Of a DNA stretch of 64,000 nucleotides, positions 1-64,000 are shown piece after piece. Numbering within the stretch: the first letter of the stretch is position 1; the number at the start of each line of letters is the position of its first letter. Position numbers and translations under genes: made by a program. Under the pieces are notes generated by a model. It worked only from the letters and a program-made list of their open reading frames with translations, searched no databases and was not told where the DNA came from. The stretch spans positions 186,001 through 250,000 of the forward strand of contig CDMY01000347.1 in NCBI GenBank assembly GCA_001179505.1, in the 5' to 3' direction. This stretch comes from Vitrella brassicaformis CCMP3155 (taxonomy: Eukaryota > Protista > Chromerida).

Positions 1-2407
1 TCTTTGCACTCTTGAGAGGCCTCGGCGTGGTCAACTGAATCAAGAAGGGGAGAGGGACAACGCACACACGCAGCGACACACACATGGATGGATGGATGGA
101 TGGCAGGGCGGCCCACCGACTCACTCACTCACCGATGGGTTCGGGGTAGTCCTGTCCGATGATGCACTTGGCCTCCTCCTGGACGGCCTTGGGGGCCTTC
201 CAGGGCTCGTAGACGTACTTGTCGGGCATGTGACGCAACTCGGGCACGTAACGCCTCACGTACGCACCAGCTGGCATCCACCCATCCATAACACACCACA
301 TACGACACACACGGGTGTCTTGCAATGGCCACGTATGGCGTCGGTGGTTGGTGTGTGTGTCCTGCTATTGCATATATATACTTACTCGGATCGTATTTCT
401 TAGCGAATGTGGAGGGGTGGTAGATGCGAAAGAACTGGTAGAAGAAACACGAGCACGACAGCCACATCCAGTTGCCTGCCGCACACACACACACATTGGT
501 TGCCCCTTTGTCCTCATGTGTTCCCTCCTCGTGCGAACGCACCGTTGTTGATGGACCAGTCCGCGTCGATGAGCAGCTCATCGAACGTCTTGGCACCAAC
601 TTCCCAACTGCAGAACAAATCACCCTGCACACACCACACACACACAGAGAGAGAGAGAGCACACAGACAGCATGCACGCCCCCTGCCTCAAAGTTCCCTG
701 TGTGTGTGGTGTGTGTGCATACCCTGGTGAGGAAGCAGGCGACGGCATGTCTGGCGAGATGGTGCATCCAGCCCTCACGCCGCAGCTGACGCATCGATCC
801 AACCCCCCACAGCACAGGCCGCACATCCAATGGTGTGCAATGCAGCGGTGCGGTGTAGTGTTGTTGAGTGCATCATCGTGTACCTGCCGCATGGCGGCGT
901 CAATCCATGGGTAGCCCGTCTTGCCCTGCTGCCAGGCCTCGATCCACTCCTCACTGTCAACCACACACACCACACACAGAGAGAGAGGGAAGGAGAACGA
1001 GCACGTCCAAACACACATCAATGTGGTGTGTGGTTGGGTGTCTGACTCACTTGTTGACCCATGCGATCTGTCTGCATATCTTGTTGCCCGCCATCCTGTC
1101 ATAGTTGTTCGTCGCGTAACCAACTAAGCAAGACCAGACCCCCACACACACATCAGCCAGCCGCCCACCCTCCCACTCCATCACCCACCCATACGCACCC
1201 GTGTAGAAGAATTCGCGCCAGTAAAGCTGCCCCAGGAGCGACACGGGCGGCTGCGAGTGGCCCTTGTGCCGCTTGTAGATGGCCAGCAGATGGTGATAGA
1301 ACTTGCGAGCCGACACACAGCCGAACTTCATATAGGGCGACTGCAGCGGAAGGCAGACAAACCGAGAGATGGGAGGCGGCTCTGTGGGTGGTACGGTAGG
1401 TACCATTTGTGTGGTGCTGGCAGGGTTGAAGTCCGTCGGCTTGGTCTTGGGCTTCTCGAACGTTGCGATCCACCTGCACACACACACAGACATTTCCTTC
1501 TCCCCACAGCACCATCCCCAGCCCCTGTGCGTCCATTCTCACTTCTCATTCCTGGTGACGTCATGCAGCCTCTGCAGCCCGACAGTCTCGCCGCCCCTCA
1601 GCACGCCGTTGTGGGGGGTCTCCTCGCAGCCCATCTCCTGCAAAGTGGGCACACTGTAGCTCTCGTCCACCTTGCCCAGCACGGCGGCAGGGGGAGCCGG
1701 GATGGCTGCCGGGGCGTCCTTATCCGTCTGTGGCGGACCGATCGACTCTACCATCTTCACAAACGGACCTGCCATGCCATACACACAGATGGATGGATGG
1801 ATGGATGGATGGATGCATTTGTTGATGTGCTGTGCATGCCTCTCCTGGCGCACCATATGAGAGGGGTGGAGTGCCTTTGAACTTCTTGAGTATCTCGTCC
1901 AGGTCGAACAGCGTGTGTCCCGGGCTGACCGTCACCTCCACGCCCCCCTCCTTGGCTATCTTGGTCACCTCGGCGTCGCGGCTCCTGGCGTATGGCTCGC
2001 TGTCGAACTCGTAGCACAGCTTGTCGACGGCGAAGGGCTGCTTGTCCTTGAGCAGCGAGCGCATCACGTCCAGGGGGTTGCCGCGCAGCACAATCAGGCG
2101 GCTGTTGTACTTGGTCTTCAGAGAGGTGTCCAGGTCGGTCAGGCACTCGAGCAGGAACCGGTATCGGTTCACGCCCACCTTGCCCGGACCTGCACCCTCA
2201 CGAAGTGATCCACCCCATACGTGTGCTGTCTTCCTGGTGTGGGGCGTGTCTGTGTGAGCGTGTGTGCGCGTGGCGCTCACCGACGAAGTGCGGGTCAATG
2301 ATGAAGACCGGGTAGACATGCGTGGCGTCCTTGCAGGCCTCGAGCAGCGCCAGGTTGTCGTGCAGACGCAACCCTTTGCGGAACCACAACACAGCCGACT
2401 TGCCCAT
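1..2407 (-). CDS. (6-4) photolyase / animal-like cryptochrome; multi-exon, 3' end runs off the window
   Basis: N-terminus [18 protein letters not shown] (ATG 2407). Motifs [83 protein letters not shown] and YVYEPWKAP. The last visible exon [11 protein letters not shown] is at ~1-35. Confidence 0.95.
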
Positions 2408-2657
2408 CTTCTGAGGTGCTGCTCGTGCCGAGAAACACGCTCCGGATCTCTCCACTGACAAGGTATGAGCGAGGGAGGTCGCAAGAAGGTGCGACAGGAG
2501 CAAAAGAACGGCGGATAGGGCACGACGAGACCCACTCACACGCTGTCTACAGGCATTCAAAGGCATACATCATGGAAAAAACCACCTACCTCTGATTTGC
2601 GAGCTTGAGACGGGAGGGGGGGGGGGTTACCAAACAGCCTCCATCCTTTCCGTCCCA

Positions 2658-5600
2658 ATGAGTGGCAGATCTGCGAGGAACCCCACCACAATCGGGATGC
2701 GGGCGCCGTCTGTCGCCTCTCACTACGGAGGGGGGTCGCAGACAACGACGCGGAGGGTCTTGCATGAGGTGCCTGGGAGCGACATCGATGCCGAGAGTGC
2801 TGCTCCCTGGTCTCCATGTGGGAGACGGGCGACGACCGAGGACGAACCGCTGCCAGAGGACCACACAGACCCACTTCGCTCGGTGAGGAAGCAGCATGGG
2901 GAGACAGACGGCGCATATGGAACACACGTGATGCTGTGATGTATGGGTGCAGATTGCCCTGGACGTGGAGCATTGGGAGATGGCCGCCACGCCGCGAGGA
3001 AGGAACGCACACAGGCTCTTTCAGGACGTAGGTGCATACGGAGCGGATGGATGGATAAGTGAAGGCATGCATGGTCGGTTACTTACAGGGTTGCAAGGCC
3101 AAGGTGCTGGACCAATTCACGAGTGCCATCAAGATCTACAAGTAAGTACGTATCCGCCTTGCAACGCCTGATTGCGCACACGAACGTCGGCCTGATTGCC
3201 TGCCTGGCTGAACACAGGAAGTGTCTCGAGGAGGACCCGCGTCACTTTGGCGCGCTGATCAATCTGGCCACGTCCTACATGCGGCTGCTCAAGTTCGACA
3301 AGGCCCTCGCCCTCTTCGACACCGCCAGACATATACACCCTAGACGACTCAAGGTGCACAAGGAGGATCGATCTCTCCCTCTCTGTCTGTCTGTTGCAGC
3401 AATCAATCCATCTCTTCTTGCTTTGTTACAGGTGCATTTGAACCAGATGGTGTGTCTCTTCCAGCTGGGCAGATATGAGGACGTCTTGTCGGTAGCAGAT
3501 CGTGCTGTCGGGCTCAGCAAGGAGATGACCGCCAGCAGGGGCAAGAGGAAAGCGTATGTCGTGGCGGGGGAGGACCCATCGGGTGCTGGAGGCCCTGAGT
3601 ACGGCAACCTCCACTACTGGGGGGCTGAGACGACAGGCCAGCGGGCCGAGACACAGGAGGAGATGGCTGTGCTCTTCAGATACAGAGGGCTCGCCAACTT
3701 CAGACTCCAGGTTCCAGACACGCACTCGATCCCACTTAGACCTTCCATTGATGTGTGGTGCAGAATTTTGAGGCTGCAAGTGAGGATTTCATTGAGGCCA
3801 AGAGGCTGTCGTCGACAGCCAGGAGAGAAAAGGACAAGACACCAGCAGAGGAGCAGAGGGAGGCGGTGCGGCGTCTCGATGCTCTCGCTGCAGCCAATTT
3901 CCTCAGCGCATCGGCACCGGCTGCTGCAGCAACTGGCGGTGCCAAGACAGAGAGGGGAGACACCCAACAGCAGCAGGTGGACAGCCAGTCGCCCACATCA
4001 TTTCGCCAGGCCGATCGGAAACACGTGACCACCAAACACAGCGTCGGACAGCCACAAGTCACCGCCAGGCACGCAGACATACATACGACACATCTCACTT
4101 GCTGGATTCACTCTCTTTATGTGTGGGTGTGTGTCGCCATCGGTAAGGTCAGAGGACAGCCGGCGTGCCAGCGATGAGGACACACGGACGGAGAGCAGCA
4201 AGAGCAGTTCGGCAGAGGGAGAGATGGGGGAGGGGTCCAGGGGTGCGGGTAGGGCGCAGGTCGACGAGATGAAATGGACCCAGCTGACCCGAACCAACCT
4301 CAGGAGGCTCGTCCAGGAGATGGCCAGAGACACCTCGGAGCGGAACCTCAGTGTTGTCGCCACACTCGTAAAGGTGAGACATGCACCCGCACTCACACCC
4401 ATCCCCCCTCTCAGAGCAATGATGTCCCCATCAATGCCTGGTTACAGCCTCTCCGCTTCTTTCGAAAGCTGAGATCTCGATCGCAGCGAGAAGACCTGCT
4501 GGCGGAGGGTAGCGTGACGCACCATCCCGCCAACAGCGTTGTTTTTCGGCAGGGTGATCTAGCCGAGTTTATGTACGTCATTTTAAGCGGCATATGCACG
4601 GTGTCTGTCAAGACCCCCGGGCGGCCCACAGCGATCGTGGTCAACACCATGTACGATGGTCAGGCCTTCGGCGAGACATCTATAACTGGCGGCCATGAAG
4701 CGGAGAGGGGCACACGGGGAGCCACTGTCACAACTGCTGAAGACACCTATCTGCTGCAGTTGGACCCACACAGATACTTGGAGATCATTGCGCGAGGGAC
4801 GAGCGGCGAGAAGGACCTTTCCTCGTTCGTGTCGCAGCTTAAGAGGACGCCATTCTTTGCTGGATGTGCCAGCCATCACCTCTCGCAGCTGCCGATCCAC
4901 GTCAGAATAAAGGTGAGACCAAAATGTCGCTCTCACCTGTGTGTTGAACGTGTGTTCCTCTCTCTCTCTTTTTCTCTCCAGAGGTTTTCTTACGGCGGGG
5001 AGGTGCTGCGACGCGGCAGGAAGCCGGACGGCCTCTACATTCTTACACAAGGGCTCTGTCGACTGGTCATTCCCCCTTCTGTCGTCAACGAATTCAAACG
5101 ACAAAGGGCCGAGGAACGAGCCAACATACAGGTGCGGCCGCCATCCGCCGCCACACGCATCCGGGAGGAGCCTCCAAAGAAGCCTCAATTGATCGTGGAG
5201 ACGTCCTTCGACGAGCTGCCATCTATGCCGTCTCCCCACGCGTCCCCTCTGCCCCTATCACCGGCTGTCAGGCAGCAGGGGCAAAATAACTCGAGACATG
5301 GAGGCCTGCTGGGGTGGGCGAAATCCTCGCTTTTGAGCCGGTCGAGTGTTGCTGCCACTGCCCCCAGTGCGAACGGCTCCATGACGGCGAGACCCTCTGT
5401 CGCCGTGTCAATGACGAACGTGGGTGAGAGGCGGGCGACGGACGCCGGCACAGACAGGCGGCCGTCCACTGCGAGAAGCGTTGGCCAAGAGACACCGCAA
5501 TTCGTGCGGTCTGAGCTACTGGACGAGAAGCTCATCGACGAGGGAATCACCTATAGTCATATCCGTCCTGGCGGCTTCTTCGGTGTGCGCGCGGTGGAGG

Positions 5601-6402
5601 ACCAGAGGATTGCCGACACCGCACAGTTCAGCGTGGTCGTGGCCTCTGCCTCTGCAGTGTTCTACGTCGTCACTCAGAAGGCACTCGACTACCTGCCAGG
5701 GCAGGTCGGCCAAACAAGCCCGCACCGAGACACATACATAGATGTCTATGCTGGCTGATTGAGTGGTGATGTCTTTGGGCTTTCTGCAGGTGAAGACAGA
5801 GGTGATGCGGGGCATCAAAGCGTCGAGCGATCCGGCCCTCCCAAAGGGCGACGAGATCATCGAGGAATTCCTTGCTCAAGAAGAAAAGTACTGCACAGTG
5901 CACACAGATGGGAATACCACAGACAGGTCGCATGGCCCTTCTTGCCTACAGATGGCAGCGTTACAAGATGTCTGTAGCCCGCTCCGAGCCTTCCAAGAGA
6001 CGGCACGCCATTCCACCCACAGACCCACGCCGCCTCTTTATCGACACAAAGAGGGCTGAAACAAAGACCGCTTCCCTGCCCAAGAAGCCGTCCTTCACCA
6101 AAGCACTCCACAGAGCCCTCCTGCTGCCATCTGCAGAATCTGATGCTGCCAGCGACCTGAGGATGACCAAGACGACTCCATACGTGCCATCGACAGTGCG
6201 GACAGCCCGACCTGCTGCGAGTGTGGCGTCGTCGCGGCCAATCACGCCGGTGCCGATTGTTGAGGCGGCAAGGGGGTATGATGGTGGTGTCACTGTGGAG
6301 GAGAGGGGCCAGGCCAAGAGAGATCGGCCGATGAGTGCGCCGCTGGGGCGGCAGTTCGAGAGAGCGGAGAGGCGAGTGATTCGTGTGAGGCCCCACTGGT
6401 AG
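2658..6402 (+). CDS. TPR-repeat plus tandem cyclic-nucleotide-binding (cNMP) domain protein; multi-exon
   Basis: TPR-like helices (FGALINLATSYMRLLKFDKALALFD; VHLNQMVCLFQLGRYEDVL). cNMP domain VVFRQGDLAEFMYVILSG...GQAFGETS...RGATV, and a second degenerate one (FSYGGEVLRRGRKPDGLYILTQG...GGFFGV). Start inferred from splicing. Confidence 0.8.
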
Positions 6403-6780
6403 AGACACCAAGTGAGTGTGTGTTCACTTTTATCATGGACGGACCGCATTGATTCACGCATTCGATTGTTCATATGACGCGTGTCTGCACGGAATCGAGT
6501 TGTCATGGAAGGAAATTACAGTCTGCACAGAGTGTTTTGAAGGCAGACACTCACCCGTCCGGTCACGAATTGTCGCATACACAGCCAACGAGCTATTCAT
6601 GTGCGCATGTGGCTTGTGGATTAAGATCAAATTAGAGTTCGCTTCAGAATACATCAGTATCGCCTTTTGCCCCGCCGCACCTCAAAGCAAAGTTCCCATG
6701 TGTCTCTCACGTAGCTATAATGCAGCCATAAATCTTGAATCACACTCACAGTGGTCTATGCACGTATTTCTCACTGTCAG

Positions 6781-8602
6781 TTACATGATCACGCAGCAGC
6801 AAGGACGCCAGTACTTCTTCATGATACCCAGAACCTCAGGATTGTCCTCTACCATATCCCACGGCGTCTGGAACTATCACCGGATGAGCCGATTTTTCAA
6901 GGTGAGCAAACACTTCAGATACGCTTGCTCACCTTGTTGTTCCTGACTCCCAAGAGCTCCCCGCCGCCCCATTCCAGGCTGAAAGAGAAAGAGAGAAGTG
7001 GAAAAAAAGGGTTGGATGTGGATTCGCGTCATTCTCTGTGTCTCTCACAGCTGAGACACAGCTGCAGACTGGCCTTTGTTTGCAGCGATATGGAGCGCCG
7101 TGTGGCCCTCCTGTATGTGTCGTGCACACAGGGAAAAGCAATCGAGCAGACGGGAGGCAGTCTGTGAATTCCTATGTCTCTCACAGGCTTCGTCTTCTGT
7201 TTGAGCAGGTACTTTCCCCCTTTGGCAAACATGGCCTCCAGCGCATGAACGCTACCCTCGTACGCGGCGTAATGGAATGGTGTGGCGCCATCCTGTAGTC
7301 AACACACACACAGACACATGCACATGCACAAAATCGACACAGTGAGGCGTCGGAGACATGTGTGCTCCCTTACGTTGCCGCGTCCATCGAGCAGTTTGGG
7401 TTCCCACTCCAGCCTGGGTCATGCAGGGGGAGAAAGGAGAGAGAGAAATACGGGGTGGGATGTTTCCGTTATCAATCTGTGTCTCTCACAACTGAGCCAC
7501 CGCCGCGGCGTTATCAAATTGGGCAGCGAAAAGCGCTGTCTGTCCTGCCTGAGTGCACCATGCACAGAGGGACGGCAATCCAGCAGGTGCAAAAGATTGT
7601 TCATCTTCATATTTGAGTTTCTCACGCTGTCTTTTCTGTGTGAGAAGGTGATTTTTCCTTTGTGTGGGTACCTCATTTGTTTGCTGAAGGATGGCCGGCC
7701 CGTATTTCTCATACATCACCGACATGACGCCAGCCTGACCTTCATGGGCAGCCTTAAGGAAGGGTGTGTTCTGCAGGGATGAGAGCAAGTAGAGCGCTGA
7801 GCGCTCTCTGTCATGTTCAAGATCGCATACCGAGTATTCTCCTGGTGTGTCGAGTATTTTTATGCCGTGCCTCTCGATTAGCTGCGTGATGGACTGCACA
7901 TCCCCAGCTTCCACCGCTTTCAAGATGTCGAAGCCTTCGGGGGGCTGCAACGGGCCGTCTGCACATACACCCACCCACAAAAACGCCTCTCTCTCTCCCC
8001 CCCTCCCCTCTCTCCCTGTGTGTGTGCCTGTGTGTGCTGACCGATTTGTGGGTCGTCAGTGTTCGTCAGCTGCGTCACGTCGAAGCGGAAGTCGCTCGGC
8101 TCGTAGCCCAGGACGATGCGCACACGCTCGCCTGGCGAGTGGAGGCCAACTGCAGGATACAGGAGGCGGTCGTGCGGATGGCCGTCGGCCGCCTAAAGAG
8201 TGAATGTCACACACCACACGCAGGCACAGTGTCCAGCCATCTGTGCCAGCGTCTATGGGCTATGTCTGCTGAGGCTACATTGAGCTGCACGCATCGGACA
8301 TTCTGGAAGCCGATACCTGACACACACAGACAGGAAGACAGGGTACTGGTGTGTGTCGATTGTGTGTGTGTGAGGCCGCCGGGTAGGCGTGTGTGGGCAC
8401 CGAGGATTTCTCCATTCTTGGTGAAGAAGATCTTCCTCTGTCTCCTGAGCAGACCGCAGCCGATCACCGTACCGGACGGCCACCTGTGGATGGAGTGCCA
8501 CATCCATCCATCCATCCATCAGACGCAGAGACAGATGAATGGGTAACCAAGCAATCTTACGGATGGCTCTCGTCCCAGCCAATGCCGTGGCCTGCACACA
8601 CA

Positions 8603-8633
<31 letters not shown>

Positions 8634-9389
8634 CGAATGGATGGATGTATGCATGTGGTGCGCGTGTGTGTTCTCTTCCTCTCTCCCCCCTGTCTGTCCC
8701 TCCCTCCCTCCCTCCCTCCGTGTGTGTGTGTGTGTCTGCACCAGCGGCGTGGAAGAGTTTGCCGTCGTCTCCGTGATAACCGTAGCTAAACGCGTCCCAT
8801 CCCACTTGCCTGCAAACAAACAAGGCAAGGCTGTCTCTCTCCATCTACGAGTTCGCGTCCAGACCTTGCAGTGTTATAGTCTGGCGGCACCACTCCGACA
8901 GAGATTCTGCAGTGCTCGCCCGCATCCACAATCTCCACCTCAAAGTAGCACACGTTGGCGGTAACGGGCCAGGGGTCACTCGTGTGCAGGACCGCTACCG
9001 GCAGATCATCGCCTGGCGGCCTGCTAACACACACACACACACACAGGGAGAGAGAGAGAGGCATGCAGAATGGTTGTGTGTGGGGGAGGGTCGGGGAGGG
9101 GGCGTACTTGTTGGCAGGAGGGATGTACTCGTACTCGAAGGGGCCGTGAGATCGCAGAGTGGCTGGCAACCTTCACACGTGGACAATTGCACATGGACAC
9201 GTGTGTGTGTGTGTCTGTGGAGATCGCGTGTGTACGTGCTGTGCATGGCGTGTGGACGCTCCTCCACTATCATGCGCTTGTCGAGGAGGTCCGCACCCAC
9301 AAGTCAAGCTCGCAGTCTCGGGGGGGCGAGACGGGCGAGACGGGCGAGACAGAGACTGGGCTGGTTTTCCTTTCTTTTTTTTGCGCCAT
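6781..9389 (-). CDS. SPRY domain plus ankyrin repeats, ending in a CaaX motif (RPCCCVIM*); start approximate
   Basis: SPRY motifs CYFEVEIVDAG, TVIGCGLL..RKIFFTKNGE and LYPPVGLHSPGERV. In-frame splice QI-D-GPLQPP leads into ankyrin repeats NTPFLKAAHEG, DGATPFHYAAYEG and EGHTALHIAANKG. Stop TAA at 6781-6783. Confidence 0.8.
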
Positions 9390-9487
9390 GGTGCGGCAGG
9401 AAAGGGCGAGCGAAAGGTATTGCGAACAGGTAAGGGAAGAGGAGAGGATGGAGTGTGCGACGCTGTTTTCTTGACCATCGTCAGGTC

Positions 9488-9944
9488 ATGCCCTATCGTG
9501 TGTGGGGAATGGTGTGCGCCGTGCCATGCGTCGTTCTGTTGATCCTTGCCCTCGTCCTCGCCTTCACCGTGAAGCTTCCCGATGGTGCGCTGACGATACT
9601 GTACACATTGCTATTCTCTCGGGGGTCGGCGCGTGCGGGTTCGAGTACGGGAAGGGTCAGTCGGGGGACTGGTGGGCCGAGTTTGATGCCCTTTGGATGA
9701 TATTCGGTGAGTTTCGTGTGAGAGGGACAACGCGACGCGAGAGCGGCTGCACGCGGAGACCGAGAGCCGGATCCACTGCCCAAACGTCGCCAGATTGAGC
9801 GCCGCCGAGACCACCGCCCTCATCCACCGGTGCCAGCAGGAGTCGGAGCGGCTGAAGCAGCTCATCGAGGCCGCGAGGGCCGGCCTGGACGAGAAGCTTG
9901 CTGAGCTCCCTGCAGTAGGCGATGAACAGGAAACAAATGGGTAA
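9488..9944 (+). CDS. Small hypothetical protein with an N-terminal hydrophobic segment and a C-terminal coiled-coil-like exon
   Basis: MPYRVWGMVCAVPCVVLLILALVLAF at 9488. A probable intron at ~9708-9793 is followed by LSAAETTALIHRCQQESERLKQLIEAA...NG*. Exon phases were not fully resolved. Confidence 0.3.
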
Positions 9945-10506
9945 TCACTTTGGTTTCTTGTGTTTTAGATTGCCTGCCACACCACAGGGCGCTGTGCAAT
10001 AGGTGTGTTGCCAAAGTGTTGCGGGCGTCGAGAGAGATGAGGCTAGAGCACGGCCGACCAGTGCAGCCACGCTGCCCCTACTGCCACTTTGAATACAGAC
10101 AGTAGGTCAGTCTGCACTTTTCGAGTGGGTGGGTGAGTGAATGAGTGAGGGAGAGAGAGCTGAGACAACCCATCGATGGACAAGTTCAGCAAAAAGCGCA
10201 TCAATCTCGCCAACCAGGTGAACGAAAGGCAGAAAAGGCAATACGCATTTTGCTGCCTCCATCTTTGCAGTGGGACAATCTGGCCTCCAGTCGATCTGCA
10301 CGCGAAAGGGAGCGAGTAAGCACGTCTTGGACGTATTGGACGTCAGACACTGTTTGCCTCCCTGGCTGCGCCTTGTCAGATTCGTCGTGTGTGCAGCATC
10401 CTTGTGGCCGAAGCCAATTTTTTCCTGGTTGCCTGCAGCTGCCTTCAAGAGCACAACTTCGCCAGGACACTGACACGTAAAAAGAAACCGTGACAAGAAA
10501 CAAACA

Positions 10507-10537
<31 letters not shown>

Positions 10538-11589
10538 CCTACCTCCCTCTTTGTGTGGGCTGTTGACCTTTCCGACCAGTCACAGAGAAGTTCTCGATAG
10601 GGCTGTCAGTGTTCCGGGCATTGTGGAAAGTAAGGAGCTGCACCATTTCAGCTCGAAAGAAGAGGGCGCTGCGGGCCAGCGAGGCAAGGTAATGAGCACG
10701 TTGAGCGGACACAAAATCATTTGAGATACGTTCTTTCATGTGTATGAAGTGTCTCTGAGGGTGACGGGGCTTGGTGGATCATGCAAAGAGACGTGGACGA
10801 CAGCCTCGACTTCCTCGATGGTGAGTGGCGGAATAGATGGGAGAAATGGGAAGAGAGTGCCTGCGTCCCTTAGGCATGATGGAAGCCCTCTCCACCTACC
10901 TGTCGGGGGACGGAGGAAGGAAGGGACGGGGCGGCGTATCGTTGCCTACATTTTATATTCGAGAGTCTTGTAGGAGGCGAGACATTGCAAGTATTGATAT
11001 GTAGATTGCACGTAAGATCCTGTGTTCATACATGAGCTATTCACGCCTCTCGTGCTGACAACGAGATAATCACAGTGGCCGACAGCCGGAACATCAGCCG
11101 CTGCGCCGCCGGCAGCACCGACTCACCACCCTGATCACTCTCCCCGTCACTTTCTTCTGACGAACCATCATCACTGCACGAGGCCCCACCACTGCAGCCC
11201 GACGAGGAAGACACAAGAACGACCCCTCCCGTGTCTCCCTGTCAACATTCCCTCCCTCTCCCTCTCCGCAGATGTGCTCGGCCACACCCCATTTCGCCAG
11301 GTCGCGTGGCCCTCTGCAGCTTAGTCAGCAGGGAGGTCACGCAGATGGACCAGGTGCTGCTGGTGATGGTGACGGCTTCTGCTTGGCTCCTAAAGCTCAG
11401 CAATTGGTGGCGGTGCTCCTAAATGGTCGTCTCATCCGTCCAAACTCCTCGGGACGTCCACTGTGAGGCTGTTGCTCTATGATCCTGCAGACACGGACGG
11501 ACGGACAGATGTGTGTCCCATGTTGTGCGTGCGCTTGCTGCCGCTGCTGCTACAGTTGCTGCTGCTGACGTGTCTTGTTCTCGCAGACC

Positions 11590-14271
11590 TGACCATCGGA
11601 AGTGTCAACCCATGTGTGCACAGCTGATGGTCCGTGCTCTGTTCGCGAACCTTCCAGCAGCGCACGAGGGTGCAGCAAAGATGCGGCTGGGCTTCTTGAC
11701 CACAGCCTTCTTCTCGGAAACCTTGCCCTTCGAGTATGCCCGCAACGGCTGTAACCGCAGATCTGGCGATTCTGGCCAGACCCCCGCCAAGATCGTCCTG
11801 AAAATGCGAACCATCTTCCTTCTTTTGGTCCCGCTGGGCCTCAGGGCCGTGCTTGTGCATTCCAATGGTGAGATCACACCACCAAGCACACGAGCAAACA
11901 CGACGATGCATCTCGATGTCATTTCCTTCCGTGCAGGGCCGTCTGTTGGTGGAAGGGGCCTCCAGGAGCTCAAGAAGAAAGTGGCGGGCATCAGCACAGA
12001 CGGCGATAAGGCAAAGGAGAAAGACCTGCCATCAAAGAAATGCTTCTGGGTACGCACGACTGATGGATGCCATGGGATGCATGTGGTCCGATGGATGCAT
12101 CTGTTGCATGCTATTGGCTGATGGGTATGTGATCTGATCCATATGCAGGATGGTGAGTGTTCCGTCAAGTCAGGTGAGCGGTGCATGCCTCCGCCAGCCA
12201 ACAAGAAGACTGGCCAGAGCAGACTCGGCCTGGCCAGTGCCGGCATCTGCACAAAGGTCAATGCCAGCTGCCCTCTCAAGCTCACCAACTTCCACGTCTC
12301 AGCCAAACCCCCAGCACAGGTGCGTGCATAGACAGGAAACCGACCCACCAATTGACTCATCGGAATGGCCTTCGAACCGTCTTGTTCTGGTCTTCCTGCA
12401 CTCTTGTTTGTGTCATCGATCGGGTCAGGTGTTGACTTCGTTCAGTTTGGCTGATTGCAACGGCAAGCCGGTGGCGTCCGATGTGCGCTTCAGGGTGGAA
12501 GAGGTCAGCGCGGGGGCACATGGCTGCCCAACAAACATGCTTCCCCATTGATCGTTGTCTTTGTGGATGGCTGGCAGGACGGCGAATGGGACAGCAATGA
12601 GAACAGTTGGTACCTGCTGCAGGTGCGGTGCGGGAGGGATGGGGCCATGGATGGGATGGATAGCTAGAGGCATCGATCATCCTGAGCCTCATGTGTCTGC
12701 ATCAATGCGTCAATCTGTGTATGTGTGCGCCGCAGAATGCAACGTCCAAGTCGTTTGTGATGTTTCTGGTCGACATGTCCGCGTCTGCGAGAGAGTCACT
12801 CGTCGAAGCATTGCCCACAATCACCACCATCTCACTTCAGCTCTGCCGGTGAGGAAGAAACTATAGACACACACAGACAACCATCTGCGCATTCATGGAT
12901 TTCATGTCAGTGAGGGTGTGGAGTGTGCTCTGTACGCCTTCGACGGCCGCAAGGAACCCCAGAAGCTCATCGACTTCTCGAACAAGAAATTCTCGGAGAC
13001 CGTCGCGGTACACACAGCACGATGTTCCGTTTGCTCCGTCAAGCAAGCTCCCTTCGAGTGGGCATGTGTCTCATGTCGTGCAGACGGCCATAATTCGCTA
13101 TGAGACGGAGGACAGGTCAACCAATCTCTACGGAGTCATCAAACACTGTGTCGACGTCCTCATGGTGAGAACTGACCGTCTTCCACAGCATCCTCCGTCT
13201 GCGTGTCTCTGCAGGCCCGGCTGAAGCGCGAAGCCTCTAAAGAGGAGACCACTGTACAAGCAGCGGCACTCATACTCTTCTCCGACGGCAAAGTGAGCAT
13301 ACCAATCATGTCTCCCCACGCCACCGTTCCTCTGTTTCTCTCCTCCCATCCATTGCCAGGACCTGGCCCGTCGCAGCAGCCGGAGTGCGGCGATCAAGGC
13401 CGTCAACGACGGTCGAGGGCCCATCACCTTCTTCTCAGTCGCCGTCCCGCCCAAGCCAGGGTCGAGGAGCGATGAGGACTTCCTCTACGCGTTTGCCGGC
13501 GGGAAGGATTCGGGGGCCATCTACCGGCCCAAGGACGAGCGAGACCTTAAGAAACAGTTCGAGCAGCTGTTCAGCGACCTCTACGATCTCACCAACAGCT
13601 TCTATGTTATCGGTCAGAAGTAGCCGAACGAACGAAGGAGGGGAGTCATATCAATCAACGAACGTGTCTCTTGGGGTTTTCTTTCTGTCTGACAGGGTTT
13701 TGCAGTGCGTTGCGTAACGACGAGACGCACAAGGTGAACGTGACGGCCTACAGAGGAGGTGCGCCAGGTCTCGCTACTGACTAACCAACCAACCAAGCAG
13801 CAACCACATTTGCCACATCAATTATGTCTCCCCCTTGTTCCCCTTTGCCTTGTCAGGCCTTGCTGGCTATGCCCACGGCGATTTCTCCTCATCTGGCTTC
13901 AAGGGCGGCTGCAGCGAGGTGACTGAACGTGAAGACAAGCCACAGAGGGAGCCACCATTTTGGCTGATAAGTAGGGGACACACCTTTCTCTCTCTGCTTC
14001 CGTTCAGACCTTGCTGCGTGATGACGCCCAGGGAGCCCGACCCAGGTCGCCCAATTCGTCCAAGAAGCGGAAGAAGGGCAAGAAGCGGCGAATGCAGCGG
14101 CGAGAGGCCCGCCCACCGGTGCAGAAAGGACTGGTGTACAACTCCTCTCTCTATGCGATGGTGATGATGGTTGCGGTGCTGTGCGTGGCTGTGGCTGTGG
14201 CGTGGCTGGTGTTGAGAGGGGGAAAAGATAATACACGGGTGGCTGACCAAGGAGCGAATGTGGGGGCATAG
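11590..14271 (+). CDS. Multi-exon protein with a vWA-like alpha/beta domain and a C-terminal transmembrane helix; 5' end unresolved
   Basis: Exons flanked by GT/AG encode ALYAFDG, AAALILFSDGK, PITFFSVAV, FLYAFAGGKDSGAIY. The C-terminus is KKRKKGKKRR...LYAMVMMVAVLCVAVAVAWLVLRGG. Confidence 0.5.
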
Positions 14272-14614
14272 CAGTCGTGACACTCGCCTGTTTCTGGTGA
14301 TTTTTAGTGCTTTTTTCAAGGACGGTTGTCCGTGTTGTTTGTTCGTTGTATATTGTGCATGGCATGGGTCTGACTGACCTGTTTTATGAATGGATGGATG
14401 GATGATGTTCAATCGATGTGCACCGGATGTCACCGAGAAAACGCGCAAGTCATGGCTGGCTGGCCACTCGGCCACCGAACGACTCTATATGTCCACACCG
14501 CAAGACAATCGACGACAGAAAGCGCTCGGGCGGAGCGAATGCACAGACAGACAGACAGACACAGACGTGCAGCAGAGAAAGGGAAGGCACCAAAGGGATA
14601 CATGGCACGGTCCA

Positions 14615-17263
14615 TCAGAAGGCAGGTTTGGTGACGAGTCCAGCGGGCATGAGTGAGGTGACGGTCTGGAGGGGCTCGAACGATACCTCATCCAAGGGCA
14701 CACCACACTGACACACATACACACACACATATGGATGGATCATGCTGTCAGAGTGTGTGTCTGTGGGGTGCGTTGCGTACCTCTTTGAGTTTCTCTTCGT
14801 AGACCTTGATGGTGTCGTTGTATGTCTTGGTGGCCCGGTGCACCTCAAACTGAAGCTCCTTGATCAGACGATTCTTGGAACCCAGAGCCTGCACACACAC
14901 ACAGATATTCACTCTACACCTGCCCGTCTGTGTATGTGTGCGGTGACCTGGTCGAGTTTGGTGGATATGTTGGCGACTGTTGTGGGGTCGACCTGTGCCG
15001 TCCGCAACACCTCCTGCAGCTGAGCTTGCTGCAACCAAACACAAGATAGACAGAGAGAGTGACAATGAGCCTGGCATCGCACGCAAAGCACATCCATCCA
15101 TCCATCCATGTGCCAATCAAGACAGCACAGCAGTCGTCAGCTAGGAGCGAAAGGTACTTGCTTCACAGGTGCGGCCAGACTGTCTGGCCATCCTCGTATG
15201 AACTATGCGATCATCACTGGCCGCCGTGCCGCATGCCATCCCATCCCATCTGTGGTCCCGCCCACGCCCCCACGCACCCACCTTCTCGTTCATCTGCGAG
15301 GTGAGCAGGTCCAGCTTCTTCTCGAGCACGATATTCTTGAACTCGGCACGCCGCCGGATCTCCTTGACCTGCACTCGCACACACACACAGCCACACGGAT
15401 GCGTGAGTGCGGCGGTGTGGCGTCGGCTCACTCACTTACCCCCTTGTTGAATCGCTTGTAGAGATCGTCACGCTCCTTCTCGACCTGACACACAGAGTGT
15501 TCACAATGGATTGACGGGATGGATGGATGGATGCCTGTGTGTCCGTGTGCCTGTAAGTCTGTCAGTCTGTCAGTCTGTTGGGTTGCTGGCTGGCCCTGCC
15601 TTGCACCTACCTTTCTGAATCGCTCTTCGAGTGCTCTGTAATCCTGCTTGGCGTCCTTGAGTGTCTGCTCCATGTCCACACACCGAGACTTGAGATTCTT
15701 CAACGCCATCTTGTCCTAACACACACACACACACACACAGACACAGACACACAGACACACACGCATCGATGCCGCTTGAGCCTCTCTGTCTGTCACTCAC
15801 CGACCTTTGTGTAGTTCTTGAGCTGCTGTGTGAGCTCTGCGCGTAGCTTCTCCTTCTGTGCGAGCGGCTCGGCCAGCTGTTTCCTCTCTGCCTGCAGCTG
15901 GAGCATCTTCTTGTGGTGCGTCTTCTCACGCTGCTTCATCTCGTTGATCTCCTCCTGAACGAACGGAAGCACAGACAGCCACACACACGTCAGGTCAGGA
16001 CAGGCACCCGATTTGTCCGTGTGTGTGCTCTGTGTGCCTTAAGTGATCTGATGAGCTGGAGGTTGTCGTGTGTGATGTCGTTGTAGTAGGCCTTGATCTG
16101 ATCAAAGGCCTCCTGGTGATTCCTGACACACACACACACGCCGCCCGCCACGAGTTCACACGCACTCATCGTCGGCTGCTTGTCTTGTTGGCTTGCTGAC
16201 TTACTTCATGAGGTCGTTGATGTGTTGGTTCTTCCTCTCCTCTATCTCGTGGATCTCCACCTTGCGACGCAACTCAAGGTCCTCACGCAACGACTCCAAC
16301 TGATCACATACACACACACGGGCACTCACGAGTAAGCTGAAGGCCTCAGTGAGTGCGGCTCATCCATCCCCCTTCACACACACCTGTGCCTCATACTGCG
16401 TCTGCAGTTGTGTGTGGTTTCTGTCGAATTGCTCTTTCAGTTTCTGGAAGTTCCTATCGAAACCGTCCTCGATGCGCTTCACCTCCTCCTCGTTGGCCAA
16501 TCCCAACTCGCGGAAATCATACTGCAGTGACGTCTTGTCCTGAACGAATGAACACACGCCGCCCACCGGACACACACATACACAGAAGGAGAGAGAGAGA
16601 GAGAGATGAACAATCCGAATCTATTTGTGAACGCCCGAAGCTATTTGTGAATGCATTGATCCCTCCCTCTCTCCGTCCCTCCCTCCCTCCCACACGCACC
16701 GCAGCGAGCCCCTGGACGTGTTGGATGTGGTCGTCTTTCTCCTTTTGTATGTTGTCCTCTCCCTCCGACTGTATGAGTTTCTTCTGCCGCTTGTGCTCAT
16801 ACTGTAGGTGCCTTATCTTTTGCTCGTAGACGCGAATCTCCACCTGGTGGTTCTTCTCGCTCGTCTCGATCTCCTGGTCCTTGAGCAACAGAGCCGCATC
16901 CAGCTGGCCGCTCTCGTCCTTGGTCACCTCGTAGAACCGATTCACCATGTCCTGATAAAGTGATTGATTGAGATCAGATGAGTGAATCAACACACAAAGA
17001 GAGAGAGCATCAAGCCGTCTGCCCATTCATCGTGCTGTCTACTGAGTTGTTTGAGTCTTTCTTGGGTCAGTCAGCTAGTCAGTTACCCGTTCGAGCTGCA
17101 TGTAGTTTCGCTCGCTCATGGATTTGTTGAGCCTCTGCTGGTAGGCGTCGATGCGCTCCCGCAGCTGGTCAACGCCCAACGAGCGCAGCTCCACAGGGAT
17201 GTCGGCCAGCGGGTCTGCATCGGCTTTCTTGTCCTTCTTCTTCCCCTTCTTCTTCGGCGCCAT
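14615..17263 (-). CDS. DRC4: Dynein regulatory complex subunit 4 (GAS8/trypanin)
   Basis: MAPKKKGKK start. Motifs SERNYMQLER-DMVNRFYEVTK, KNHQVEIRVYEQKIRHLQYEH, VEKERDDLYKRF, EFKNIVLEKKL and KELQFEVHRATKTYND. Ends MPAGLVTKPAF*. Confidence 0.92.
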
Positions 17264-17531
17264 CCTTTCAAAGCGATATTATTAATTGGTAGTGGCCTTG
17301 AGGTGGCACTGCAGGCAGTCCACAGTGTGGCCGGGAGGCCTCCTTTCGCCTTTTCCCTTCTTCCTCCGGCGAGCTAAGCTCGCCAAGTGGAGCTCGTTCC
17401 TTTCCTTGAGGACAGCCTGCAGTGTTGGTTTGAGGCTACGGATGTGAAGAATCGTTCATCGAACCACTGGCCCGCTTTGGTTCCCGCCCGGCATTCTGTC
17501 CGTCGGCAGCCCCGGCCGCTGGCACCACCTA

Positions 17532-19024
17532 ATGATGAAGAGGTCCCGTCTATCGGTGTACACGCACGAGTGGCCCGACGAGCAGGGCGTGAGGGTGCAC
17601 ATCAACGGAGAGGAGAGGGAGAGCAGGCAGCTCGAGGTCATCCTCTACACACACCTCGTACTCGACCTCCTACCCATGCGCCTCCACTACGCAGCCGAGG
17701 CCGTCCAGAGCTCATTCAAGGCCAGCTGTGTCATCACCCGGCTGCACATCAAGAACCAGCAGCAGCTGAGGAGGCGCGCCGCTGCAGTCAGGAGAAACCA
17801 GCCCACCGCGACTCTGTCCACACCCGACTTGATGCATCGGCGCGTGCTGTCGGACTGTCTGAAGGCCGTTGATCAGCGGTGCGCCCAGGGGCCGCACGAG
17901 GGCGGTGGCGGTGGTGGAGCCAACCTGAGTGCGCGAGCGACGTCGTCGATCTTCTCGCCCAACAGCAACCGGAATGCTGTTGTGGAGGTGTCGGTGAGGG
18001 GGATGGTGCGGTCGCCGGGTCTGCTGCCGGTGCTGCCCTTGTCCCTGTGCCAGGCCATCTCTCGGCACGGCTTCCACATACTGAAAGCCGACCTGCAGAC
18101 GCAGCCGAGCAGCCTCATGAGCCTCAAGCACATCAGACGGGCCATCGCCTGCAGACCCTCGCCCTTCGCCGAGAAGGACCACGGCGACGGCACCCAGTCC
18201 ATCTCATCCTCCACACAGGCGTCGTCGTCAGCCGCCCCGGCCGCCAAGTCAGCCGCAGCTGCCAAGCCTCGCGTCAACGCTCTCAGCTCGGTGGTGCGCG
18301 TGAGGTATCAGTTCACCCTCCTGCCCACCCAGCTCATCGCCAGCCTGCTGCAGGCGATGCGCAAACCGGAAGACGAGTACTCCCGCACCCCGGACCCGGC
18401 ACACCAGTTCCTCAAGGAGCTTGAGAGAGGGCTGGTGGAGGCGGCAGCGGGATTGGGCAAGGGAGAGAGGGGGGAGAGGGGCGAGCTGCCGCTGCGGATG
18501 CCCCAGGAGTGCGACGAGGCGCTGGGAGAGGTGATCAACCTGAGGGAGGGGGCGTGTGCGTGCGGCAGTGAATGCAGCAGGGGCGCGCCGCAGCAGCAGC
18601 AGCAGGGAGGAGGCGGTGTGAGGGGTGCTGTAGCAGTGTCGGTAACGGTCAAGTGCAGGGGGCAGCCCACATCGATGGTCGGCAAACTGAGGTACACACA
18701 CACACACAAACAGAGAAACACAGGGGAGTAAACACAAACACCTGCTCTTGCTTGATGCAGGTCGTGTCTACCGTCGTGTCACCGTGGCGGTCTGGCCTCG
18801 CTGATCACGGCTGCCCACGACCTGCCCCAGCCGCGGCGCGTCAAGCCAAACCCTCTGTCATTCGGCGCCATCCAGAACGTCCAGGTGCCCGCGGGGATCG
18901 TGGAAGAGGTCAGCAAGCTAAGCTGCCTTTATGTCTGCCTCACCGTCAGTCGCCCGCCTCTCATGCGCCGTTTGCTGGTGTTGTTGGTCGGTCTGTGTGT
19001 GTGCAGGAAGCGGCCAGTGTGTGA
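17532..19024 (+). CDS. Hypothetical ~450-aa protein with weak resemblance to ribosomal protein uS3 (possibly mitochondrial)
   Basis: A 399-codon first exon splices in phase to GRVYRRVHRGG...IVEE and EAASV*. The uS3 resemblance is motif-order only. Confidence 0.55.
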
Positions 19025-19029
19025 GAGTC

Positions 19030-20120
19030 CTCAACGATTATGGATGGATGGATGGGAGTGTGATTGATTAAGAAACGGCCCTTTTTGCGCCGCATGCGGC
19101 GCAGCCCGACTGACTGACTGGCTGGCTGGCCAGGCCAATACATATGGGTTGCTCTCCTCTTTGCCTGCCTGCCTGCCTGCCTGCCTCTGTCTGTGTGTGT
19201 CTCTAGAGGAGAGGCAGCAAGGTAGCCAGCCAGCCAGCCAGCCATGTATGGTATGCACTCTGTTATGTTACTCACGCATCAATCGGCGTAGCGATTGGCT
19301 TGGCGTTTTTCTGCCTGCCTGTCTGTCTGCCTGCCTGTCTGCCAGTCATGTCATGTGGTGAGTATGTTGTTGTTTGCCACCGTAGCTGGGATGGTATGGT
19401 GCCATTCGCTCATTCACTCGTTCACTCATTCCTCCCTCCCTCCTTGAATGCCAGCCATGTCTGCTAGCCTGCCTAGCACATAGAGAGAGAATAAGTAGGG
19501 GGAATGAACAGACAAACAGATAGAAACGAAAAGATGGGTGTGGTGTGATGGGATGGGGTGGGGTATGGGCGGGGCGGGGCGAGCTGCTGAAGCTCCTGCA
19601 TGGACACACATAACGAGCGCTTAATTTGTTTTTTGTATGTGTTGACGTGTGCGTCATGCGTCTGCCTGCCTGCCTGCCTGGATGGATGGATGGAGGGAGG
19701 GAGGGAGGGAGGGCAGAATTGGGCGGTGTGCTGCCTGCCTCTCCCGAGAGAAGCAGAATTGAGACGGTGACAGTTTTGATAGCCGTAGGTAGGGATTACG
19801 TATGTGTGTGTGTGTGTGTGTCAGCGGGGAGGTAGAGAGGTATAATGATGCTGCTCTGATGGATGGATCGATGGATGGATGGACAGAACGAATGCATATC
19901 TGCATGCGATATCGTCACGTACACACACACACACATACTTCCACGAGAGCGAGAGAGCGACATTGAGTACTCACCTCTCCACCTCTCCACATCTGCCTTG
20001 CTGCCCGCCTTGTTTTTTGTGGTGTGTTTTGGCTGATGAAGCTGAAGCTGGTGTGTGTGGGGGGGAGGGTGTCCGTTGCTTGGCTCTCTCTCTCTCTCTC
20101 ACACGTACACATCAACACGT
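19030..20120. repeat. Microsatellite-dense intergenic tract ((GGAT)n, (GCCT)n, (CA/GT)n, (CT)n)
   Basis: Direct inspection; no convincing exon chain found. Confidence 0.7.
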
Positions 20121-21083
20121 CTGTGTGTTTATTAGTTGGACGGACGGCTGTATGTATCAGCAGAGAAGAAGCGATGGTGTGAGGGATTGGTTTCATCCGT
20201 ATGCAGTTGTTGTTTGTCCGATGCAGTCAGTCAGTACCTTCAGGATCAGTGGGAATGGTCTGTTCTCCAAGGCCGGTACAACACAGCCACAGCCAGACAC
20301 ACAAGCAATCAGACAGACAGACAGACAGATGAGGAGAAATGTTAGTGCTTTATCTTATCTGTCTGTCTGCGCTTTGTTTGTGAGGGGCACCCTTCATATG
20401 CACACACGCCATCCATTGCATGTTGGTGCGCTGGACGTCTGTGTGTGCGTCGATACTGACAGACATCTGCCTATGGACCGGCGCTTGAGTTGCTATCAAG
20501 TACATCTAGAGAGATGAATGGAACAGACAATTCACGCACGCACGCAGTGTGTCGTCTCAGCCAAATGCAGCCAGAAGGATCAGTCAGCTTCGTCGCACCG
20601 GTGGCCTTTCCTTAATGCTGGTGATCATAGACGCCGAGTCCCTCTCTTGCGAGTGACCCATTGCCTACCACCCCCAACACAAAGGACAGTGCCACCGCAC
20701 CGCGGACAGAACCACGCACCGGAAGTGTATCTTACCCACATTATTGCGTTCGATCATCCTATCCACCCGGACGGATGTGCCCTTCAGCCCACCAGAGTGA
20801 CCGCCTCAACCGAAACAAGAACGACTGTTCCAATCGTGACGATCACGCCACCGGCTGAAGGGCACAGCCGCACAGACAGACGGCCATACAGGCAGGCATT
20901 CAGGCACTTGGAAAAAACACAAGGCAGCATCGATCGCATCATCGCCGCCTTCTCTCTCGCTAAATGCACTAACTATACCACTCCTTCACTGTACAACCTC
21001 AAAAAACCGAGACGAACGAACGTACGTACGTCCACCCTCTCTGGCCGATCAACCTCAGCCACGTCATGACCCATCCCCTCCCC

Positions 21084-21731
21084 CTACCCCGCCCCCGCCG
21101 CCATGATCTCTCTCCTCTCATCGGGAAATTCAGGCAGCACACACGCCTGGTAGATCATCATCACACCCCAGATAAAGCTCCAAACCCAGCCCAGCACAGG
21201 AATGGCCAGCTGCACCGCTCCGATGAGGAAGTCGCTGATGTTGGACGACATGTAGCCCGCCCACATGGTGCCGACCCCGAAACTGATTGATACACAGACA
21301 GGGAGGGAGAAACGGTCAAATCGTCCCCACACATGAAGCAACAAGAGGCGCATCGTTTCCTTCCAATGGTGCTCACAGGAAGAGGTCAAGGAGTCCAGCG
21401 AGGACCTCCTCGAGCCGGTCGTTAACCACGGGCACCTGAAGGAAAGAAGCGATACAAGATGGCCGTGGCTGCTGGTCTGTCCCTGTGTGTCCGGACGTCA
21501 CCGACCCACCGACCTGCATGGCTCTGGCCCTCTGGACAGCTTGCGAACAGATGGCAGGGCCCTGCTTCGATTGGCAGACGCCCACATACAGCAGATGAAT
21601 CAACACGTAACTCCACACCAACGTGATACCTAAACGAACAACAGAGAAGGGATACACACACCCGAGAGATCTTCCTCAGTCGCGTCATATGTCTGCCCTG
21701 CCGACACGCCCACGTACCGACATAAGACCAT
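21084..21731 (-). CDS. Small membrane protein of Stum/Spec3-like family; start uncertain (frame stays open to ~22004)
   Basis: Spliced LAGLLDLFL-FGVGTMWAG...LIGAVQLAIPVLGWVWSFIWGVMMI matches the Stum/Spec3 pattern (PGxGT ... G.lQL...GWxWSIxWG) from memory. Confidence 0.6.
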
Positions 21732-22139
21732 GGGTTTGAGTGCAGCACAGACACGGCGTAGTCCAGCCGCAGCGGGATGGGCTGCAGGTTCATCTGGCCT
21801 AGCAGCGGCCGCTGCTGGCTGCGTCGCTCTCGCCGCCTCCCGCAGTTCCACTGCCAGATGTGCTGCCACACGTGCTGCCACACGTGCTGCCACCACGTTG
21901 CCATAACTCACCACCAGCTGATTGATCAGTGCTGGCGCTTTCACAAAGACTGTTTCTTCGCAGCACTGATCTTCGGAATGCTGCCGTACCAGCCGATGTT
22001 CCAAGACAGCGTTATCTCGAGAGATCCTTCTCTCCCCCTGCGTTTCTTTCTCCGGCAGGTTTCAGGGAGCACGCAGACCCTTACTCTGCGAGCTTCGGTG
22101 TTGTGGCAGATCTGCAGTGAAGAAAGGCGCTGACCTGAG

Positions 22140-23557
22140 ATGGCGGCTGCTCAGAAGGACGGCAAGTCAGGCAACGCGACTTTCCTCATCAATTTCCTTG
22201 CTGGCGGTGTGAGCGGCGGCGTGAGCAAGACCGTGGTGGCGCCTTTGGAGAGGGTCAAGCTGCTGCTGCAAGTGCAGGTGAACCAGATCTGTTCATCACG
22301 GTCACACAAGCAGGCAGATCCATGTGTTATCACTTTTGTGTGTTGTGTGTTGTGGGTGTGGGTGTGGGTGTGTTGCGTAGGATGCGTCGACTCAGATCGG
22401 CGATGGCGGGACGAAGAAGTACAAGGGCTTCGTGGACTGCTTTGTGCGGGTCTACCACGAGCAGGGCGTCGTCTCATACTGGAGGGGTAAGTGAGTGGGG
22501 GACCCACCACACACAGCCCCCAACGTCAACACAATCACAAGCCCGGACAGCCATGTATCCCCTCTTTGGCGCTGTTTGTGTGCGTGTGTGTGTGTGCGTG
22601 TGTGTGTGTGCGTGTGTGTGTGTGTGTGTGCAGGCAACTGGGCGAATGTGCTGCGTTACTTCCCCACTCAGGCGTTGAACTTCGCCTTCAAGGAGAAGTA
22701 CCAGAAGTTCTTTGTGCGGCACGATCCCAAGACAGACTTCTGGAAATTCTTCATGGGCAACCTCGCATCAGGCGGGGCCGCAGGTCAGTCACTCAGGCAG
22801 ACAGAAACAAACACAAGTGTCGTGTGTATGTGTGTCATTTTATGGCTGCAGGTGCGACATCCCTGTTGTTTGTGTACCCGCTGGACTTCGCACGGACGCG
22901 GCTGGGTGCCGATGTGGGCAAGGCGGCGCAGGAGAGGCACTTCACGGGCCTCGTCGACTGCTGCGGCAAGATATTCAAACAGGCACACAATCACACTGAC
23001 CACACCACACAGAGCAAAGGAGAGAGTCACTCTTGCAAACACTCATGCCCTGTTGCCTCTTGTCTGTCTTTATGCAGGACGGCGTGAGAGGTCTGTACTA
23101 CGGGTTTGGCGTGTCCGTGGCGGGTATCATCGTGTATCGCGCCGCCTTCTTCGGCCTCTACGACACCGCCAAGGCCATGCTCTACCGCGACCCCAAGAAG
23201 AGCAACCCACTCGTCTCATTCACACTCGGCCTGGCCGTCGAGACCGCCGCGGGCGTCGTCGCATACCCCTTCGACACGGTCAGGCGGCGGCTGATGATGC
23301 AGGCCGGGAGGGCCGATGTGCTGTACTCGTCGACCATGGACTGCGCCAGGAGGATACTCGTAAGAGAGAGAGAGAGAGGGACAAACCAAGATGCCAAGAT
23401 GCCTACCTGACTGTGTGTGTGTGTGTGTGTTTGTGTTCAGACGGAGGAGGGCGCTGCAGCGTTCTTCAAGGGCTGCTGGTCCAACGTGATGCGTGGGGTC
23501 GGCGGGGCGATCGTCCTTGTCCTTTACGACGAGATCAAGAAGGCCATACCAGCATGA
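22140..23557 (+). CDS. AAC: Mitochondrial ADP/ATP carrier (adenine nucleotide translocase)
   Basis: [59 protein letters not shown] and [13 protein letters not shown]. Stop TGA at 23555-23557. Confidence 0.96.
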
Positions 23558-24167
23558 CACCCCTCTGTTGTTCTCTTTCTCTTCTCTGTTCTCTCTTCTG
23601 ACTCCTCCCTCCTCTTGAGCACGATCCCGCCTCATGACCTCTTCCCTCTGAATGAATGAGTGATGCTGTAGAGATGTACAGCTGCTAGGCCAGACTGCAT
23701 TCATTGCATGGATGGATGAGTCCGTACGATCCCGCATTGCCGACCGGCAGTTTTGACTGACTGACTGATTGGCCTCGACGCGGTGACAGGAAGGGCTGGC
23801 TGCCGATCAGGGCGCTGTGCTATGTTTTCCGCTAGGCGTCATAAGGCGCCGAGCCTCACTGACAGTTTGTTCCATGTATTTTTGACACACACAGCCAGCC
23901 AGCCAGCCGGCCAGCCGACACGCTGAAGATGCGTGGAGCACTTGCATGTTTTCAAGACGAGGCCAAGGTATCAATGGGCCATATGTGGATGGGTGTGTGT
24001 GTCGAGCGTTGTGATTTTTGACTTCCTCCTATTCGTGTGTTGCCTTGGTTTCGTAGACTTCTGCAAGCGACGCACTGACGTCCTCGCCCAGACATCATTG
24101 TTGCTGTCAGTTGGCGTTAACGGCAAATTTACGACTCCGGTACAACACACTTGCGTATCCTTCGAAT

Positions 24168-25586
24168 ATGGCCTCCCTGCGCCTCGTCTTTCTTGCTGCT
24201 GTGTGCCTCGCCCTCCTCGCAGTCCCCGCGCAGAGTGGCTGCGACCCCGAAAAGCCGGACGACTGTAAAAGGATCATCGCGGGCGACCCCCCGGTAGACG
24301 ATGACCTGGATGAGGAGAATGGCAATGTCGTCGCAGAAAATGAAGTCCGGGGCAGCAGTAAGAATCACTGTTTGTGAAGTCACGCGCTGACTTTGATGGA
24401 GTGATCGAATTCATCTGCTGTTTGCGGTGCTTCAGAGATCGTTGCGGGCGTCCCTAATTTCAATGGTGGGACGGGGGACATCGTCGCGGCGAATTCTTTG
24501 TTTGTTGAGGGGCAAGCCGTGGTCGATGGCAACATTGTCGGCACCCGCATTCGTGGCACCGAACTCCGCGGCACCGAAATCAAGGGCACCAGAAGTAAGC
24601 AACAATACCGTATAATGACATGCTGCCTGTTGCGTCGATCTGACTGCAGAGATTACTGTGGGATTTCCGGGGACCTCTGACCAGTTCAACACGGGGCCGG
24701 GATTTCAGGGCAACTTGTATGTTGAAAATGACGCGGTTATCGAGGGCAACATCCGGGGCCCCCGCATCATCAATGCAGGAGTACGCATCACGTGTAATCA
24801 GCCGAGCTGCACGGTGTCGGGTGACAACATCTTGGCGCGAGACGGGGGTAAGCGAGTCACACAGATTACGTGTGCCGGTACACTGCTTCCTGCATAACAC
24901 TTCTGTCTGCATATGTGTCTCTAGGCGTAATTGCTTCAAGAAATGGACAAAGACCTAACGAGTGGACTTTGCACGATGGCGACGTGCAAGCAGCACTTAA
25001 TGTTGAGGCGGATCGCCACGTGTTGGCGGGTGGTCGTGTTCGTGCACGCGATGGTGTCTTCGGACAAAATGGCGTCTTCCTCGGTCGGTCGGTGGCAGGC
25101 GCGTTCGAGGTGTTAGACAGCGATGGCAGCAAGCAAAGGCCGGCGTCCATGGCCGAATGGGCAGATAACAATCGGTCAGTGGCATATGAGGCCTTCAGGC
25201 AGCTTCGTGTGCGGACCGATGGCGACACTCGCCTCTCTCTGGCCGCCGGTGAAGTGAAGAAGATCTTCCCGTCGGCAGTGAAGACGTTCGCAGTCCCCGT
25301 GCATGATGACGGGGCCGATGATGAGCAGGAGGCAGAGGAGATGACCATCGACCTGACACAACTGCTCTACACACAATTTGCCGTCACTCAGGACATTATC
25401 AACGAGAAGGAAGCGACGGCCAAAACCAATGAAGGGATGGCCAAGACGATTGCTGATATGAACGACACGATTGAGGAATTGAAGAAGGCTAATGAAGCCA
25501 TATTGGGTCGCATCGCGCGTCTGGAGCAGTCTGCAGGTCCTATTGAAGCGCTGCACAAGGTGGCCCAAGGTCTGATGGCACCGTAG
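24168..25586 (+). CDS. Secreted protein with tail-fibre-like beta-strand repeats and a C-terminal intramolecular chaperone (peptidase S74/ICA-like) domain plus coiled coil; 4 exons (24168-24357, 24436-24594, 24650-24847, 24925-25586)
   Basis: Signal peptide MASLRLVFLAAVCLALLAVPAQS. Three phase-1 GT-AG introns all restore the frame. C-terminal SD...AYEAFRQLRV...LAAGEVKKIFPSAV...TIDLTQLL...IEELKKANEAILGRIARLE. Confidence 0.7.
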
Positions 25587-26102
25587 CTCTAGCTGCTGAG
25601 CTGAGTGAGTGAGTATGCCTGTCTGTCTGTCTGTCTCTGTCTGTGTGTGGGCTGTACTTTACATTTCAAGAAGAGAGCTGCGATGTAAGAGCTGTTTGCG
25701 TCACAGCTCTTGTCTGCCTGTGTGCAGCTCTTATGTCGGTTTTTGAATGCAATAATTCTACTGTGTGTCTCTGTCTTCGTGTGTGGTGACTTTATCCTTA
25801 TCCCCTATGTGCGTGTTGGTTTGTGTGTGTCCGGGTGTGTGTGTCGAGCGGTGTGTGTTGTGACCTGTTCTATGCCATTGTGATTTTTGACCTCGCTCTT
25901 TTCGTTTGTCATTTGCACCGCTCCCTGCAGTGGCTGTGGGTGAGCTTTGAGTGCCGAGAGCAAGACGCTTCAGACGAAAACACTGATCGATTGATGCGTG
26001 GGATTGATGGACGAAAGAACACGAATCACATGCAAGTTCGCGTCGAGACGGGGGCCTCGTGGGGGCCAAGTTGAAACGGCCAGTTGCGCCTCGAAAGGAA
26101 CA

Positions 26103-29100
26103 ATGGCACCCAAGAAAGCGGCTGCTGCTCCCGATGGTGGTGACAAGCCTAAGGACGGCGTCACTCTGGCGCTCTTCATCAGGTCCGCCTCACACGAAAG
26201 GCGATGCCATTGGGCGGAGATGGATGGCTAAATGAGGCGCTCTCGTCTGCTCTTTCTTTCCGCAGGGCCACATTCATTGAGGAGTCGCCAGCAGCTGCTG
26301 CAAAGTGCCGTCTGGCCTTCCTCAACGACTCACACGAGTGCGGGGCGCTCAGCTCATTCGAGGCCGTCCAGCCTTCTCAAGAGGATGCCGACGAAACCCA
26401 TGAGGAGGCCGAAGGCGCCGAGCCAGCAGCAGCGTCCATCACATGCGAATTCAAAAAAGCGCTGCCCGCGATGGTGGTGGACGAGGGCAAAGCCGCGGAG
26501 CTTGCAGAGGCATTCTTGGGCTTTCAGCTGGTGTTGAGCGAGGAGGGAGGGGAGAGGGTGATTGATGAAGGCATGAAGGTGTTTGCGGGGCCGCTGTTGC
26601 TGGCCAAGGGGTCGGCGCCAGATGAAGGGAAGGACGAGGACCAGGGTGAAGAGCAAGAGAAGGGGGACATGCCACTGGGCGAGAGGAAGGGTGCAGTGAG
26701 GAGCAGGCCAGCGCAGAAGACGTATCTGACCGAACAAGTGCAGGGTGATTGACGATGCACAGACAGCTTTGTCGGTCAGCACTTGTTCGCTTTGTGTGTG
26801 TGTGAATGCAATGCAGGTCTGGTAGACATCGAGTATGGAATTTGTATTGAGCACCCCTTCGACGGCCCCGTCCTCCCTCCCGAACTCCACGAGCGGCTCA
26901 ACCCAGTGCTCATCACCATCCACACGGCACATCACCTGCCCCTCCCCTCAGCAAAGCAAGACCTGCCCCTCTTACAGCAGCAAGCCAACGGAGCTGTGCC
27001 GCATTCTCTTGACCTGTGGCAGCCTCCACACGCAGTCGTCACCGATCCGTAAGAAGGCATCTGGCTGCACGTACTCGAGGCACTGTCTCTGTTGCATGTA
27101 GTCCGATGGGTTTCCCTGAGACACGACTTCGCACAGAGGGCGGCCGCTTCACGGACCCCCTTTTCAAGACGGGTCAGCCCACCCTCCACTTCCCCATCAA
27201 CCGACCGTCACCGCCAAAAGGCTCACCCCGCTCGCACTTGCCGGTGCCCAGCGGCTCGGTCGTGTGGGAGCACGGCGCGATTATGTTCTGGGGGCCCGAG
27301 AGGATTGACCAGCATCGCCTGAGAGAAGAGCTGGCGATGAGAACAATGCGAGTGGAGATATATGACCGGACGCCTGTGCCCCCGCCGCCACCCGTGGATG
27401 AGGAAGCAGGTGCAGCAAACACTTAGAGACACGGGCAGACTTTTGTCCATTATGCATTGACAGATGAGGCGGAGGAAGAGGCTCCGCCCCCGCCAGTAGT
27501 CGAGAAGGGCAAGGCGAAAGGGAAGGCAGCCCCGCCCCCTCCACCAGACAAAAAGGCCAAGAAGGGCAAGGACAAGAATCACGAACCGCCACCCCCCGTC
27601 CAGCAGGAGACCAAGAAGGAGACACAGCCAGCCACAAATGAGCTGCCAAAGGTGGGACAGGCAGGAGTAGCCATTGTTTCAATGCGATGCTGGGCCGTCA
27701 TTTGTGTCTCCAGATATCGTCTCATGGGCTGGCTTGTGTGTCGCTGCGTCCGGTGCTCAACCCAAAGGTCACGCAGGTCAAACTGAGAGCTGACATCGTG
27801 CCCCACAGGTGGTCCATTCCTTTTGCCTTCACGTTCTCGATTCCGCAACTCTACATTTCTGGCTTCTTTCAGGGGCAATGCGAAGCAGCGCGCGCAGAAG
27901 GGGATTTTTCAAGGGATGGCGACGCCTTTTCTCCTTCATGACCCATCCAAGACACTGAAGCAAGTGGCTGGTGCCGCCAGAGAACGGGAATTCGCCCCGC
28001 CGTATCTGCAGAACGGGAGCTTCCTGACTCTTTCCATCCAGCTGATGCATCCACTCAAGACTGCTCTACAGGTATCTTGCTGCTGGGCAGCCCACAGATA
28101 TGTGTCGATTCGTCTTGTGGTCAGTTGGATGCTCGAGAGACCACAGCGGATGAGGAGACACGGGGTGAGGAGGGACAAGAAGGAGACGAGGAGGAGGAAG
28201 AAGAGGAGGAAGGCGACGAAGAGGGAGAAGAGAAACAGGTGGAGATCAAGGCTGAGGAGCCACCTTTGCCACCTTTGCTCAACGCGACCATTCGAGCGGC
28301 ACCAAAGCTCGAGGCTGCATTTGAACGATTCAACAGGGTCAGAGTGCACGCATGCAGGGGGCATGGGCAATCAGCTTATGTGACGCGTGCTTGTATCAGG
28401 CTGTCTTCATCCTCGACGGGCGCAAGACCACCATTATGCGCAAGATACTGGGGTGGGCTAGGCTACAGGCAAATCGCAGAACTCTGTGCATTTCTCATTC
28501 CTCATCTGCAGGTTCGTCGCCGCTCAAAACGCTGTGGCTATGGGGCTATCCGAAGGACCATCAAGGGCTCTGGCGGTCCGTCAGCTCACTGAAGAGGAGA
28601 GGAGTAGCCCTGACCTCGACATCATCACAGGCTTTGTGCTGCTGGATCGAAGGTAAGGCACTGCTGCTCATGCCGACGAAAGACAGCGCCATGCTCTTTC
28701 ACCATCGTTCAGCACCCGCCTTGTGGTGCTCGAAGGGCTCCGGAGTAAAGCCCTGTACCGCCTCATGACGGAAGAGCTGCCACGAGACAGACCGAATCGA
28801 CAGAAATACACCGTCCTCTACAACTCTGAGGTACCCATTTCACAGCATGCACCCAATGCGCCCATCCTCTACCGATTGTCTTGTTCAGATAGGCTTCTCG
28901 TCGCGCCGCTATGCCGCGTTCGATCTTCAGCTGAAGCACCTCAAGATCCGTGGCACACTGGAGAGGCTGATGCGGAAGCCTCAGATATACGATAGGAAGA
29001 CTGCAGAAGCCGAAACTATCTTCGAGACACTGCAGGCTCTCTGCGACCTCAAAAGGTGAAAAGAGGAGGGAGAGAAGGTGGAATGGACTCGGGTGACAAT

Positions 29101-31072
29101 GGATATGTTTGAGTACCGCAGGTGTGACCGCATCCACGCAGCGAAACAAAACCATCTCTTCCCATCCGTGGATGCGCTTCTGCTTGTCCAGTCCAACTAC
29201 GGTGACTTCGTCTCTGACAACGAGCTGCAGGTGAGAAGAACAATTCGTGCACGCCATTCATCATCAGAAGGTAACCAGCTCTCCTTGTCCTTGTCGGTTC
29301 AGGGTGGGTATGACGAGCCCGAGACGCAGAGCGTCCACGGCGGAGCCGCCACAGCCTACATGCAGTCCCCGCGCTCGCCGCACAGCACTGTGTACGGAGG
29401 CGGAGGGCCAATGTCAGAGATATCCCGCCGGTCTCCAAGGAAATCGGTCGTCAGCCGATCGCCGAGGGAGGAGGAAATGGACAGCGATGCCGACCAAGAG
29501 GGTGGCGAGGCGGAAACACTCACCGTCAAGCACAAGATTCGGTGGAAGGCACCCACAGAGTCGCACAATCCTACGTACGAAGCCCACCTCGAGAGGCGGA
29601 AGGCCGAAGTTCCCGCCGATGTGATCGAGCGGCACCGCCAAGACGTTGCTGAAATGTCGAGTGCTAACGCGGCGAGGTGGCCGGCGAAGGAAGAGCCTGA
29701 TCTGTCCTTCCTCGAGGGCCGGGAGGTGTTCTTGTATAGCAGCCAGAAGCTCAATAGCGGCGAGCTGCAGAGAGACGCGCTCAGGAAACGATTTCAGAAG
29801 AAGGACAAGGTGAGAAGGAGCTTGAATTGGCGAGCCTTCCTGTCGCTAGTCCTTGTCGTGTCTCTCACTGCAGGAGACTTTGTGGACATATTCTCCCGAG
29901 TACAACACACAGAGCTTTGGCATGGTCGACTGGAAGGGGTTGACCTTTCGAGACGACGTTCCAGGTGAGCCAGCCACGCCATCTGCACGTACGATTGCCA
30001 TCTGTCGCTCACGTCACGTTCATCAGGCAAGGTCCCCCACAAGCTGGCATGGCGCTTCCCGAAAGCAAGACCGCCGCAGGCCTTTAGACAGCCGCCCAGA
30101 GACATCAGCGATGCAAGACGGTACGCGCACCATTGCGCTCACGCCCAGTCAACAAGCCGCTGTACCATTCGCTGTGTCTCTTGCCAGCCACGAGCTATCC
30201 ACATCTTGGGAAGAGAACGAGTGGCGCGCCGAGCTGCAGCCGCCCTCCCAGCAGCGCGGTGCCCCGTTCTCGGTCAATACCACAGAGAGCATCCCTCCGC
30301 ACCAGCCCTTCGGCCCGTCGACCATCATGTGGGACGAGGGTCACCTTTTCGGTCCTACATCCCTCTTCAGGTCAGTGCACCACCCAGTCGACTCGCTTCG
30401 CGGCGTCCAGCCGGCGGTCAAGAAGGGTGACGAGCAGCAGGAGCCGCGCCCTCCCATGCGGATGTTGCTGCGTCAGCAGTTGCCGAGTGCTGCGGATCGA
30501 TTTGAGGGGGCGCGGAAGGGGCCTCCCGAGAAGACGGGGCTGCGTTTTGACCTGCGGCGACCGCCACGTGCGTTGGAGAAGAGGTTTGGCGTCACTGGTA
30601 TGCACGCCCCGCTCGAGATGCCAGACCGGGAAGAGCCATCCATCTTGGCCAAGGAGGTATTTTGCTGCTGGACAGCCACACACAGATGTATCGATTGTCT
30701 CTTGTATGCTGGATATTTTGTGGCATGCAGCCTTTCGAGGACCCGGGCGGCTTCGACCGGACCCTTCGCCGGTCCAAGAAAGACTCCCCTCACCCGTGGG
30801 AGACGCTTCCACGAATGCCTTCGCCATTTCTTGATCCTGACGTGTACGACATCGTGCTGTCGCGGCCGCCGCACGCAAGAGGCGAGGAAGAGCAGCATTT
30901 CATGACGGGGACATCACTTGCTGCTGTTGCTGACCGAGACTTTGACCTCTATAAGCCGCCGAAGAGAACAGTACTGCATAAGGGGCCGGCAGCGGGGCGA
31001 GGGCCGGTGACAGATGAGGAAAAGGCCTGGCACCCTGCTAGGTGGAATCTTGTGACGAGCGAGGCCGCATGA
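26103..31072 (+). CDS. Large multi-exon flagellar-type protein, CFAP92/FLJ43738-like
   Basis: MAPKKAAA start. Segments RLNPVLITIHTAHHLP, YLQNGSFLTLSIQL and VLYNSE-IGFSSRRYAAFDLQLKHLKI recall the CFAP92 family (from memory). Stop at 31070-31072. Confidence 0.55.
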
Positions 31073-31351
31073 GTGAGATGGGCCAAGGGAGGGGGTGTAA
31101 GGCATTCGTGTTTGTCCCATTCACTTGTGCGTGCAGTGCAGTACGATCGACAGTCGGATAAAGGTCTCTGCATGGATGATCTTCCATGGTCTCACGAAAC
31201 GCACCGCCCTTAGCACAGTATGTCGAGGAGAATGAATGTCCTACTGCCTTGTTCGCTCAGAACTAGGCGAACATGACACACGGAGGCATCACACCGACAC
31301 ATCAATGAATACACCGACACACGTGTCTCTCCAGCCAGATAGCCATAAATA

Positions 31352-33609
31352 TCATCTCTCGTCCGTGAGGGTCAGTGGCGGGAACAATGATCGCAGGAGG
31401 GCCGGGGTGAGCGTGGCGAAGCCGTCGAAGAGATGGTTTCGGTAGGTGTAGGCAGGGCCCGACCCAGCAGACAGCAGACGGGCGTGCTGGCTATCGCCCT
31501 CGAGCTCGTGCAGCCGCAGATGAGCCAGCCGGGCAGCTGCGCTCATGTACGCTAAACCTGCAGTCAGCAACACAACAGGAACACGAGCATAGGTGCAGTG
31601 CACGTGTGTGAACAAGTGACTGAGTGAGCTACCCGCCACGGCTGAAGTGAAGTACTGCGGGAAGGTCTCCTCTGGGCATGACTTCTCGGCCGCAGCAAAG
31701 GATGCCTGCAGCGTGGCCACGAGACACCCCGACCCGGTCATGTTGCCCACGAACGGATCGCTGTAACTCAGCTGAATGAATATGAATGGAACCAACCAAC
31801 CAGCCATAGAGCGCACATGAATGACCACACAGGTATGGAATAGAAAGCCAGTCGATCCCTCCATCCCCTCTCACCTCTGCGCTGAGTTTGGGGTCGCCCA
31901 CAATGACGTCCCTCTTGCCCGACATGCACGCGACAGCTCCACTGGCGCCAGTGAGGCCCCTCAAAATGGACAGCGGGTCGTCAACATCTCCTGCACAAAC
32001 ACACGCACCATGTGTCTGTCCTGAAGACCAGGTCCGGTCGTACCTATTGAGTCAACGCCCCTCACTTGCGCGCCGCCCTGGGCGTCCAGTTTGGGCATCG
32101 CATTGAGGGCCTTGGCGAGGGCTGTCATCTCACCGCCGTTGCCCTTGACAATGCGGACCCCGCCATCCTCCAAGAGAGCCTGAACAGAGAGAGGGACAGG
32201 ACGGCTGCACATTATGCAGGGTGTCCGCCTCCGTGTGTGATCGTCATTGACCCACCTTGAATGTGTCTGTACGTATGGTGGTGGCGCCGCACCCAACAGG
32301 GTCGAGCACAACGGGCGAGCCGGTCTTTTCTCGCGCCGTCCTCAGCGCAATCCTGGCCGCTTCTGTCACTCACAAACACAAACACGCACCACATGGCCAT
32401 GGCATGGCCTCCTCAGGCCTACCGCTCCTCACCTCTCCATTGATGGTCCAGTGTGCCGCCGTTCAGCACCACAGCGGACGAGAAGGCCCCCAGCTGCTCG
32501 GTCTCCTCACTTTCGAGTGACATGATCGGCGACGCGCCGACGAAGAGCGTGGCGTTGGCCGTCTGGGTGGTCACCACATCGTTGGTCAGATGGTGCACCA
32601 GGAACGGACCGCACTCAGCTGAGTGGCGCAGGTGGTCCAGCAGGCGATGGACACCCGCATAAAGCGCTGCCACGCTCTGCAGCCACAGGCAGACAGACAT
32701 GACTGACATGCCCGCACACAGACGGAGAGGCACGATCCATACCTCACCTTGCCGTGTCTGCACGTGTCAACGGCCAATCGATACGCCTCGGCGACTTCAC
32801 GGACGTTGGAAACGTCCTCGCCCAGCAGACCTGACACGCATAAAGGCCACCGACATGTCCCACTCGCTCTCCTTCTGCGTAACTCGGTGAGTCTGTCAGC
32901 TGTTCTCACCTGACACGGCGCACACGCCATTTGGTTTGGCCTTGGAATAGACCGTTGGAACATTGGCAGGAACGATGCCACCTGACAAACAGACAACGAA
33001 CAGCAACAGCAGGATGCATCCACCCACCCACCACCGTCCACAGCTGTGCCCCGGCCTACCTATAGCCAGCAGTGGTGGCACGGATGGCAGCCGCAAGTCG
33101 GCAGCCGCGGCAGCCACATGGCGCTCCACGGCGGCCAGCCCCTCCGGCCCTATCGGCTGCACCTGCTTGGTGCTCGTCGCAAAAATGGCGTTTGGCGCCA
33201 CATAGTCCGCCCTCGCATCCTCCTTCAGCGCCTCCCACACGCTCTCGGGCCGCTTCACGTCCACAGTGACACCCAGTATCCTCTCTGGGCCGATGATTGA
33301 CCGCACGGCGCTAGGCGGCATGTCGTCCTGGCCCACGTGTACGCCATCTGCATCGAGGGCCACGGCGATGTCTGCACGGTTGTTGACGATCAGAGGCACG
33401 CCGTATCGCTGCAGGATGGGTTTGAGCCTCCTGCCGAGGTCGAGAAACTCGTGATCAGAGGCCTTCTTGAGCCGCAGCTGGACGCACGTGACACCACCGC
33501 GGATGGCCTCGGTGATGCGTCGCTCGATTGATGAGCCGCCGGTGACGAATGCATCGTCAGTCACGAGATACACACCGTAATCGACGAGGCGACGCAAGCG
33601 ACGGAACAT
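31352..33609 (-). CDS. THI6: Bifunctional thiamine-phosphate synthase (ThiE) / hydroxyethylthiazole kinase (ThiM), THI6-like
   Basis: ThiE: VYLVTD, GGVTCVQLRLK, LIVNNRADIAVALDADGVHVGQDDM, ATSTK, AIGGI. In-phase splices run into ThiM: LVHHLTNDVVTTQTANATLFVGASPIM, AVVLNGGTL, VLDPVGCGAT, IVKGNGGE, NMTGSGC. Confidence 0.9.
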
Positions 33610-33804
33610 TGGTCGGTTATTGGGGAGATCTCTTGATGATTGTCGTGTGAGTCGCCTCCAAATGCACGAAGGGCGCAAGAAGAAGGCGCACGCGTCAAGA
33701 TGAGGCTGACCTTCAGCAACATCGGTTTCACGTGACACCCTAGGCGAGCTTCGCCTCCGATCTTTTCCCTCGTTCGTTGACGACACCGAAGAGGGACGCA
33801 CGTC

Positions 33805-34679
33805 GTGATGAGCGTAGAACGGAATTACTATTTGTCCAAGCCAGCGCTGGTGTGCGTCTTTAATGACCCCAACACGATGGCGGAACTCCAAGGGAAGCTG
33901 CTGATCTGGTTTTCCTCAGTTCCAGACGCTCATCCATGGCAGATCCAGTTCAAAGGCCACCCTCCCCCCAAACCTCACGACAGACCGGACAAGTTTTTCT
34001 CATTCAGTGGGTCGGCCTATCACCACACCGCAGAATCCTGACAGAAGACGGTATTACCGCTTCACGGAGGAGGAAGAGGTGACTTCCCACATGGATGATC
34101 CTGAGACGATGAGGGAACTGCAGGAGGCGCTGATAGTCTGGTTTGCCTCAGTCCAAGGCGATCCATCGGAGATCCAGTTCGAGAGCCACCCTCGCGTCAA
34201 CCCCGACATCAGACCAAACGAGTTCTTCAGGAGGGAGGAGGGGATGGATTACTTCAGACCCATGGTGTTCTACAGGGACGTGCAAGGTAGTACACAAGAA
34301 GAGAGAGAGGGATGCTGATGCTCTGGGTGTCTGTCACTCTGTCCATGTGCGTCTTTCTTCTCATTCAGCGGCCACACCTACCAGCGCACCGCAGAGTCCT
34401 GACACAGGTACGTACCTGACTGACTGGCCACACACATGCCGTGCACTGCGTGTAAGGAGGCGTCAACGAGTGAAGACGTGTCTGCTCTCTGGTTGCTGGC
34501 TCTCTGCAGCCGTGGTGGTGACCACTGGCAGAGAGGCTCGAGAGCCTCGAAGGCGAGCGCAGGCACGTGCGCAGGCGGCCGTTGCTGGGATTCAGGAGCA
34601 GGATGGGGAGCAGGCAAACAAGCAAGGTGACAAGCAAGATGACAAGGAAGAGGACGAGAGTCGGTGTCTTATTATGTGA
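33805..34679 (+). CDS. Small protein locus with an internally duplicated ~60-aa unit and a C-terminal CaaX (CLIM*); first unit is out of frame
   Basis: Unit 1 NYY...NDPNTMAELQGKLLIWFSSV...QIQFKGHP...RPDKFF versus unit 2 RYY...DDPETMRELQEALIVWFASV...EIQFESHP...RPNEFF. Introns at 34287-34368 and ~34408-34510. Ends DESRCLIM*. Confidence 0.55.
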
Positions 34680-36682
34680 GCCAGCTAGCTAGGCTGGCGG
34701 CTGTTACTGTGTGGCAGTGAAGAGGCCACCCTCTTGTCTCTGCCTTGGCTCGCCGGAGCTGCATCAGCCGGCCTTCTCACAAGTACGGCTGCAGCACCGG
34801 CTGTTCGGGGCCCTTGCCAAGAAGGACCTCAGTGTGCTGCTCGAGTCGTTCCCGGCCGGCGACCGCAAGCGTCGGCGCTTCTCTACCTGCCAGGGACTCC
34901 TCTCGTTTGGCTGGCTCTCTGCCATTATTAGCTATATTCGAGGGGCGACAATCGGAAGTGCCTCAATGACTACGCCTGCCTTATGGCCACTGCCGCACGG
35001 CCACTGCCGTCACTCTCGGCCTCCCCTTCCCCGTCGCCAACATGTCGTCCACTTGCACCTGTGTGTGGTCTGGGGCAGGCCTGTGACATTCGTATGCGTT
35101 GCGCCGCATGCGGAAGCGCGTCTGGTCTGTGGCTTGTGTGTGGGATGGATATGGGTGCCTGCCACGCGTGAATAGGTTGTGTGGGGAGTGGTGTGGCATG
35201 CCTTCCTAGTAGGTTGTGTGGTGCGGGTGAGTGTCGTGTGGTAAGGGATTTCTTTGCAATGATATGGTGCGATTTTGAATTTTGTTGTATTCTAGTTTTC
35301 CGCCCCTGACGGATGGCTCTGATACAATGTGGATTCGAGACAAGCGTGATTCAGTCATGTGAGCTGGATTCGTTCATCCGACACCGATTCAAGTATGCCA
35401 GTCATTCCGAGCCTATAGGCGGCATCAGCTGGACATAATTAAGGTGAACTCAATCACCATGCACACAAGCATGCACACACTCATGCAGTCAATCCATGGC
35501 ATCAAATCATCCGTTGCAAAGGTCAACAAGAATGCAAGCCGTTTCGGTCCACAAGGCTGGCAGATCAAGGCGTTTGAGCCTCACTGAGCACCCGCCAGAG
35601 ACCAAGTGAAGGCCCTCTGCACCGAAAGGGGCACAACTTTTGGCGCAATTCGGTGCAATCTGACCTCATCTACGGCAGCAGCCATCCTCTCTCCCTCTCT
35701 CTGCCTCTAAGCCTCCCGTTGTCCGCAGGAAGCGAATTTCAAATTCGCGAGATTCTTGCGAGCTGAGACGGAGACAAAATGATTTTAAAAGCCGTTTCTT
35801 CAATTTTTCTCCGCGTTCGGCTTTCCAGCCTTGTTTTGACCACAGATCCTCCGTTTCTCTTTCTTTTCGGCTGGTTGTTGGCTTGTGTTGTCCGCTGCAT
35901 CTCCCTCTACCCCTCCCAACTTGTCCGGATTTCATCCGCCACTTCTTTTCTCCACCGCCGTGCCCCGGGCGAGGCCTCGCCTGGTGGCGCCCGCCTTCTG
36001 TGGAGCGGCTGGCGACTCCTTGGCGCCTGCCGAGTGCGCACGCGCCTTCTTTTCGCATGATCCGCCCTCCAGCAGGTGAGTACATTTGAGTGTGGCCTCG
36101 TGCATCATGTTTCTTAGGTGCGGTGATGGTGTGATGTGTGGATGATGTGTAGGGATGAATGCACGGTGCATTTCGATGCCATGGGTGTGCTCAGATGCCT
36201 CCTGTTGCCGTGTTTGTACGTGCAGATGAAGTGGTGGTTTATTCTTCTCATTCCCGTCTCATGTTCTCGACGCATTTCTCTGAAGGTTGGTGAGGTGGGT
36301 GAGTGCCCCACTCAGCCTCATGTTCACGGTCGCGTCGGATTTCCTATCTGCTGCTTTTCAGAAACGCAATCCTTTGGTCCGATGAGAAAAACGCCGAGAA
36401 AACAGCGAGAAAACAGAGTATTTGGTCAACTAATCTACTTCATTGTGGCTCAGTGCAGCCGGCCGAGAAGTTTTCCCAACGACGACAGCCTCCTGACCAA
36501 CGAGAAGGCACGCGTATGGAAGGCGATAAAGGTAGGCGCGTATTCACGTGCACTGTGTCAGAAATTCAGAACGCTCACTGATTTCTTCCGCAGAAAACGA
36601 GCTGTGTCTTCAGACAAAAGCGGAGCTTCTGAGTAGGCCAGTCGCCTCATTCGCGCCGCCACCAAGGGACAGATGGCGTGTC

Positions 36683-37970
36683 ATGCGTTTGGTGTCCGTG
36701 CAGGTGCGCAGCACCATGAGGTTGACGGCGCTCGGCCTCTTTCTGGGCTGCACGAGCCTCTTCGTGCCAGTGGCAACCCTCTACATTACTGCCATCATGT
36801 ACACCGACATGCCCGAGGACATCCTTGGGTGGATCGTGTGCATGATGGCAGTTCTACTATGGGCGCCATCGTCGGGTGAGTACGGAAGGAATATATCACA
36901 CGGTCCCCTCCGTGATGACACTGTGAATGCTCATTGGCTGTGTGTGGTGTGTCACACAGTGCTCTCTGGATGGCCTCCAAGATTCTGGGCGTCACCAGAA
37001 GCTCACGGCCTCCGCCTCTTCCTAATCTGCACGGCCCTTTTTGTGCTGGTCGCGGCCGTGTACTGGAGCCACGAGTTCTCGGTGGACGTCCTTGAGCACC
37101 TCCTATACCTCCGGACGTTCCTCTGCCTCGGTGCCTTGCTGGGTGAGAAATAAGCACCGCAAAAGCATGTATCTTGACCCATGATATCAAAAGGAAAGCA
37201 TGAAGTCCTCCCTCCTAATTCATCGCTCTCTGTGTGTGTGTCGACGCCAGGTACGCAGGAGGTGTCTCAATCAAAACAAACACAGATACATCATAGCTAT
37301 AGGTATGCGCCCATCCGTTTGTTTGCCTGTTTGTTTGGCAGAGACATCGCTATCTACATTTTATATCGCTGTCGGCCCTATATTTGGCTCCAGCACATGT
37401 TACTGACGGTAGGCAGTAAGCTCGATTGTGTGAGACACAGATGCATTCATCGCCGACGTAATCTACTTAATCACTGCCCTCTGCCGTTTGTTTGTTTGTG
37501 TGTGGATGGATGGATGGATGGCTGAAGCCTTCAGCATGCCTGTCCATGCGTGTGTGTGTGCGTGTGTGTGCTATGATCACAGGGTTTCCAGTTCGCCAAG
37601 GAAGACGACGTGAGCACGACACACACACACTTGACGAATGGACATCTGATGAATTGTGGCTGTGTTCGTCTGACAGGACTTCCCCCTCCTGCCGGGCCCC
37701 AACAAGGTATGCCCGACAGGACATGCCAAAGTGACACACGCGAAACCAACAGACGTGTACACACATGCAACTGTCCACAGAACAACAATGCAACTGTGCA
37801 CAGGGCAAGTGGGATAGTGTGCCCGCCAAGAGCAAGCAGCCGCCCAAGACCACCGCCACCGACAAGATCACCGAGGTACGCACAGCGACACTCACGCACA
37901 CAGACGCCTGCATGACGTCCTGCATGGCTGTCCATCAATGTGTGTACGTGGTCAGCGGCTTGGCGGCTCA
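36683..37970 (+). CDS. Hypothetical multi-pass membrane protein; 3' exons uncertain
   Basis: Hydrophobic exons (MRLTALGLFLGCTSLFVPVATLYITAIM..., LRLFLICTALFVLVAAVYW...) bounded by GT/AG. Confidence 0.45.
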
Positions 37971-38976
37971 TGACCCGCCCCTCGCCGCTGACCAAGAAAA
38001 ACAAGGCCGCCACCAAGGGCAAGAAGGCCACCATCACCATCCCGCCGCCCCCAACTTCACCAACACCACTGCTCAAGGTGAGCGGAGAGGAAAAGGCGGG
38101 GCGGAGACATGGACGAGAATGCACTCACTGTGTGTGTGTGTCTGTCTGTCTCTGTGTGTGCCCGTGTGTGTGCAAGGGGCTGAGCTCATCATGGTGTTGG
38201 TCGTGCTGGTGGTGTTGTGTGTCGGTGCGGCGTGCTGCTGGGTGGCGCCCTCGCCGCTGCTGCTGGTGGTGCTCGGGGTGTTCGTCATATGGTGGCCCCA
38301 CATGCCACCCGACGACAGCGCCGACTTCCATGAGGCGATGGAAGACTTCTCCACGTTTGAGGACGCCCGGGAGCCCGACATACAGATCGCCACGCCAGAG
38401 TATGCGCCACCCCCCGCACCCCATCAGCCGGGCACTCGTCTTGCCCCCCGCCCGAAGCCGGCCGAGAAGGCCATGACCCCAGCGGCTGAGGAGGCGGCGT
38501 TGGCCGAGGCCGTGCGGGCCATGCTGAAGGCCCAGAAGGAGGTCGAGAAGGTGTCAAGGACAAGACTGCTGCCCCGGTCAATGATGGGCATCAGCGACAC
38601 TTTCCTCCCCATCCCCACCGACCTGCTAAGCGCTGCCCCACCGCTGCCCCAGGCTCACACCAACGCCAGAGCCAGGCTGGTGCGAGACCACCGCTGGCAG
38701 CCGCGGATCAACGCCCTCGGGCCGGACAGGGTGGCGCGCTACGTGTAGGAGCCCCACAGGCCCCCTGCCGTGCCCGATGGGCCCGCCTCCCGCCTCGTGC
38801 CCCAGAGCCAGTGGGTATTCACCACCCCCCAGAGGCCGGGGCGCGACGCGCCGACAGCAGCACCAGTACCAGCACCAGCCACCAACAGGCCGACGCGCGG
38901 CATCGCGGAGGTGTCTGCCGAGGCGGGCGAGGGCGACGTGAGGGGGGACTTCAAGCGGCGGAAGGTGGCTGCATGA
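37951..38976 (+). pseudogene. Copy A of a tandemly duplicated TM plus Pro/Ala-rich gene, with an in-frame TAG at 38746-38748
   Basis: Near-identical to 39978-40620. The frame continues past the TAG for 75 codons that resemble the copy B C-terminus (LVPQSQWVFTTPQR versus LVPRHLWVYKTPER). Confidence 0.5.
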
Positions 38977-40620
38977 TGGATGGATGGATGGACGGATGGA
39001 TGGATGGCTACCTACATGCATACCGCCGGTGTTGGAGCTACCGATAGTAGTGGTGTGCCGCCTGAATAGTGCTACCGACAGTTGTGGTGGGGATGGGCTA
39101 CCGACAGTTGTGTGTTGGTGGTGGTGGGGGGGAGGAGGGCAAGTGCGGTGGTGCGGGTGCATCGAGGGCTTTCATGTAAGGGAGTACTTAACGGCGTAAT
39201 GTACATATATCTGTCTCTTCTTAACAAGATGAGTGGAGACAGGGCGGGAAAAGGGGACCCGTGACATGGCGTGTATCTCTGTCTGTCTGTCTGTGTGTGT
39301 GTGTGTGTGTGTGTGGCCAGGTGTCCTGGTGTGGTGCTTGCGGCAAAGGGGGGTGAGCCCTCCTCGGATGGCTGTCTACATTTTATATCTGCAAGGCTCT
39401 GTGGACATCATCCCTCGAAGAATGCATCGCCCGGTACGGAGAGCTCTAGTCGTCGCGTGCACGTGCGCAGATACATCACACTGAATGTCCGTTCATGTGT
39501 CTGTTTGTTTGTTTGTTTGGCAGAGACATCGCTGTTTACATTTTGTATCGCGGTCCTGTGCTTCATCAAATTTCGCTCCCATGGCCTTTGGCGCCATCAA
39601 TGGTCGAGAGGCTCCAGTGGTACTGCAGGTATGCAGTAAGCTCGATTGTGTGAGAGGGCTCGCCGATCCTCGCCATGGGACACACCTACACCACTGCCAT
39701 TGGGTCAGCCAGCTACGCAGGGAGGGAGGGGGCCGCTGTTGTCAATCTGTCTTTGTCTCTTTCCCCGTGTGTGTAGGTTTGTGACCCTCCTGTCATTGGG
39801 CGAGGCGATTTGGTCTCCGCCATTCTACGAATACACCGTCACCATCGCCGCCAGGATCATGTCCGTCATCGTGTGGGCCGTCCATGGGGTATCTCATGCA
39901 GCGGCCACCGCCTTCGCCTGGCTGACCCGCATCTACGGCGCAATCGACTGCTGCTGGTGTGACCTGGCGGCCTTCTGGTCAGCGGCTTGGCGGCTCATGA
40001 CCCGCCCCTCGCCGCTGACCAAGAAAAACAAGGCCGCCACCAAGGGCAAGAAGGCCACCATCACCATCCCGCCGCCTCCAGCTTCACCAACACCACTGCT
40101 CAAGGTGAGCGGAGAGAAAAAGGCGGGGCGGAGACATGGACGAGAATGCACTCACTGTGTGTGTGTGTGTGTGTCTGTCTGTGTGTGTGCCCGTGTGTGT
40201 GCAGGGGGCTGAGCTCATCATGGTGTTGGTCGCGCTGGCGGTGTTGTGTGTGGGTGCGGCATGCTGCTGGGTGGCTCCCTCGCCGCTGCTGGTGGTGGTG
40301 CTCGGGGTGTTCGTCATATGGTGGCCCCACATGCCACCCGACGACAGCGCCGACTTCCATGAGGCGATGGAAGACTTCTCCGCGTTTGAGGACGCCCGAG
40401 AGCTCGACATACAGATCGCCACTCCAGAGTATGCGCCACCCCCCGCACCCCATCACCGGGCACTCGTCTCGCCCCCCGCCCGAAGCCGGCCGAGAAGGCA
40501 ATGACCCCAGCGGCTGAGGAGGCGGCGTTGGCCGAGGCCGTGCGGGCCATGCTGAAGGCCCAGAAGGAGGTCGAGAAGGTGTCAAGGACAAGACTGCTGC
40601 CCCGGTCAACGATGGGCATC
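37951..40620 (+). repeat. Tandem segmental duplication with ~2.03-kb period (37951-38592 ~ 39978-40620; also 37325-37440 ~ 39505-39660 and 39040-39230 ~ 41060-41450)
   Basis: Direct sequence identity, including the intron gtgagcggagag...gtgtgcag and long exact blocks. Confidence 0.92.
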
Positions 40621-40989
40621 GTGTCCCCCGACCGGTCGAAGACCCGCCCCACCGCCGACATCCCCACTGCCGCACGTGTCGCCGCCAAGGTCATGGAGGT
40701 CCGTCGGGAGTGTTCGAAGTTGGGCTGGCGCCCTGTCAAGGGGCTGCCGCAGCCAAAGAAGATGCCCCCCCAGCCGCCCGCACTGAGGCCGACCGGCCTA
40801 GTGCCCCGCCATCTCTGGGTCTACAAGACGCCAGAGCGGCGCCGCCCGGGCACCACCATCCGCCCAACAGCAGCACCGGCACCAGCAGTGGCAGCAGCGG
40901 CGGCACCAGCACCAGCACCGGCAAAGGCGCAGCAGCAGGCGCCGCCTGTGGTGAGCATGCCAACGGCCACCGGACGGCAGCTCAACTAA
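39500..40989 (+). pseudogene. Copy B of the same gene, with a 1-nt deletion frameshift near 40455
   Basis: A reads CATCAGCCGGGC and B reads CATCACCGGGC. B's frame stops at 40504, while the homologous downstream ORF 40501-40989 lies in another frame. Confidence 0.5.
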
Positions 40990-42660
40990 GGAGGGAGTGC
41001 CCCGGCAAGAGGCGCCGTGTCGCGTGAGCAGGGGATGTCTGTCAATGAGGGCACTACGACTGCTGTGCGGTAGGGATGTCGAGACCTACCAACACCAGCA
41101 ACACTCTGGCCCCCGACAGTTGTGTTAGTGGTGGTGGTGGAGGCTACCGACAGTTGTGTTAGTGGTGGTGGTGGTGGTGGTGGGGAGGGGGGGAGCCAAG
41201 TGCGGTGGTGTGGGTGCATGTGTGTCTGTCTGCCGGTGTGGTGGTCTGGGCTGCTGATTGTATGTCTGGCGTGTGTGTCTGTATGTGTCTGGGAGTACTT
41301 AACGTTGTAATGTAGATATGTCTGTCTCTACGTAACAATCGCTGCCCTCAGTGTGTGTCGCCTGCCTGCCTGCCTGCCTGGATGGATGGAGGGCTTTCAT
41401 GTAAGGGAGTATTTAACGTTGTAATGTACATATATCTGTCTCCACCTGATCATCTGCACCCAGTTGCGGCCGATGTGCGACTTGCTGCTGGGGGGGCTGC
41501 ACGAGGAGGCGCGCTGATGATCGGTCAAGCGAGTGGGTGAGTGAGTGAGTTGATGAGAGAAAGATGGGTGGCTGGATGGGTGGCTGCATCTCTGTCTATA
41601 TTTTCTATCTGCGGTTTGTGTGCACGGAATTCATCAAATGATTGCTGCCTTCATTTTATATCCGTTGAAGTGTCGCTTGTTATGTCACGGAGAAAGGAAG
41701 AAAGAGGTAGAGAAATGGATGCGTACATGCAGACTCTGGACCGACACGAACTGCATCTAAGCCTGTCTGAAAAAATGCGTGTCTCGCCATTCGCCAATAC
41801 CGTACGGGAGAAATACATGCATACTCGACCAGGTGCCAAGCCTACAACTCCGTACTTAGCATCATTCGTCAGCCGACTCGCTGCAAAGTGTTCTCCCCCT
41901 TGTCCACCAAACCCGCCCCGCCCCCCTTCCCCTTCTCGCCCGCCAAAGCCACACACATTAATGCAGGGGAAAAAACGAAACGAAGGAAGTGGGTGTGGGT
42001 GTCGGGTTTGAGAGTTGTACAACTCACCAACTGACTCACACCAACTGACAAAACAGGACAAATGCGCTGACACGCTGCATGGGGCCGCAAGCAGCTTGTG
42101 CACCGGTGGTACAGAGATAATAAACAGACTACCACTGGTGGAGCTTGCAGACATCCACACGCACGCACACACGAATGAATATCCTACACCCTACGCCGTA
42201 AAGGCGCGACTTCCAAGCCTTTCTGCCGGCTCAATCACACAAGACGACACCACACAGGTCGACTGGCCGACAAAAATCAATGACACAAACTGCGCATGAG
42301 CGACAAGGCGACGAAGGCCGAATGTCTCTGTGTATGTATGTGTGTATGTGTGAAGACCACGTACTCGGGAGGAGAGGGGCGGGCAGGAAGACACACCACA
42401 CAAACCGCAGGCCGCACACGCAGGCAGACACCGAGACGAACGAAACACGTGCAGCCACTCACCCACCCCTATCTGTACACGCCCCCACACACACCCATCA
42501 TCCACAGCCATCACATCACATCCCATGCTGCCGTCCCCTCCGTCGCTCCCTGCCATTGTCACATACCACCCTCTGTCCTACACACATACACATGACAGAC
42601 ACGACTCCCCCACAGCTAGGCCGCCAAGTTGGTCAACACAGCCGGCTCGTCCGGCCCCGC

Positions 42661-43862
42661 TTACGACGAGGGCGCCGTCGTGTCCGACCCACTGTCCACC
42701 GGAATCGGCTCCATCTGCACCATATTCACCGTTGTGGGCGCCGGGGGGGCCGTGGGCGTCATGACGGTGACGGCCGGCGGCTTGGTCGTTGGGGCGAGGG
42801 ATGCATCAGCCTCCATGAAGCGAATGGCGATGGCGTTGCTCACGCCGGTGTTGGCGTGGTATCGGCCGCTGATAGACCGCCGGCTGGCGTCGAAGCGGCC
42901 GGTGACGTCCACACGGAGGTTGTCGGTGCCCATCTCGCCCCACGACACGCGGCCACTCCTGGCGCTATAGACGCCGTTGACTGTGAAGGTGCCGTCCGCG
43001 TCGGTGCCAGTCCCCGTGACGGTGCCGTCGTAGTCGAAAGTCAGCTTGTAGGTGGTCGTGAGCGACTTGGTCTCGCCGTAGGGACCGCCCTTTGTGGAGA
43101 AGGGCACATAAGTGCCGAGCCATTCGCCAGAGCCAGGGAGAGTCTCGGTCTGCGCCGGCCCGGTGCGACTCCGCCGGCCGTTGGCAAGTCTTTGGATCCA
43201 GCTGGCGATGCCCACACAGCCGAGGCAGAGAAAGCCGAGCCCAAAGTACGCGCCTAGCATAATGAGACCGACGGGTGGTGGTCGTTTGGCGTTGTCGTGG
43301 CAGCAGGGCATCAGCCAGGAGTACTGGGGCAGTAGGGCGCTGTTGCGCCCGTATGGGCAGTTGCTGTCGACGTAGCACCATGGCTGATACTGGGTCTCGG
43401 GGATGAAAGCCTTCGGCTAGTATCCACACCTGTCACCTTGCCCGGCGGAGTTGGCAACGCCAATGCACTTACATGCAGGAATGGCACACGCAGTGCTCAG
43501 TCTGCGAGTTTCAGCTCCAGTCTCATCAACGGCAACTGCAGGCAGACAGACAGGCAGGCAGCAGACACACGACACCTTGCGTGGAATGTCCTGCTCACTG
43601 AGAGTGAATGGATTTCCCTCGTGGGTACTCACTCACCACTGAGATCTGTATCGATGACGTCAGCCGAGGCATGCGCAGATGCGCCATGCGCCTGCAAACA
43701 CACACACGGCGGAGGAGGCGAACGGGAGCAAGCTGACAGAGTCAGTCAGTCAATCAATGCGTGGTGAATGAACTCCCCTACCGTCGCATCGGTGACGAAG
43801 GCAACAGCGGACACGGCACTGCCCAGCAGGAGGGCGCCAACGAGGCACAGAAGCAGTTTCAT
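42661..43862 (-). CDS. Type-I membrane protein: signal peptide, Cys-rich extracellular module, TM helix and beta-rich cytoplasmic domain; interrupted by in-frame TAG at 43417-43419
   Basis: MKLLLCLVGALLLGSAVSA. Introns at 43692-43781 and ~43538-43635 restore the frame. CKCIGVANSAGQGDRCGY*PKAF...PWCYVDSNCPYG, then TM GLIMLGAYFGLGFLCLGCVGIASWI. Confidence 0.65.
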
Positions 43863-44330
43863 CGTCAGGCTGACCGAGTGAGCCAGTCAATCAATGCAAT
43901 GCGTGGTGAATGAAATCCCCTACTGCCGCATCCAGCGCGCAGAGGGAGAGAGAAGCAGCTGCAGGGAGCGTGATTTGCGAGCTTAAAACGGCTCGGCGAA
44001 CAGGGTGCGCGTCAAAGCCTGGCGCGACGCGCTGCGCGTCCAAGACAGCGCACCAGACCACAGACAATCGAGGCAACGATTTTCCACGGTGCTGCCTGGC
44101 TGTCCAAGTGCCTGCCTGTCTGTCCTTTCCACTGCTCTCTCTATTGCTTCGCCTGCTGCCCTCTATCACTCTGTATTTTTCTCAAGACTGACTGTCTGTC
44201 TATGCTGCCTGCCTGCCTGCCTGCCTGTTGCCTCGCTGAGTGAGTGACCGCATCTGTGGAATTTTTCCCTCCCTCCCTCGCTGTCTGATTGACGGAGTGA
44301 CTGACTGAGGCGTGGCCATCCAAAAAGACG

Positions 44331-47300
44331 ATGGTGGGGCTCAGGCGGCAGGTGTGCGCTGTGGCCCTGTTGCTCCCGCTGGCCACGGCGGGCCAAGAAT
44401 GCGGCCTTGTCTGGGAGATGGACAAGGACATCAACTCAGGTGAGTTCACTGAAGGAATGGAAGACAGACAGACAGACCGAAACACACTCACCCATCTGAT
44501 CTGCCTCCCTGTCTGTGTGGTGTGCCGAACAGGCGTGAACATATTCTCACCGGAGGACACTGAGAAGAACATCTCGCCGGACGCCACCCTGTCAGCGTCG
44601 AGCAAGGAGGAGTGCTGGTCGTTGTGCGAGCCGCTGCCCGAGTGTCAGGGGATTGTCTACAGCGACGGGTCCGTCATTGTACAGGGCTGCTGGCTCAAGG
44701 GCAGCATCGAGAGGGAGGAGGAAAAACAAGGCTTCGGTCTCTGGGCGGGCAAGAGGGTGTGCGGCGACGACGCTGAGGAGAAGACGGATGGAGTCGTGGG
44801 GCCCACACAGACCATCAGACACGAAGGTCAGTCAGTTAGTCAGTCTTGCTGTCCGGTGATGGATGGATAGATGAGCTCGTCTCTGTGTCTGTCGTGCTGT
44901 GTGTGCAGATCTCAACATCACTCTGACTGCGCTGCTGACGTGCTCCGACGAGGGCCAGAAGCACCCGTCCTTCCCTCCGCTAGAGGCGGGTCTGCCGCCC
45001 ATCCCGGTGTCCATCCTGCCCCTGCTGAACCTCACCTACAACTACTCCGCCCCCTGGCTGGACCACCCCATCGTCAGTGAGCCCTTCACCTTCACCTTAA
45101 CGGCCGATGCAGATGACCCCGACGAGGCGTCCAACGTGCCGATCCGTGCGTCGATCAAAGGGATGGATGCCATCGTCGCCTTTGGGGACGTCCTGGTGCC
45201 ACTCAACCTCACCAGCGGCAACGAGGGGGAGGGGCACGTGGCCGCCGGGTGCGACGGGCGCAACATTGGCAGGGGCCATGTGGTGCTGCGGAGGGTGCAG
45301 GTCACCCTGGCCGATGGCTATGGCAACGAAGTCGCTGTCGAGGCCGCCAACTGCAGCAGCACCATTCGTAAGTACTTACATTGGAGGCACCACAATCAAT
45401 CAATGAACCCGTCCGTGGATTTTCATTGTGTGTCCTCCCCCCGTTTCTTTTACTAACCAGAGTGTCAGGACAACACCCCCCCGGCCGTTGAGTGCTCGCA
45501 TGTCAACCTGCAGGAGCTGTCGTTCGGTGAGAGGCGGGAGATCGACCCAGGCGCCATCACCGTGTACAACGATGCGGGCACTGGCGTGCACGCGGCTTTG
45601 CTGCACCCCAGCCATGTGGAGTGCGGTGAGGTGGGGCGGCACACGGTTGATGTGGAGATCGAGGCGAGGGACGGGACGGGCCATGTGGCCAAGACCATGT
45701 GCTACGACGCCGTCGAATACAGTGAGATGAGAAAGAGAGAGAGGAGGGAGGACATTCATTGTTTGTGTGCATCATCCATCCATCCACCCATCTATTTTGC
45801 TGTCTGCTGTGCTGTTGTCCTCTCCTCTCCTCTCCTCTCTCTGTGCGTCTCCCTCCCCATTCCAGCTTGTGAAAGTAAGAACAGGACACGATGAATACAA
45901 CGAGACGAGCGTTCGTTATCTCTTCCCCCCCGTGTGCGTGTCGATCAGCGGATCCCCCGACCGACGGCTGCCGTGTGAGTGCGGCCTTCCAGCGCATGCT
46001 GGACATCAACCCGTCCATCGAGGGCTTCGACGACACGCCGCACAACGCCACCACCAAGGAGGAGTGCTGGGAGCAGTGCCGGCCCATGCCCGAGTGCCAC
46101 GGCATGGTCTTTATCGCAGAATACGACGGATCAAACAAATGCTACCTCAAGGTCAGTTTTCCTTCCGTCGCCTTGACCTCGATGTGCCAATGAGTGAGTG
46201 CCCCTCTCTCGTGTGTGTGCAGGGCCCGATAGAGAGCGAGGAGTTCAATTTCAATAACACGCGGATGTGGGGCGGCCGCAAGATCGTCAAGTGCGGCCCC
46301 TCGGCCATCTTCGACTCCCAAACTCCCAACACACTCACCGTCAGCTTCTCCGAGTCCGTCGAGGGGCTCGACCAATACGACTTCGACATCACCAGCGGGG
46401 CCGATGTGAGTGTCAAAGGAGTCCGTGAGGCGGGCAGCAACAGGTATGCGGTCGACCTGGAGGGCGGCATGCCGGAAGGGGCTGTGTTGAGTGTGGCGCT
46501 GAGGAATGGGGCTGTGACTAACGAAATGGGGCAGGAGAACGAGGCGACCGAGCCCTTCGAGATGAGATACGGTACGTGGGCATTATATCAATGGGGGCGC
46601 GTACAATAGATGGGATGGGATCTATGGACTCGCCTGTGTGTCTGTGGTCTCTCAGACACGCAGCCGCCAGCGGTGTCGCTGTCCACATCAGGGCTGCCCC
46701 CCTCGTTCTCCCTCGTCCGCACCAACCACCAGCCGCTCCGCATCCACGTCACCTTGTCAGAGCCTGTCACAGGTTTTGGTCTGGAGGACTTCACTGTGAC
46801 ATGGCCCAACCACACGGTGAAGTGGCAGCCCGACGGCTCCGACGCGCCTGCCCCCGCCTCCCTGGGCAACCTGACCAAAGTGGACGACACCAACTACACG
46901 GTGGACTTCTCATCGCGGGCAGATGGGATGTTCTCGGTGTCCGTGGGGGAGGGGGGCGTGAGGGATGCGGCTGGCAACCTCAATGGAAAGTCGAACCAAC
47001 TGGAGATCCTCAGGGGTGGGGGAGGGAGGCGAGGGCGTATGTGTGTGCGGGGCGGGGGGATGTCTGCACCGCACGCCATGCCATGGATGTCTGTGTGTCC
47101 ATCCAGATCTGACGCCTCCCAATGTGCACCTGGAGGGTCCGGGTCCCTACGCCGCCACCAACGCATCAACGTTCGAGATCCACCTGGTGCTCTCAGAGGT
47201 ACCGTACCGTACCATCCCATCCACCCACCCCCACAACCATAAGCATAGCATGCCCATCGACATACAGCATGTCCCGCTTTCTCTTCATCCTTCCCTTTGC

Positions 47301-50300
47301 AGCCCATCCAGGGCTTCACGCCCCAGACACTTCAGCTGCAGCTGCACCCGTCGGACCCCAGCGTGGCGCTCTCCAAGCAGCACCGCAGCGGCCTGTTGCT
47401 CAAGCACTTCAGGGAGCTGCCCACAGACGAGGGCAAAAACGGCTGGACCAATCCCGTCCGGTTCGCCGTGACAGTGACGCTGCCCGACGGTCTGCCCGAG
47501 CAGAGCTTCGAGTTGAGCATCCCCAAGGAGCGCATGCGCGACCTGGCGGGCAATGTCAACGAGCAGGATGTCGTCTACCACGTGGAATACGACAGGACAC
47601 CACCCGAGATGACGCTATCCAAGACATCCCCCGACACCCTCGTTCTCGACAGCCCTTTCAGCGTCACACTCACCGCGTCTGAGAGCGTCCGCACGCTCGA
47701 GGCGACGGCGCTGCGAGTCGATGGGGGGCGTGTGTCGCGACTGACGCCGCAGGGCCACAATGCGTTTGTGGCTGAGGTCATTCCTGAGACGGTGGGTGAG
47801 ATCCGTGTGGAGGTGCCATCAGACGAGGTGGAAGACTTCGCTGGCAATGCCAATGAGGAGAAGGCCGCGCTCCTGCTCAACTATGGTGAGACCCACACAC
47901 ACCCCCACCCACAAGACTAAACAGCAAACAGCACACCCCCTCTCGTGTTGACGTGATTGCTTGCAGTGCCGAAGCAGCCGTGGGGCATCACCCTCCCCCC
48001 GTCGCTCTTCAACGACGCCACGTCCCCATCTTTGGCCGCCCACCTGACCACTCTACGGCAGGGCGGCATCGCCAAGATGCGGCTCATGAAGTGGCCCCCA
48101 CACGAGGCGCTCACCCTGCTGCAGACGGTGTTCGGCGACGAGGCAGAGGTGGTCGTGACGGTGCCCAATCACGCCATCTCCACCTATGCGGCTGATTTCA
48201 CTGCCTCGCGGGAGCTGCTGAACGGGCTGGCGCCATTCGAGAGGATCATTCGCTACGTCGTGGGTAGGCAACATGAATTCTCCTTGTATACGCGACGCGC
48301 ATGGTGGGTCCATGCTCGCTTGCTGTGATGTGTTTTGCGTGCAGTTGGCAATGCGCCCGACCAGGAGAGCGCGGAGAAGGAGTCGAATCCGCCACTGCTC
48401 GCTTCCCTGCTGCAGGCACTCATGAACCTGCTCAAAGTGAGTGGATGGGATGCACTGCACTGGCTGCAGAGAAGGAAGAGACGCTCACACTTTCATTCTT
48501 TCGTCTGCCTCCAGGCGGCCGACGAGACCCTCTCCCCTCTCCAACAGCGGATCACCGTCTCGTGGAGCTCCGATGCCTTCACACATACCTTCCCACCATC
48601 AACAGCTCGCCTCGCCGGCACCACAGAGGACGGCCATTTCCCGGAGGATTCGCAGGACGTCCTGTACCAGACACTGAAGCTGCTGCGCAGCCAGGGCAGG
48701 GGCCTGCCCTTCCTCTTCTCGCTCAACCCCTATAGGATGTGGCTCGACGGGCGTGACAGCCGAAAGCTGCCCATCGCGTACGCTGTTGGGGCGTCAAAGC
48801 CAATGGTCAAGGACTCCTCCACCAACGAGTCATACGCCTGGGTGGGGGAGGCGAGGCTACTGGCGGCCAGGACAGCTATGGACCGAGCAGGCTTCGACGG
48901 CATTCCTCTGGCGGTGAGTGACATCTACTGGCCCGCCAAGAGCGAAGACGGCGCGAGCACAGCGCTGGTAAAGGCGCTCTTCGAGAGCCTGATGTCGATC
49001 ACGTCGGCCAACAGGACGGTGGAGGCCTGGTGGGGCAGCGGCGATCACGACGCGCCATCGGGGACCCTCGTCAAGAAGGACGGCCACTTCGTGTGGGAGG
49101 GCACCCTGCCCGAGTGCTACCAGCTGCAGCACAAGGTTACGGGCAAGACCAAGGCCAGCCCCGCGCTCAGCCACGAGAGCTCCGCCTTCGCCGACAGCGC
49201 ACTCGCGTGCGCCCAGCAGTGCCGCGAGGTGACGTCCTGCGGGTCGTGGGTGTACCGCTACAAGGCCAACCAGTGCACCACCTTCACGGCCCCGCCCGTT
49301 GGCTCGCTGCGGCGAGAGGGTCTGCTCGAGGTGGGCGGCCTCACATACGTCATGGTCAACGACGAGCCAGTCGTGTCGGGCTCGCGCGTCTGCGAGGAGG
49401 CAAAGGGCGGTAAGCGTACAGGCAGGCAGGATTGCGTGTTCTCTCTGATTCTTTTGTGCTCTCTCCGTCCAGATATGTCCTCCCCCTCGGCACCGTCGCG
49501 AGTGTCCCGCAGCCCCAAGGTGCCCTCGACCGACGAGGGCCCCCTGCTCGACCCACCCAACGTGCCGCAGCAGGTGGCCAACAGCAGCGTTAATGAGACG
49601 GCCCAACACATCCCCACGCCGCCCGTGGTGCCCCTCGAGCGGCTCCTGGCGGTGCGGCTGCTGCTCGACTACGATGAGGTGCTGAAGACGGAGGCGTCTC
49701 GCGCTGACCTGCTGGAGGGGCTGAGGACAGCCGTGGCGGACTCGCTGTGGATTGCCAAGAACGACTGCACCATCAAGGGACTCATCCGGGGGTCCGTCGT
49801 TGTGCTGCTCAGCGTGGCTGCACCGAATGAGTTCAAGGATCAGTCCTCCCTAGAAAAGGCATGGTTTGAGATCCTCACAGGTACGCCTCTCCTCCTCATC
49901 TTTCCCACACACACACGGTCAATACAATCCTCTGCATCCGCCCTCTCCTTCTGCTGCTGGGCTGGGCTGTGGTTGGCTGTGGTGGCTTGCAGATCCGCTC
50001 TCCCCGCTGCGTCAGGCGTTCCCCATCGACCCCTACTTCCCCTCCTTCGTCGAGGTGCCCACCCTCAACTCCCCTCAGGGCATCTTCGACGAGTCATGGG
50101 AGGACATCCGCTCCTCAATCCAGCCCAACACACCCCTGCCCGTCAACAACAATTTTATCGGCCAGGCCATCGGGCGGCACTTCCCACCAGCCACATACAA
50201 TCGCCCGCCGGCAGCCAACCACAACGAGACGCACAGCGGGCCACGGGCAGAGGAGGGCAGGAGTGAAAAGGGCGGCTCGCACCTAGCGAGAAGCGGCTCG

Positions 50301-51179
50301 CCGGCGCTTGAAGAGCAGGGAGGCTTCCCGGTGTGGGCGGCGGCAACCGTCATTGTGTTCCCCTCTGTCATCATTGCGGCCACGCTCATTCTCGGCATAC
50401 GGCGGAAGCGAGCAGCGGCAGCCAAGCCGTCGTCCCGGCCGCCCAGCCCGCAGAGCACCCATGCCACCAATTCGCCCAAGTCGGTCAGCGACCACCAAGT
50501 GACGACTTGCAGCAGGGCGGCAGACAGCAGCGAGGCCCCCCCACAGCAGCAGATGAGGGCTCCCCTTGTGATCCCCTCCACATTGCGGGGCGGGGGAGTC
50601 GGTGCACTCTTCCGCTGCACACGGGCGCCAACCAGCCCCTCCTCGCCTGCACAGCCGGGCGGGAGCGGGTACCTCTCGCCGCGATTTGCCGTCGGCTCCG
50701 AGACGGCGTCGAACGGCAACACCACGCCGGTCTCCGCGGCCAGTGGGACTCCGCGGTGTCCGGCGGAGAAGGGCAGCTTCTGTGTGTGGAGCGTCGACTC
50801 GCACTCAGAGGGGCTGAAGGAGGGCGTGGAGACCTTCCTGGCCGGCAAAATCACGCACGACAGAGACAGGGGAGAGAGAGAGAAGGAGGAGAGTCACTCC
50901 ACCGCTGCTGCTGGTGGAGGAGGTGGAGGTGGACGTGGAGGTGGCGGCGGAGGTGGCGGCGGAGGTGACGAGGGCGGTGGTCGGCACGTGTCTTACAGCA
51001 AGGTGTGTTCGGTGTCGAGCACGCCACAGCCGCCCGGGTCGCCCTCTGCGGGCCCATCGCAGTGGCCGGGCGACCTGTACCTGAGCGTGGAGACGGTGGT
51101 CGACGACCTGGTCGTCGAGAGGCTGGTGGAGGAGGAGGAACGGTCAACCTCTTATAGACCCGACGTGGGGGTGTGTTGA
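44331..51179 (+). CDS. Giant type-I membrane adhesin-like protein: signal peptide, PAN/Apple domains, Ig-like and bacterial Ig-like repeats, GH17-fold domain, third PAN, SEA-like domain, TM helix and Ser/Pro-rich tail
   Basis: PAN: EECWSLCEPLPECQGIVY...GCWLK and EECWEQCRPMPECHGMVF...KCYLK. Ig-like: TVSFSESVEGL, HVTLSEPVTGF...DAAGN, DLAGN, DFAGN. GH17-like: LRQGGIAKMRL, VTVPN, VVVGNAP, LNPY, VSDIYWP. TM: VWAAATVIVFPSVIIAATLILGIRRKR. Confidence 0.8.
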
Positions 51180-51679
51180 TATATATAAGGGCCTTCCTGT
51201 CTGTGGTGGGTTGTTGTCTTTCTTGTACAGCTGGCTGTAGGTGGGGTGATGAATCACGTACAGCTATTTCTGATGCATTGCATTCATTGCATGGTGCTGA
51301 CTGATAACATTATTGATTGCTTCGTGTGTTTTTTCCAAGGGACAGGGAGGGGGGAGGGGGAGGGCATTTCATTGGTTGGCGGTGAATCGCTTGTTGTGTT
51401 TTTTTGCTGAGCTTGCCGTCCATCGACTCACTCACAGATGTTTCACACGTACACATGTTGTTATTGATTCATTCACTCACTGTACACCCGTTTGTGTCAT
51501 AATAATACTGTTTGAGTATTATATCGCTGAGGAGGTCGGGAGGCGGCGGTGTTTATTTATTTGTAAGGGGAAGAGACACATACCATGACACACACACACA
51601 CCTCACTGGACGTGAACCTGTGTGTTTTATACATCCACACGTGCACATGTGTGCTGGTTGGTGCCCTCTATTTCTCTTC

Positions 51680-51714
<35 letters not shown>

Positions 51715-52817
51715 AGCAACCCACCCACACTCACAGCCACTTACCCCAATTGGCTGTCTTGTCTACTCCATGAAGCAACGTTGGTCAGCCCATCAAGGAA
51801 GAGGCAGACAGACAGACAGGAATGAATTGATTGCTGGCCTTTGTGACGTGGGTTTTGTGACTACTACTACAGGCAGGCAGACAGACAGACAGAGACAGGA
51901 TAACTGTGTGGGAGAGTATGTGTTGCGTGTTTCGTGTTGCGTGTTATGTTTTGTGGGGGTGGGGCGGTGAGGCTTACAGGGGCGGGTTTATTAGGGCCCC
52001 CTTTGCTGAGCGGATGCCATAAATGCCATTGGAGCTGACTGTGGTGTGGTGTGCTGTCCTGCGCGTGGCTACTGCTGATAGATTGGTACGTACGCAGATT
52101 GACTGATGCGTGTTTCATGCTGAGTGTGTGAGGTATTTGTACGGCCCTGGCTCATGGCATGGCATGGATGGGATGGGATGGGATGGCTGACCGACTGTTG
52201 TTTGTGGATATTATATATATACACATACATACCATACACACCTATGACGTACATACTCTCTCCCTCCCTCCCTCTCTCCCTCTCTCCCTCCATCTCTTTC
52301 TCTCTCTCTATATGTCTCCTTGTTCCTCTTTCCTCTCCCCCGGTAACATGCGCATGGCCATTGGATGTGTTAAAGGAAGAGGCGGCCTCCGTCCGTCCAT
52401 CCGTTGGCCTGCCTAAGTGCATGCCGTTGTGTGGGGGGCTGTGATGTGGTGCTCGTTGGTCGGGCGGTTGTGGTGGGCTAGATGGATGTGCACCATTCAG
52501 GCAGACAGACAGACATGTGCTAAGTAAGTGGACTCGCTGCGCCGCGCTCACACTCATCATCTGATAGTTAACGCTCGAACACGTTTACAAGGACCAAGCT
52601 AATGTCGCCGCGCTGTCCACTCCTTTGGCACGTTTTTCCTTCACCAGTCTGTCTGTCCGTCGGGCCACTTTCTCTCTACCGACCATCATCTTGGCATTGT
52701 CATGGCACTGGGAGGTTTAAACAGAACGAGCTCTCTCTCTCTCTCTCTCCTCCCCCCCGCGCGAACGCATCATTCACTCGTCATTGTCGCTGCGTCTCGG
52801 CAGTTGGCTTGTCTTTC

Positions 52818-55800
52818 TCAGGCATGATGATGATGATGGTGATGACCATGACAATGATGACAATGATGACGACTCTCCTCCTCAGGCACTTCCATCTGAA
52901 ACACAGAGGGCAGCGGCTTGCCTTCGTCGACCGCCTTGCAGACGGGGAAGTCGGATCGCTTGGCGGGGTCGCTGGGCGGGTCGCGGCCCAGGAAGGCTCG
53001 GTCTTTGAAGAGCTCCTCGTCTGGTGTGCCGGGCGCCACGCACCACCGCCGCATAGTCAGGGGCTGTCCGTCAGGCAACGTCATCTTGGCCCTGGGGGAG
53101 TGAGAATGGAGCCATGAGAAGGACAGAAAGAGACGTGTGTGGTGCGGTGTGGTGTGGTGTCTCTGCAGATACATACTTGATTTTGTCGAGGAACTCATCG
53201 AGGCAGCACTCGGCCTTGCCCCCGCAGACGGGCATCTCGCGGCCGTTGTAGATGATCTTGACGAAGTGCTGGGCCTCTGGCCATCCACACACAGACACGC
53301 ACACGTAGAGACACACGCACTTACAGAGTGCACTGTTCTGCCTTGTTTGTTCCCTGCTCTGCAGACTTACTTCCGTTGACGCGTTTCTCCCAGAGCTCCC
53401 AGAAGATCGACGAGGCGAAGGGCGGCTGCTCGTCGTCAAACACGTCCATCGTGCCTAACCCCCACACACGCAGGAAGGTCATTGTGCCGTCACGTGTGTG
53501 TCGGGTGGCGATCTGTGACCCCTTACTGAGTGCAGCCGCGATTGTGCTGTCGTGAGCACTCATCAAAAGGAACTTCAGCGTCACGAACCTCATGTCGCTC
53601 ATGCCGGGGTACTGCAGGCCACGCAATGCAATCCACAGAACCAAACAGCTTTGGCGCACACAGATGGTTCAACACAACACGCAGACCGACAGACCTTCTT
53701 GATGATCTTGGATGCCTCTCTGAGTGACTGTCGGTCGCCCTTCGCCTTTGCCTTGATCGCAGTGACGAGGACGTCGTAAAAGGCCGACGTGGCCACGCGG
53801 GCGTAGAACTCGTCGTCCCAGATCTGTTTCATTCATGTGTCTGTTTCTCCTTTGCCTCGTGTGTGTGTCTCTGTCTGTCTGTCTGTCTGGTGTGCACTGC
53901 TGACGAATGAGAATTTGTGGTCGAGAGCGCGTTGGACGAAGTGGATGTCGCGGGGGTCCTGCAGAATCACATGGCGGCCGTCGGCGATCTGACACGTCAC
54001 GGCGTCGCCCATCTGGGCACACAAACTGACCACAGGACACCGCAGCCATGTCGCCCGCCGGGCATGTCTGTGTGTCTGTGTGTCTGTGCTGCGTACTCGT
54101 AGACGCTTTCGGTGAAGCACCAGTTGGGGTCAGGGGAGCCAGGGGGGGTTCTTGGCCAGAATGCTCTGGCATTCCTTGTCGTACTTATCCTGCACGTCAT
54201 GCCAAGTCTGCAGACACACAGACACACACACACACACACACACAGACACAGACATTCACAGGTGTTGGTCGATGGGATGGCTCGTACTGACCAGGTCGCG
54301 GAGTGCCTCGGGCCTCTTCTTGGCGCGTTTGATTTTGCCGGCGAGCATATCGAGGTAGAACTGGCGTGAGGGGCTGGGATACTCCTGGTCCTCGCCGTGT
54401 TTGGCCTTCCAAAGCTCCTCGTAGTGGCCACACGCCGCGGGCTCCTGGCCCAGAATCAGCGGGTCGTTGTGCTTGTCGGCCGTGAACACTGCAGACAGAG
54501 TTCGCACAATCTGGTCCGTGGCTCTCTTGGATGTGCTGCAGCGCGGTGAAAGCATACCAGGCACGATTTGCCAGTCCCCTGGGAGCGGTCGTTTGTTGAG
54601 GTAGGTGAAGGGCCGGAGGTCGATGTTGTTCTTGGCGGCGTAGCGATGCAAGTAGTCGCGCGTCTCGAACTCTCTAACAGGAGAGGGAGGCATCAGAAGA
54701 AGATAGCCCATATGTTCTTCTTTACTCGTTGGTACCTGACGCCTCCCCAGCCGAATTTGTCGGACATGTCTCTTCGGTCGGGCTCGCCCGGACCCTCGTT
54801 GTAGGTGTCCCGACGCATGGCGGCTTGGCCAGCAGAGAACTGCTCACCTGCACACATAGGCGCAAGCAGCCCGAGTGTGTGTGTGGATGCTGGTCGGCTT
54901 GTCCGTTACATACATACCTGACTCAGGGGGGTAGAGTCCGGCCATTTGTGCCATGGCCGACATGACAGTGCGCCATATGGCTGAAGAACGGATGCAGACC
55001 TCCTCCTGCAAACAGTGCTAGAGCGGGAGGTCGGCTTGCTTCTGTGTGTGTGTGTGTGCGTGTGTGCAGAAAGACTTCAAGGAGAACGAAAAGGATGGAT
55101 GGTGGGGAGGACGCAGCGGCCTGACCAGCATCGGCCAACTGCAGGCACGACATGCACCCCACGACACATCCAGACAGAGAGGGTCTAGTCTCAGAGATTG
55201 CATGTGCTGCTCTGTACGTTCAGCAATACCTCCTCGGGAGCATCATTCGCAAGAAGTACATCGAGAACGTCAAGCCACCCCTCCTTTCGCCGAGCTTCAA
55301 ACCGGTGCGTTGCGCGCAGTCAGAACATCGGGACGTGCAGACACACGGATGTCTGTCTCCACAGACGGGGGCAGCGGCGCAGCACTCTCTGCGTCTGTCT
55401 CATCTCACGTACGGTGAAGTAGCGGTACGGTGCCCGTGCGCCGTGACGGCACATCTCCACCACAAAGACCAGCCTGTCACTCAATCCTGCAAGAGCGAAA
55501 GACGAGACGCACAAACGGCACGAGTTCTGCAATGAATGCAGTGCCAAGCGGCCCGCTGAGGTTTGCCCGAGCCCACCGGTGCGAGCATGCAGGAACGAAG
55601 TCGCTGTGGCGTTTCCGAGCTCCTCCTCCTCGGACTCTGGCACGGAATCATCCTCAACATCAGGTGGCGCCCCAGAGGGGCTGTGGCGGATGTTGTGATA
55701 TGTGCCGTTGTTCTCGATCAGGGTGTCCTGGAGGGAATCGTCTATGAAGTCATCGATGCCGAACTGACTCACATCACCACCACCAGAGGGCACTGCGGGC

Positions 55801-55877
55801 GGGACGATGGACTGGACAAACGAGTTGGCATTGACGAACTGACCAAGGACGACGAAAAGAAAAACGTAGACGTGCAT
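52818..55877 (-). CDS. Secreted histidine acid phosphatase (branch 2), paralog A; two internal exons inverted; His-rich C-tail
   Basis: Signal peptide MHVYVFLFVVLGQFVNA, RHGARAP, IRSSAIWRTVMSAMAQMAGLYP, LLMSAHDST, QPPFASSIFWELW. Exon-by-exon match to paralog B. Confidence 0.9.
55041..55365 (+). other. Inverted segment carrying two phosphatase-A exons (55070-55144, 55224-55304) on the + strand
   Basis: The exons encode KDFKENEKDGWWGGRSGLTSIGQLQ and QYLLGSIIRKKYIE...FKP, matching paralog B exons. All junctions are phase 0. A candidate inverted microhomology is TCTGTG (55041-46) / CACAGA (55360-65). Confidence 0.85.
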
Positions 55878-55984
55878 CTTGCAACAGCTTTGCTGCAGGG
55901 CACCCACTGCGAGCCTGAGACCGGCCCCCACCCATCCGATCGGCCAGAAACCTTCCGGGCTTTCCGGGCCAGCGCAGTGAGGCG
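55878..55984. promoter_or_regulatory. Putative 107-bp bidirectional promoter region between the two phosphatase start codons
   Basis: Divergent ATGs at 55877 (-) and 55985 (+). Contains an inverted CACTGCG/CGCAGTG pair and a direct TTCCGGGC repeat. Confidence 0.5.
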
Positions 55985-58900
55985 ATGTGGCGCGTGGCAT
56001 TTCTCTTGTTTCTGTGTGCTGCATGGGCCAATGCGGGGTCCATCGGTGGCCTGGTGAGCCACAAAATACAAGATCTCGCACCACACCACACCATCCATCA
56101 CCTGGTGTGCATTTCGTGCCATGTGAGCAGTCTGCGGAGCCCCGGGTTGTGATATCCGATACGGATGACTTCGAGGAGGTCCTCACCGATGCGGGCGGGC
56201 GCTACTTCAACATCCGCCATAACCCTGCTGCCAGCAGCCGGGACGAATCGGCGTGCTACGGGTCTTCGTGCAGCATCGGCGATGGCCTCACAGGCGGCGC
56301 CAACTCATCCTCCTTTGCAGAGGCCGGGGACCCAGCAGGTACTGTACGGTACGCATGGAGAGAACAATGGATGGATGCACTCGGCGGCTGTGGGATATAT
56401 GAATGAATGAGTGCATTTGCAATGTGGTGGTGGTGGTGTTGTCCAGATGAGATGAGGCTGCTGATGGTAGTGGAGCACTGCAGACACGGTGCCCGCGCAC
56501 CCAAGCGACAATATGAGGTACGAAGTGGACCACCGGCATGGATGGAGGGATGGATGCATCATGACATGAGGCCTGTTGAGCTTCCTTTATGTGTGCTGTG
56601 TGTCATCATATGCAGGGAAACTTGACGGAGAACCGAATCAGCTACCAGAACTGGTGGATGGATGGGACCCGCAATCATTCTCCGATCTGGAATGGAGGCC
56701 GTTCGTGTGTGTGTGTGTGTGTGTGTGTGTTCAGGTATGGAGGCCACAGCGCGCTGACGCAGCTCGGCCAACTGCAGGTGGGACGATGGAACCAACGATG
56801 GTGCCCTCCATGACATACACAGACGGAATGCCACCGGGTTGTCTTCTCCAGCACTTCGTCCTTGGCTCCATAATGCGCAAGCGATACGTGGAGGAATACA
56901 AACTCCTCTCTAAAGAGCTGAGAACGGTCAGAAGGATGCACTGCACTCCAGCGGACACGCACGCACGCCGGAGTGCGTTTGTTGTCGCAGGAGGAGATCT
57001 ACATCCGTTCGTCAGCCATTTGGCGCACCGTTATGTCGGCCATGGCACAAATGGCCGGACTCTTCCCCTTACAAGCCGGTCCACCCCCCAGCCACCGAGA
57101 CCCATCCACACACACTCTCGCCTATGTCTCCTTGTCTCCTCCCATCTGATGCGAATGACTGACAGGCCCCGGCTATAGCGAGCCAGAAGAGACCATGCGG
57201 ACGGTGGTGTACCAGCACCCCAAATCGCGGCCCAACCTGACGGAGTTCTTCGGGTGGAAGGACGTCCGCGAGTTCGACACAGTGCATTACCTCCATGACT
57301 TCGCCTGCCAGCACCACGTCGACATCAAACAGTTCACAACACAGCAGAAGTTCCCACTGCCCACCGGATGGCAAATCGTGAGCAGAGCAAACCGGGATGG
57401 GCTTGACGCACTCAACGAGGGAAGTTCTGGACCCCTTTGTGTGTGTGCGTGTGTGTTTGTGTGTGTGTGCGTGTCAGGTGCCTGTGTTCACTGCCGACAG
57501 AAAGAATGACATGATCCTGCAGGGAATGGTACGCCACTCACACGCATACCTCCGCTCATACGCATCCACGCGTTGACCCGTGTCTTTTCTGTCGTCGGCT
57601 GTGTGTGCAGGAGGTCAGCGGGGTTCGCTGGCGTGTGCTGCAATTGGTAGCCTGTCTGTCTGTCTGTTGCTCAATCAGCCGTTTGCGTGCGACCAGTACG
57701 AGAAGCTCTGGAAAGCCAAACACGGCGAGAGCAAGACATACCCTGACCCCTGCTCTCAGGTGGTGTCAGGCCATCCATCCACAAGACGTGGCATGTCAGT
57801 TATTGTGGTAGTGTGTGTCCTGTTGGCCTGCCTGCAGTATTACATGGACTTCAGCAGCGGCCAATGGGACCGCAAAGCCGACAAACCACCCGAGTTCAAG
57901 GGCATGGTACACCTACTGCAGGCCATGGCTGCACAGCCAGGCCAGGTTTTGCCCATTTGTCTGCTCGTATTTGTGTTTCTTCGCCCACAGAACTGGATCA
58001 AGCTCAACGACAAGTACAAAGCCGATCTGGAAAACCTACTGAAGAAAAATCCTCCCGGTACCTGGACATCCAGACGGCGACAGAGAGAGAAGGGTCCAAA
58101 ATGCAGTTAGTGAGTGGCCGGCCGTCGGCCGTCTCCTACCTTGTCTGTCAGGGCCTGTCAACGCCGAGTTCTGCATGCAGGACGACCCTCTCGGGTAGGC
58201 AGGGCAGCTGGGTGGCTGGCGATGTATGTGTCATGTGTCATGTGCAATGTGTCTGTGCGTGTGGTTGGGTCGGTCGACGCATACATACACACATGTACAT
58301 GCAGTGTGGTGGCGCTGTTGGGCGACGTCACACAGTGCCTTATCGCCGGTAGGTACGCAGGCAGACGGAACGAACACATATCCGGTTGTGAGACACGTCT
58401 TGGTGCAGCTGGCCGCAAGACGGTCTTCAACAATGACGATATCAAGTAAAAAGGAGGGAGTCTCTCTGCTGCCGGGTTATGTCATCTGACTGGTGTGGTG
58501 TGTCCAGAAAGTTGAATTTCTTCAACGACCTCCGATATGTCTTCAACTGGGGAGACGAGGTCAGTCCGTGGCGCGCAGCACAGCACAGCCACACATGGGT
58601 GGTGTCCATCCACCTGTGGCGGTGTCCGTCCCGTGTGTGCAGTTCTACGCGCGTGTCTTTTCTGCGGCCTTCTACGGCATTTTGCTGACGGCCTTCACCG
58701 CCAAGGCCTCACACGACCCCAAACTCATACGCACCGCCGCCAAGACTATCAAGAAGGTCCGTATGAGAGGGAGTGGAGTGTATGGCGATGGTCTGTCTGT
58801 CTGTGTGCGTGTGTGTGTGTGAGCACTACCCTGGTATGGGTGAGATCCACATGGACAAGCTGAAGCTGCTGCTGTTCAGCGGCCACGACACCACCATAGC

Positions 58901-59563
58901 CGGAATGCTCGATGTCATGGGCGTCTTCGACTACACACAACCGCCGTAACCACACCTCACCCCACCACACACGCACATCGATCACATGCATTCGCACACA
59001 CATATACACATCCACGTCGATGCCCCTGGCCGGCCACGCAGGTTTGCGTCGTCTGTGTTCTTCGAGCTGTGGGAGAGGGGCAAGCAGCACTACGTCAAGG
59101 CAAGCAAAACAAGCCGACAGACAGACAGAGAAACAAACAAACATGCCAGCCACATGTGCGTGTCTCGGTCTGTGTGTCTGCAGGTGATATACAATGGCAA
59201 GGAGCTGGACCCCTGCGGCGATGGCAACACAGGCGGATGCCGGCTCTTCAAATTTGCCCACAAAATCAAGTAGCCAGCCACGACACAACACAACACCACA
59301 CCGAAGAACTCCCTCCCTCCCTCCCCCTGTGTGTCCGCGTCTGCAGGGGCAAGATGACCTTGCCCGACCAGTCTCTGCTGACGATGGAGCGGTGGTGCAT
59401 GTCGCCCGACTCCCCCGACGAGCACATGTTTGAGGACAAGGACTTCCTCGGCCGCGACCCGCCCAAGAAACACGCCACGCGGGCCGACTTCCCCGTGTGT
59501 GTGGACCTGGACAAACACACGGGGAAGAGCAGCTTCATGGAAATGAAAGTAGGACACATGTAG
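55985..59563 (+). CDS. Secreted histidine acid phosphatase (branch 2), paralog B
   Basis: Signal peptide MWRVAFLLFLCAAWANA, VVEHCRHGARAP, SALTQLGQLQ-HFVLGSIMRKRY, LLFSGHDTT. Stop at 59561-59563. Confidence 0.92.
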
Positions 59564-60194
59564 TGAACCAACGAACGAATGATATGGGTAGTGGCAGTGC
59601 AGTGGAGTGGGTGGGCTGAGGGGGAGGGGGTAGTGCAGTGGGGTGTTCTGTGCGGTGTGATTGGGTTCTTTCTTTCTGGTTGTGACTGATCGATCGGTGT
59701 GCTTTCATTAGTATGCTGTTTAAGCTTGTTTGCAACATGATGTTGCATGTTTGCACGGACACTCACACGTGTAATTAATCCACTGGAGGGACACTGAGAC
59801 GCATTAGTGAGTCTATGTCATCATGGACGAGTCAGGAAACAAGACGACAAACAACAAAGAACACACACACACACACACACATGCAGACGGACACGCACCT
59901 AGACAGAAATGGGTCAGTCAGTCAGTCAGTCAGGATGTCTGTACGAAACCCAAAAAGAAGCGATAAAAAAGGCAGCAGCACAACCACCAGCAGCAGCAGA
60001 GGCAGCTTAGCTTTCACATAAGAAAGAAAGCAGTATGTAAGACATCTGGCTGACCCCCCCAAAAGGACCAAACCGGTCGGCTAACCAGAAACCAACAAAA
60101 ACAAGAAGGAACCGGCCAACCCCTCTCACTCTCCCCTCTAGGCCATTTACCTACGCATATAGGACCCGCACCCAGCCCACCCGCGCCGGTCGTT

Positions 60195-61515
60195 TCAGTC
60201 CTCTTTGTCGATAACGTCGGTGTCGTCTTCGCCGTTCCTGGTGGTCTCATCGTCGGCATCAGAGCCGTCCTCACTGCGGATGTCGCCCTCCTTCTCAACT
60301 GCACTCAACAATGAATGACACACACCAAGCAGTGAATGAATGACACACACACACACACACACACAGGCAGGCAGGCAGGCAGGCAGTGTACTGCTGCTCA
60401 GTTTAGCTCACCTCCTTTGTTGACGATCACTTTGACGATCATCTTGCTGATCAGAATAAACCAAAAGATGTGCAAAATCTGATGAAGAAGGGAGAGAGGA
60501 ACAAAGAGCAGCAGCAGCCACACAGACACCCAACATGTGTGTGTGTGTGTGGTCATCTAGCTGTCCATCCATCCCACCCCACCCACCGTGAGCAGCGACA
60601 GCATGAATGGCAGCAGTGTCGACCCGGCGGCCTCCTCGTATCTCCAATGGCAGTGCGGCTGCCACTCCCAGTACTTCATCGGCGCCACCACACACACGAC
60701 AGGGAACCACACCAGCCGCAGCACCAGAAACGACAGAGCGAACAGCCCGAAAAGCGTGTCCGACAGGACGCTCGGCCACACCGAGTAGATGCAGCTCTTG
60801 GCGCTGTAGAGCAGCACATCCACAGGGTCGTGCAGCAGGAGGACCACCATCCCGACCCGCCAGTAGTTGCACGTGTAGGATATGCCGATGAGCACCACGG
60901 TGGCGATGTGGTGGACCAGCATCTCGTAGAAGTCTTTCCTCTTGGTCTCCAGGAACAGGAAAATGCCCGAGGAGGACCAGAAGGCCATCTCGCCAATGTA
61001 GAGCGCCTTGATGGCGAGAGGCATCGTCATCTCGTCTGTGAGCAGACCCCTCCAGTACTCCTCCGTCTTGAACTCAAACAGCACCTTGCCGGCCCAGTCC
61101 GAGCAGTAGACACACAGCAGCGCCGCCGTCCACACCGACGATGTCAGGTGCCACAGACAGTACCTGACCGCATGTGAGCACAAACACGACACACAGACGG
61201 CGCGCGTGTGTCTATCTGTCTATGTGTCCGTGTGTTTCCTCACCAAGCATTCTCCTGGAATTTGAGTCTCTTTCCCGGCTTGGCCATCTTGCCGCTGACG
61301 TATCCGAGGAGGCTCGGCCACCTGCCTGTGTGCTTGTTGTGGGCGCCGCACACAAACAGCCGCACCACCAGCAGCACAACCATCCACACCAACAGATGCA
61401 GCATGTCCGTCGCCCGCAGCACTGGGTTGGCGAAGTACCGCCTCAGTTCGCATGGCAGCACGAACGACTTGAGGAACCGATGGACGCTGCTCAGCGGATC
61501 GGGGCCGTCAAGCAT
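60195..61515 (-). CDS. LAG1: Ceramide synthase (LAG1/TLC domain); start approximate
   Basis: KFQENAW, ETKRKDFYEMLVHHIATVVLIGISY, GMVVLLLHDPVDVLLYSAK (Lag1p motif) and an acidic tail EGDIRSEDGSD. Confidence 0.93.
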
Positions 61516-61752
61516 GATCGGTGATGAGGACAGATAAATCAACACGAGGATAGGCTTGTCTGCGGCACAGAAGGCCGACGAGCCATCAAAATCGGCGGCT
61601 TCTTCGTGTTGGCGAGCTGAAGTATAGGCTCGCAAAGGGAGGCTCTCCGAAACGCGTCCAAACGATACGAAGAGCACAGGCTCAGCAAAGACCACATTGA
61701 CGCATAAGCGCGTAACATAACTGCGGGGAAGAGAGATCTCCTGCTCTGACTG

Positions 61753-63531
61753 ATGGGCTGCTCTGTCAGCAAGCGTAAGCACACAAAACTGGAGGCATCA
61801 AGTGCGCATCAGATTGGTGTGCTATGCTGCATGTCGGTTTCGTTTCATCAGCCGAAGACACCTTCGGGCCGGCCAGTGCACAGGTATGCAGGCAAGCACA
61901 GCACGCCGGACGGACCGTCACGGGTGCTCCATCTTTCTGTTTGCGTCAGGTTCGCATCTCGCAAGGTGTCGGCTCCAACGCACCAGCATCCAGGTAAGCA
62001 GACAGGCCGGGGCACAGGGCGGGAGAGGCGACAGACGACTTGACTCGCACTGGGCCCTGCCTGTGCTTGTTGCAGCGCCCTTGGTTCCACTGGTGCGGAG
62101 CGGGCGAGCTTAGAGTCAAAAGTGGTGAGTGCGGGCCTGTCTGATCTACGCGACACTGGCGGGGATGGATGGATGGATGCTTCATGTGTGCAGGTGCTGC
62201 TGGGAGATTCGGGGGTGGGCAAGTCGAGCCTGGCGCTCAGATTCTGCCAGGGTGTGTGAGAAATGATGACTGACGCGAACAGCCAACACAAGCAAAGGAC
62301 GACTCTGTGTGTGTGTGTGTGTGTGTTGTGGTGGTGTTTGTGTGTCAGGGAGGTTCTCGCCCTACCACGAAGTCACCATCGGTGAGCTTGCAGCCACACA
62401 TGGATAGGCTATCAGATGCACATGTGTCGCTGGTTGGCTGATTGGTTGGTTCGTCCACAGGCGCGGCGTTTCTGCAGCAAATTGTCAGGCTGAAGGATGG
62501 TATGATGGCGTGGGAATGGACGCACCGCAAGTGTGCATCTTGTTCATATCACTCTTTTCTGCGCTGATTGGGTCGTTCACGTCACGCAGGGAGCCAGCTG
62601 AAGCTGCACATATGGGATACGGGCGGACAGGAACGGTACGCAAAACACTCACGAACAGCCTGCTTACTTGCACGAGACCATGTCGTGAGCTTGCGGGTGG
62701 ATGTGTGTCTGCTGCGGCATAGGTTTCGCGCGATGGCACCGCTGTACTATCGGTAAGTGTCCATCCAACACGCGGCGCACACTCTCGACGAGGCGTGTGA
62801 TGCTGGTCATCCATGTGTGTGTGTGTGTGTTCCTTTGTTTCTGTTACTGTCAGCGATGCGTGGGGTGCGGTGATTGTCTACGACTGCAGCCACGCCCCGA
62901 CATGGGAATCAGTCAAATTCTGGGTGGGTGGGTGTGCATGTGTCTGGGTGTGTTGTGAGTGTGTGTGTGTGTATGTGTTTGTGTGTGTGACGTGTGACGT
63001 CTTAACAGGTGGGTGAGTTGCAGGCCAAGGGCCGCCCCAACTGCTGCATGGCCATCGCGGCCAACAAGTGCGACACGCAGGACTGGCAAGTAGACTCTAA
63101 GGTATGAATGAATGGATGTATGTGGGTTCGATGGTGCCGCCGCGATCCACGAGCATTCCTGTGTGTGTCTGTTTCCATTCCAGGAGGCTCGGGAGTACTG
63201 TGAGAGCAATGACTTCATCTTTGTGGAGTGCTCAGCCAAGGTGGGTGGGCGGGCGGACCAGTGAGCCAACAGTCACGCACTACATATGTGTGCCTGCCTC
63301 TCTGATTGCCTGTCGTCTCTGTCTGTCTGGGCAGACTGGAGAGAACGTCGGCAGGCTATTTGAGCTCCTAGGTACGGAGAGAGGCATCCATTACACACAC
63401 GCACGAATGATAATAGATAGATCTGTCGATGTGTGTGGATGTGATGTGTGTGGACGCATGTACGTGTTTATGTGATCCCTCCATCAGCCAACAAGGTGTA
63501 CCAGCAGATGCTCAAAGGCGACCCCAGATAG
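61753..63531 (+). CDS. RAB5B: Rab5B-type small GTPase (N-terminal MGC acylation motif, no C-terminal Cys)
   Basis: MGCSVSK start, VLLGDSGVGKSSL, YHEVTIGAAFL, IWDTGGQER-FRAMAPLYYR, AANKCD, VECSAK-TGENV. Ends LKGDPR*. Confidence 0.88.
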
Positions 63532-64000
63532 ATGAGAAACGGCCAGGCAGCCAGCCAGCCAGGATCTAAGGACTCTAGCTGTCGGTGTGGTGGTGGTGTA
63601 CAGTACCAATCAATAACACGCGATCGCACACACTTCTATTGACTAACTCACACGATGGTACACGCAGAAAGCAGAACACTTGGCTGGCCACTGCCCTTTT
63701 TGAGACCGACCGCATTGACCACCTACCTCTGTTTAGCGTTGCATACATAAACATGCATCCGTGTGTTTCTGTGGGTCTGTGGGTCTCTCTCTCTCTGATT
63801 GGCATGTCGCGACACTTTCCCCCACACTCAATGTACAGCTGTGTTTCTTGGAGGTGAGCAGCCCCAGACTCAGCCAACACGTACATCCACACCACACATG
63901 AATGATGCTCGGTGCTTAAGGACAGAGAGAGAGAGAGAGGCAGACGGAGAGGGAGGGAGGGAGGGAGGGGCATGCAGCACCAAGAGACGATGGGCCCATC

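What the first reader, a model, noticed from the sequence alone, without database searches (positions are those of the whole stretch)
24168..25586. Secreted eukaryotic protein built like a phage tail fibre with a self-cleaving chaperone (S74/ICA) domain
Seen: a signal peptide, then Gly/Val/Asn beta-strand repeats (GNVVAENE; GDIVAANSLFVEGQAVVDGNIVG; GNLYVENDAVIEGNIRG; VLAGGRVRARDG). After these come SD...AYEAFRQLRV...RLSLAAGEVKKIFPSAV...MTIDLTQLL...VTQDI and a coiled coil ending RIARLE. Established: phage tailspike/fibre C-terminal ICA (peptidase S74) domains and the MYRF ICA domain follow the order SD.R.K, L..L.pv, G.iAqev..v.P..V, vdy..l, then a trimeric coiled coil, and they self-cleave via a Ser-Lys dyad after trimerisation. 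Inference: this is a domesticated, intron-containing, ER-targeted trimeric beta-fibre (adhesin, extrusome or wall fibre). The Lys lies at Ser+4 (SDGSK) rather than the usual +5, so cleavage competence is uncertain.
Basis: partly seen in the sequence, partly recalled or inferred. Interest (0 to 1): 0.87.

Follow-up and report, generated by a model that had tools for sequence, protein, structure and literature searches.

The report
Algal secreted fibre with phage-type cap
A coral-associated alga (Vitrella brassicaformis) expresses a four-exon gene for a secreted, repeat-built protein whose tail end is a distant relative of the trimerising "chaperone" domain of phage tail fibres and animal MYRF. 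The family to which it belongs has lost the lysine that this domain needs to cut itself off.

Summary
Exons 24168-24357, 24436-24594, 24650-24847 and 24925-25586 (+) give a 402-aa protein, and all three GT..AG splice joints appear in transcript contigs. The protein has a signal peptide, a Cys pair, three beta-strand modules (one per phase-1 exon), a conserved ~110-aa domain, a ~60-residue helix and a conserved ...GLMAP end.

The window is Vitrella brassicaformis CCMP3155. The public model CEM04085.1 (391 aa, "uncharacterized") uses a wrong first exon and so lacks the signal peptide.

The ICA/Peptidase_S74 reading of the C-terminal domain holds as remote homology:
- Pfam and PDB sequence profiles miss it.
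- A phage tail-fibre PHROG hits 15 of 19 family members (best E 9e-8).
- hhalign against genuine ICA domains gives P 0.008.
- Fold searches in PDB, Swiss-Prot, BFVD and the ESM Atlas put ICA domains first.
- Protein-language-model features put it among PF13884 clusters.

Self-cleavage is doubtful. The Lys at Ser+5 is present in all 89 genuine domains checked but absent from every paralog. Only this copy has a Lys there (SDGSK, +4).

The family of about 16 proteins was found only in Vitrella and a metagenomic relative, always among ordinary host genes. UniProt already auto-labels six paralogs "Peptidase S74". This scan had noted S74-type proteins elsewhere in this genome. I rate it a new variant of a known kind.

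The parts
24168..24357 (+). Exon 1. Signal peptide (aa 1-23, nt 24168-24236), Cys pair CDPEKPDDC (aa 25-33, nt 24240-24266), acidic linker and the first GNVVAENE strand motif.
   Evidence: Translation. X6 transcript contig is unbroken over 24159-24357. Paralogs have homologous N-termini.
24358..24435 (+). Intron 1 (78 nt, GT..AG, phase 1).
   Evidence: Joint 24357>24436 is present in transcript contigs of X1 and X6.
24436..24594 (+). Exon 2 = beta-module 1 (aa 64-116: KIVAGVPNFNGGTGDIVAANSLFVEG...IRGTELRGTEIKGTR).
   Evidence: Internal repeat with exon 3: local score 79 against a shuffle null of 31+-6. Module-per-exon layout is shared with the paralog genes.
24595..24649 (+). Intron 2 (55 nt, GT..AG, phase 1).
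   Evidence: Joint 24594>24650 is present in X1 and X6. It is partly retained in one X2 contig.
24650..24847 (+). Exon 3 = beta-module 2 (aa 117-183: KITVGFPGTSDQFNTGPGFQGNLYVENDAVIEGNIRG...).
   Evidence: P0001 (JGI transcript-derived, 283 aa) is 100% identical across exons 3+4.
24848..24924 (+). Intron 3 (77 nt, GT..AG, phase 1).
   Evidence: Joint is present in X1, X2 and X6.
24925..25085 (+). Exon 4, first part = beta-module 3 (aa 184-236: VIASRNGQRPNEWTLHDGDVQAALNVEADRHVLAGGRVRARDG...).
   Evidence: AF2 predicts strands here with pLDDT 56-77.
25083..25409 (+). ICA/Peptidase_S74-like domain (aa 236-344): VAGAFEV, SDGSK, SMAEW, AYEAFRQLRVRT, RLSLAAGEVKKIFPSAVKTF, acidic loop, EMTIDLTQLLYTQFAVTQDII.
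   Evidence: phrog_1980 tail fibre: E 0.011 for this protein, down to 9e-8 in paralogs. hhalign P 0.0077. Foldseek and VIA-align top hits are 7dc3, 3gw6 and 3gud. BFVD, Atlas and Swiss-Prot searches agree. pLM features agree.
25119..25133 (+). SDGSK (aa 248-252): candidate remnant of the catalytic SDxRxK motif, with Lys at +4. It lies in the least conserved segment of the domain.
   Evidence: hhalign aligns this SD and K with the ICA Ser and Lys columns at low confidence. No paralog has a Lys here. The segment differs between orthologs P0002 and P0003.
25356..25532 (+). Long C-terminal helix / coiled coil (aa 327-385, ending ...GRIARLEQS).
   Evidence: AF2 predicts one ~60-residue helix, with pLDDT 84-96 in its centre. 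In MyRF ICA the C-terminal triple coiled coil drives trimerisation (PMC8326128).
25536..25586 (+). Conserved C-terminal tail GPIEALHKVAQGLMAP (aa 387-402) plus the stop codon. Its role is unknown.
   Evidence...GPIEALQK..EGLMAP is conserved at the very end of most paralogs and repeated in P0008.
23947..23968 (+). Not part of the gene: the first exon (MFSRRGQ) used by the public model CEM04085.1, spliced to 24223.
   Evidence: P0128 sequence. No such joint is seen in any run, and contigs run unbroken through 23968 and through 24222/3.

Best explanation
This is a nuclear gene of Vitrella brassicaformis. It encodes a 402-aa protein of a lineage-restricted family: about 16 related proteins, at least 13 of them annotated Vitrella genes.

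Proposed course of events:
1. The protein enters the ER through a cleavable signal peptide.
2. Its body consists of three ~55-65-aa beta-strand modules, (I/V)xAGxP...GD(I/V)xA...(V)xGN(I/V). Each module is encoded by one phase-1-bounded exon, so fibre length has evolved by exon duplication.
3. The last exon adds a divergent ICA (Peptidase_S74-type) domain followed by a ~60-residue helix.
4. By analogy with endoNF, T5 pb1 and MYRF, this C-terminal unit most likely nucleates a parallel homotrimer through the coiled coil and templates folding of the beta body upstream.

Unlike those proteins, the family lacks the catalytic Lys and its "catalytic" segment is poorly conserved. The domain therefore probably stays attached as a permanent trimerisation foot rather than cutting itself off. 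The conserved extreme C-terminus (...GLMAP) fits a retained, functional tail.

The mature product would be an extracellular or secretory-organelle fibre (wall, surface or adhesive component).

Shown: gene structure, expression, the family, the exon-module layout, the host genomic context, remote ICA homology and fold, and absence of the Lys in paralogs.
Inferred: trimerisation, the chaperone role, non-cleavage, the location and the biological role.
For: - Gene model and transcription.
- Species and public model.
- Family.
- ICA homology, sequence level: phrog_1980 "tail fiber protein" matches 15 of 19 members. E values are 9.3e-8 (P0011), 3.8e-5 (P0004), 4.5e-5 (P0002) and 0.011 (this protein), at profile positions 340-444 of 449. 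The same PHROG matches genuine PF13884 domains at positions 317-381.
- ICA homology, profile-profile: hhalign of the family against 23 genuine ICA domains gives P 0.0077. A local run scored 20.1 against a column-shuffle null of 12.3+-2.4, reached by 2 of 150 shuffles.
- Fold, PDB: Foldseek top 3 are the MyRF ICA domain 7dc3, prob 0.75-0.89.
- Fold, Swiss-Prot AFDB: 8 of the top 9 are the ICA regions of MYRF, MYRFL or MrfA; the ninth is an uncharacterized Dictyostelium membrane protein.
- Fold, BFVD: every named hit among the top 50 is an ICA, S74, tail-fibre or other virion/surface protein (about half carry no name), prob 0.6-1.0.
- Fold, ESM Atlas by shape: 9 of 10 rows are PF13884, TM 0.43-0.59, rmsd 3.1-4.0 A.
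- Fold, unbiased VIA-align over 48,161 chains: ranks 1-2 are 7dc3_A and 3gw6_A.
- pLM features: the best hits, and 100 of the 100 counted with them, are PF13884 clusters; score 0.93, 178 shared features.
- UniRef names six paralogs "Peptidase S74 domain-containing protein".
- Secondary-structure order alpha-beta-beta-alpha-beta-beta-long alpha.
- Lys loss: against Lys at +5 in 89 of 89 genuine domains. K592A abolishes MyRF cleavage (PMC8326128).
- The catalytic segment is the least conserved part between orthologs.
- Exon = module.
- Host context.
Against: - The Pfam PF13884 model gives no hit at E<=10 for this protein or five paralogs.
- HMMER profiles of the family find no ICA chain in the PDB.
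- HMMER finds no phage or bacterial protein among 1.84 billion representatives.
- All fold-search E-values are weak (2.5e-3 to 1).
- The AF2 models are of low confidence (mean pLDDT 64-67; the putative cleavage segment is below 50).
- VIA-align Z of about 6 does not stand above the long-helix background.
- The residue register of the catalytic segment is ambiguous. hhalign puts the Ser at S248. PHROG coordinates and the fold ranges put it about 7-10 residues downstream.
- This copy does carry Ser...Lys at +4, so residual cleavage cannot be excluded.
- Trimerisation and location are untested.
- The beta body has no firm relative.
Confidence: 0.55

Rival explanations
1. This is a fully functional self-cleaving ICA. 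After trimerisation, Ser248 attacks the preceding peptide bond with Lys252 as the base. The ~155-aa C-terminal chaperone is released and a mature beta-fibre is left behind.
For: hhalign places S248-D249 on the catalytic Ser-Asp columns and K252 on the invariant Lys column, with a one-residue deletion. Paralog P0008 keeps SDRLAD, close to the canonical SDxRLK. The domain lies at the C-terminus after a beta-rich body, as in cleaving fibres.
Against: The spacing is +4, whereas 89 of 89 genuine domains have +5. Lys is absent from all other family members. The segment is poorly conserved even between orthologs. The alignment confidence in these columns is minimal, and another register fits equally well. 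The conserved extreme C-terminal tail argues for a retained C-terminus.
Confidence: 0.2
2. The gene is an endogenous viral fibre gene, from a polinton-like virus, virophage or giant virus, sitting in an integrated element rather than a host gene with a host function.
For: Peptidase_S74-tipped fibre proteins are reported as ubiquitous in polinton-like viruses integrated in protist genomes (PMC12220804). Giant-virus proteins are among the BFVD fold hits: Edafosvirus, Bodo saltans virus and Clandestinovirus.
Against: The gene has three spliceosomal introns that are confirmed as spliced. A eukaryotic signal peptide is present. The neighbours within +-10 kb of this gene and of three relatives are ordinary cellular genes (mitochondrial carrier, GAS, TMP-TENI/HK, sugar transporter, WD40, diphthamide synthase), with no capsid, packaging ATPase, integrase or polymerase. 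No relative was found in 2.9 million viral contigs or 50,697 phage records. A viral origin in the distant past is not excluded.
Confidence: 0.05
3. The C-terminal domain is not related to ICA at all. It would be a lineage-specific alpha/beta domain plus coiled coil whose motif order and fold resemble ICA by chance or convergence.
For: There is no Pfam or PDB HMMER hit. Fold-search E-values are all above 1e-3. The models are of low confidence. The catalytic dyad is absent.
Against: Independent methods converge on the same family out of very large libraries. A phage tail-fibre HMM reaches E 9e-8 on a paralog, in the profile region that genuine S74 domains also match. hhalign gives P 0.008, with conserved AR..G..A..V and AW motifs in register. 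An established member, MyRF ICA, is itself seen by a phage ICA profile only at E 0.042.
Confidence: 0.07
4. The protein is a bactofilin-like, polymer-forming cytoskeletal beta-helix protein, following the UniRef name given to paralog P0004.
For: UniRef names P0004 "Polymer-forming cytoskeletal". There is a weak Foldseek hit to bactofilin 6rib_A (E 5.2). One Atlas cluster with 28% Bactofilin members scores 0.81.
Against: The Pfam Bactofilin model gives no hit on P0004 or any member at E<=10. The signal peptide and paired cysteines point to the secretory pathway, not the cytosol. The scores are at noise level.
Confidence: 0.03

Closest known systems
Phage tail-spike and tail-fibre C-terminal intramolecular chaperone domains (Peptidase_S74, PF13884; endoNF CIMCD 3GW6, GA-1 gp12 3GUD, T5 pb1 4UW8)
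   Same: The domain lies at the C-terminus after a beta-rich repeat body. The order of elements is the same: helix (AYEAFRQL), two strands, helix (AAGEVKKIFP), two strands, then a long helix ending RIxRLE. The AR..G..A..V core motif is shared. Fold searches and a tail-fibre PHROG match it.
   Different: There is no Pfam hit. The invariant Lys at Ser+5 is missing (it is at +4 here and absent in all paralogs). The loops are shorter. An acidic insert precedes the last strand. A much longer coiled coil and a conserved GLMAP tail follow. The gene is a eukaryotic nuclear gene with introns and a signal peptide.
MYRF / MYRFL / Dictyostelium MrfA ICA domain (7DC3; PF13884 + PF13887)
   Same: This is the best solved-structure match, and the MYRF-family ICA regions are the top Swiss-Prot matches. 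It is a eukaryotic protein made at the ER. Its C-terminal triple coiled coil drives trimerisation (PMC8326128).
   Different: MYRF is a type-II membrane transcription factor with an NDT80 DNA-binding domain and a transmembrane helix, and it needs S587/K592 to release its N-terminus. The Vitrella protein has neither a DNA-binding domain nor a transmembrane helix, is lumenal or secreted, and lacks the dyad.
S74-tipped fibre proteins of polinton-like viruses and giant viruses of protists (PMC12220804)
   Same: These are fibre-like modular proteins with a C-terminal S74 domain found inside protist genomes. They are a plausible ancestral source.
   Different: Those genes lie in viral elements, are usually very large, and match PF13884 directly. 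This family lies among host genes, is intron-bearing, small (about 190-500 aa), and too divergent for Pfam.
Bacterial surface proteins with a C-terminal S74 domain (YadA_head+S74, Por_Secre_tail+S74)
   Same: These are secreted trimeric or repeat beta adhesins capped by an S74 fold. They are among the nearest Atlas structural clusters.
   Different: They are prokaryotic, match PF13884 directly, and have different repeat types.

Membership tests
Peptidase_S74 / ICA domain (PF13884, PROSITE ICA) | Match to the curated family profile | tested here: not met
   No PF13884 hit at E<=10 for the four exon products or for P0001-P0006. As indirect support only, UniRef labels six paralogs "Peptidase S74 domain-containing", and phrog_1980 (tail fibre, which also matches genuine S74 domains) hits 15 of 19 members, best E 9e-8.
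Peptidase_S74 / ICA domain (PF13884, PROSITE ICA) | ICA fold: alpha/beta core followed by a long C-terminal helix | tested here: met
   ICA domains are the top hits in PDB, Swiss-Prot AFDB, BFVD and the ESM Atlas, and in an unbiased VIA-align search. The scores are weak (TM 0.34-0.59, Z about 6, E >= 2.5e-3) and come from a low-confidence monomer model.
Peptidase_S74 / ICA domain (PF13884, PROSITE ICA) | Catalytic Ser-Lys dyad with Lys at Ser+5 | tested here: not met
   The window copy has SDGSK (+4). No Lys occurs between FE(V/I) and AEW in any paralog. Lys is at +5 in 89 of 89 genuine domains. The dyad is indispensable in MyRF and endoNF (PMC8326128).
Peptidase_S74 / ICA domain (PF13884, PROSITE ICA) | C-terminal position after a beta-helical or fibrous domain | tested here: met
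   The domain occupies aa 236-344 of 402, after three beta-strand modules.
Peptidase_S74 / ICA domain (PF13884, PROSITE ICA) | Homotrimerisation and trimer-dependent autocleavage | not testable with these tools
   No multimer prediction or experiment was available. Only a confident ~60-residue helix is predicted.
MYRF family | NDT80/PhoG DNA-binding domain upstream of the ICA, and a transmembrane helix downstream | tested here: not met
   There is no NDT80 or MYRF Pfam hit. The C-terminus after the helix is the 16-aa polar tail GPIEALHKVAQGLMAP.
Bactofilin (PF04519) | Match to the bactofilin profile; cytosolic polymer | tested here: not met
   No PF04519 hit on any member at E<=10. A signal peptide is present.
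Endogenous polinton-like or giant virus fibre gene | Location within a viral element that carries capsid, ATPase or integrase genes | tested here: not met
   The flanks within +-10 kb of this gene, P0004, P0002 and P0003 hold only cellular genes. No relatives were found in viral contigs or phage records.

The most novel reading that the evidence does not exclude
A chromerid alga captured a phage, PLV or bacterial ICA trimerisation module long ago and fused it to an exon-shuffled beta-module cassette. It then expanded the product into a host-encoded family of secreted trimeric fibres in which the protease function was discarded. The domain would now serve as a permanent trimer foot, with the conserved GLMAP tail as an anchoring or sorting signal. 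This would be the first eukaryotic structural (non-MYRF, non-viral) use of the ICA fold. The fibres might build the laminated sporangial wall or a surface coat.
Probability: 0.3. Interest if true: 0.7.

Novelty: new variant of a known kind. Interest (0 to 1): 0.55.

Why it matters
Outside viruses, the only eukaryotic ICA-domain proteins that have been studied are the MYRF transcription factors, where the domain acts as a trimerisation-gated protease.

A secreted, intron-bearing, host-encoded fibre family that keeps the fold but drops the catalytic lysine would show a second, purely structural way in which eukaryotes have used this phage-type module.

It would also give a natural test of which ICA functions (trimer nucleation or cleavage) can be separated.

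It gives candidates for unknown wall or surface components of chromerids, the photosynthetic relatives of apicomplexan parasites.

In practical terms, the public gene model for this locus is wrong at its 5' end and hides the signal peptide, and the protein is labelled "uncharacterized".

Tried and rejected
- Pfam scan of the four exon products and six family proteins: no S74, bactofilin, NDT80 or ice-binding family, only coiled-coil noise.
- phmmer and hmmsearch of the domain against PDB sequences: nothing relevant.
- Family profile against 1.84 billion representatives: 20 hits. Eighteen are the same family. The other two (P0015, P0018) match only a short motif in many repeated stretches; P0018, which I read, is a tandem-repeat ORF. 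None was named as bacterial or viral.
- Family profile against IMG/VR viral contigs: no relative.
- tblastn of the domain against 50,697 phage genomes at E<=10: no match.
- First local hhalign against K1F-like ICA domains with default settings: E 0.12, only 40 columns. It improved with a more global setting and with the tool's own run.
- Atlas feature search of the beta-repeat body: best score 0.83 and mixed families, so not usable.
- Whole-model Foldseek for the beta body: ice-binding and left-handed beta-helix hits at E>0.2, not accepted.
- Residue-level placement of the catalytic Ser from fold-search ranges: unreliable, because that segment has pLDDT below 50.
- Literature searches for Vitrella with S74 or ICA and for the UniProt and GenBank accessions: nothing.
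- Findings look-up by sequence: blank.
- Plastid targeting was considered and rejected: the region after the signal peptide is acidic and Cys-paired, not transit-peptide-like.
- Contamination was rejected: the introns are spliced, and the gene sits on a 475-kb scaffold of eukaryotic genes.
Full report
**1. What is in the sequence**

Reading 23800-26000 and joining the three GTAAG donors to the matching acceptors gives four exons: 24168-24357, 24436-24594, 24650-24847 and 24925-25586. Together they make a 1209-nt open frame of 402 codons. All three introns (78, 55 and 77 nt) are GT..AG and phase 1.

I laid public runs on 23900-25900. All three joints appear in assembled transcript contigs of runs X1 and X6; the third joint also appears in X2. 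One X6 contig runs unbroken from 24159 across the ATG at 24168. A genomic contig (X3) covers the locus without differences. The four-exon model and its expression are therefore confirmed.

**2. Whose gene it is**

A protein search with the last-exon ORF found a 100% identical JGI fragment (P0001, exons 3+4) and paralogs of 44-50% identity in Vitrella brassicaformis CCMP3155.

The cluster look-up gave the public model of this very gene, CEM04085.1 / A0A0G4EY79 (P0128, 391 aa, "uncharacterized"), on a 475-kb scaffold. It is identical to my model except at the N-terminus. It starts at an upstream ATG (23947, MFSRRGQ) and splices into 24223, which removes the signal peptide.

No run shows that joint, and transcript contigs run straight through both of its ends. 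The paralogs also begin with homologous signal peptides.

**3. Anatomy** (numbering)

- aa 1-23: signal peptide (MASLR, hydrophobic core, PAQS|G).
- aa 25-33: a conserved Cys pair.
- aa 64-116, 117-183 and 184-236: three beta-strand modules, (I/V)xAGxP...GD(I/V)xA...GN(I/V).
- aa 236-344: a strongly conserved domain.
- aa 327-385: a helix of about 60 residues.
- aa 387-402: the tail GPIEALHKVAQGLMAP.

Modules 1 and 2 are clear duplicates (local score 79 against a shuffle null of 31+-6). Each module starts exactly at a phase-1 intron. The genes of paralogs P0004 and P0002 show the same "one module per phase-1 exon" layout. The body has therefore grown by exon duplication, which is a eukaryotic signature.

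**4. The family**

A profile of the conserved domain, searched against 1.84 billion representative proteins, found only 20 proteins. Two of them (P0015, P0018) match only a short motif in many repeated stretches; P0018, which I read, is a tandem-repeat ORF. The other eighteen share the same architecture.

Those with a source name are all from Vitrella. One ENA metagenome contig carries a syntenic ortholog of P0002 at 78% identity.

No Chromera, other alveolate, bacterial or viral protein reached E 1e-3. Nothing was found in IMG/VR or in 50,697 phage genomes.

**5. Is the C-terminal domain an ICA / Peptidase_S74 domain?**

Against:
- Pfam gives no PF13884 hit at E<=10 for this protein or five paralogs.
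- HMMER against PDB sequences finds no ICA chain.

For:
- (a) PHROGs. phrog_1980 "tail fiber protein" matches 15 of 19 family members at its C-terminal end (profile 340-444 of 449), with E 9.3e-8 (P0011), 3.8e-5 (P0004), 4.5e-5 (P0002) and 0.011 (this protein). Four other tail-fibre PHROGs hit several members. The same phrog_1980 is hit by genuine PF13884 domains at profile 317-381.
- (b) Profile-profile comparison. I took the annotated endoNF chaperone domain of phage K1F and collected 106 PF13884-bearing relatives. hhalign of the family against 23 of their domains gives P 0.0077 for this single planned comparison. AEW aligns with DAW, and DARLGLAAxEV aligns with ARxHFGVIAQQV. My local run scored 20.1 against 12.3+-2.4 for column-shuffled queries, reached by 2 of 150.
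- (c) Fold. AF2 models are weak (pLDDT 64-67), but their secondary structure follows the ICA order.
  - Foldseek against the PDB ranks the three chains of the MyRF ICA crystal structure first (prob 0.75-0.89), with a large gap to the next hit.
  - In Swiss-Prot AFDB, 8 of the top 9 are the ICA regions of MYRF, MYRFL or MrfA; the ninth is an uncharacterized Dictyostelium membrane protein.
  - In BFVD, every named hit among the top 50 is an ICA, S74, tail-fibre or other virion/surface protein (about half carry no name; prob 0.6-1.0, best E 2.5e-3).
  - In the ESM Atlas by shape, 9 of 10 rows are PF13884 clusters (TM 0.43-0.59, rmsd 3.1-4.0 A).
  - A Foldseek-independent VIA-align pass over 48,161 chains puts 7dc3_A (Z 6.0) and endoNF 3gw6_A (Z 5.8) at ranks 1-2. 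These Z values do not rise above the long-helix background.
- (d) Protein-language-model features. The best hits, and 100 of the 100 counted with them, are PF13884 clusters (score 0.93, 178 of 256 shared features).
- (e) UniRef already names six paralogs "Peptidase S74 domain-containing protein".
- (f) As a yardstick, the established MyRF ICA is seen by my phage ICA profile only at E 0.042. Divergence of this size is therefore normal for eukaryotic members.

I conclude that the domain is a remote homolog with the ICA fold (about 0.85). It does not pass the curated Pfam test.

**6. Is it a protease?**

In MyRF, S587A and K592A abolish cleavage. These residues correspond to S911 and K916 of endoNF (PMC8326128). 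Li et al. report the two residues as absolutely conserved (PMC3742443).

All 89 genuine domains I collected carry Lys five residues after the nucleophile position. Eighty-four match S[DN]xxxK. The other five keep the same Lys in a variant (Cys for Ser, or SE for SD) or cut-off motif.

In the Vitrella family an [ST][DE] pair usually survives, and P0008 reads SDRLAD, close to SDxRLK. No paralog, however, has any Lys between the conserved FE(V/I) and AEW motifs.

Only the window's copy has a Lys there, in SDGSK with spacing +4. hhalign places this SD and K on the catalytic columns with a one-residue deletion, but at minimal confidence. The PHROG coordinates and fold-search ranges instead suggest a register about 7-10 residues downstream, where there is no Ser-Lys pair at all.

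This segment is also the least conserved part between the orthologs P0002 and P0003, whereas the rest of the domain is almost identical. It has pLDDT below 50 in the models.

Canonical self-cleavage is therefore unlikely for the family and unproven for this copy (about 0.2). The conserved extreme C-terminal tail also fits a C-terminus that is kept.

**7. Origin and context**

Within +-10 kb of this gene and of three relatives there are only ordinary cellular genes, and no capsid, packaging ATPase, integrase or polymerase.

S74-tipped fibres are reported as ubiquitous in polinton-like viruses integrated in protist genomes (PMC12220804). Giant-virus proteins are among the fold hits. A viral or bacterial source in the past is therefore plausible. 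No donor can be named, and the present genes are host genes.

**8. Most likely mechanism**

Steps 1 to 4 below are inferred:
1. The protein is translocated into the ER and its signal peptide is removed.
2. The C-terminal coiled coil and ICA-like core bring three chains together.
3. They template the beta modules upstream.
4. The domain stays attached.

The product would be a short secreted trimeric fibre for the wall, the surface or a secretory organelle. The beta body itself matched nothing firmly: ice-binding, LbH and bactofilin hits are at noise level, and Pfam does not confirm the "polymer-forming cytoskeletal" name that UniRef gives P0004.

**9. Novelty**

No paper mentions these proteins. 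UniProt's automatic label on paralogs means the domain call is not wholly new. This scan had already noted S74-type secreted proteins on other pieces of the same genome (s1-231051, s1-197166, s1-212024). I did not test those notes.

New here:
- the corrected gene model with its signal peptide;
- the exon-module architecture;
- the family-wide loss of the catalytic Lys;
- the non-viral genomic context.

I class it as a new variant of a known kind, of moderate interest.

**Limits**

The full 402-aa product has no single reference, so searches used P0001, P0128 and the exon pieces.

Noticed in passing
window 23947-24223: The public gene model CEM04085.1 (P0128) starts at ATG 23947 (MFSRRGQ) and splices from 23968 to 24223, which deletes the signal peptide. 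Transcript contigs do not show this joint and support ATG 24168.
   Followed up: yes
window 22300-24140: The upstream + strand gene is a mitochondrial carrier (ADP/ATP translocase-like; Mito_carr in the public annotation). Its highly covered transcript contigs end at 24113-24140, only about 20-45 nt before the first transcript base seen for the fibre gene (24159). The intergenic spacer is therefore very short.
   Followed up: partly
window 24595-24649: One RNA contig of run X2 starts inside intron 2 (24616) and continues into exon 3. This suggests some retention of intron 2, or pre-mRNA.
   Followed up: no
window 25601-25654 and 23870-23920, 25830-25860: (CTGT)n, (GT)n and (CAGC)n microsatellites lie in the UTRs and spacers around the gene. 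The reads tool skipped 25601-25654 as a repeat.
   Followed up: no
P0129 (Vitrella CEL94505.1, 1154 aa): A family member (P0009, a 188-aa MMETSP transcript) clusters at 90% identity with a 1154-aa public protein named tubulin-tyrosine ligase-like 9. The public annotation has probably fused a fibre-family gene to its TTLL9 neighbour.
   Followed up: no
P0008 (Vitrella CEM27653.1, 499 aa): This paralog repeats the coiled-coil + RxxRLE + ...GLMAP unit three times and keeps SDRLAD, the closest remnant of the canonical SDxRLK motif. The GLMAP end behaves like a module of its own, with unknown function.
   Followed up: partly
most paralogs, just upstream of the ICA-like domain: A CxCG cysteine pair precedes RRAVAGAFEV in most paralogs but is missing in the window's copy, which has GQNGVFLG instead. 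The window's copy has two cysteines in module 2 (ITCNQPSCTV) instead.
   Followed up: no
P0018 (498 aa) and P0015 (2465 aa), hits of the family profile: P0018 is a tandem-repeat ORF containing PTPIAEWSN, and its score is inflated by repetition. P0015, whose sequence I did not read, likewise matched only a short motif in 8 stretches. Both are probably not relatives.
   Followed up: partly
window 47970-49060 and 55041-55365: Other first-stage notes exist on this window (a GH17-like fold without catalytic glutamates in a giant adhesin; inverted exons of acid phosphatase A). I did not examine them.
   Followed up: no

Follow-up and report, generated by a model that had tools for sequence, protein, structure and literature searches.

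Plant endo-β-1,3-glucanases of family GH17, among them CJP38 (6jms), barley GII (1ghs), barley EII (1aq0) and the banana (2cyg) and potato (3ur7/4gzi) enzymes, are free, secreted proteins built on a shared (β/α)8 barrel, with an acid/base glutamate in a G-N-E motif and a nucleophile in an S-E-x-G-W-P motif on strand 7 (Glu231/232). The conserved residues of the GH17 cleft are Asp57, Glu280, Glu288, Tyr5, Tyr33, Tyr170, Tyr186 and Phe275, and barley enzymes carrying the E93A/E94A substitutions yield no products (PMC11080057). The barrel that we describe here, from the coral-associated alga Vitrella brassicaformis, is homologous to these enzymes over ~260 aa, has the VGN, FPPS, PY and WP motifs in common with them and finds its best structural matches among them (Z 26-28); however, it shares just 20-25% identity with them, falls below the Pfam GH17 threshold and, unlike them, forms part of a membrane protein of 1,862 aa. 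Closer in the tree, coccidian relatives have plant-like GH17 and β-1,3-glucan walls (PMC3518913). TgGH17 and EtGH17 of coccidian oocyst walls are like the Vitrella protein in coming from the apicomplexan-chromerid clade and in having a plant-like GH17, and they combine a Cys-rich accessory binding domain with association with the β-1,3-glucan wall; they are nevertheless set apart by their description as hydrolases in which a distinct domain at the N-terminus binds glucan, a description that mentions no PAN, Big_12 or membrane anchor (PMC3518913). Neither appeared at E <= 1e-3 among the matches of the exhaustive search reported below. Chromerids, for their part, possess lineage-specific extracellular proteins (PMC4501334).

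Recognition modules derived from glycosidase folds by loss of catalysis are already known for GH16, GH18 and GH1, and the principle is not new. Insect GNBP/βGRP (a dead GH16) and the chitinase-like lectins (a dead GH18) serve as recognition proteins, and Klotho carries GH1 domains without a catalytic glutamate on a type I membrane co-receptor. These pseudo-glycosidases, all from families other than GH17, have kept the fold, lost catalytic carboxylates and taken on cell-surface recognition or signalling, a function that is established for them, whereas the Vitrella protein is known from sequence and model. Within GH17, Arabidopsis ZERZAUST is reportedly an ‘atypical β-1,3 glucanase’. Neither it nor GNBP/βGRP, the chitinase-like lectins or Klotho displays the PAN / Big_12 / GH17-like / PAN architecture described here, and for GH17 pseudoenzymes no direct match was found in the literature searched.

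The Vitrella gene lies in a stretch of 64,000 nucleotides (hereafter the window, in which all positions are counted) and corresponds by exact match to CEM04092.1 (UniProt A0A0G4EZ90), a protein of 1,862 aa whose public name is just “Apple domain-containing protein”. Its 5.6-kb reading frame is intact and is matched by intron-free contigs from two studies, as expected of an expressed gene. A 6,064-nt transcript contig of run X5 fits a 260-nt 5′UTR, the coding sequence and a 206-nt 3′UTR, with the 3′ end of the transcript near 51385. The length of this contig together with the signal peptide fixes the start ATG at 44331; the “giant adhesin” of the earlier note is thus cut down to a protein of ~1,860 aa, large but not giant. 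The features of the gene and its product are collected in Table 1.

Table 1. Features of the A0A0G4EZ90 gene and its product, in window coordinates.
Feature	Position	Strand	Details and basis
Coding region	44331..51179	+	14 annotated exons; exon coordinates from exact match of CEM04092.1 to the window
Putative signal peptide, aa 1-21, MVGLRRQVCAVALLLPLATAG	44331..44393	+	Hydrophobic N-terminus read from the CEM04092.1 sequence
PAN/Apple domain 1, aa 51-94	44574..44705	+	Pfam PAN_4, matched stretch 55-92
Micro-exon, 9 nt, CTTGTGAAA	45866..45874	+	Loose X5/X6 contig ends before 45949, read against the genome
PAN/Apple domain 2, aa ~397-443	46014..46225	+	Spans intron 46152-46222; PAN_1 26.2 bits, cut-off 21.4
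Four Big_12 bacterial-type Ig-like domains, aa ~455-903	46259..47885, introns included	+	Pfam PF19078, E = 1.5e-24, 4 stretches
GH17-like (β/α)8 domain, aa 904-1235	47967..49120	+	Sequence homology, AF2 model; splicing from transcript contigs
Exons of the GH17-like domain	47967-48263, 48345-48436, 48515-49120	+	Introns 48264-48344, 48437-48514; transcript contigs
Ala1006 (GCG)	48353..48355	+	After Gly1004-Asn1005, end of strand 4; canonical acid/base position
Glu1010	48365..48367	+	Four residues downstream of Gly-Asn; paired with the acid/base Glu via an APDQ insertion
Asp1169 (GAC)	48920..48922	+	Nucleophile position, AVSDIYWP vs VSESGWP; all alignments agree, high posterior probability
PAN/Apple domain 3, aa ~1234-1326	49115..49393	+	Directly after the barrel; PAN_1 22.7-25.4 bits, cut-off 21.4
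Juxtamembrane module, aa ~1380-1467	49616..49880	+	GSVVV at 49790-49804 (aa 1438-1442); possibly SEA-like, motif-level lead
Predicted single transmembrane helix, aa 1581-1603	50331..50399	+	Kyte-Doolittle scan, sole strong segment (2.46)

From the N-terminus, the predicted domain order is a signal peptide, a PAN domain, a region without assigned domain, a second PAN domain and four Big_12 domains, followed by the GH17-like barrel, a third PAN domain, a Ser/Pro linker, a juxtamembrane module, the transmembrane helix and a disordered tail; the helix is succeeded by RRKR and then by a low-complexity cytoplasmic tail of ~260 aa. Membership of the PAN/Apple families (Pfam PF00024 / PF14295) is borne out on the whole protein by PAN_1 (51.6 bits) and PAN_4 (37.7 bits, cut-off 27), the N-terminal copy scoring below the Pfam threshold when taken alone. 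The signal peptide, the one helix and the three PAN domains, all of them predicted, support a type I single-pass membrane protein at the surface, in agreement with the PAN/Apple-bearing surface protein originally proposed.

The GH17 ancestry of the barrel is supported by several searches. With the domain as query, phmmer against the PDB returned 6jms, the GH17 enzyme CJP38, over 260 aa (E = 4.1e-11), followed by 1aq0 (6.1e-06), 2cyg (7.1e-06) and 1ghs (1.2e-04), and a profile that we built from 24 canonical GH17 sequences scored 77.9 bits on it. Homology to characterised members of GH17 as defined by CAZy is therefore evident despite the result with Pfam PF00332 (Glyco_hydro_17), which on the whole protein reaches 25.6 bits (E = 1.2e-05, profile positions 18-244 of 306) and so misses its gathering threshold of 28.2 bits. 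Exon 3 alone scores 18.9 bits; exons 1 and 2, searched singly, had no Pfam match, and exon 1 reached E = 0.47 against the PDB. An exhaustive search of 1.84 billion protein representatives gave seven non-self matches, all of them canonical land-plant GH17 and no closer than ~25-30% identity, with no close relative, orthologue or paralogue of the barrel at E <= 1e-3. A profile word search likewise returned just 16 canonical plant GH17 sequences, none of them closer, and no second GH17-like gene was found within the 64-kb window; a length-limited word-based protein search with exon 3 had no match, a blank that says little. The AF2 model of the domain (pLDDT 76, pTM 0.78) contains eight β/α units. 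Its nine best Foldseek matches are all plant GH17 (E 1e-16 to 1e-13, the next fold at 1e-05), its VIA Z scores are 26-27.6 to plant GH17 over ~285 aa as against 19 for the bacterial laminarinase entry 6fcg and ~16 for other members of clan GH-A, and an Atlas structure search led to GH17 clusters (TM 0.73-0.75), although the model was driven by a GH17 sequence alignment and the fold match is thus not independent of sequence homology. Taken with the retained core motifs, sequence and model support a very divergent GH17-type (β/α)8 domain, and the barrel fold proposed in the earlier note stands.

Both catalytic motifs of this domain deviate from the family pattern. Joining 48263 to 48345 creates RYVVVGNAPD, in which the place of G-N-E is taken by G1004-N1005-A1006, and alignments with 1aq0 and 2cyg pair Ala1006 with Glu93/94. 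In HMMER (6jms and our own profile) and MAFFT alignments, the acid/base column is instead occupied by Glu1010, behind the four-residue insertion. The acid/base glutamate may accordingly be described as lost or displaced (GN-APDQ-E1010) rather than as cleanly absent. At the second motif, IPLAVSDIYWP, Asp1169 stands where all 24 canonical sequences have the nucleophile glutamate. The earlier note had placed the alanine and aspartate codons correctly and had concluded that both catalytic glutamates were gone; this is borne out for the nucleophile in every alignment, and is qualified for the acid/base by the possible displacement to Glu1010. The original observation is, overall, confirmed.

Such a finding would be trivial if the glutamates had vanished through mis-splicing, sequencing error or the decay of a pseudogene, and there are grounds for raising this: GTGAGT at 48914 resembles a splice donor, a concern already voiced with the original observation, the intron 48437-48514 is in frame and without stop codons, and, at another place in the gene, the public model has missed a micro-exon of 9 nt. 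However, intron-free contigs from runs X5 and X6, representing two studies, back every intron around the domain with GT..AG joints (47885|47967, 48263|48345, 48436|48515 and 49409|49473), are spliced across the domain exactly as in CEM04092.1 and contain neither variant letters nor indels there. Because X5 record 3 (48515-49408) and X6 records 6 and 7 (48515-49331) cross 48914 without a joint, the GTGAGT donor is unused in the assembled transcripts, though rare isoforms could escape such contigs; both motifs are exonic, and the transcripts supply a catalytic glutamate at neither. Since, moreover, the DNA run X7 agrees with the window and the long frame is unbroken, an artefact of any of these kinds strikes us as scarcely credible. 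A better, yet still quite improbable, case can be made for a divergent GH17 subfamily that remains a hydrolase or glucanosyltransferase, with Asp1169 as its nucleophile and an acid/base drawn from the enlarged β4-α4 loop, where the model puts Glu1010, Glu1013 and Glu1015, one of which could serve, in a flexible segment beside the active site. Aspartate does act as nucleophile in other GH families, the alignment programs pair Glu1010 consistently with the acid/base glutamate, the Pro-Asp of APDQ could form a tight turn returning Glu1010 to its place, and Asn1005 and Tyr1106 are kept. Against this, Glu follows Asn without any insertion in all 24 canonical sequences, the loop (1007-1015) is predicted to be disordered (pLDDT < 50), two members of the active-site network, Glu280 and Glu288, are lost along with Tyr5 and Tyr170, and Glu-to-Asp nucleophile mutants in clan GH-A lose activity 100- to 10,000-fold. 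Judged from its sequence, the barrel is very probably not a conventional hydrolase.

What the barrel does instead depends on its cleft, and here the departure from plant GH17 extends well beyond the catalytic pair. All five carboxylates are changed, Asp57 being replaced by His972, Glu280 by His1211 and Glu288 by Lys1220, as are two or three of the five aromatics (Tyr5 to Leu913, Tyr170 to Asn1104, and Tyr33 to Trp946 or Met944); Tyr186 is kept as Tyr1122, and an aromatic is retained at Phe275 as Trp1206. Three C-terminal cleft positions in this comparison rest on a low-confidence alignment, the last β/α unit, with Glu280 and Glu288, being modelled with low confidence and not covered by the HMMER alignment. 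In addition, the barrel lacks the GTP.rPG loop of 8 residues and has gained 9-10 residues after FPPS. With five carboxylates and two or three aromatics changed, the ancestral glucan site may be wholly gone, and so heavy a remodelling weakens the claim of β-glucan binding; of the pseudoenzyme lectin or sensor first envisaged, the pseudoenzyme part holds up well, given Asp1169, Ala1006 and the replaced cleft residues, and a retained β-glucan site is more doubtful. The same replacements, deletion and insertion would be expected if the barrel were purely a structural spacer, a protein-interaction module or a domain re-purposed for another ligand, recognition being left to the PAN domains or to the altered cleft. 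Three cleft carboxylates that are now His, His and Lys would make an anionic glycan a candidate for such a ligand, and a singleton of such low identity to its relatives fits relaxed or redirected constraint. Yet the core is preserved together with the cleft-lining Tyr1106, Tyr1122, Trp1172, Trp1206 and perhaps Trp946, the gene is expressed with its frame intact, and a whole barrel of 330 aa would make a costly spacer. We consider this family of explanations rather unlikely, if worth keeping in mind.

We favor, with some confidence, the view that the GH17-derived barrel has lost its catalytic apparatus and is now a recognition or scaffold module of an expressed surface protein; the domain most likely binds or scaffolds rather than cutting sugar chains. 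In such a scheme, the barrel would no longer hydrolyse β-1,3-glucan and, being non-catalytic, would act in recognition or as a scaffold, held off the membrane by the stalk of Ig domains and working alongside the PAN lectin-type domains. Its likeliest ligand would be a wall or environmental polysaccharide, such as the alga's own wall glucan, a laminarin-type glucan or glycans of coral or other cell surfaces, and the role of the protein could then be that of an adhesin, of a tether between wall and membrane or of a sensor. That the barrel binds a glycan at all is a putative activity for which we see the chances as evenly balanced, and its identification with β-1,3-glucan is more doubtful and only tentatively put forward. 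A bolder proposal, which we regard as a long shot, is that the remodelled cleft, in which His, His and Lys have taken the place of three carboxylates and several aromatics persist, forms a new site for a non-ancestral ligand, for example a glycan, anionic or sulfated, carried by coral mucus or other cells. On this proposal, we would be dealing with a chromerid receptor for host or partner recognition, a free-living forerunner of the PAN-type adhesins of apicomplexans, within a Vitrella-specific receptor set that reuses dead glucanase folds (GH16, GH17).

Should the favored reading be true, a GH17-derived recognition module in a membrane receptor of the closest photosynthetic relatives of apicomplexans would extend the theme set by the dead GH16, GH18 and GH1 folds, and it would provide an entry point to the means by which chromerids perceive, or adhere to, walls, partners or coral surfaces. 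Its value is limited by the fact that the barrel is a singleton in one species and that the general principle is already known.

Between the third PAN domain and the transmembrane helix, the juxtamembrane module has no assigned family, and its GSVVV, which recalls the G|SVVV cleavage site within the α/β sandwich of SEA domains, makes it a SEA-like candidate as a lead only. Its Atlas feature score was 0.84; searches for a SEA domain (Pfam PF01390) in aa 1380-1467 gave no Pfam match at E <= 1 and no PDB sequence match, a single-sequence AF2 model was uninformative (pLDDT 43), and a length-limited word-based protein search matched solely the protein itself, a blank that again says little.

On the practical side, the public record of this gene misses two things: the GH17-like barrel, which is sub-threshold in Pfam, and the 9-nt micro-exon, which is present in transcripts, absent from the public model and adds three residues in frame to give a protein of 1,865 aa.

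P0001 is an expressed type I surface protein whose GH17-derived barrel lacks the catalytic apparatus of the family and sits beside PAN domains on a stalk of Ig domains. When 1.84 billion representative proteins were searched exhaustively with HMMER, the query window:48347-49090 (which includes an in-frame 78-nt intron) matched with 100% identity this public model of 1,862 aa from Vitrella brassicaformis CCMP3155 (CEM04092.1 / UniProt A0A0G4EZ90, "Apple domain-containing protein"), for which one resource's precomputed Pfam list already contains PF00332. Matched exactly onto the window, whose DNA is eukaryotic and GC-rich with short GT..AG introns, it occupies 14 exons from the ATG at 44331 to the stop at 51177-79. 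A 6,064-nt contig of the public sequencing run X5 is consistent with a 260-nt 5'UTR, the coding sequence and a 206-nt 3'UTR, and P0001 begins with a signal peptide. Its length is therefore ~1,860 aa, which makes it large but not the giant adhesin of the earlier note, whose PAN-bearing surface protein is nonetheless recognizable in the signal peptide, three PANs and one transmembrane helix.

Seven public runs cover the stretch, and contigs of four were aligned to 45800-51400, with no base differences or indels relative to the window reported. The contigs of X5 and X6, which come from separate studies, are intron-free and therefore RNA-derived; those of a further run, X7, are colinear with the genome and therefore DNA. 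None of the contigs over this interval has a joint at GTGAGT 48914, previously flagged as a possible splice donor, and X5 record 3 (48515-49408) and X6 records 6 and 7 (48515-49331) continue uninterrupted across it, so that the site is unused in the dominant transcripts, the contigs being insensitive to rare isoforms. Since the same contigs join 48263 to 48345 and pass through 48914, both putative catalytic motifs are exonic. The 78-nt intron 48437-48514, in frame and stop-free within the domain, is removed in both RNA-derived assemblies; its retention would lengthen the stretch from helix 4 to strand 5 by 26 aa.

By Pfam's own rule the domain falls outside GH17: with a cut-off of 28.2 bits, PF00332 scores 25.6 for the whole of P0001 and 18.9 for exon 3 by itself. 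From sequence comparison, homology to GH17 is still secure. With aa 920-1240 as the phmmer query against PDB sequences, CJP38 (6jms) was matched at E = 4.1e-11 across 260 residues, as were barley EII (1aq0, 6e-06), the banana enzyme (2cyg, 7e-06) and barley GII (1ghs, 1e-04); a profile made from 24 canonical GH17 sequences gave the domain 77.9 bits, and all seven non-self matches of the exhaustive search were canonical land-plant GH17 (ferns, Selaginella, angiosperms). An AlphaFold2 model from a 25-sequence alignment (mean pLDDT 76, pTM 0.78) has eight beta/alpha units. Its best nine Foldseek matches in the PDB were plant GH17 (E 1e-16 to 1e-13), followed by GH5/GH1 folds at 1e-05, and an Atlas structure search returned GH17 clusters at TM 0.73-0.75. 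VIA-align Z was 26-27.6 against plant GH17 (rmsd 3.0 angstroms, ~285 residues aligned), 19.4 for the bacterial endo-laminarinase 6fcg and ~16 for other clan GH-A barrels. Because the model was built upon a GH17 alignment, this fold evidence partly repeats that from sequence; what the model does show is that a complete barrel is compatible with the sequence, and the GH17-type fold proposed earlier is supported. In sequence, the barrel comes closest to canonical plant enzymes, at 22-30% identity; the 1.84 billion proteins yielded no orthologue or paralogue of it at E <= 1e-3, and the window holds no second copy.

Both motifs described in the earlier note can be read directly from the window: the splice 48263 to 48345 yields ...RYVVVGNAPDQESAEKE..., with an Ala codon (GCG) at 48353-55, and the third exon includes ...IPLAVSDIYWPAKS..., with an Asp codon (GAC) at 48920-22. 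For catalysis, barley GII uses Glu94 and Glu231 and barley EII uses Glu93 and Glu232, and the E93A and E94A enzymes gave no products (PMC11080057). That both glutamates are missing holds for the nucleophile, whose column, Glu in 24/24 canonical sequences, is Asp1169 in all alignments with high posterior probability; the acid/base is less clean and alignment-dependent. Ala1006, straight after Gly1004-Asn1005, lies opposite the catalytic Glu in the 1aq0 and 2cyg alignments, whereas the 6jms, own-profile and MAFFT alignments place a 4-residue insertion, APDQ, before Glu1010 and pair the latter with the acid/base Glu. Since the alignments are split, the four APDQ columns are empty in all 24 canonical sequences and loop 1007-1015 has pLDDT below 50, the G-N-E motif is interrupted, with the acid/base either lost or moved four residues along, into a flexible loop.

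Counterparts of highly conserved substrate-cleft residues (PMC11080057) are listed in the table in barley EII numbering, which agrees with the coordinates in the PDB search alignments; those of Glu280, Glu288 and Phe275 are less certain because they lie beyond the HMMER alignment, at model pLDDT at or below 60. Relative to canonical GH17, the domain has lost the 8-residue GTP.rPG loop and has 9-10 residues inserted after FPPS; of the structural-core motifs it retains VGN, FPPS, the second Tyr of YPY, WP and several Gly and Ala. Such a conserved scaffold around an eroded active site is what characterizes a pseudoenzyme.

Features of P0001 and its gene, with counterparts of barley EII cleft residues
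Feature	P0001 (aa)	Window (+)	Remark
Signal peptide	1-21		
PAN	51-94		
Cys-containing region	120-390		no family assigned
PAN	397-443		
Big_12 Ig-like domains x4	~455-903	46259-47885	each in roughly one exon
GH17-like domain	904-1235	47967-49120	
Domain exons		47967-48263, 48345-48436, 48515-49409	one shared frame
PAN	~1234-1326		
Ser/Pro-rich linker			between third PAN and GSVVV module
~90-aa module with GSVVV	1380-1467	49616-49880	
Single transmembrane helix	1581-1603		then RRKR
Low-complexity tail, ~260 aa			C-terminal to RRKR
Exon joints in X5/X6 contigs		46151/46223, 46571/46656, 47015/47107, 47198/47303, 47885/47967, 48263/48345, 48436/48515, 49409/49473, 49880/49993	GT..AG ends
Asp57	His972		
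Glu280	His1211		low-confidence alignment
Glu288	Lys1220		low-confidence alignment
Tyr5	Leu913		
Tyr33	Trp946 or Met944		HMMER or MAFFT
Tyr170	Asn1104		
Tyr186	Tyr1122		retained
Phe275	Trp1206		aromatic retained; low-confidence alignment

The barrel is very probably not a conventional hydrolase. Residual catalysis via Asp1169 and Glu1010, the latter aligned with the acid/base by some methods and placed in the poorly modelled loop, is improbable, and with spliced contigs from two studies an artefact or pseudogene is most improbable of all. We propose instead that the barrel would serve in recognition or as a scaffold, without catalysis, and that the whole protein would be an adhesin, wall-membrane tether or sensor. 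Whether it binds a glycan we regard as an even question; beta-1,3-glucan, the ligand suggested earlier for a lectin or sensor, would be plausible from ancestry and context, though as the specific ligand it is somewhat less likely than not. Coccidian relatives combine plant-like GH17 with a beta-1,3-glucan oocyst wall (PMC3518913), and chromerids have many lineage-specific extracellular proteins with a supposed recognition role (PMC4501334). Given the extent of cleft remodelling, the ancestral specificity may be gone; a barrel that is a spacer, or whose site was re-purposed, is rather unlikely. As for a recognition module, dead glycosidases in this role are known from GH16 GNBP/betaGRP, GH18 chi-lectins and GH1 Klotho, and reportedly from ZERZAUST, an "atypical" GH17, and the P0001 barrel would share their principle. 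The principle is thus already known, and the gene already public.

Elsewhere in the ectodomain, the Cys-containing region between the first two PANs (44690-45721, aa ~120-374) had no Pfam match at E <= 0.01. Big_12, a family described as bacterial Ig-like, here forms the stalk of a eukaryotic surface protein. GSVVV (49790-49804, aa 1438-1442) is the same as the classical SEA-domain autoproteolysis site, and its module lies just outside the membrane with an SEA-like hydrophobic/helical pattern; SEA identity found no confirmation in Pfam, a PDB sequence search or a single-sequence fold, and the Atlas feature score against an SEA cluster was 0.84. The cytoplasmic tail (aa 1604-1862), without a family match, contains a Gly-rich run with Arg, GGGGGGGRGGGGGGGGGGDEGGG (50896-50968), which the comparison with reads passed over as a repeat. 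Finally, a 9-nt micro-exon, CTTGTGAAA (45866-45874, bordered by ..CCAG and GTAAGA), occurs in the spliced X5 and X6 contigs, whose loose ends upstream of 45949 read ...GAATACA followed by CTTGTGAAA; CEM04092.1 joins 45721 straight to 45949, and with the micro-exon included the frame is kept and three residues are gained, one of them Cys, for a protein of 1,865 aa.

What the first reader, a model, noticed from the sequence alone, without database searches (positions are those of the whole stretch)
55041..55365. Intragenic inversion flips two conserved exons of acid phosphatase A onto the opposite strand
Seen: gene A runs on the minus strand (RHG exon ends in phase 0 near 55412; EEVCIRSS exon starts at 55005). 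The two exons that lie between these in paralog B are intact here but on the + strand, with their own AG/GT(GC) sites and all in phase 0. Flipping 55041-55365 at the 6-bp inverted pair TCTGTG/CACAGA rebuilds two normal-looking introns. As assembled, the mRNA would skip both exons in frame (-52 aa), losing the G.LT..G..Q...LG...R..Y element conserved in this family. Inference: a recent natural inversion or haplotype, an invertible on/off switch, or an assembly error at TG microsatellites. The undecayed inverted exons argue for a very recent event or an artefact.
Basis: partly seen in the sequence, partly recalled or inferred. Interest (0 to 1): 0.85.

Follow-up and report, generated by a model that had tools for sequence, protein, structure and literature searches.

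The report
Real exon inversion in dead phosphatase gene
In the alga Vitrella brassicaformis, one of two neighbouring acid phosphatase genes carries a real 325-base flip of two exons and also a frameshift. It is a dead gene that is still transcribed and oddly spliced, not an assembly error or an on/off switch.

Summary
Gene A (minus strand) has its third and fourth coding exons (55070-55144, 55224-55304) intact but on the plus strand. They sit exactly between the RHG exon (55486-55413) and the EEV exon (55005-54918), where the head-to-head paralog B has them in line.

It is not an assembly artefact. Contigs built separately from three DNA data sets, one of them the probable source, run without a difference through both breakpoints. 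RNA contigs cross them too.

The mRNA uses cryptic GT..AG sites on the gene's strand inside the flipped DNA. This gives a 65-nt antisense pseudoexon (55294-55230) and a long composite exon (55138-54918). Every isoform seen has a premature stop: TAG at 55020-55018, or TGA at 55322-55320 when 55295-55412 is retained.

A second lesion, a +1 frameshift at about 54133-54145 followed by TGA at 54132-54130, is present in DNA and in three RNA assemblies. Flipping the segment back would therefore not restore the gene.

Gene A is a transcribed pseudogene. Paralog B is intact and is a His_Phos_2 histidine acid phosphatase. The inversion may have arisen between the TG-rich and CA-rich tracts that bracket exons in this genome; that is inference. 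This is a known kind of event and of modest interest.

The parts
52818..55898 (-). Gene A: a transcribed pseudogene of a secreted histidine acid phosphatase. The mRNA 5' end is at least at 55898, the ATG is at 55877-55875, and the ancestral stop TGA is at 52820-52818. Transcript contigs run on to 51364.
   Evidence: RNA contig L009 aligns to 55898..51986 in 13 blocks, L010 to 51364; ATG and stop
55413..55486 (-). RHG exon of gene A (..VVEMCRHGARAPYRYFT). It ends in phase 0, with donor GTACGT at 55412.
   Evidence: Pfam His_Phos_2 profile positions 2-17
55041..55365 (.). The breakpoints cannot be fixed exactly. Hard bounds are 55006-55069 on the left and 55305-55412 on the right; the likeliest places are within 55036-55066 and 55333-55370.
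   Evidence: DNA contigs cross both ends
55070..55144 (+). Flipped exon 'inv1' (25 codons, ..WWGGRSGLTSIGQLQ). Its acceptor lies behind a (TG)n tract at 55043-55067. Its donor is GC (GCACGA), where paralog B has GT.
55224..55304 (+). Flipped exon 'inv2' (27 codons, QYLLGSIIRKKYIENVK..), with donor GTGCGT at 55305.
55295..55412 (-). New 118-nt intron. It runs from the genuine RHG donor to a cryptic acceptor (..TTTGAAG) in the antisense of inv2's 3' end. It is spliced out in run X7 and retained in RNA contig L009; when retained, the reading frame stops at TGA 55322-55320.
   Evidence: joint 55294->55413, site letters, L009 block 55487-55230, stop
55230..55294 (-). 65-nt pseudoexon, antisense to inv2.
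55139..55229 (-). New 91-nt intron. The cryptic donor GTATTG is the antisense of the start of inv2. The cryptic acceptor is the palindrome CTGCAG at the end of inv1.
   Evidence: joint 55138->55230 in X7 and in L009
54918..55138 (-). Composite exon made of the antisense of inv1, the TG tract, the rest of the old intron and the EEV exon. The old EEV acceptor at 55006 is not used. There is an in-frame TAG at 55020-55018.
   Evidence: X7 record 26 runs 54933-55138 unspliced; L009 block 55140-54916; translation
54130..54145 (-). Second lesion: a +1 frameshift after ..AKNPP (a C7 run plus T), then TGA at 54132-54130. The reading frames on both sides are conserved with paralog B.
   Evidence: identical in DNA contigs and in RNA contigs L009, L010, L011; gene callers give only a 259-aa 3' ORF, P0001
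55899..55944 (.). Very short shared upstream region between the observed 5' ends of the A and B transcripts. The two ATGs (55877 minus strand, 55985 plus strand) are 107 nt apart.
   Evidence: L009 starts at 55898, L012 starts at 55945
55945..59627 (+). Paralog B: an intact histidine acid phosphatase with all exons in line. The exons that match the flipped ones are 56616-~56652 plus 56735-56777, and 56852-56926.
   Evidence: RNA contig L012; Pfam PF00328 60.2 bits and 35.5 bits

Best explanation
Gene A is the damaged member of a head-to-head pair of old paralogs that encode secreted histidine acid phosphatases in Vitrella brassicaformis.

About 325 bp, holding two whole exons, the intron between them and parts of the two flanking introns, was inverted in place. 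The inversion is fixed in every data set examined.

The organism splices short introns. The spliceosome therefore does not jump the 407 nt to the old acceptor. It pairs the genuine RHG donor with nearby cryptic sites on the gene's strand inside the flipped DNA, or it retains that interval. The 52 conserved codons are replaced by antisense-derived sequence that contains a stop.

A second, independent lesion lies about 0.9 kb downstream: a +1 frameshift in a C-run. Gene A is therefore a pseudogene. It probably keeps being transcribed because it shares a very short divergent upstream region with the intact paralog B (inferred).

How the inversion arose is also inferred. Local introns are CA-rich at the 5' end and TG-rich at the 3' end, so an exon block is bracketed by tracts that are reverse complements of each other: here (TG)9 at 55043-55060 and CAGACACAC at 55338-55346. 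Such tracts could promote a template switch or break-and-rejoin inversion.
For: Shown:
- Exon order and strand.
- DNA contigs of X4 (probable source; 54934-55863), X1 (54934-56121) and X3 (54934-56693) are colinear with no differences across 55041 and 55365. They have no splice joints, so they are DNA.
- The gene is single copy in the 72.7-Mb assembly.
- X7 RNA joints 55294->55413 and 55138->55230 have GT..AG on the minus strand. X7 also has an unspliced contig 54933-55138, no 55413->55005 joint and no strand-change joint.
- JGI transcript contig L009 is colinear over 55487-55230 and 55140-54916.
- Stops are TAG 55020-55018 and TGA 55322-55320.
- Frameshift: 232 nt of mRNA lie between two frames that are both conserved with B (232 mod 3 = 1), followed by TGA 54132-54130. 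It is the same in L009, L010 and L011. Public ORF calls on the transcript are split into 162, 182 and 259 aa.
- B is intact and is His_Phos_2 at 60.2 bits.
- Intron polarity in 22 RNA-supported local introns: CA/AC 215 in 5' halves against 87 in 3' halves; TG/GT 118 against 281.

Inferred: the reason for continued transcription, the role of short-intron splicing, and the origin at TG/CA tracts.
Against: - All data sets are 100% identical over the locus. They may all descend from one isolate, so fixation in the species is not shown.
- Logan contigs drop rare variants. A minor orientation, or a rare exon-skipped isoform, cannot be excluded.
- The border complementarity is weak: 12-14 nt at 79-83%. 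There is no excess folding. The TG/CA origin is therefore only a plausible story, and the breakpoints are not resolved.
- No outgroup with the ancestral orientation was found. Polarity rests on paralog B and on the order in prostatic acid phosphatase.
- Which of the two lesions came first is unknown.
Confidence: 0.85

Rival explanations
1. Assembly artefact: a small contig was placed in the wrong orientation between TG microsatellites, and the real genome is colinear.
For: The left border lies in a (TG)n tract. The assembly is a short-read draft of 1064 contigs.
Against: - Three separately built k=31 contig sets, including the probable source run, pass both borders unbranched with no differences.
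- The TG tract (about 25 nt) is shorter than k.
- RNA contigs contain the antisense of inv2 joined to the RHG exon, and they cross both borders.
Confidence: 0.02
2. Reversible or polymorphic inversion: a stochastic on/off switch, or two haplotypes, with the colinear form present in some cells or strains.
For: - Short inverted TG/CA tracts sit near both borders.
- Contigs drop rare variants (notes).
Against: - Only one orientation appears in 3 DNA sets and in the RNA sets, and no contig breaks at the borders.
- There are no long inverted repeats and no special fold.
- The downstream frameshift would leave the 'on' state broken.
Confidence: 0.05
3. Gene A is still functional: a rare exon-skipped or otherwise repaired isoform, or the separate ORFs, yield a working protein.
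For: - Outside the two lesions the roughly 640-codon frame is intact.
- The transcript is at least as well covered as B's in X7 (depth is a poor measure).
- The antisense replacement happens to keep the frame: 66 codons replace 52.
Against: - Every observed isoform has a stop before the EEV exon.
- The frameshift separates the RHG motif from the HD motif in any isoform.
- The lost 52 residues lie inside the Pfam core, between profile positions 17 and 94.
Confidence: 0.04
4. Not an in-place inversion: a patch copied from another paralog was inserted backwards in place of the original exons.
For: The flipped exons have the same strand as paralog B. A and B share a 31-nt identical stretch in the next exon, which hints at sequence exchange.
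Against: - The flipped exons are only 48-67% identical to B in protein, like the rest of A.
- There is no other copy in the genome.
- The segment holds exactly the missing exons plus matching half-introns.
Confidence: 0.03

Closest known systems
Pseudoexon activation by intragenic inversion in human disease genes (a class named by Dhir and Buratti 2010, as cited in PMC8819188, whose reference list includes the DMD cases of Cagliani 2004 and Madden 2009)
   Same: A piece of a gene is flipped, so the normal exons are lost from the sense strand. Cryptic GT..AG sites in the flipped DNA are used, new exons enter the mRNA, and the reading frame is cut short.
   Different: Here the event is in a free-living alga, is only about 325 bp, is apparently fixed, and affects a duplicated gene whose partner is intact. 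The new exons are the antisense of the old exons themselves.
Microinversions seen in comparative genomics
   Same: A sub-kilobase inversion with little or no homology at the breakpoints and no change in copy number.
   Different: It is usually found by comparing species. Here it is inferred from a paralog and confirmed by reads and RNA, and it lies wholly inside one gene.
Histidine acid phosphatases, Pfam PF00328 His_Phos_2 (for example human prostatic acid phosphatase, PDB 1cvi/1nd5)
   Same: - RHGxRxP motif.
- The EEV exon aligns to PAP residues 68-95 (E 7e-4).
- HD motif.
- Paralog B scores 60.2 bits.
   Different: - Long insertions and a C-terminal extension.
- A has a His-rich tail.
- A is broken in two places.
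Bacterial invertible DNA switches (fim, hin, shufflons; own knowledge)
   Same: A DNA segment in the opposite orientation changes what is expressed.
   Different: No defined inverted repeats, only one orientation seen, a eukaryotic nuclear gene, and the other state would also be non-functional.

Membership tests
Histidine acid phosphatase (Pfam PF00328, His_Phos_2) | RHGxRxP catalytic motif near the start of the domain | tested here: met
   A has CRHGARAP in exon 55486-55413, and B has CRHGARAP at 56455-56517. A's exon matches profile positions 2-17.
Histidine acid phosphatase (Pfam PF00328, His_Phos_2) | Score above Pfam's gathering threshold (23.6 bits) | tested here: met
   B N-terminal part 60.2 bits, B C-terminal part (P0003) 35.5 bits, A 3' ORF (P0001) 29.6 bits. 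A's 5' and middle ORFs alone give no hit, and A's EEV exon alone gives 19.7 bits.
Histidine acid phosphatase (Pfam PF00328, His_Phos_2) | C-terminal HD motif (proton donor) | tested here: met
   A has ..LMSAHDSTI.. (53611-53527; P0001) and B has ..FSGHDTTI.. (P0003).
Histidine acid phosphatase (Pfam PF00328, His_Phos_2) | One continuous reading frame joining the RHG and HD motifs (a working enzyme) | tested here: not met
   In gene A there are stops at 55020-55018 or 55322-55320, and a frameshift followed by TGA at 54132-54130. B meets this feature, apart from one retained intron in contig L012.
In-place microinversion | Segment on the opposite strand to its flanks, relative to the homologous order | tested here: met
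In-place microinversion | Both junctions supported by sequence data independent of the assembly | tested here: met
   Contigs of X1, X3 and X4; RNA contig L009.
In-place microinversion | Ancestral orientation seen in an orthologous locus of another strain or species | not testable with these tools
   No relatives were found: the metagenome scans gave only chance hits. All runs are identical to the window.
Pseudoexon activation by intragenic inversion | mRNA contains new exons bounded by canonical sites on the gene's strand within the inverted DNA | tested here: met
   Introns 55295-55412 and 55139-55229 are GT..AG on the minus strand. L009 shares the second.
Invertible genetic switch | Defined inverted repeats at both borders | tested here: not met
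   The best border pairs are 12-14 nt at 79-83%, among 30 comparable pairs in 800 nt. Fold z-score is +0.5.
Invertible genetic switch | Both orientations present in a population | tested here: not met
   Only one orientation is seen in 3 DNA and 2 RNA contig sets. Contigs can hide rare variants, so a minority form is not excluded.
Invertible genetic switch | A dedicated recombinase nearby | not tested
   Not looked for.

The most novel reading that the evidence does not exclude
Vitrella introns start CA-rich and end TG-rich, so every exon block sits between tracts that are reverse complements of each other. Exon-block inversion would then be a recurrent, architecture-driven class of mutation in chromerid genomes, perhaps still occurring at low frequency. 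This locus would be its first documented case.
Probability: 0.12. Interest if true: 0.6.

Novelty: new member of a known kind. Interest (0 to 1): 0.33.

Why it matters
It gives a clean natural example, checked against reads and RNA, of what a short-intron spliceosome does when exons are flipped. It does not skip them. It recruits nearby cryptic sites, partly palindromic ones such as CTGCAG, and makes pseudoexons from the antisense of the old exons.

It corrects the likely annotation of gene A: a pseudogene with split ORFs, not a shorter enzyme.

It also raises a testable idea: the polarised CA/TG intron design of this alga may predispose it to exon inversions. For the biology of the phosphatase family itself it matters little, because paralog B is intact.

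Tried and rejected
1. Assembly error: rejected.
2. In-frame exon skipping: no such joint in X7, and none in L009.
3. Searches for wild or related copies in JGI metagenome contigs. An exact 24-mer of inv2 gave nothing. A degenerate 23-mer of the EEV exon gave 4 loci (L005-L008) that are chance matches.
5. PDB sequence search with each flipped exon alone: no hit, as they are too short. Pfam on single exons: weak or nothing.
6. Folding of the segment with its borders as DNA: no better than shuffles.
7. Look-up of L009's 155-aa first ORF in other assemblies: not on record.
8. Literature: nothing on Vitrella acid phosphatases that bears on this. A first search on microinversion and cryptic splicing was uninformative.
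9. phmmer of an 80-aa stretch of A against 1.84 billion representatives found only A's and B's own fragments and low-complexity noise, so no outgroup was obtained.
10. No full-length typed protein of A was sent to any search tool, since a spliced sequence has no reference. Pieces were searched by reference instead.

Full report
**Setting.** The window is contig C347:186001-250000 of a 72.7-Mb assembly in 1064 contigs. An earlier follow-up note of this scan names the organism as Vitrella brassicaformis; I did not verify the name independently. Two paralogous genes lie head to head. Gene A is on the minus strand, with its ATG at 55877. Gene B is on the plus strand, with its ATG at 55985. The observed transcript ends, 55898 and 55945, are only 46 nt apart.

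- tblastn of A's exon peptides puts the RHG exon at 55493-55413 (-) and the EEV exon at 55005-54916 (-).
- The two pieces that lie between these in B are found in A on the plus strand, at 55070-55144 and 55221-55304.
- Both flipped exons are open and phase 0, and they keep their own acceptor and donor sites. The first has a GC donor where B has GT.
- Read in line, A aligns with B's protein over 369 residues without a stop.
- The 52 flipped residues score 115 against B, at exactly the expected place. 1000 shuffles gave 27.8 +/- 4.3, with a maximum of 50.
- The intron between the flipped exons has the local intron polarity (CA-rich start, TG-rich end) in the plus sense, which is a second, independent marker of orientation.

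**It is real DNA, not an assembly error.** It laid the per-run Logan contigs of four runs.
- Runs X4 (the probable source of the assembly), X1 and X3 come from three different studies. Each gives a contig that runs from 54934 to at least 55863 with no differing letter. Each therefore crosses both borders in the assembled orientation.
- These runs show no splice joints, so they are DNA.
- The TG tract at the left border is shorter than the word length of those assemblies, and the locus is single copy in the genome.
- A transcript contig from a JGI sample (L009) is also colinear with 55487-55230 and 55140-54916.

**What the RNA does.** Run X7 shows GT..AG joints on the minus strand only, so it is RNA.
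- The genuine RHG donor at 55412 is joined to a cryptic acceptor at 55295.
- A 65-nt pseudoexon follows (55294-55230, antisense to the second flipped exon).
- A cryptic donor GTATTG is then joined to the palindrome CTGCAG at 55139-55144, which on the other strand is the end of the first flipped exon.
- The transcript then runs unspliced from 55138 through the left border and the old acceptor into the EEV exon.
- Contig L009 has the same second intron but retains 55295-55412, so at least two isoforms exist.
- No joint from 55413 to 55005 and no strand-changing joint is listed.
- In the spliced form, 66 codons replace the original 52 and the frame is kept, but a TAG lies at 55020-55018. In the retained form the frame stops at TGA 55322-55320.
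- The local introns are 62-150 nt long. Preference for nearby sites over a 407-nt jump is my inference from this.

**A second lesion.** Downstream, the frame conserved with B through ..AKNPP and the frame conserved with B from ..DPNWCF.. onward are one base out of step.
- The mRNA holds 232 nt between two phase-0 exon borders, and a TGA follows at 54132-54130.
- The site is a C7 run plus T.
- It is identical in the three DNA contig sets and in three transcript assemblies: L009, L010 and Logan ERR558152.
- Public gene callers split the A transcript into ORFs of 162, 182 and 259 aa. The last is P0001, which confirms my exon model of the 3' part residue for residue.
- Apart from these two lesions the ancestral frame of about 640 codons is intact to the TGA at 52820-52818.
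- Gene A is therefore a pseudogene, and flipping the segment back would not repair it. Which lesion came first cannot be told.

**Family.**
- B's transcript (L012) encodes an open frame with a signal-peptide-like start. It matches Pfam His_Phos_2 at 60.2 bits for the N-terminal part and 35.5 bits for the C-terminal part.
- A's 3' ORF reaches 29.6 bits, against a threshold of 23.6.
- A's EEV exon aligns to residues 68-95 of human prostatic acid phosphatase (E 7e-4).
- The RHGxRxP and HD motifs are present in both genes.
- The flipped residues fall between profile positions 17 and 94, inside the domain core.

**Origin (inferred).** In 22 RNA-supported introns of A and B, CA/AC dinucleotides are concentrated in the 5' halves (215 against 87) and TG/GT in the 3' halves (118 against 281). 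This agrees with an earlier follow-up note on this genome.
- An exon block is thus preceded by a TG tract and followed by a CA tract, which are reverse complements of each other. Here they are (TG)9 at 55043-55060 and CAGACACAC at 55338-55346.
- A template switch or break-and-rejoin between such tracts would flip exactly an acceptor-to-donor block, as seen.
- The complementarity is weak and the breakpoints cannot be fixed within about 25 nt, so this remains a hypothesis.

**Rivals.**
- Assembly artefact is excluded in practice.
- A switch or a polymorphism is unsupported and would be pointless given the frameshift. However, contigs hide rare variants, and all data sets may come from one isolate.
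- A backwards patch from another paralog is unlikely. The exons are as diverged from B as the rest of A, and no third copy exists.

**Comparison and novelty.** Intragenic inversion is a recognised route to pseudoexons in human disease genes (PMC8819188, citing Dhir and Buratti 2010 and DMD cases). Small inversions are well known from genome comparisons (own knowledge). This is a new member of a known kind. It is well documented and tidy, and its one forward-looking angle is the possible link to polarised introns.

Noticed in passing
window 57529-57678 (paralog B): The RNA joint reported as a 147-nt skip with TA..TC ends is best read as a 3-nt microexon GAG at 57611-57613. It would lie between two canonical introns, 57529-57610 and 57614-57678. 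This gives B ..ILQGM-E-PFACDQYE.., matching A's ..ILGQEPAACGHYE... The same three letters are in the JGI contig L012.
   Followed up: partly
window 54933-54963 and 57033-57063: A and B share 31 identical bases in the EEV exon, and 91% identity over 82 nt. Elsewhere the two proteins are only about 50-65% identical. This could be a short gene-conversion tract between the inverted paralogs, or strong constraint.
   Followed up: no
window 55877-55985: The start codons of A and B are 107 nt apart on opposite strands, and the observed transcript ends (55898, 55945) are 46 nt apart. This is a very compact divergent promoter, which may keep the dead gene transcribed.
   Followed up: partly
window 56616-58700 compared with 53900-55100: The paralogs differ in intron positions at several places. 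B has introns that A lacks: one inside the inv1-equivalent exon, after KKNPP, and around the microexon. A has one that B lacks (54674-54735). One junction is shifted: A FSF|IWDDE against B NWGDE|FYARV. The duplication is therefore old.
   Followed up: partly
window 55145-55146: The first flipped exon has a GC donor (GCACGA), where B has GTGGGA. This is either a GC-AG intron or the first sign of decay after the inversion.
   Followed up: no
window 52821-52865: A's ancestral C-terminus is a His/Cys-rich tail (HHCHHCHGHHHHHHHA) that B lacks. B ends ..KVGHM.
   Followed up: no
window 54288-54336; G000:C305:219086-219125: A 40-49-nt piece of gene A's exon/intron border recurs on another contig at 93% identity. 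DNA contigs of three runs match only this piece and continue into unrelated sequence.
   Followed up: no
window 51364-52818: Transcript contig L010 runs 1.45 kb past A's stop and carries a further 163-aa ORF. This is either a long 3' UTR or read-through into a neighbouring gene.
   Followed up: no
L012:1290-1596 (window 58641-58947): B's transcript contig retains the 67-nt intron 58760-58826. This splits its ORF call into 489-aa and 174-aa pieces although the gene is intact.
   Followed up: partly
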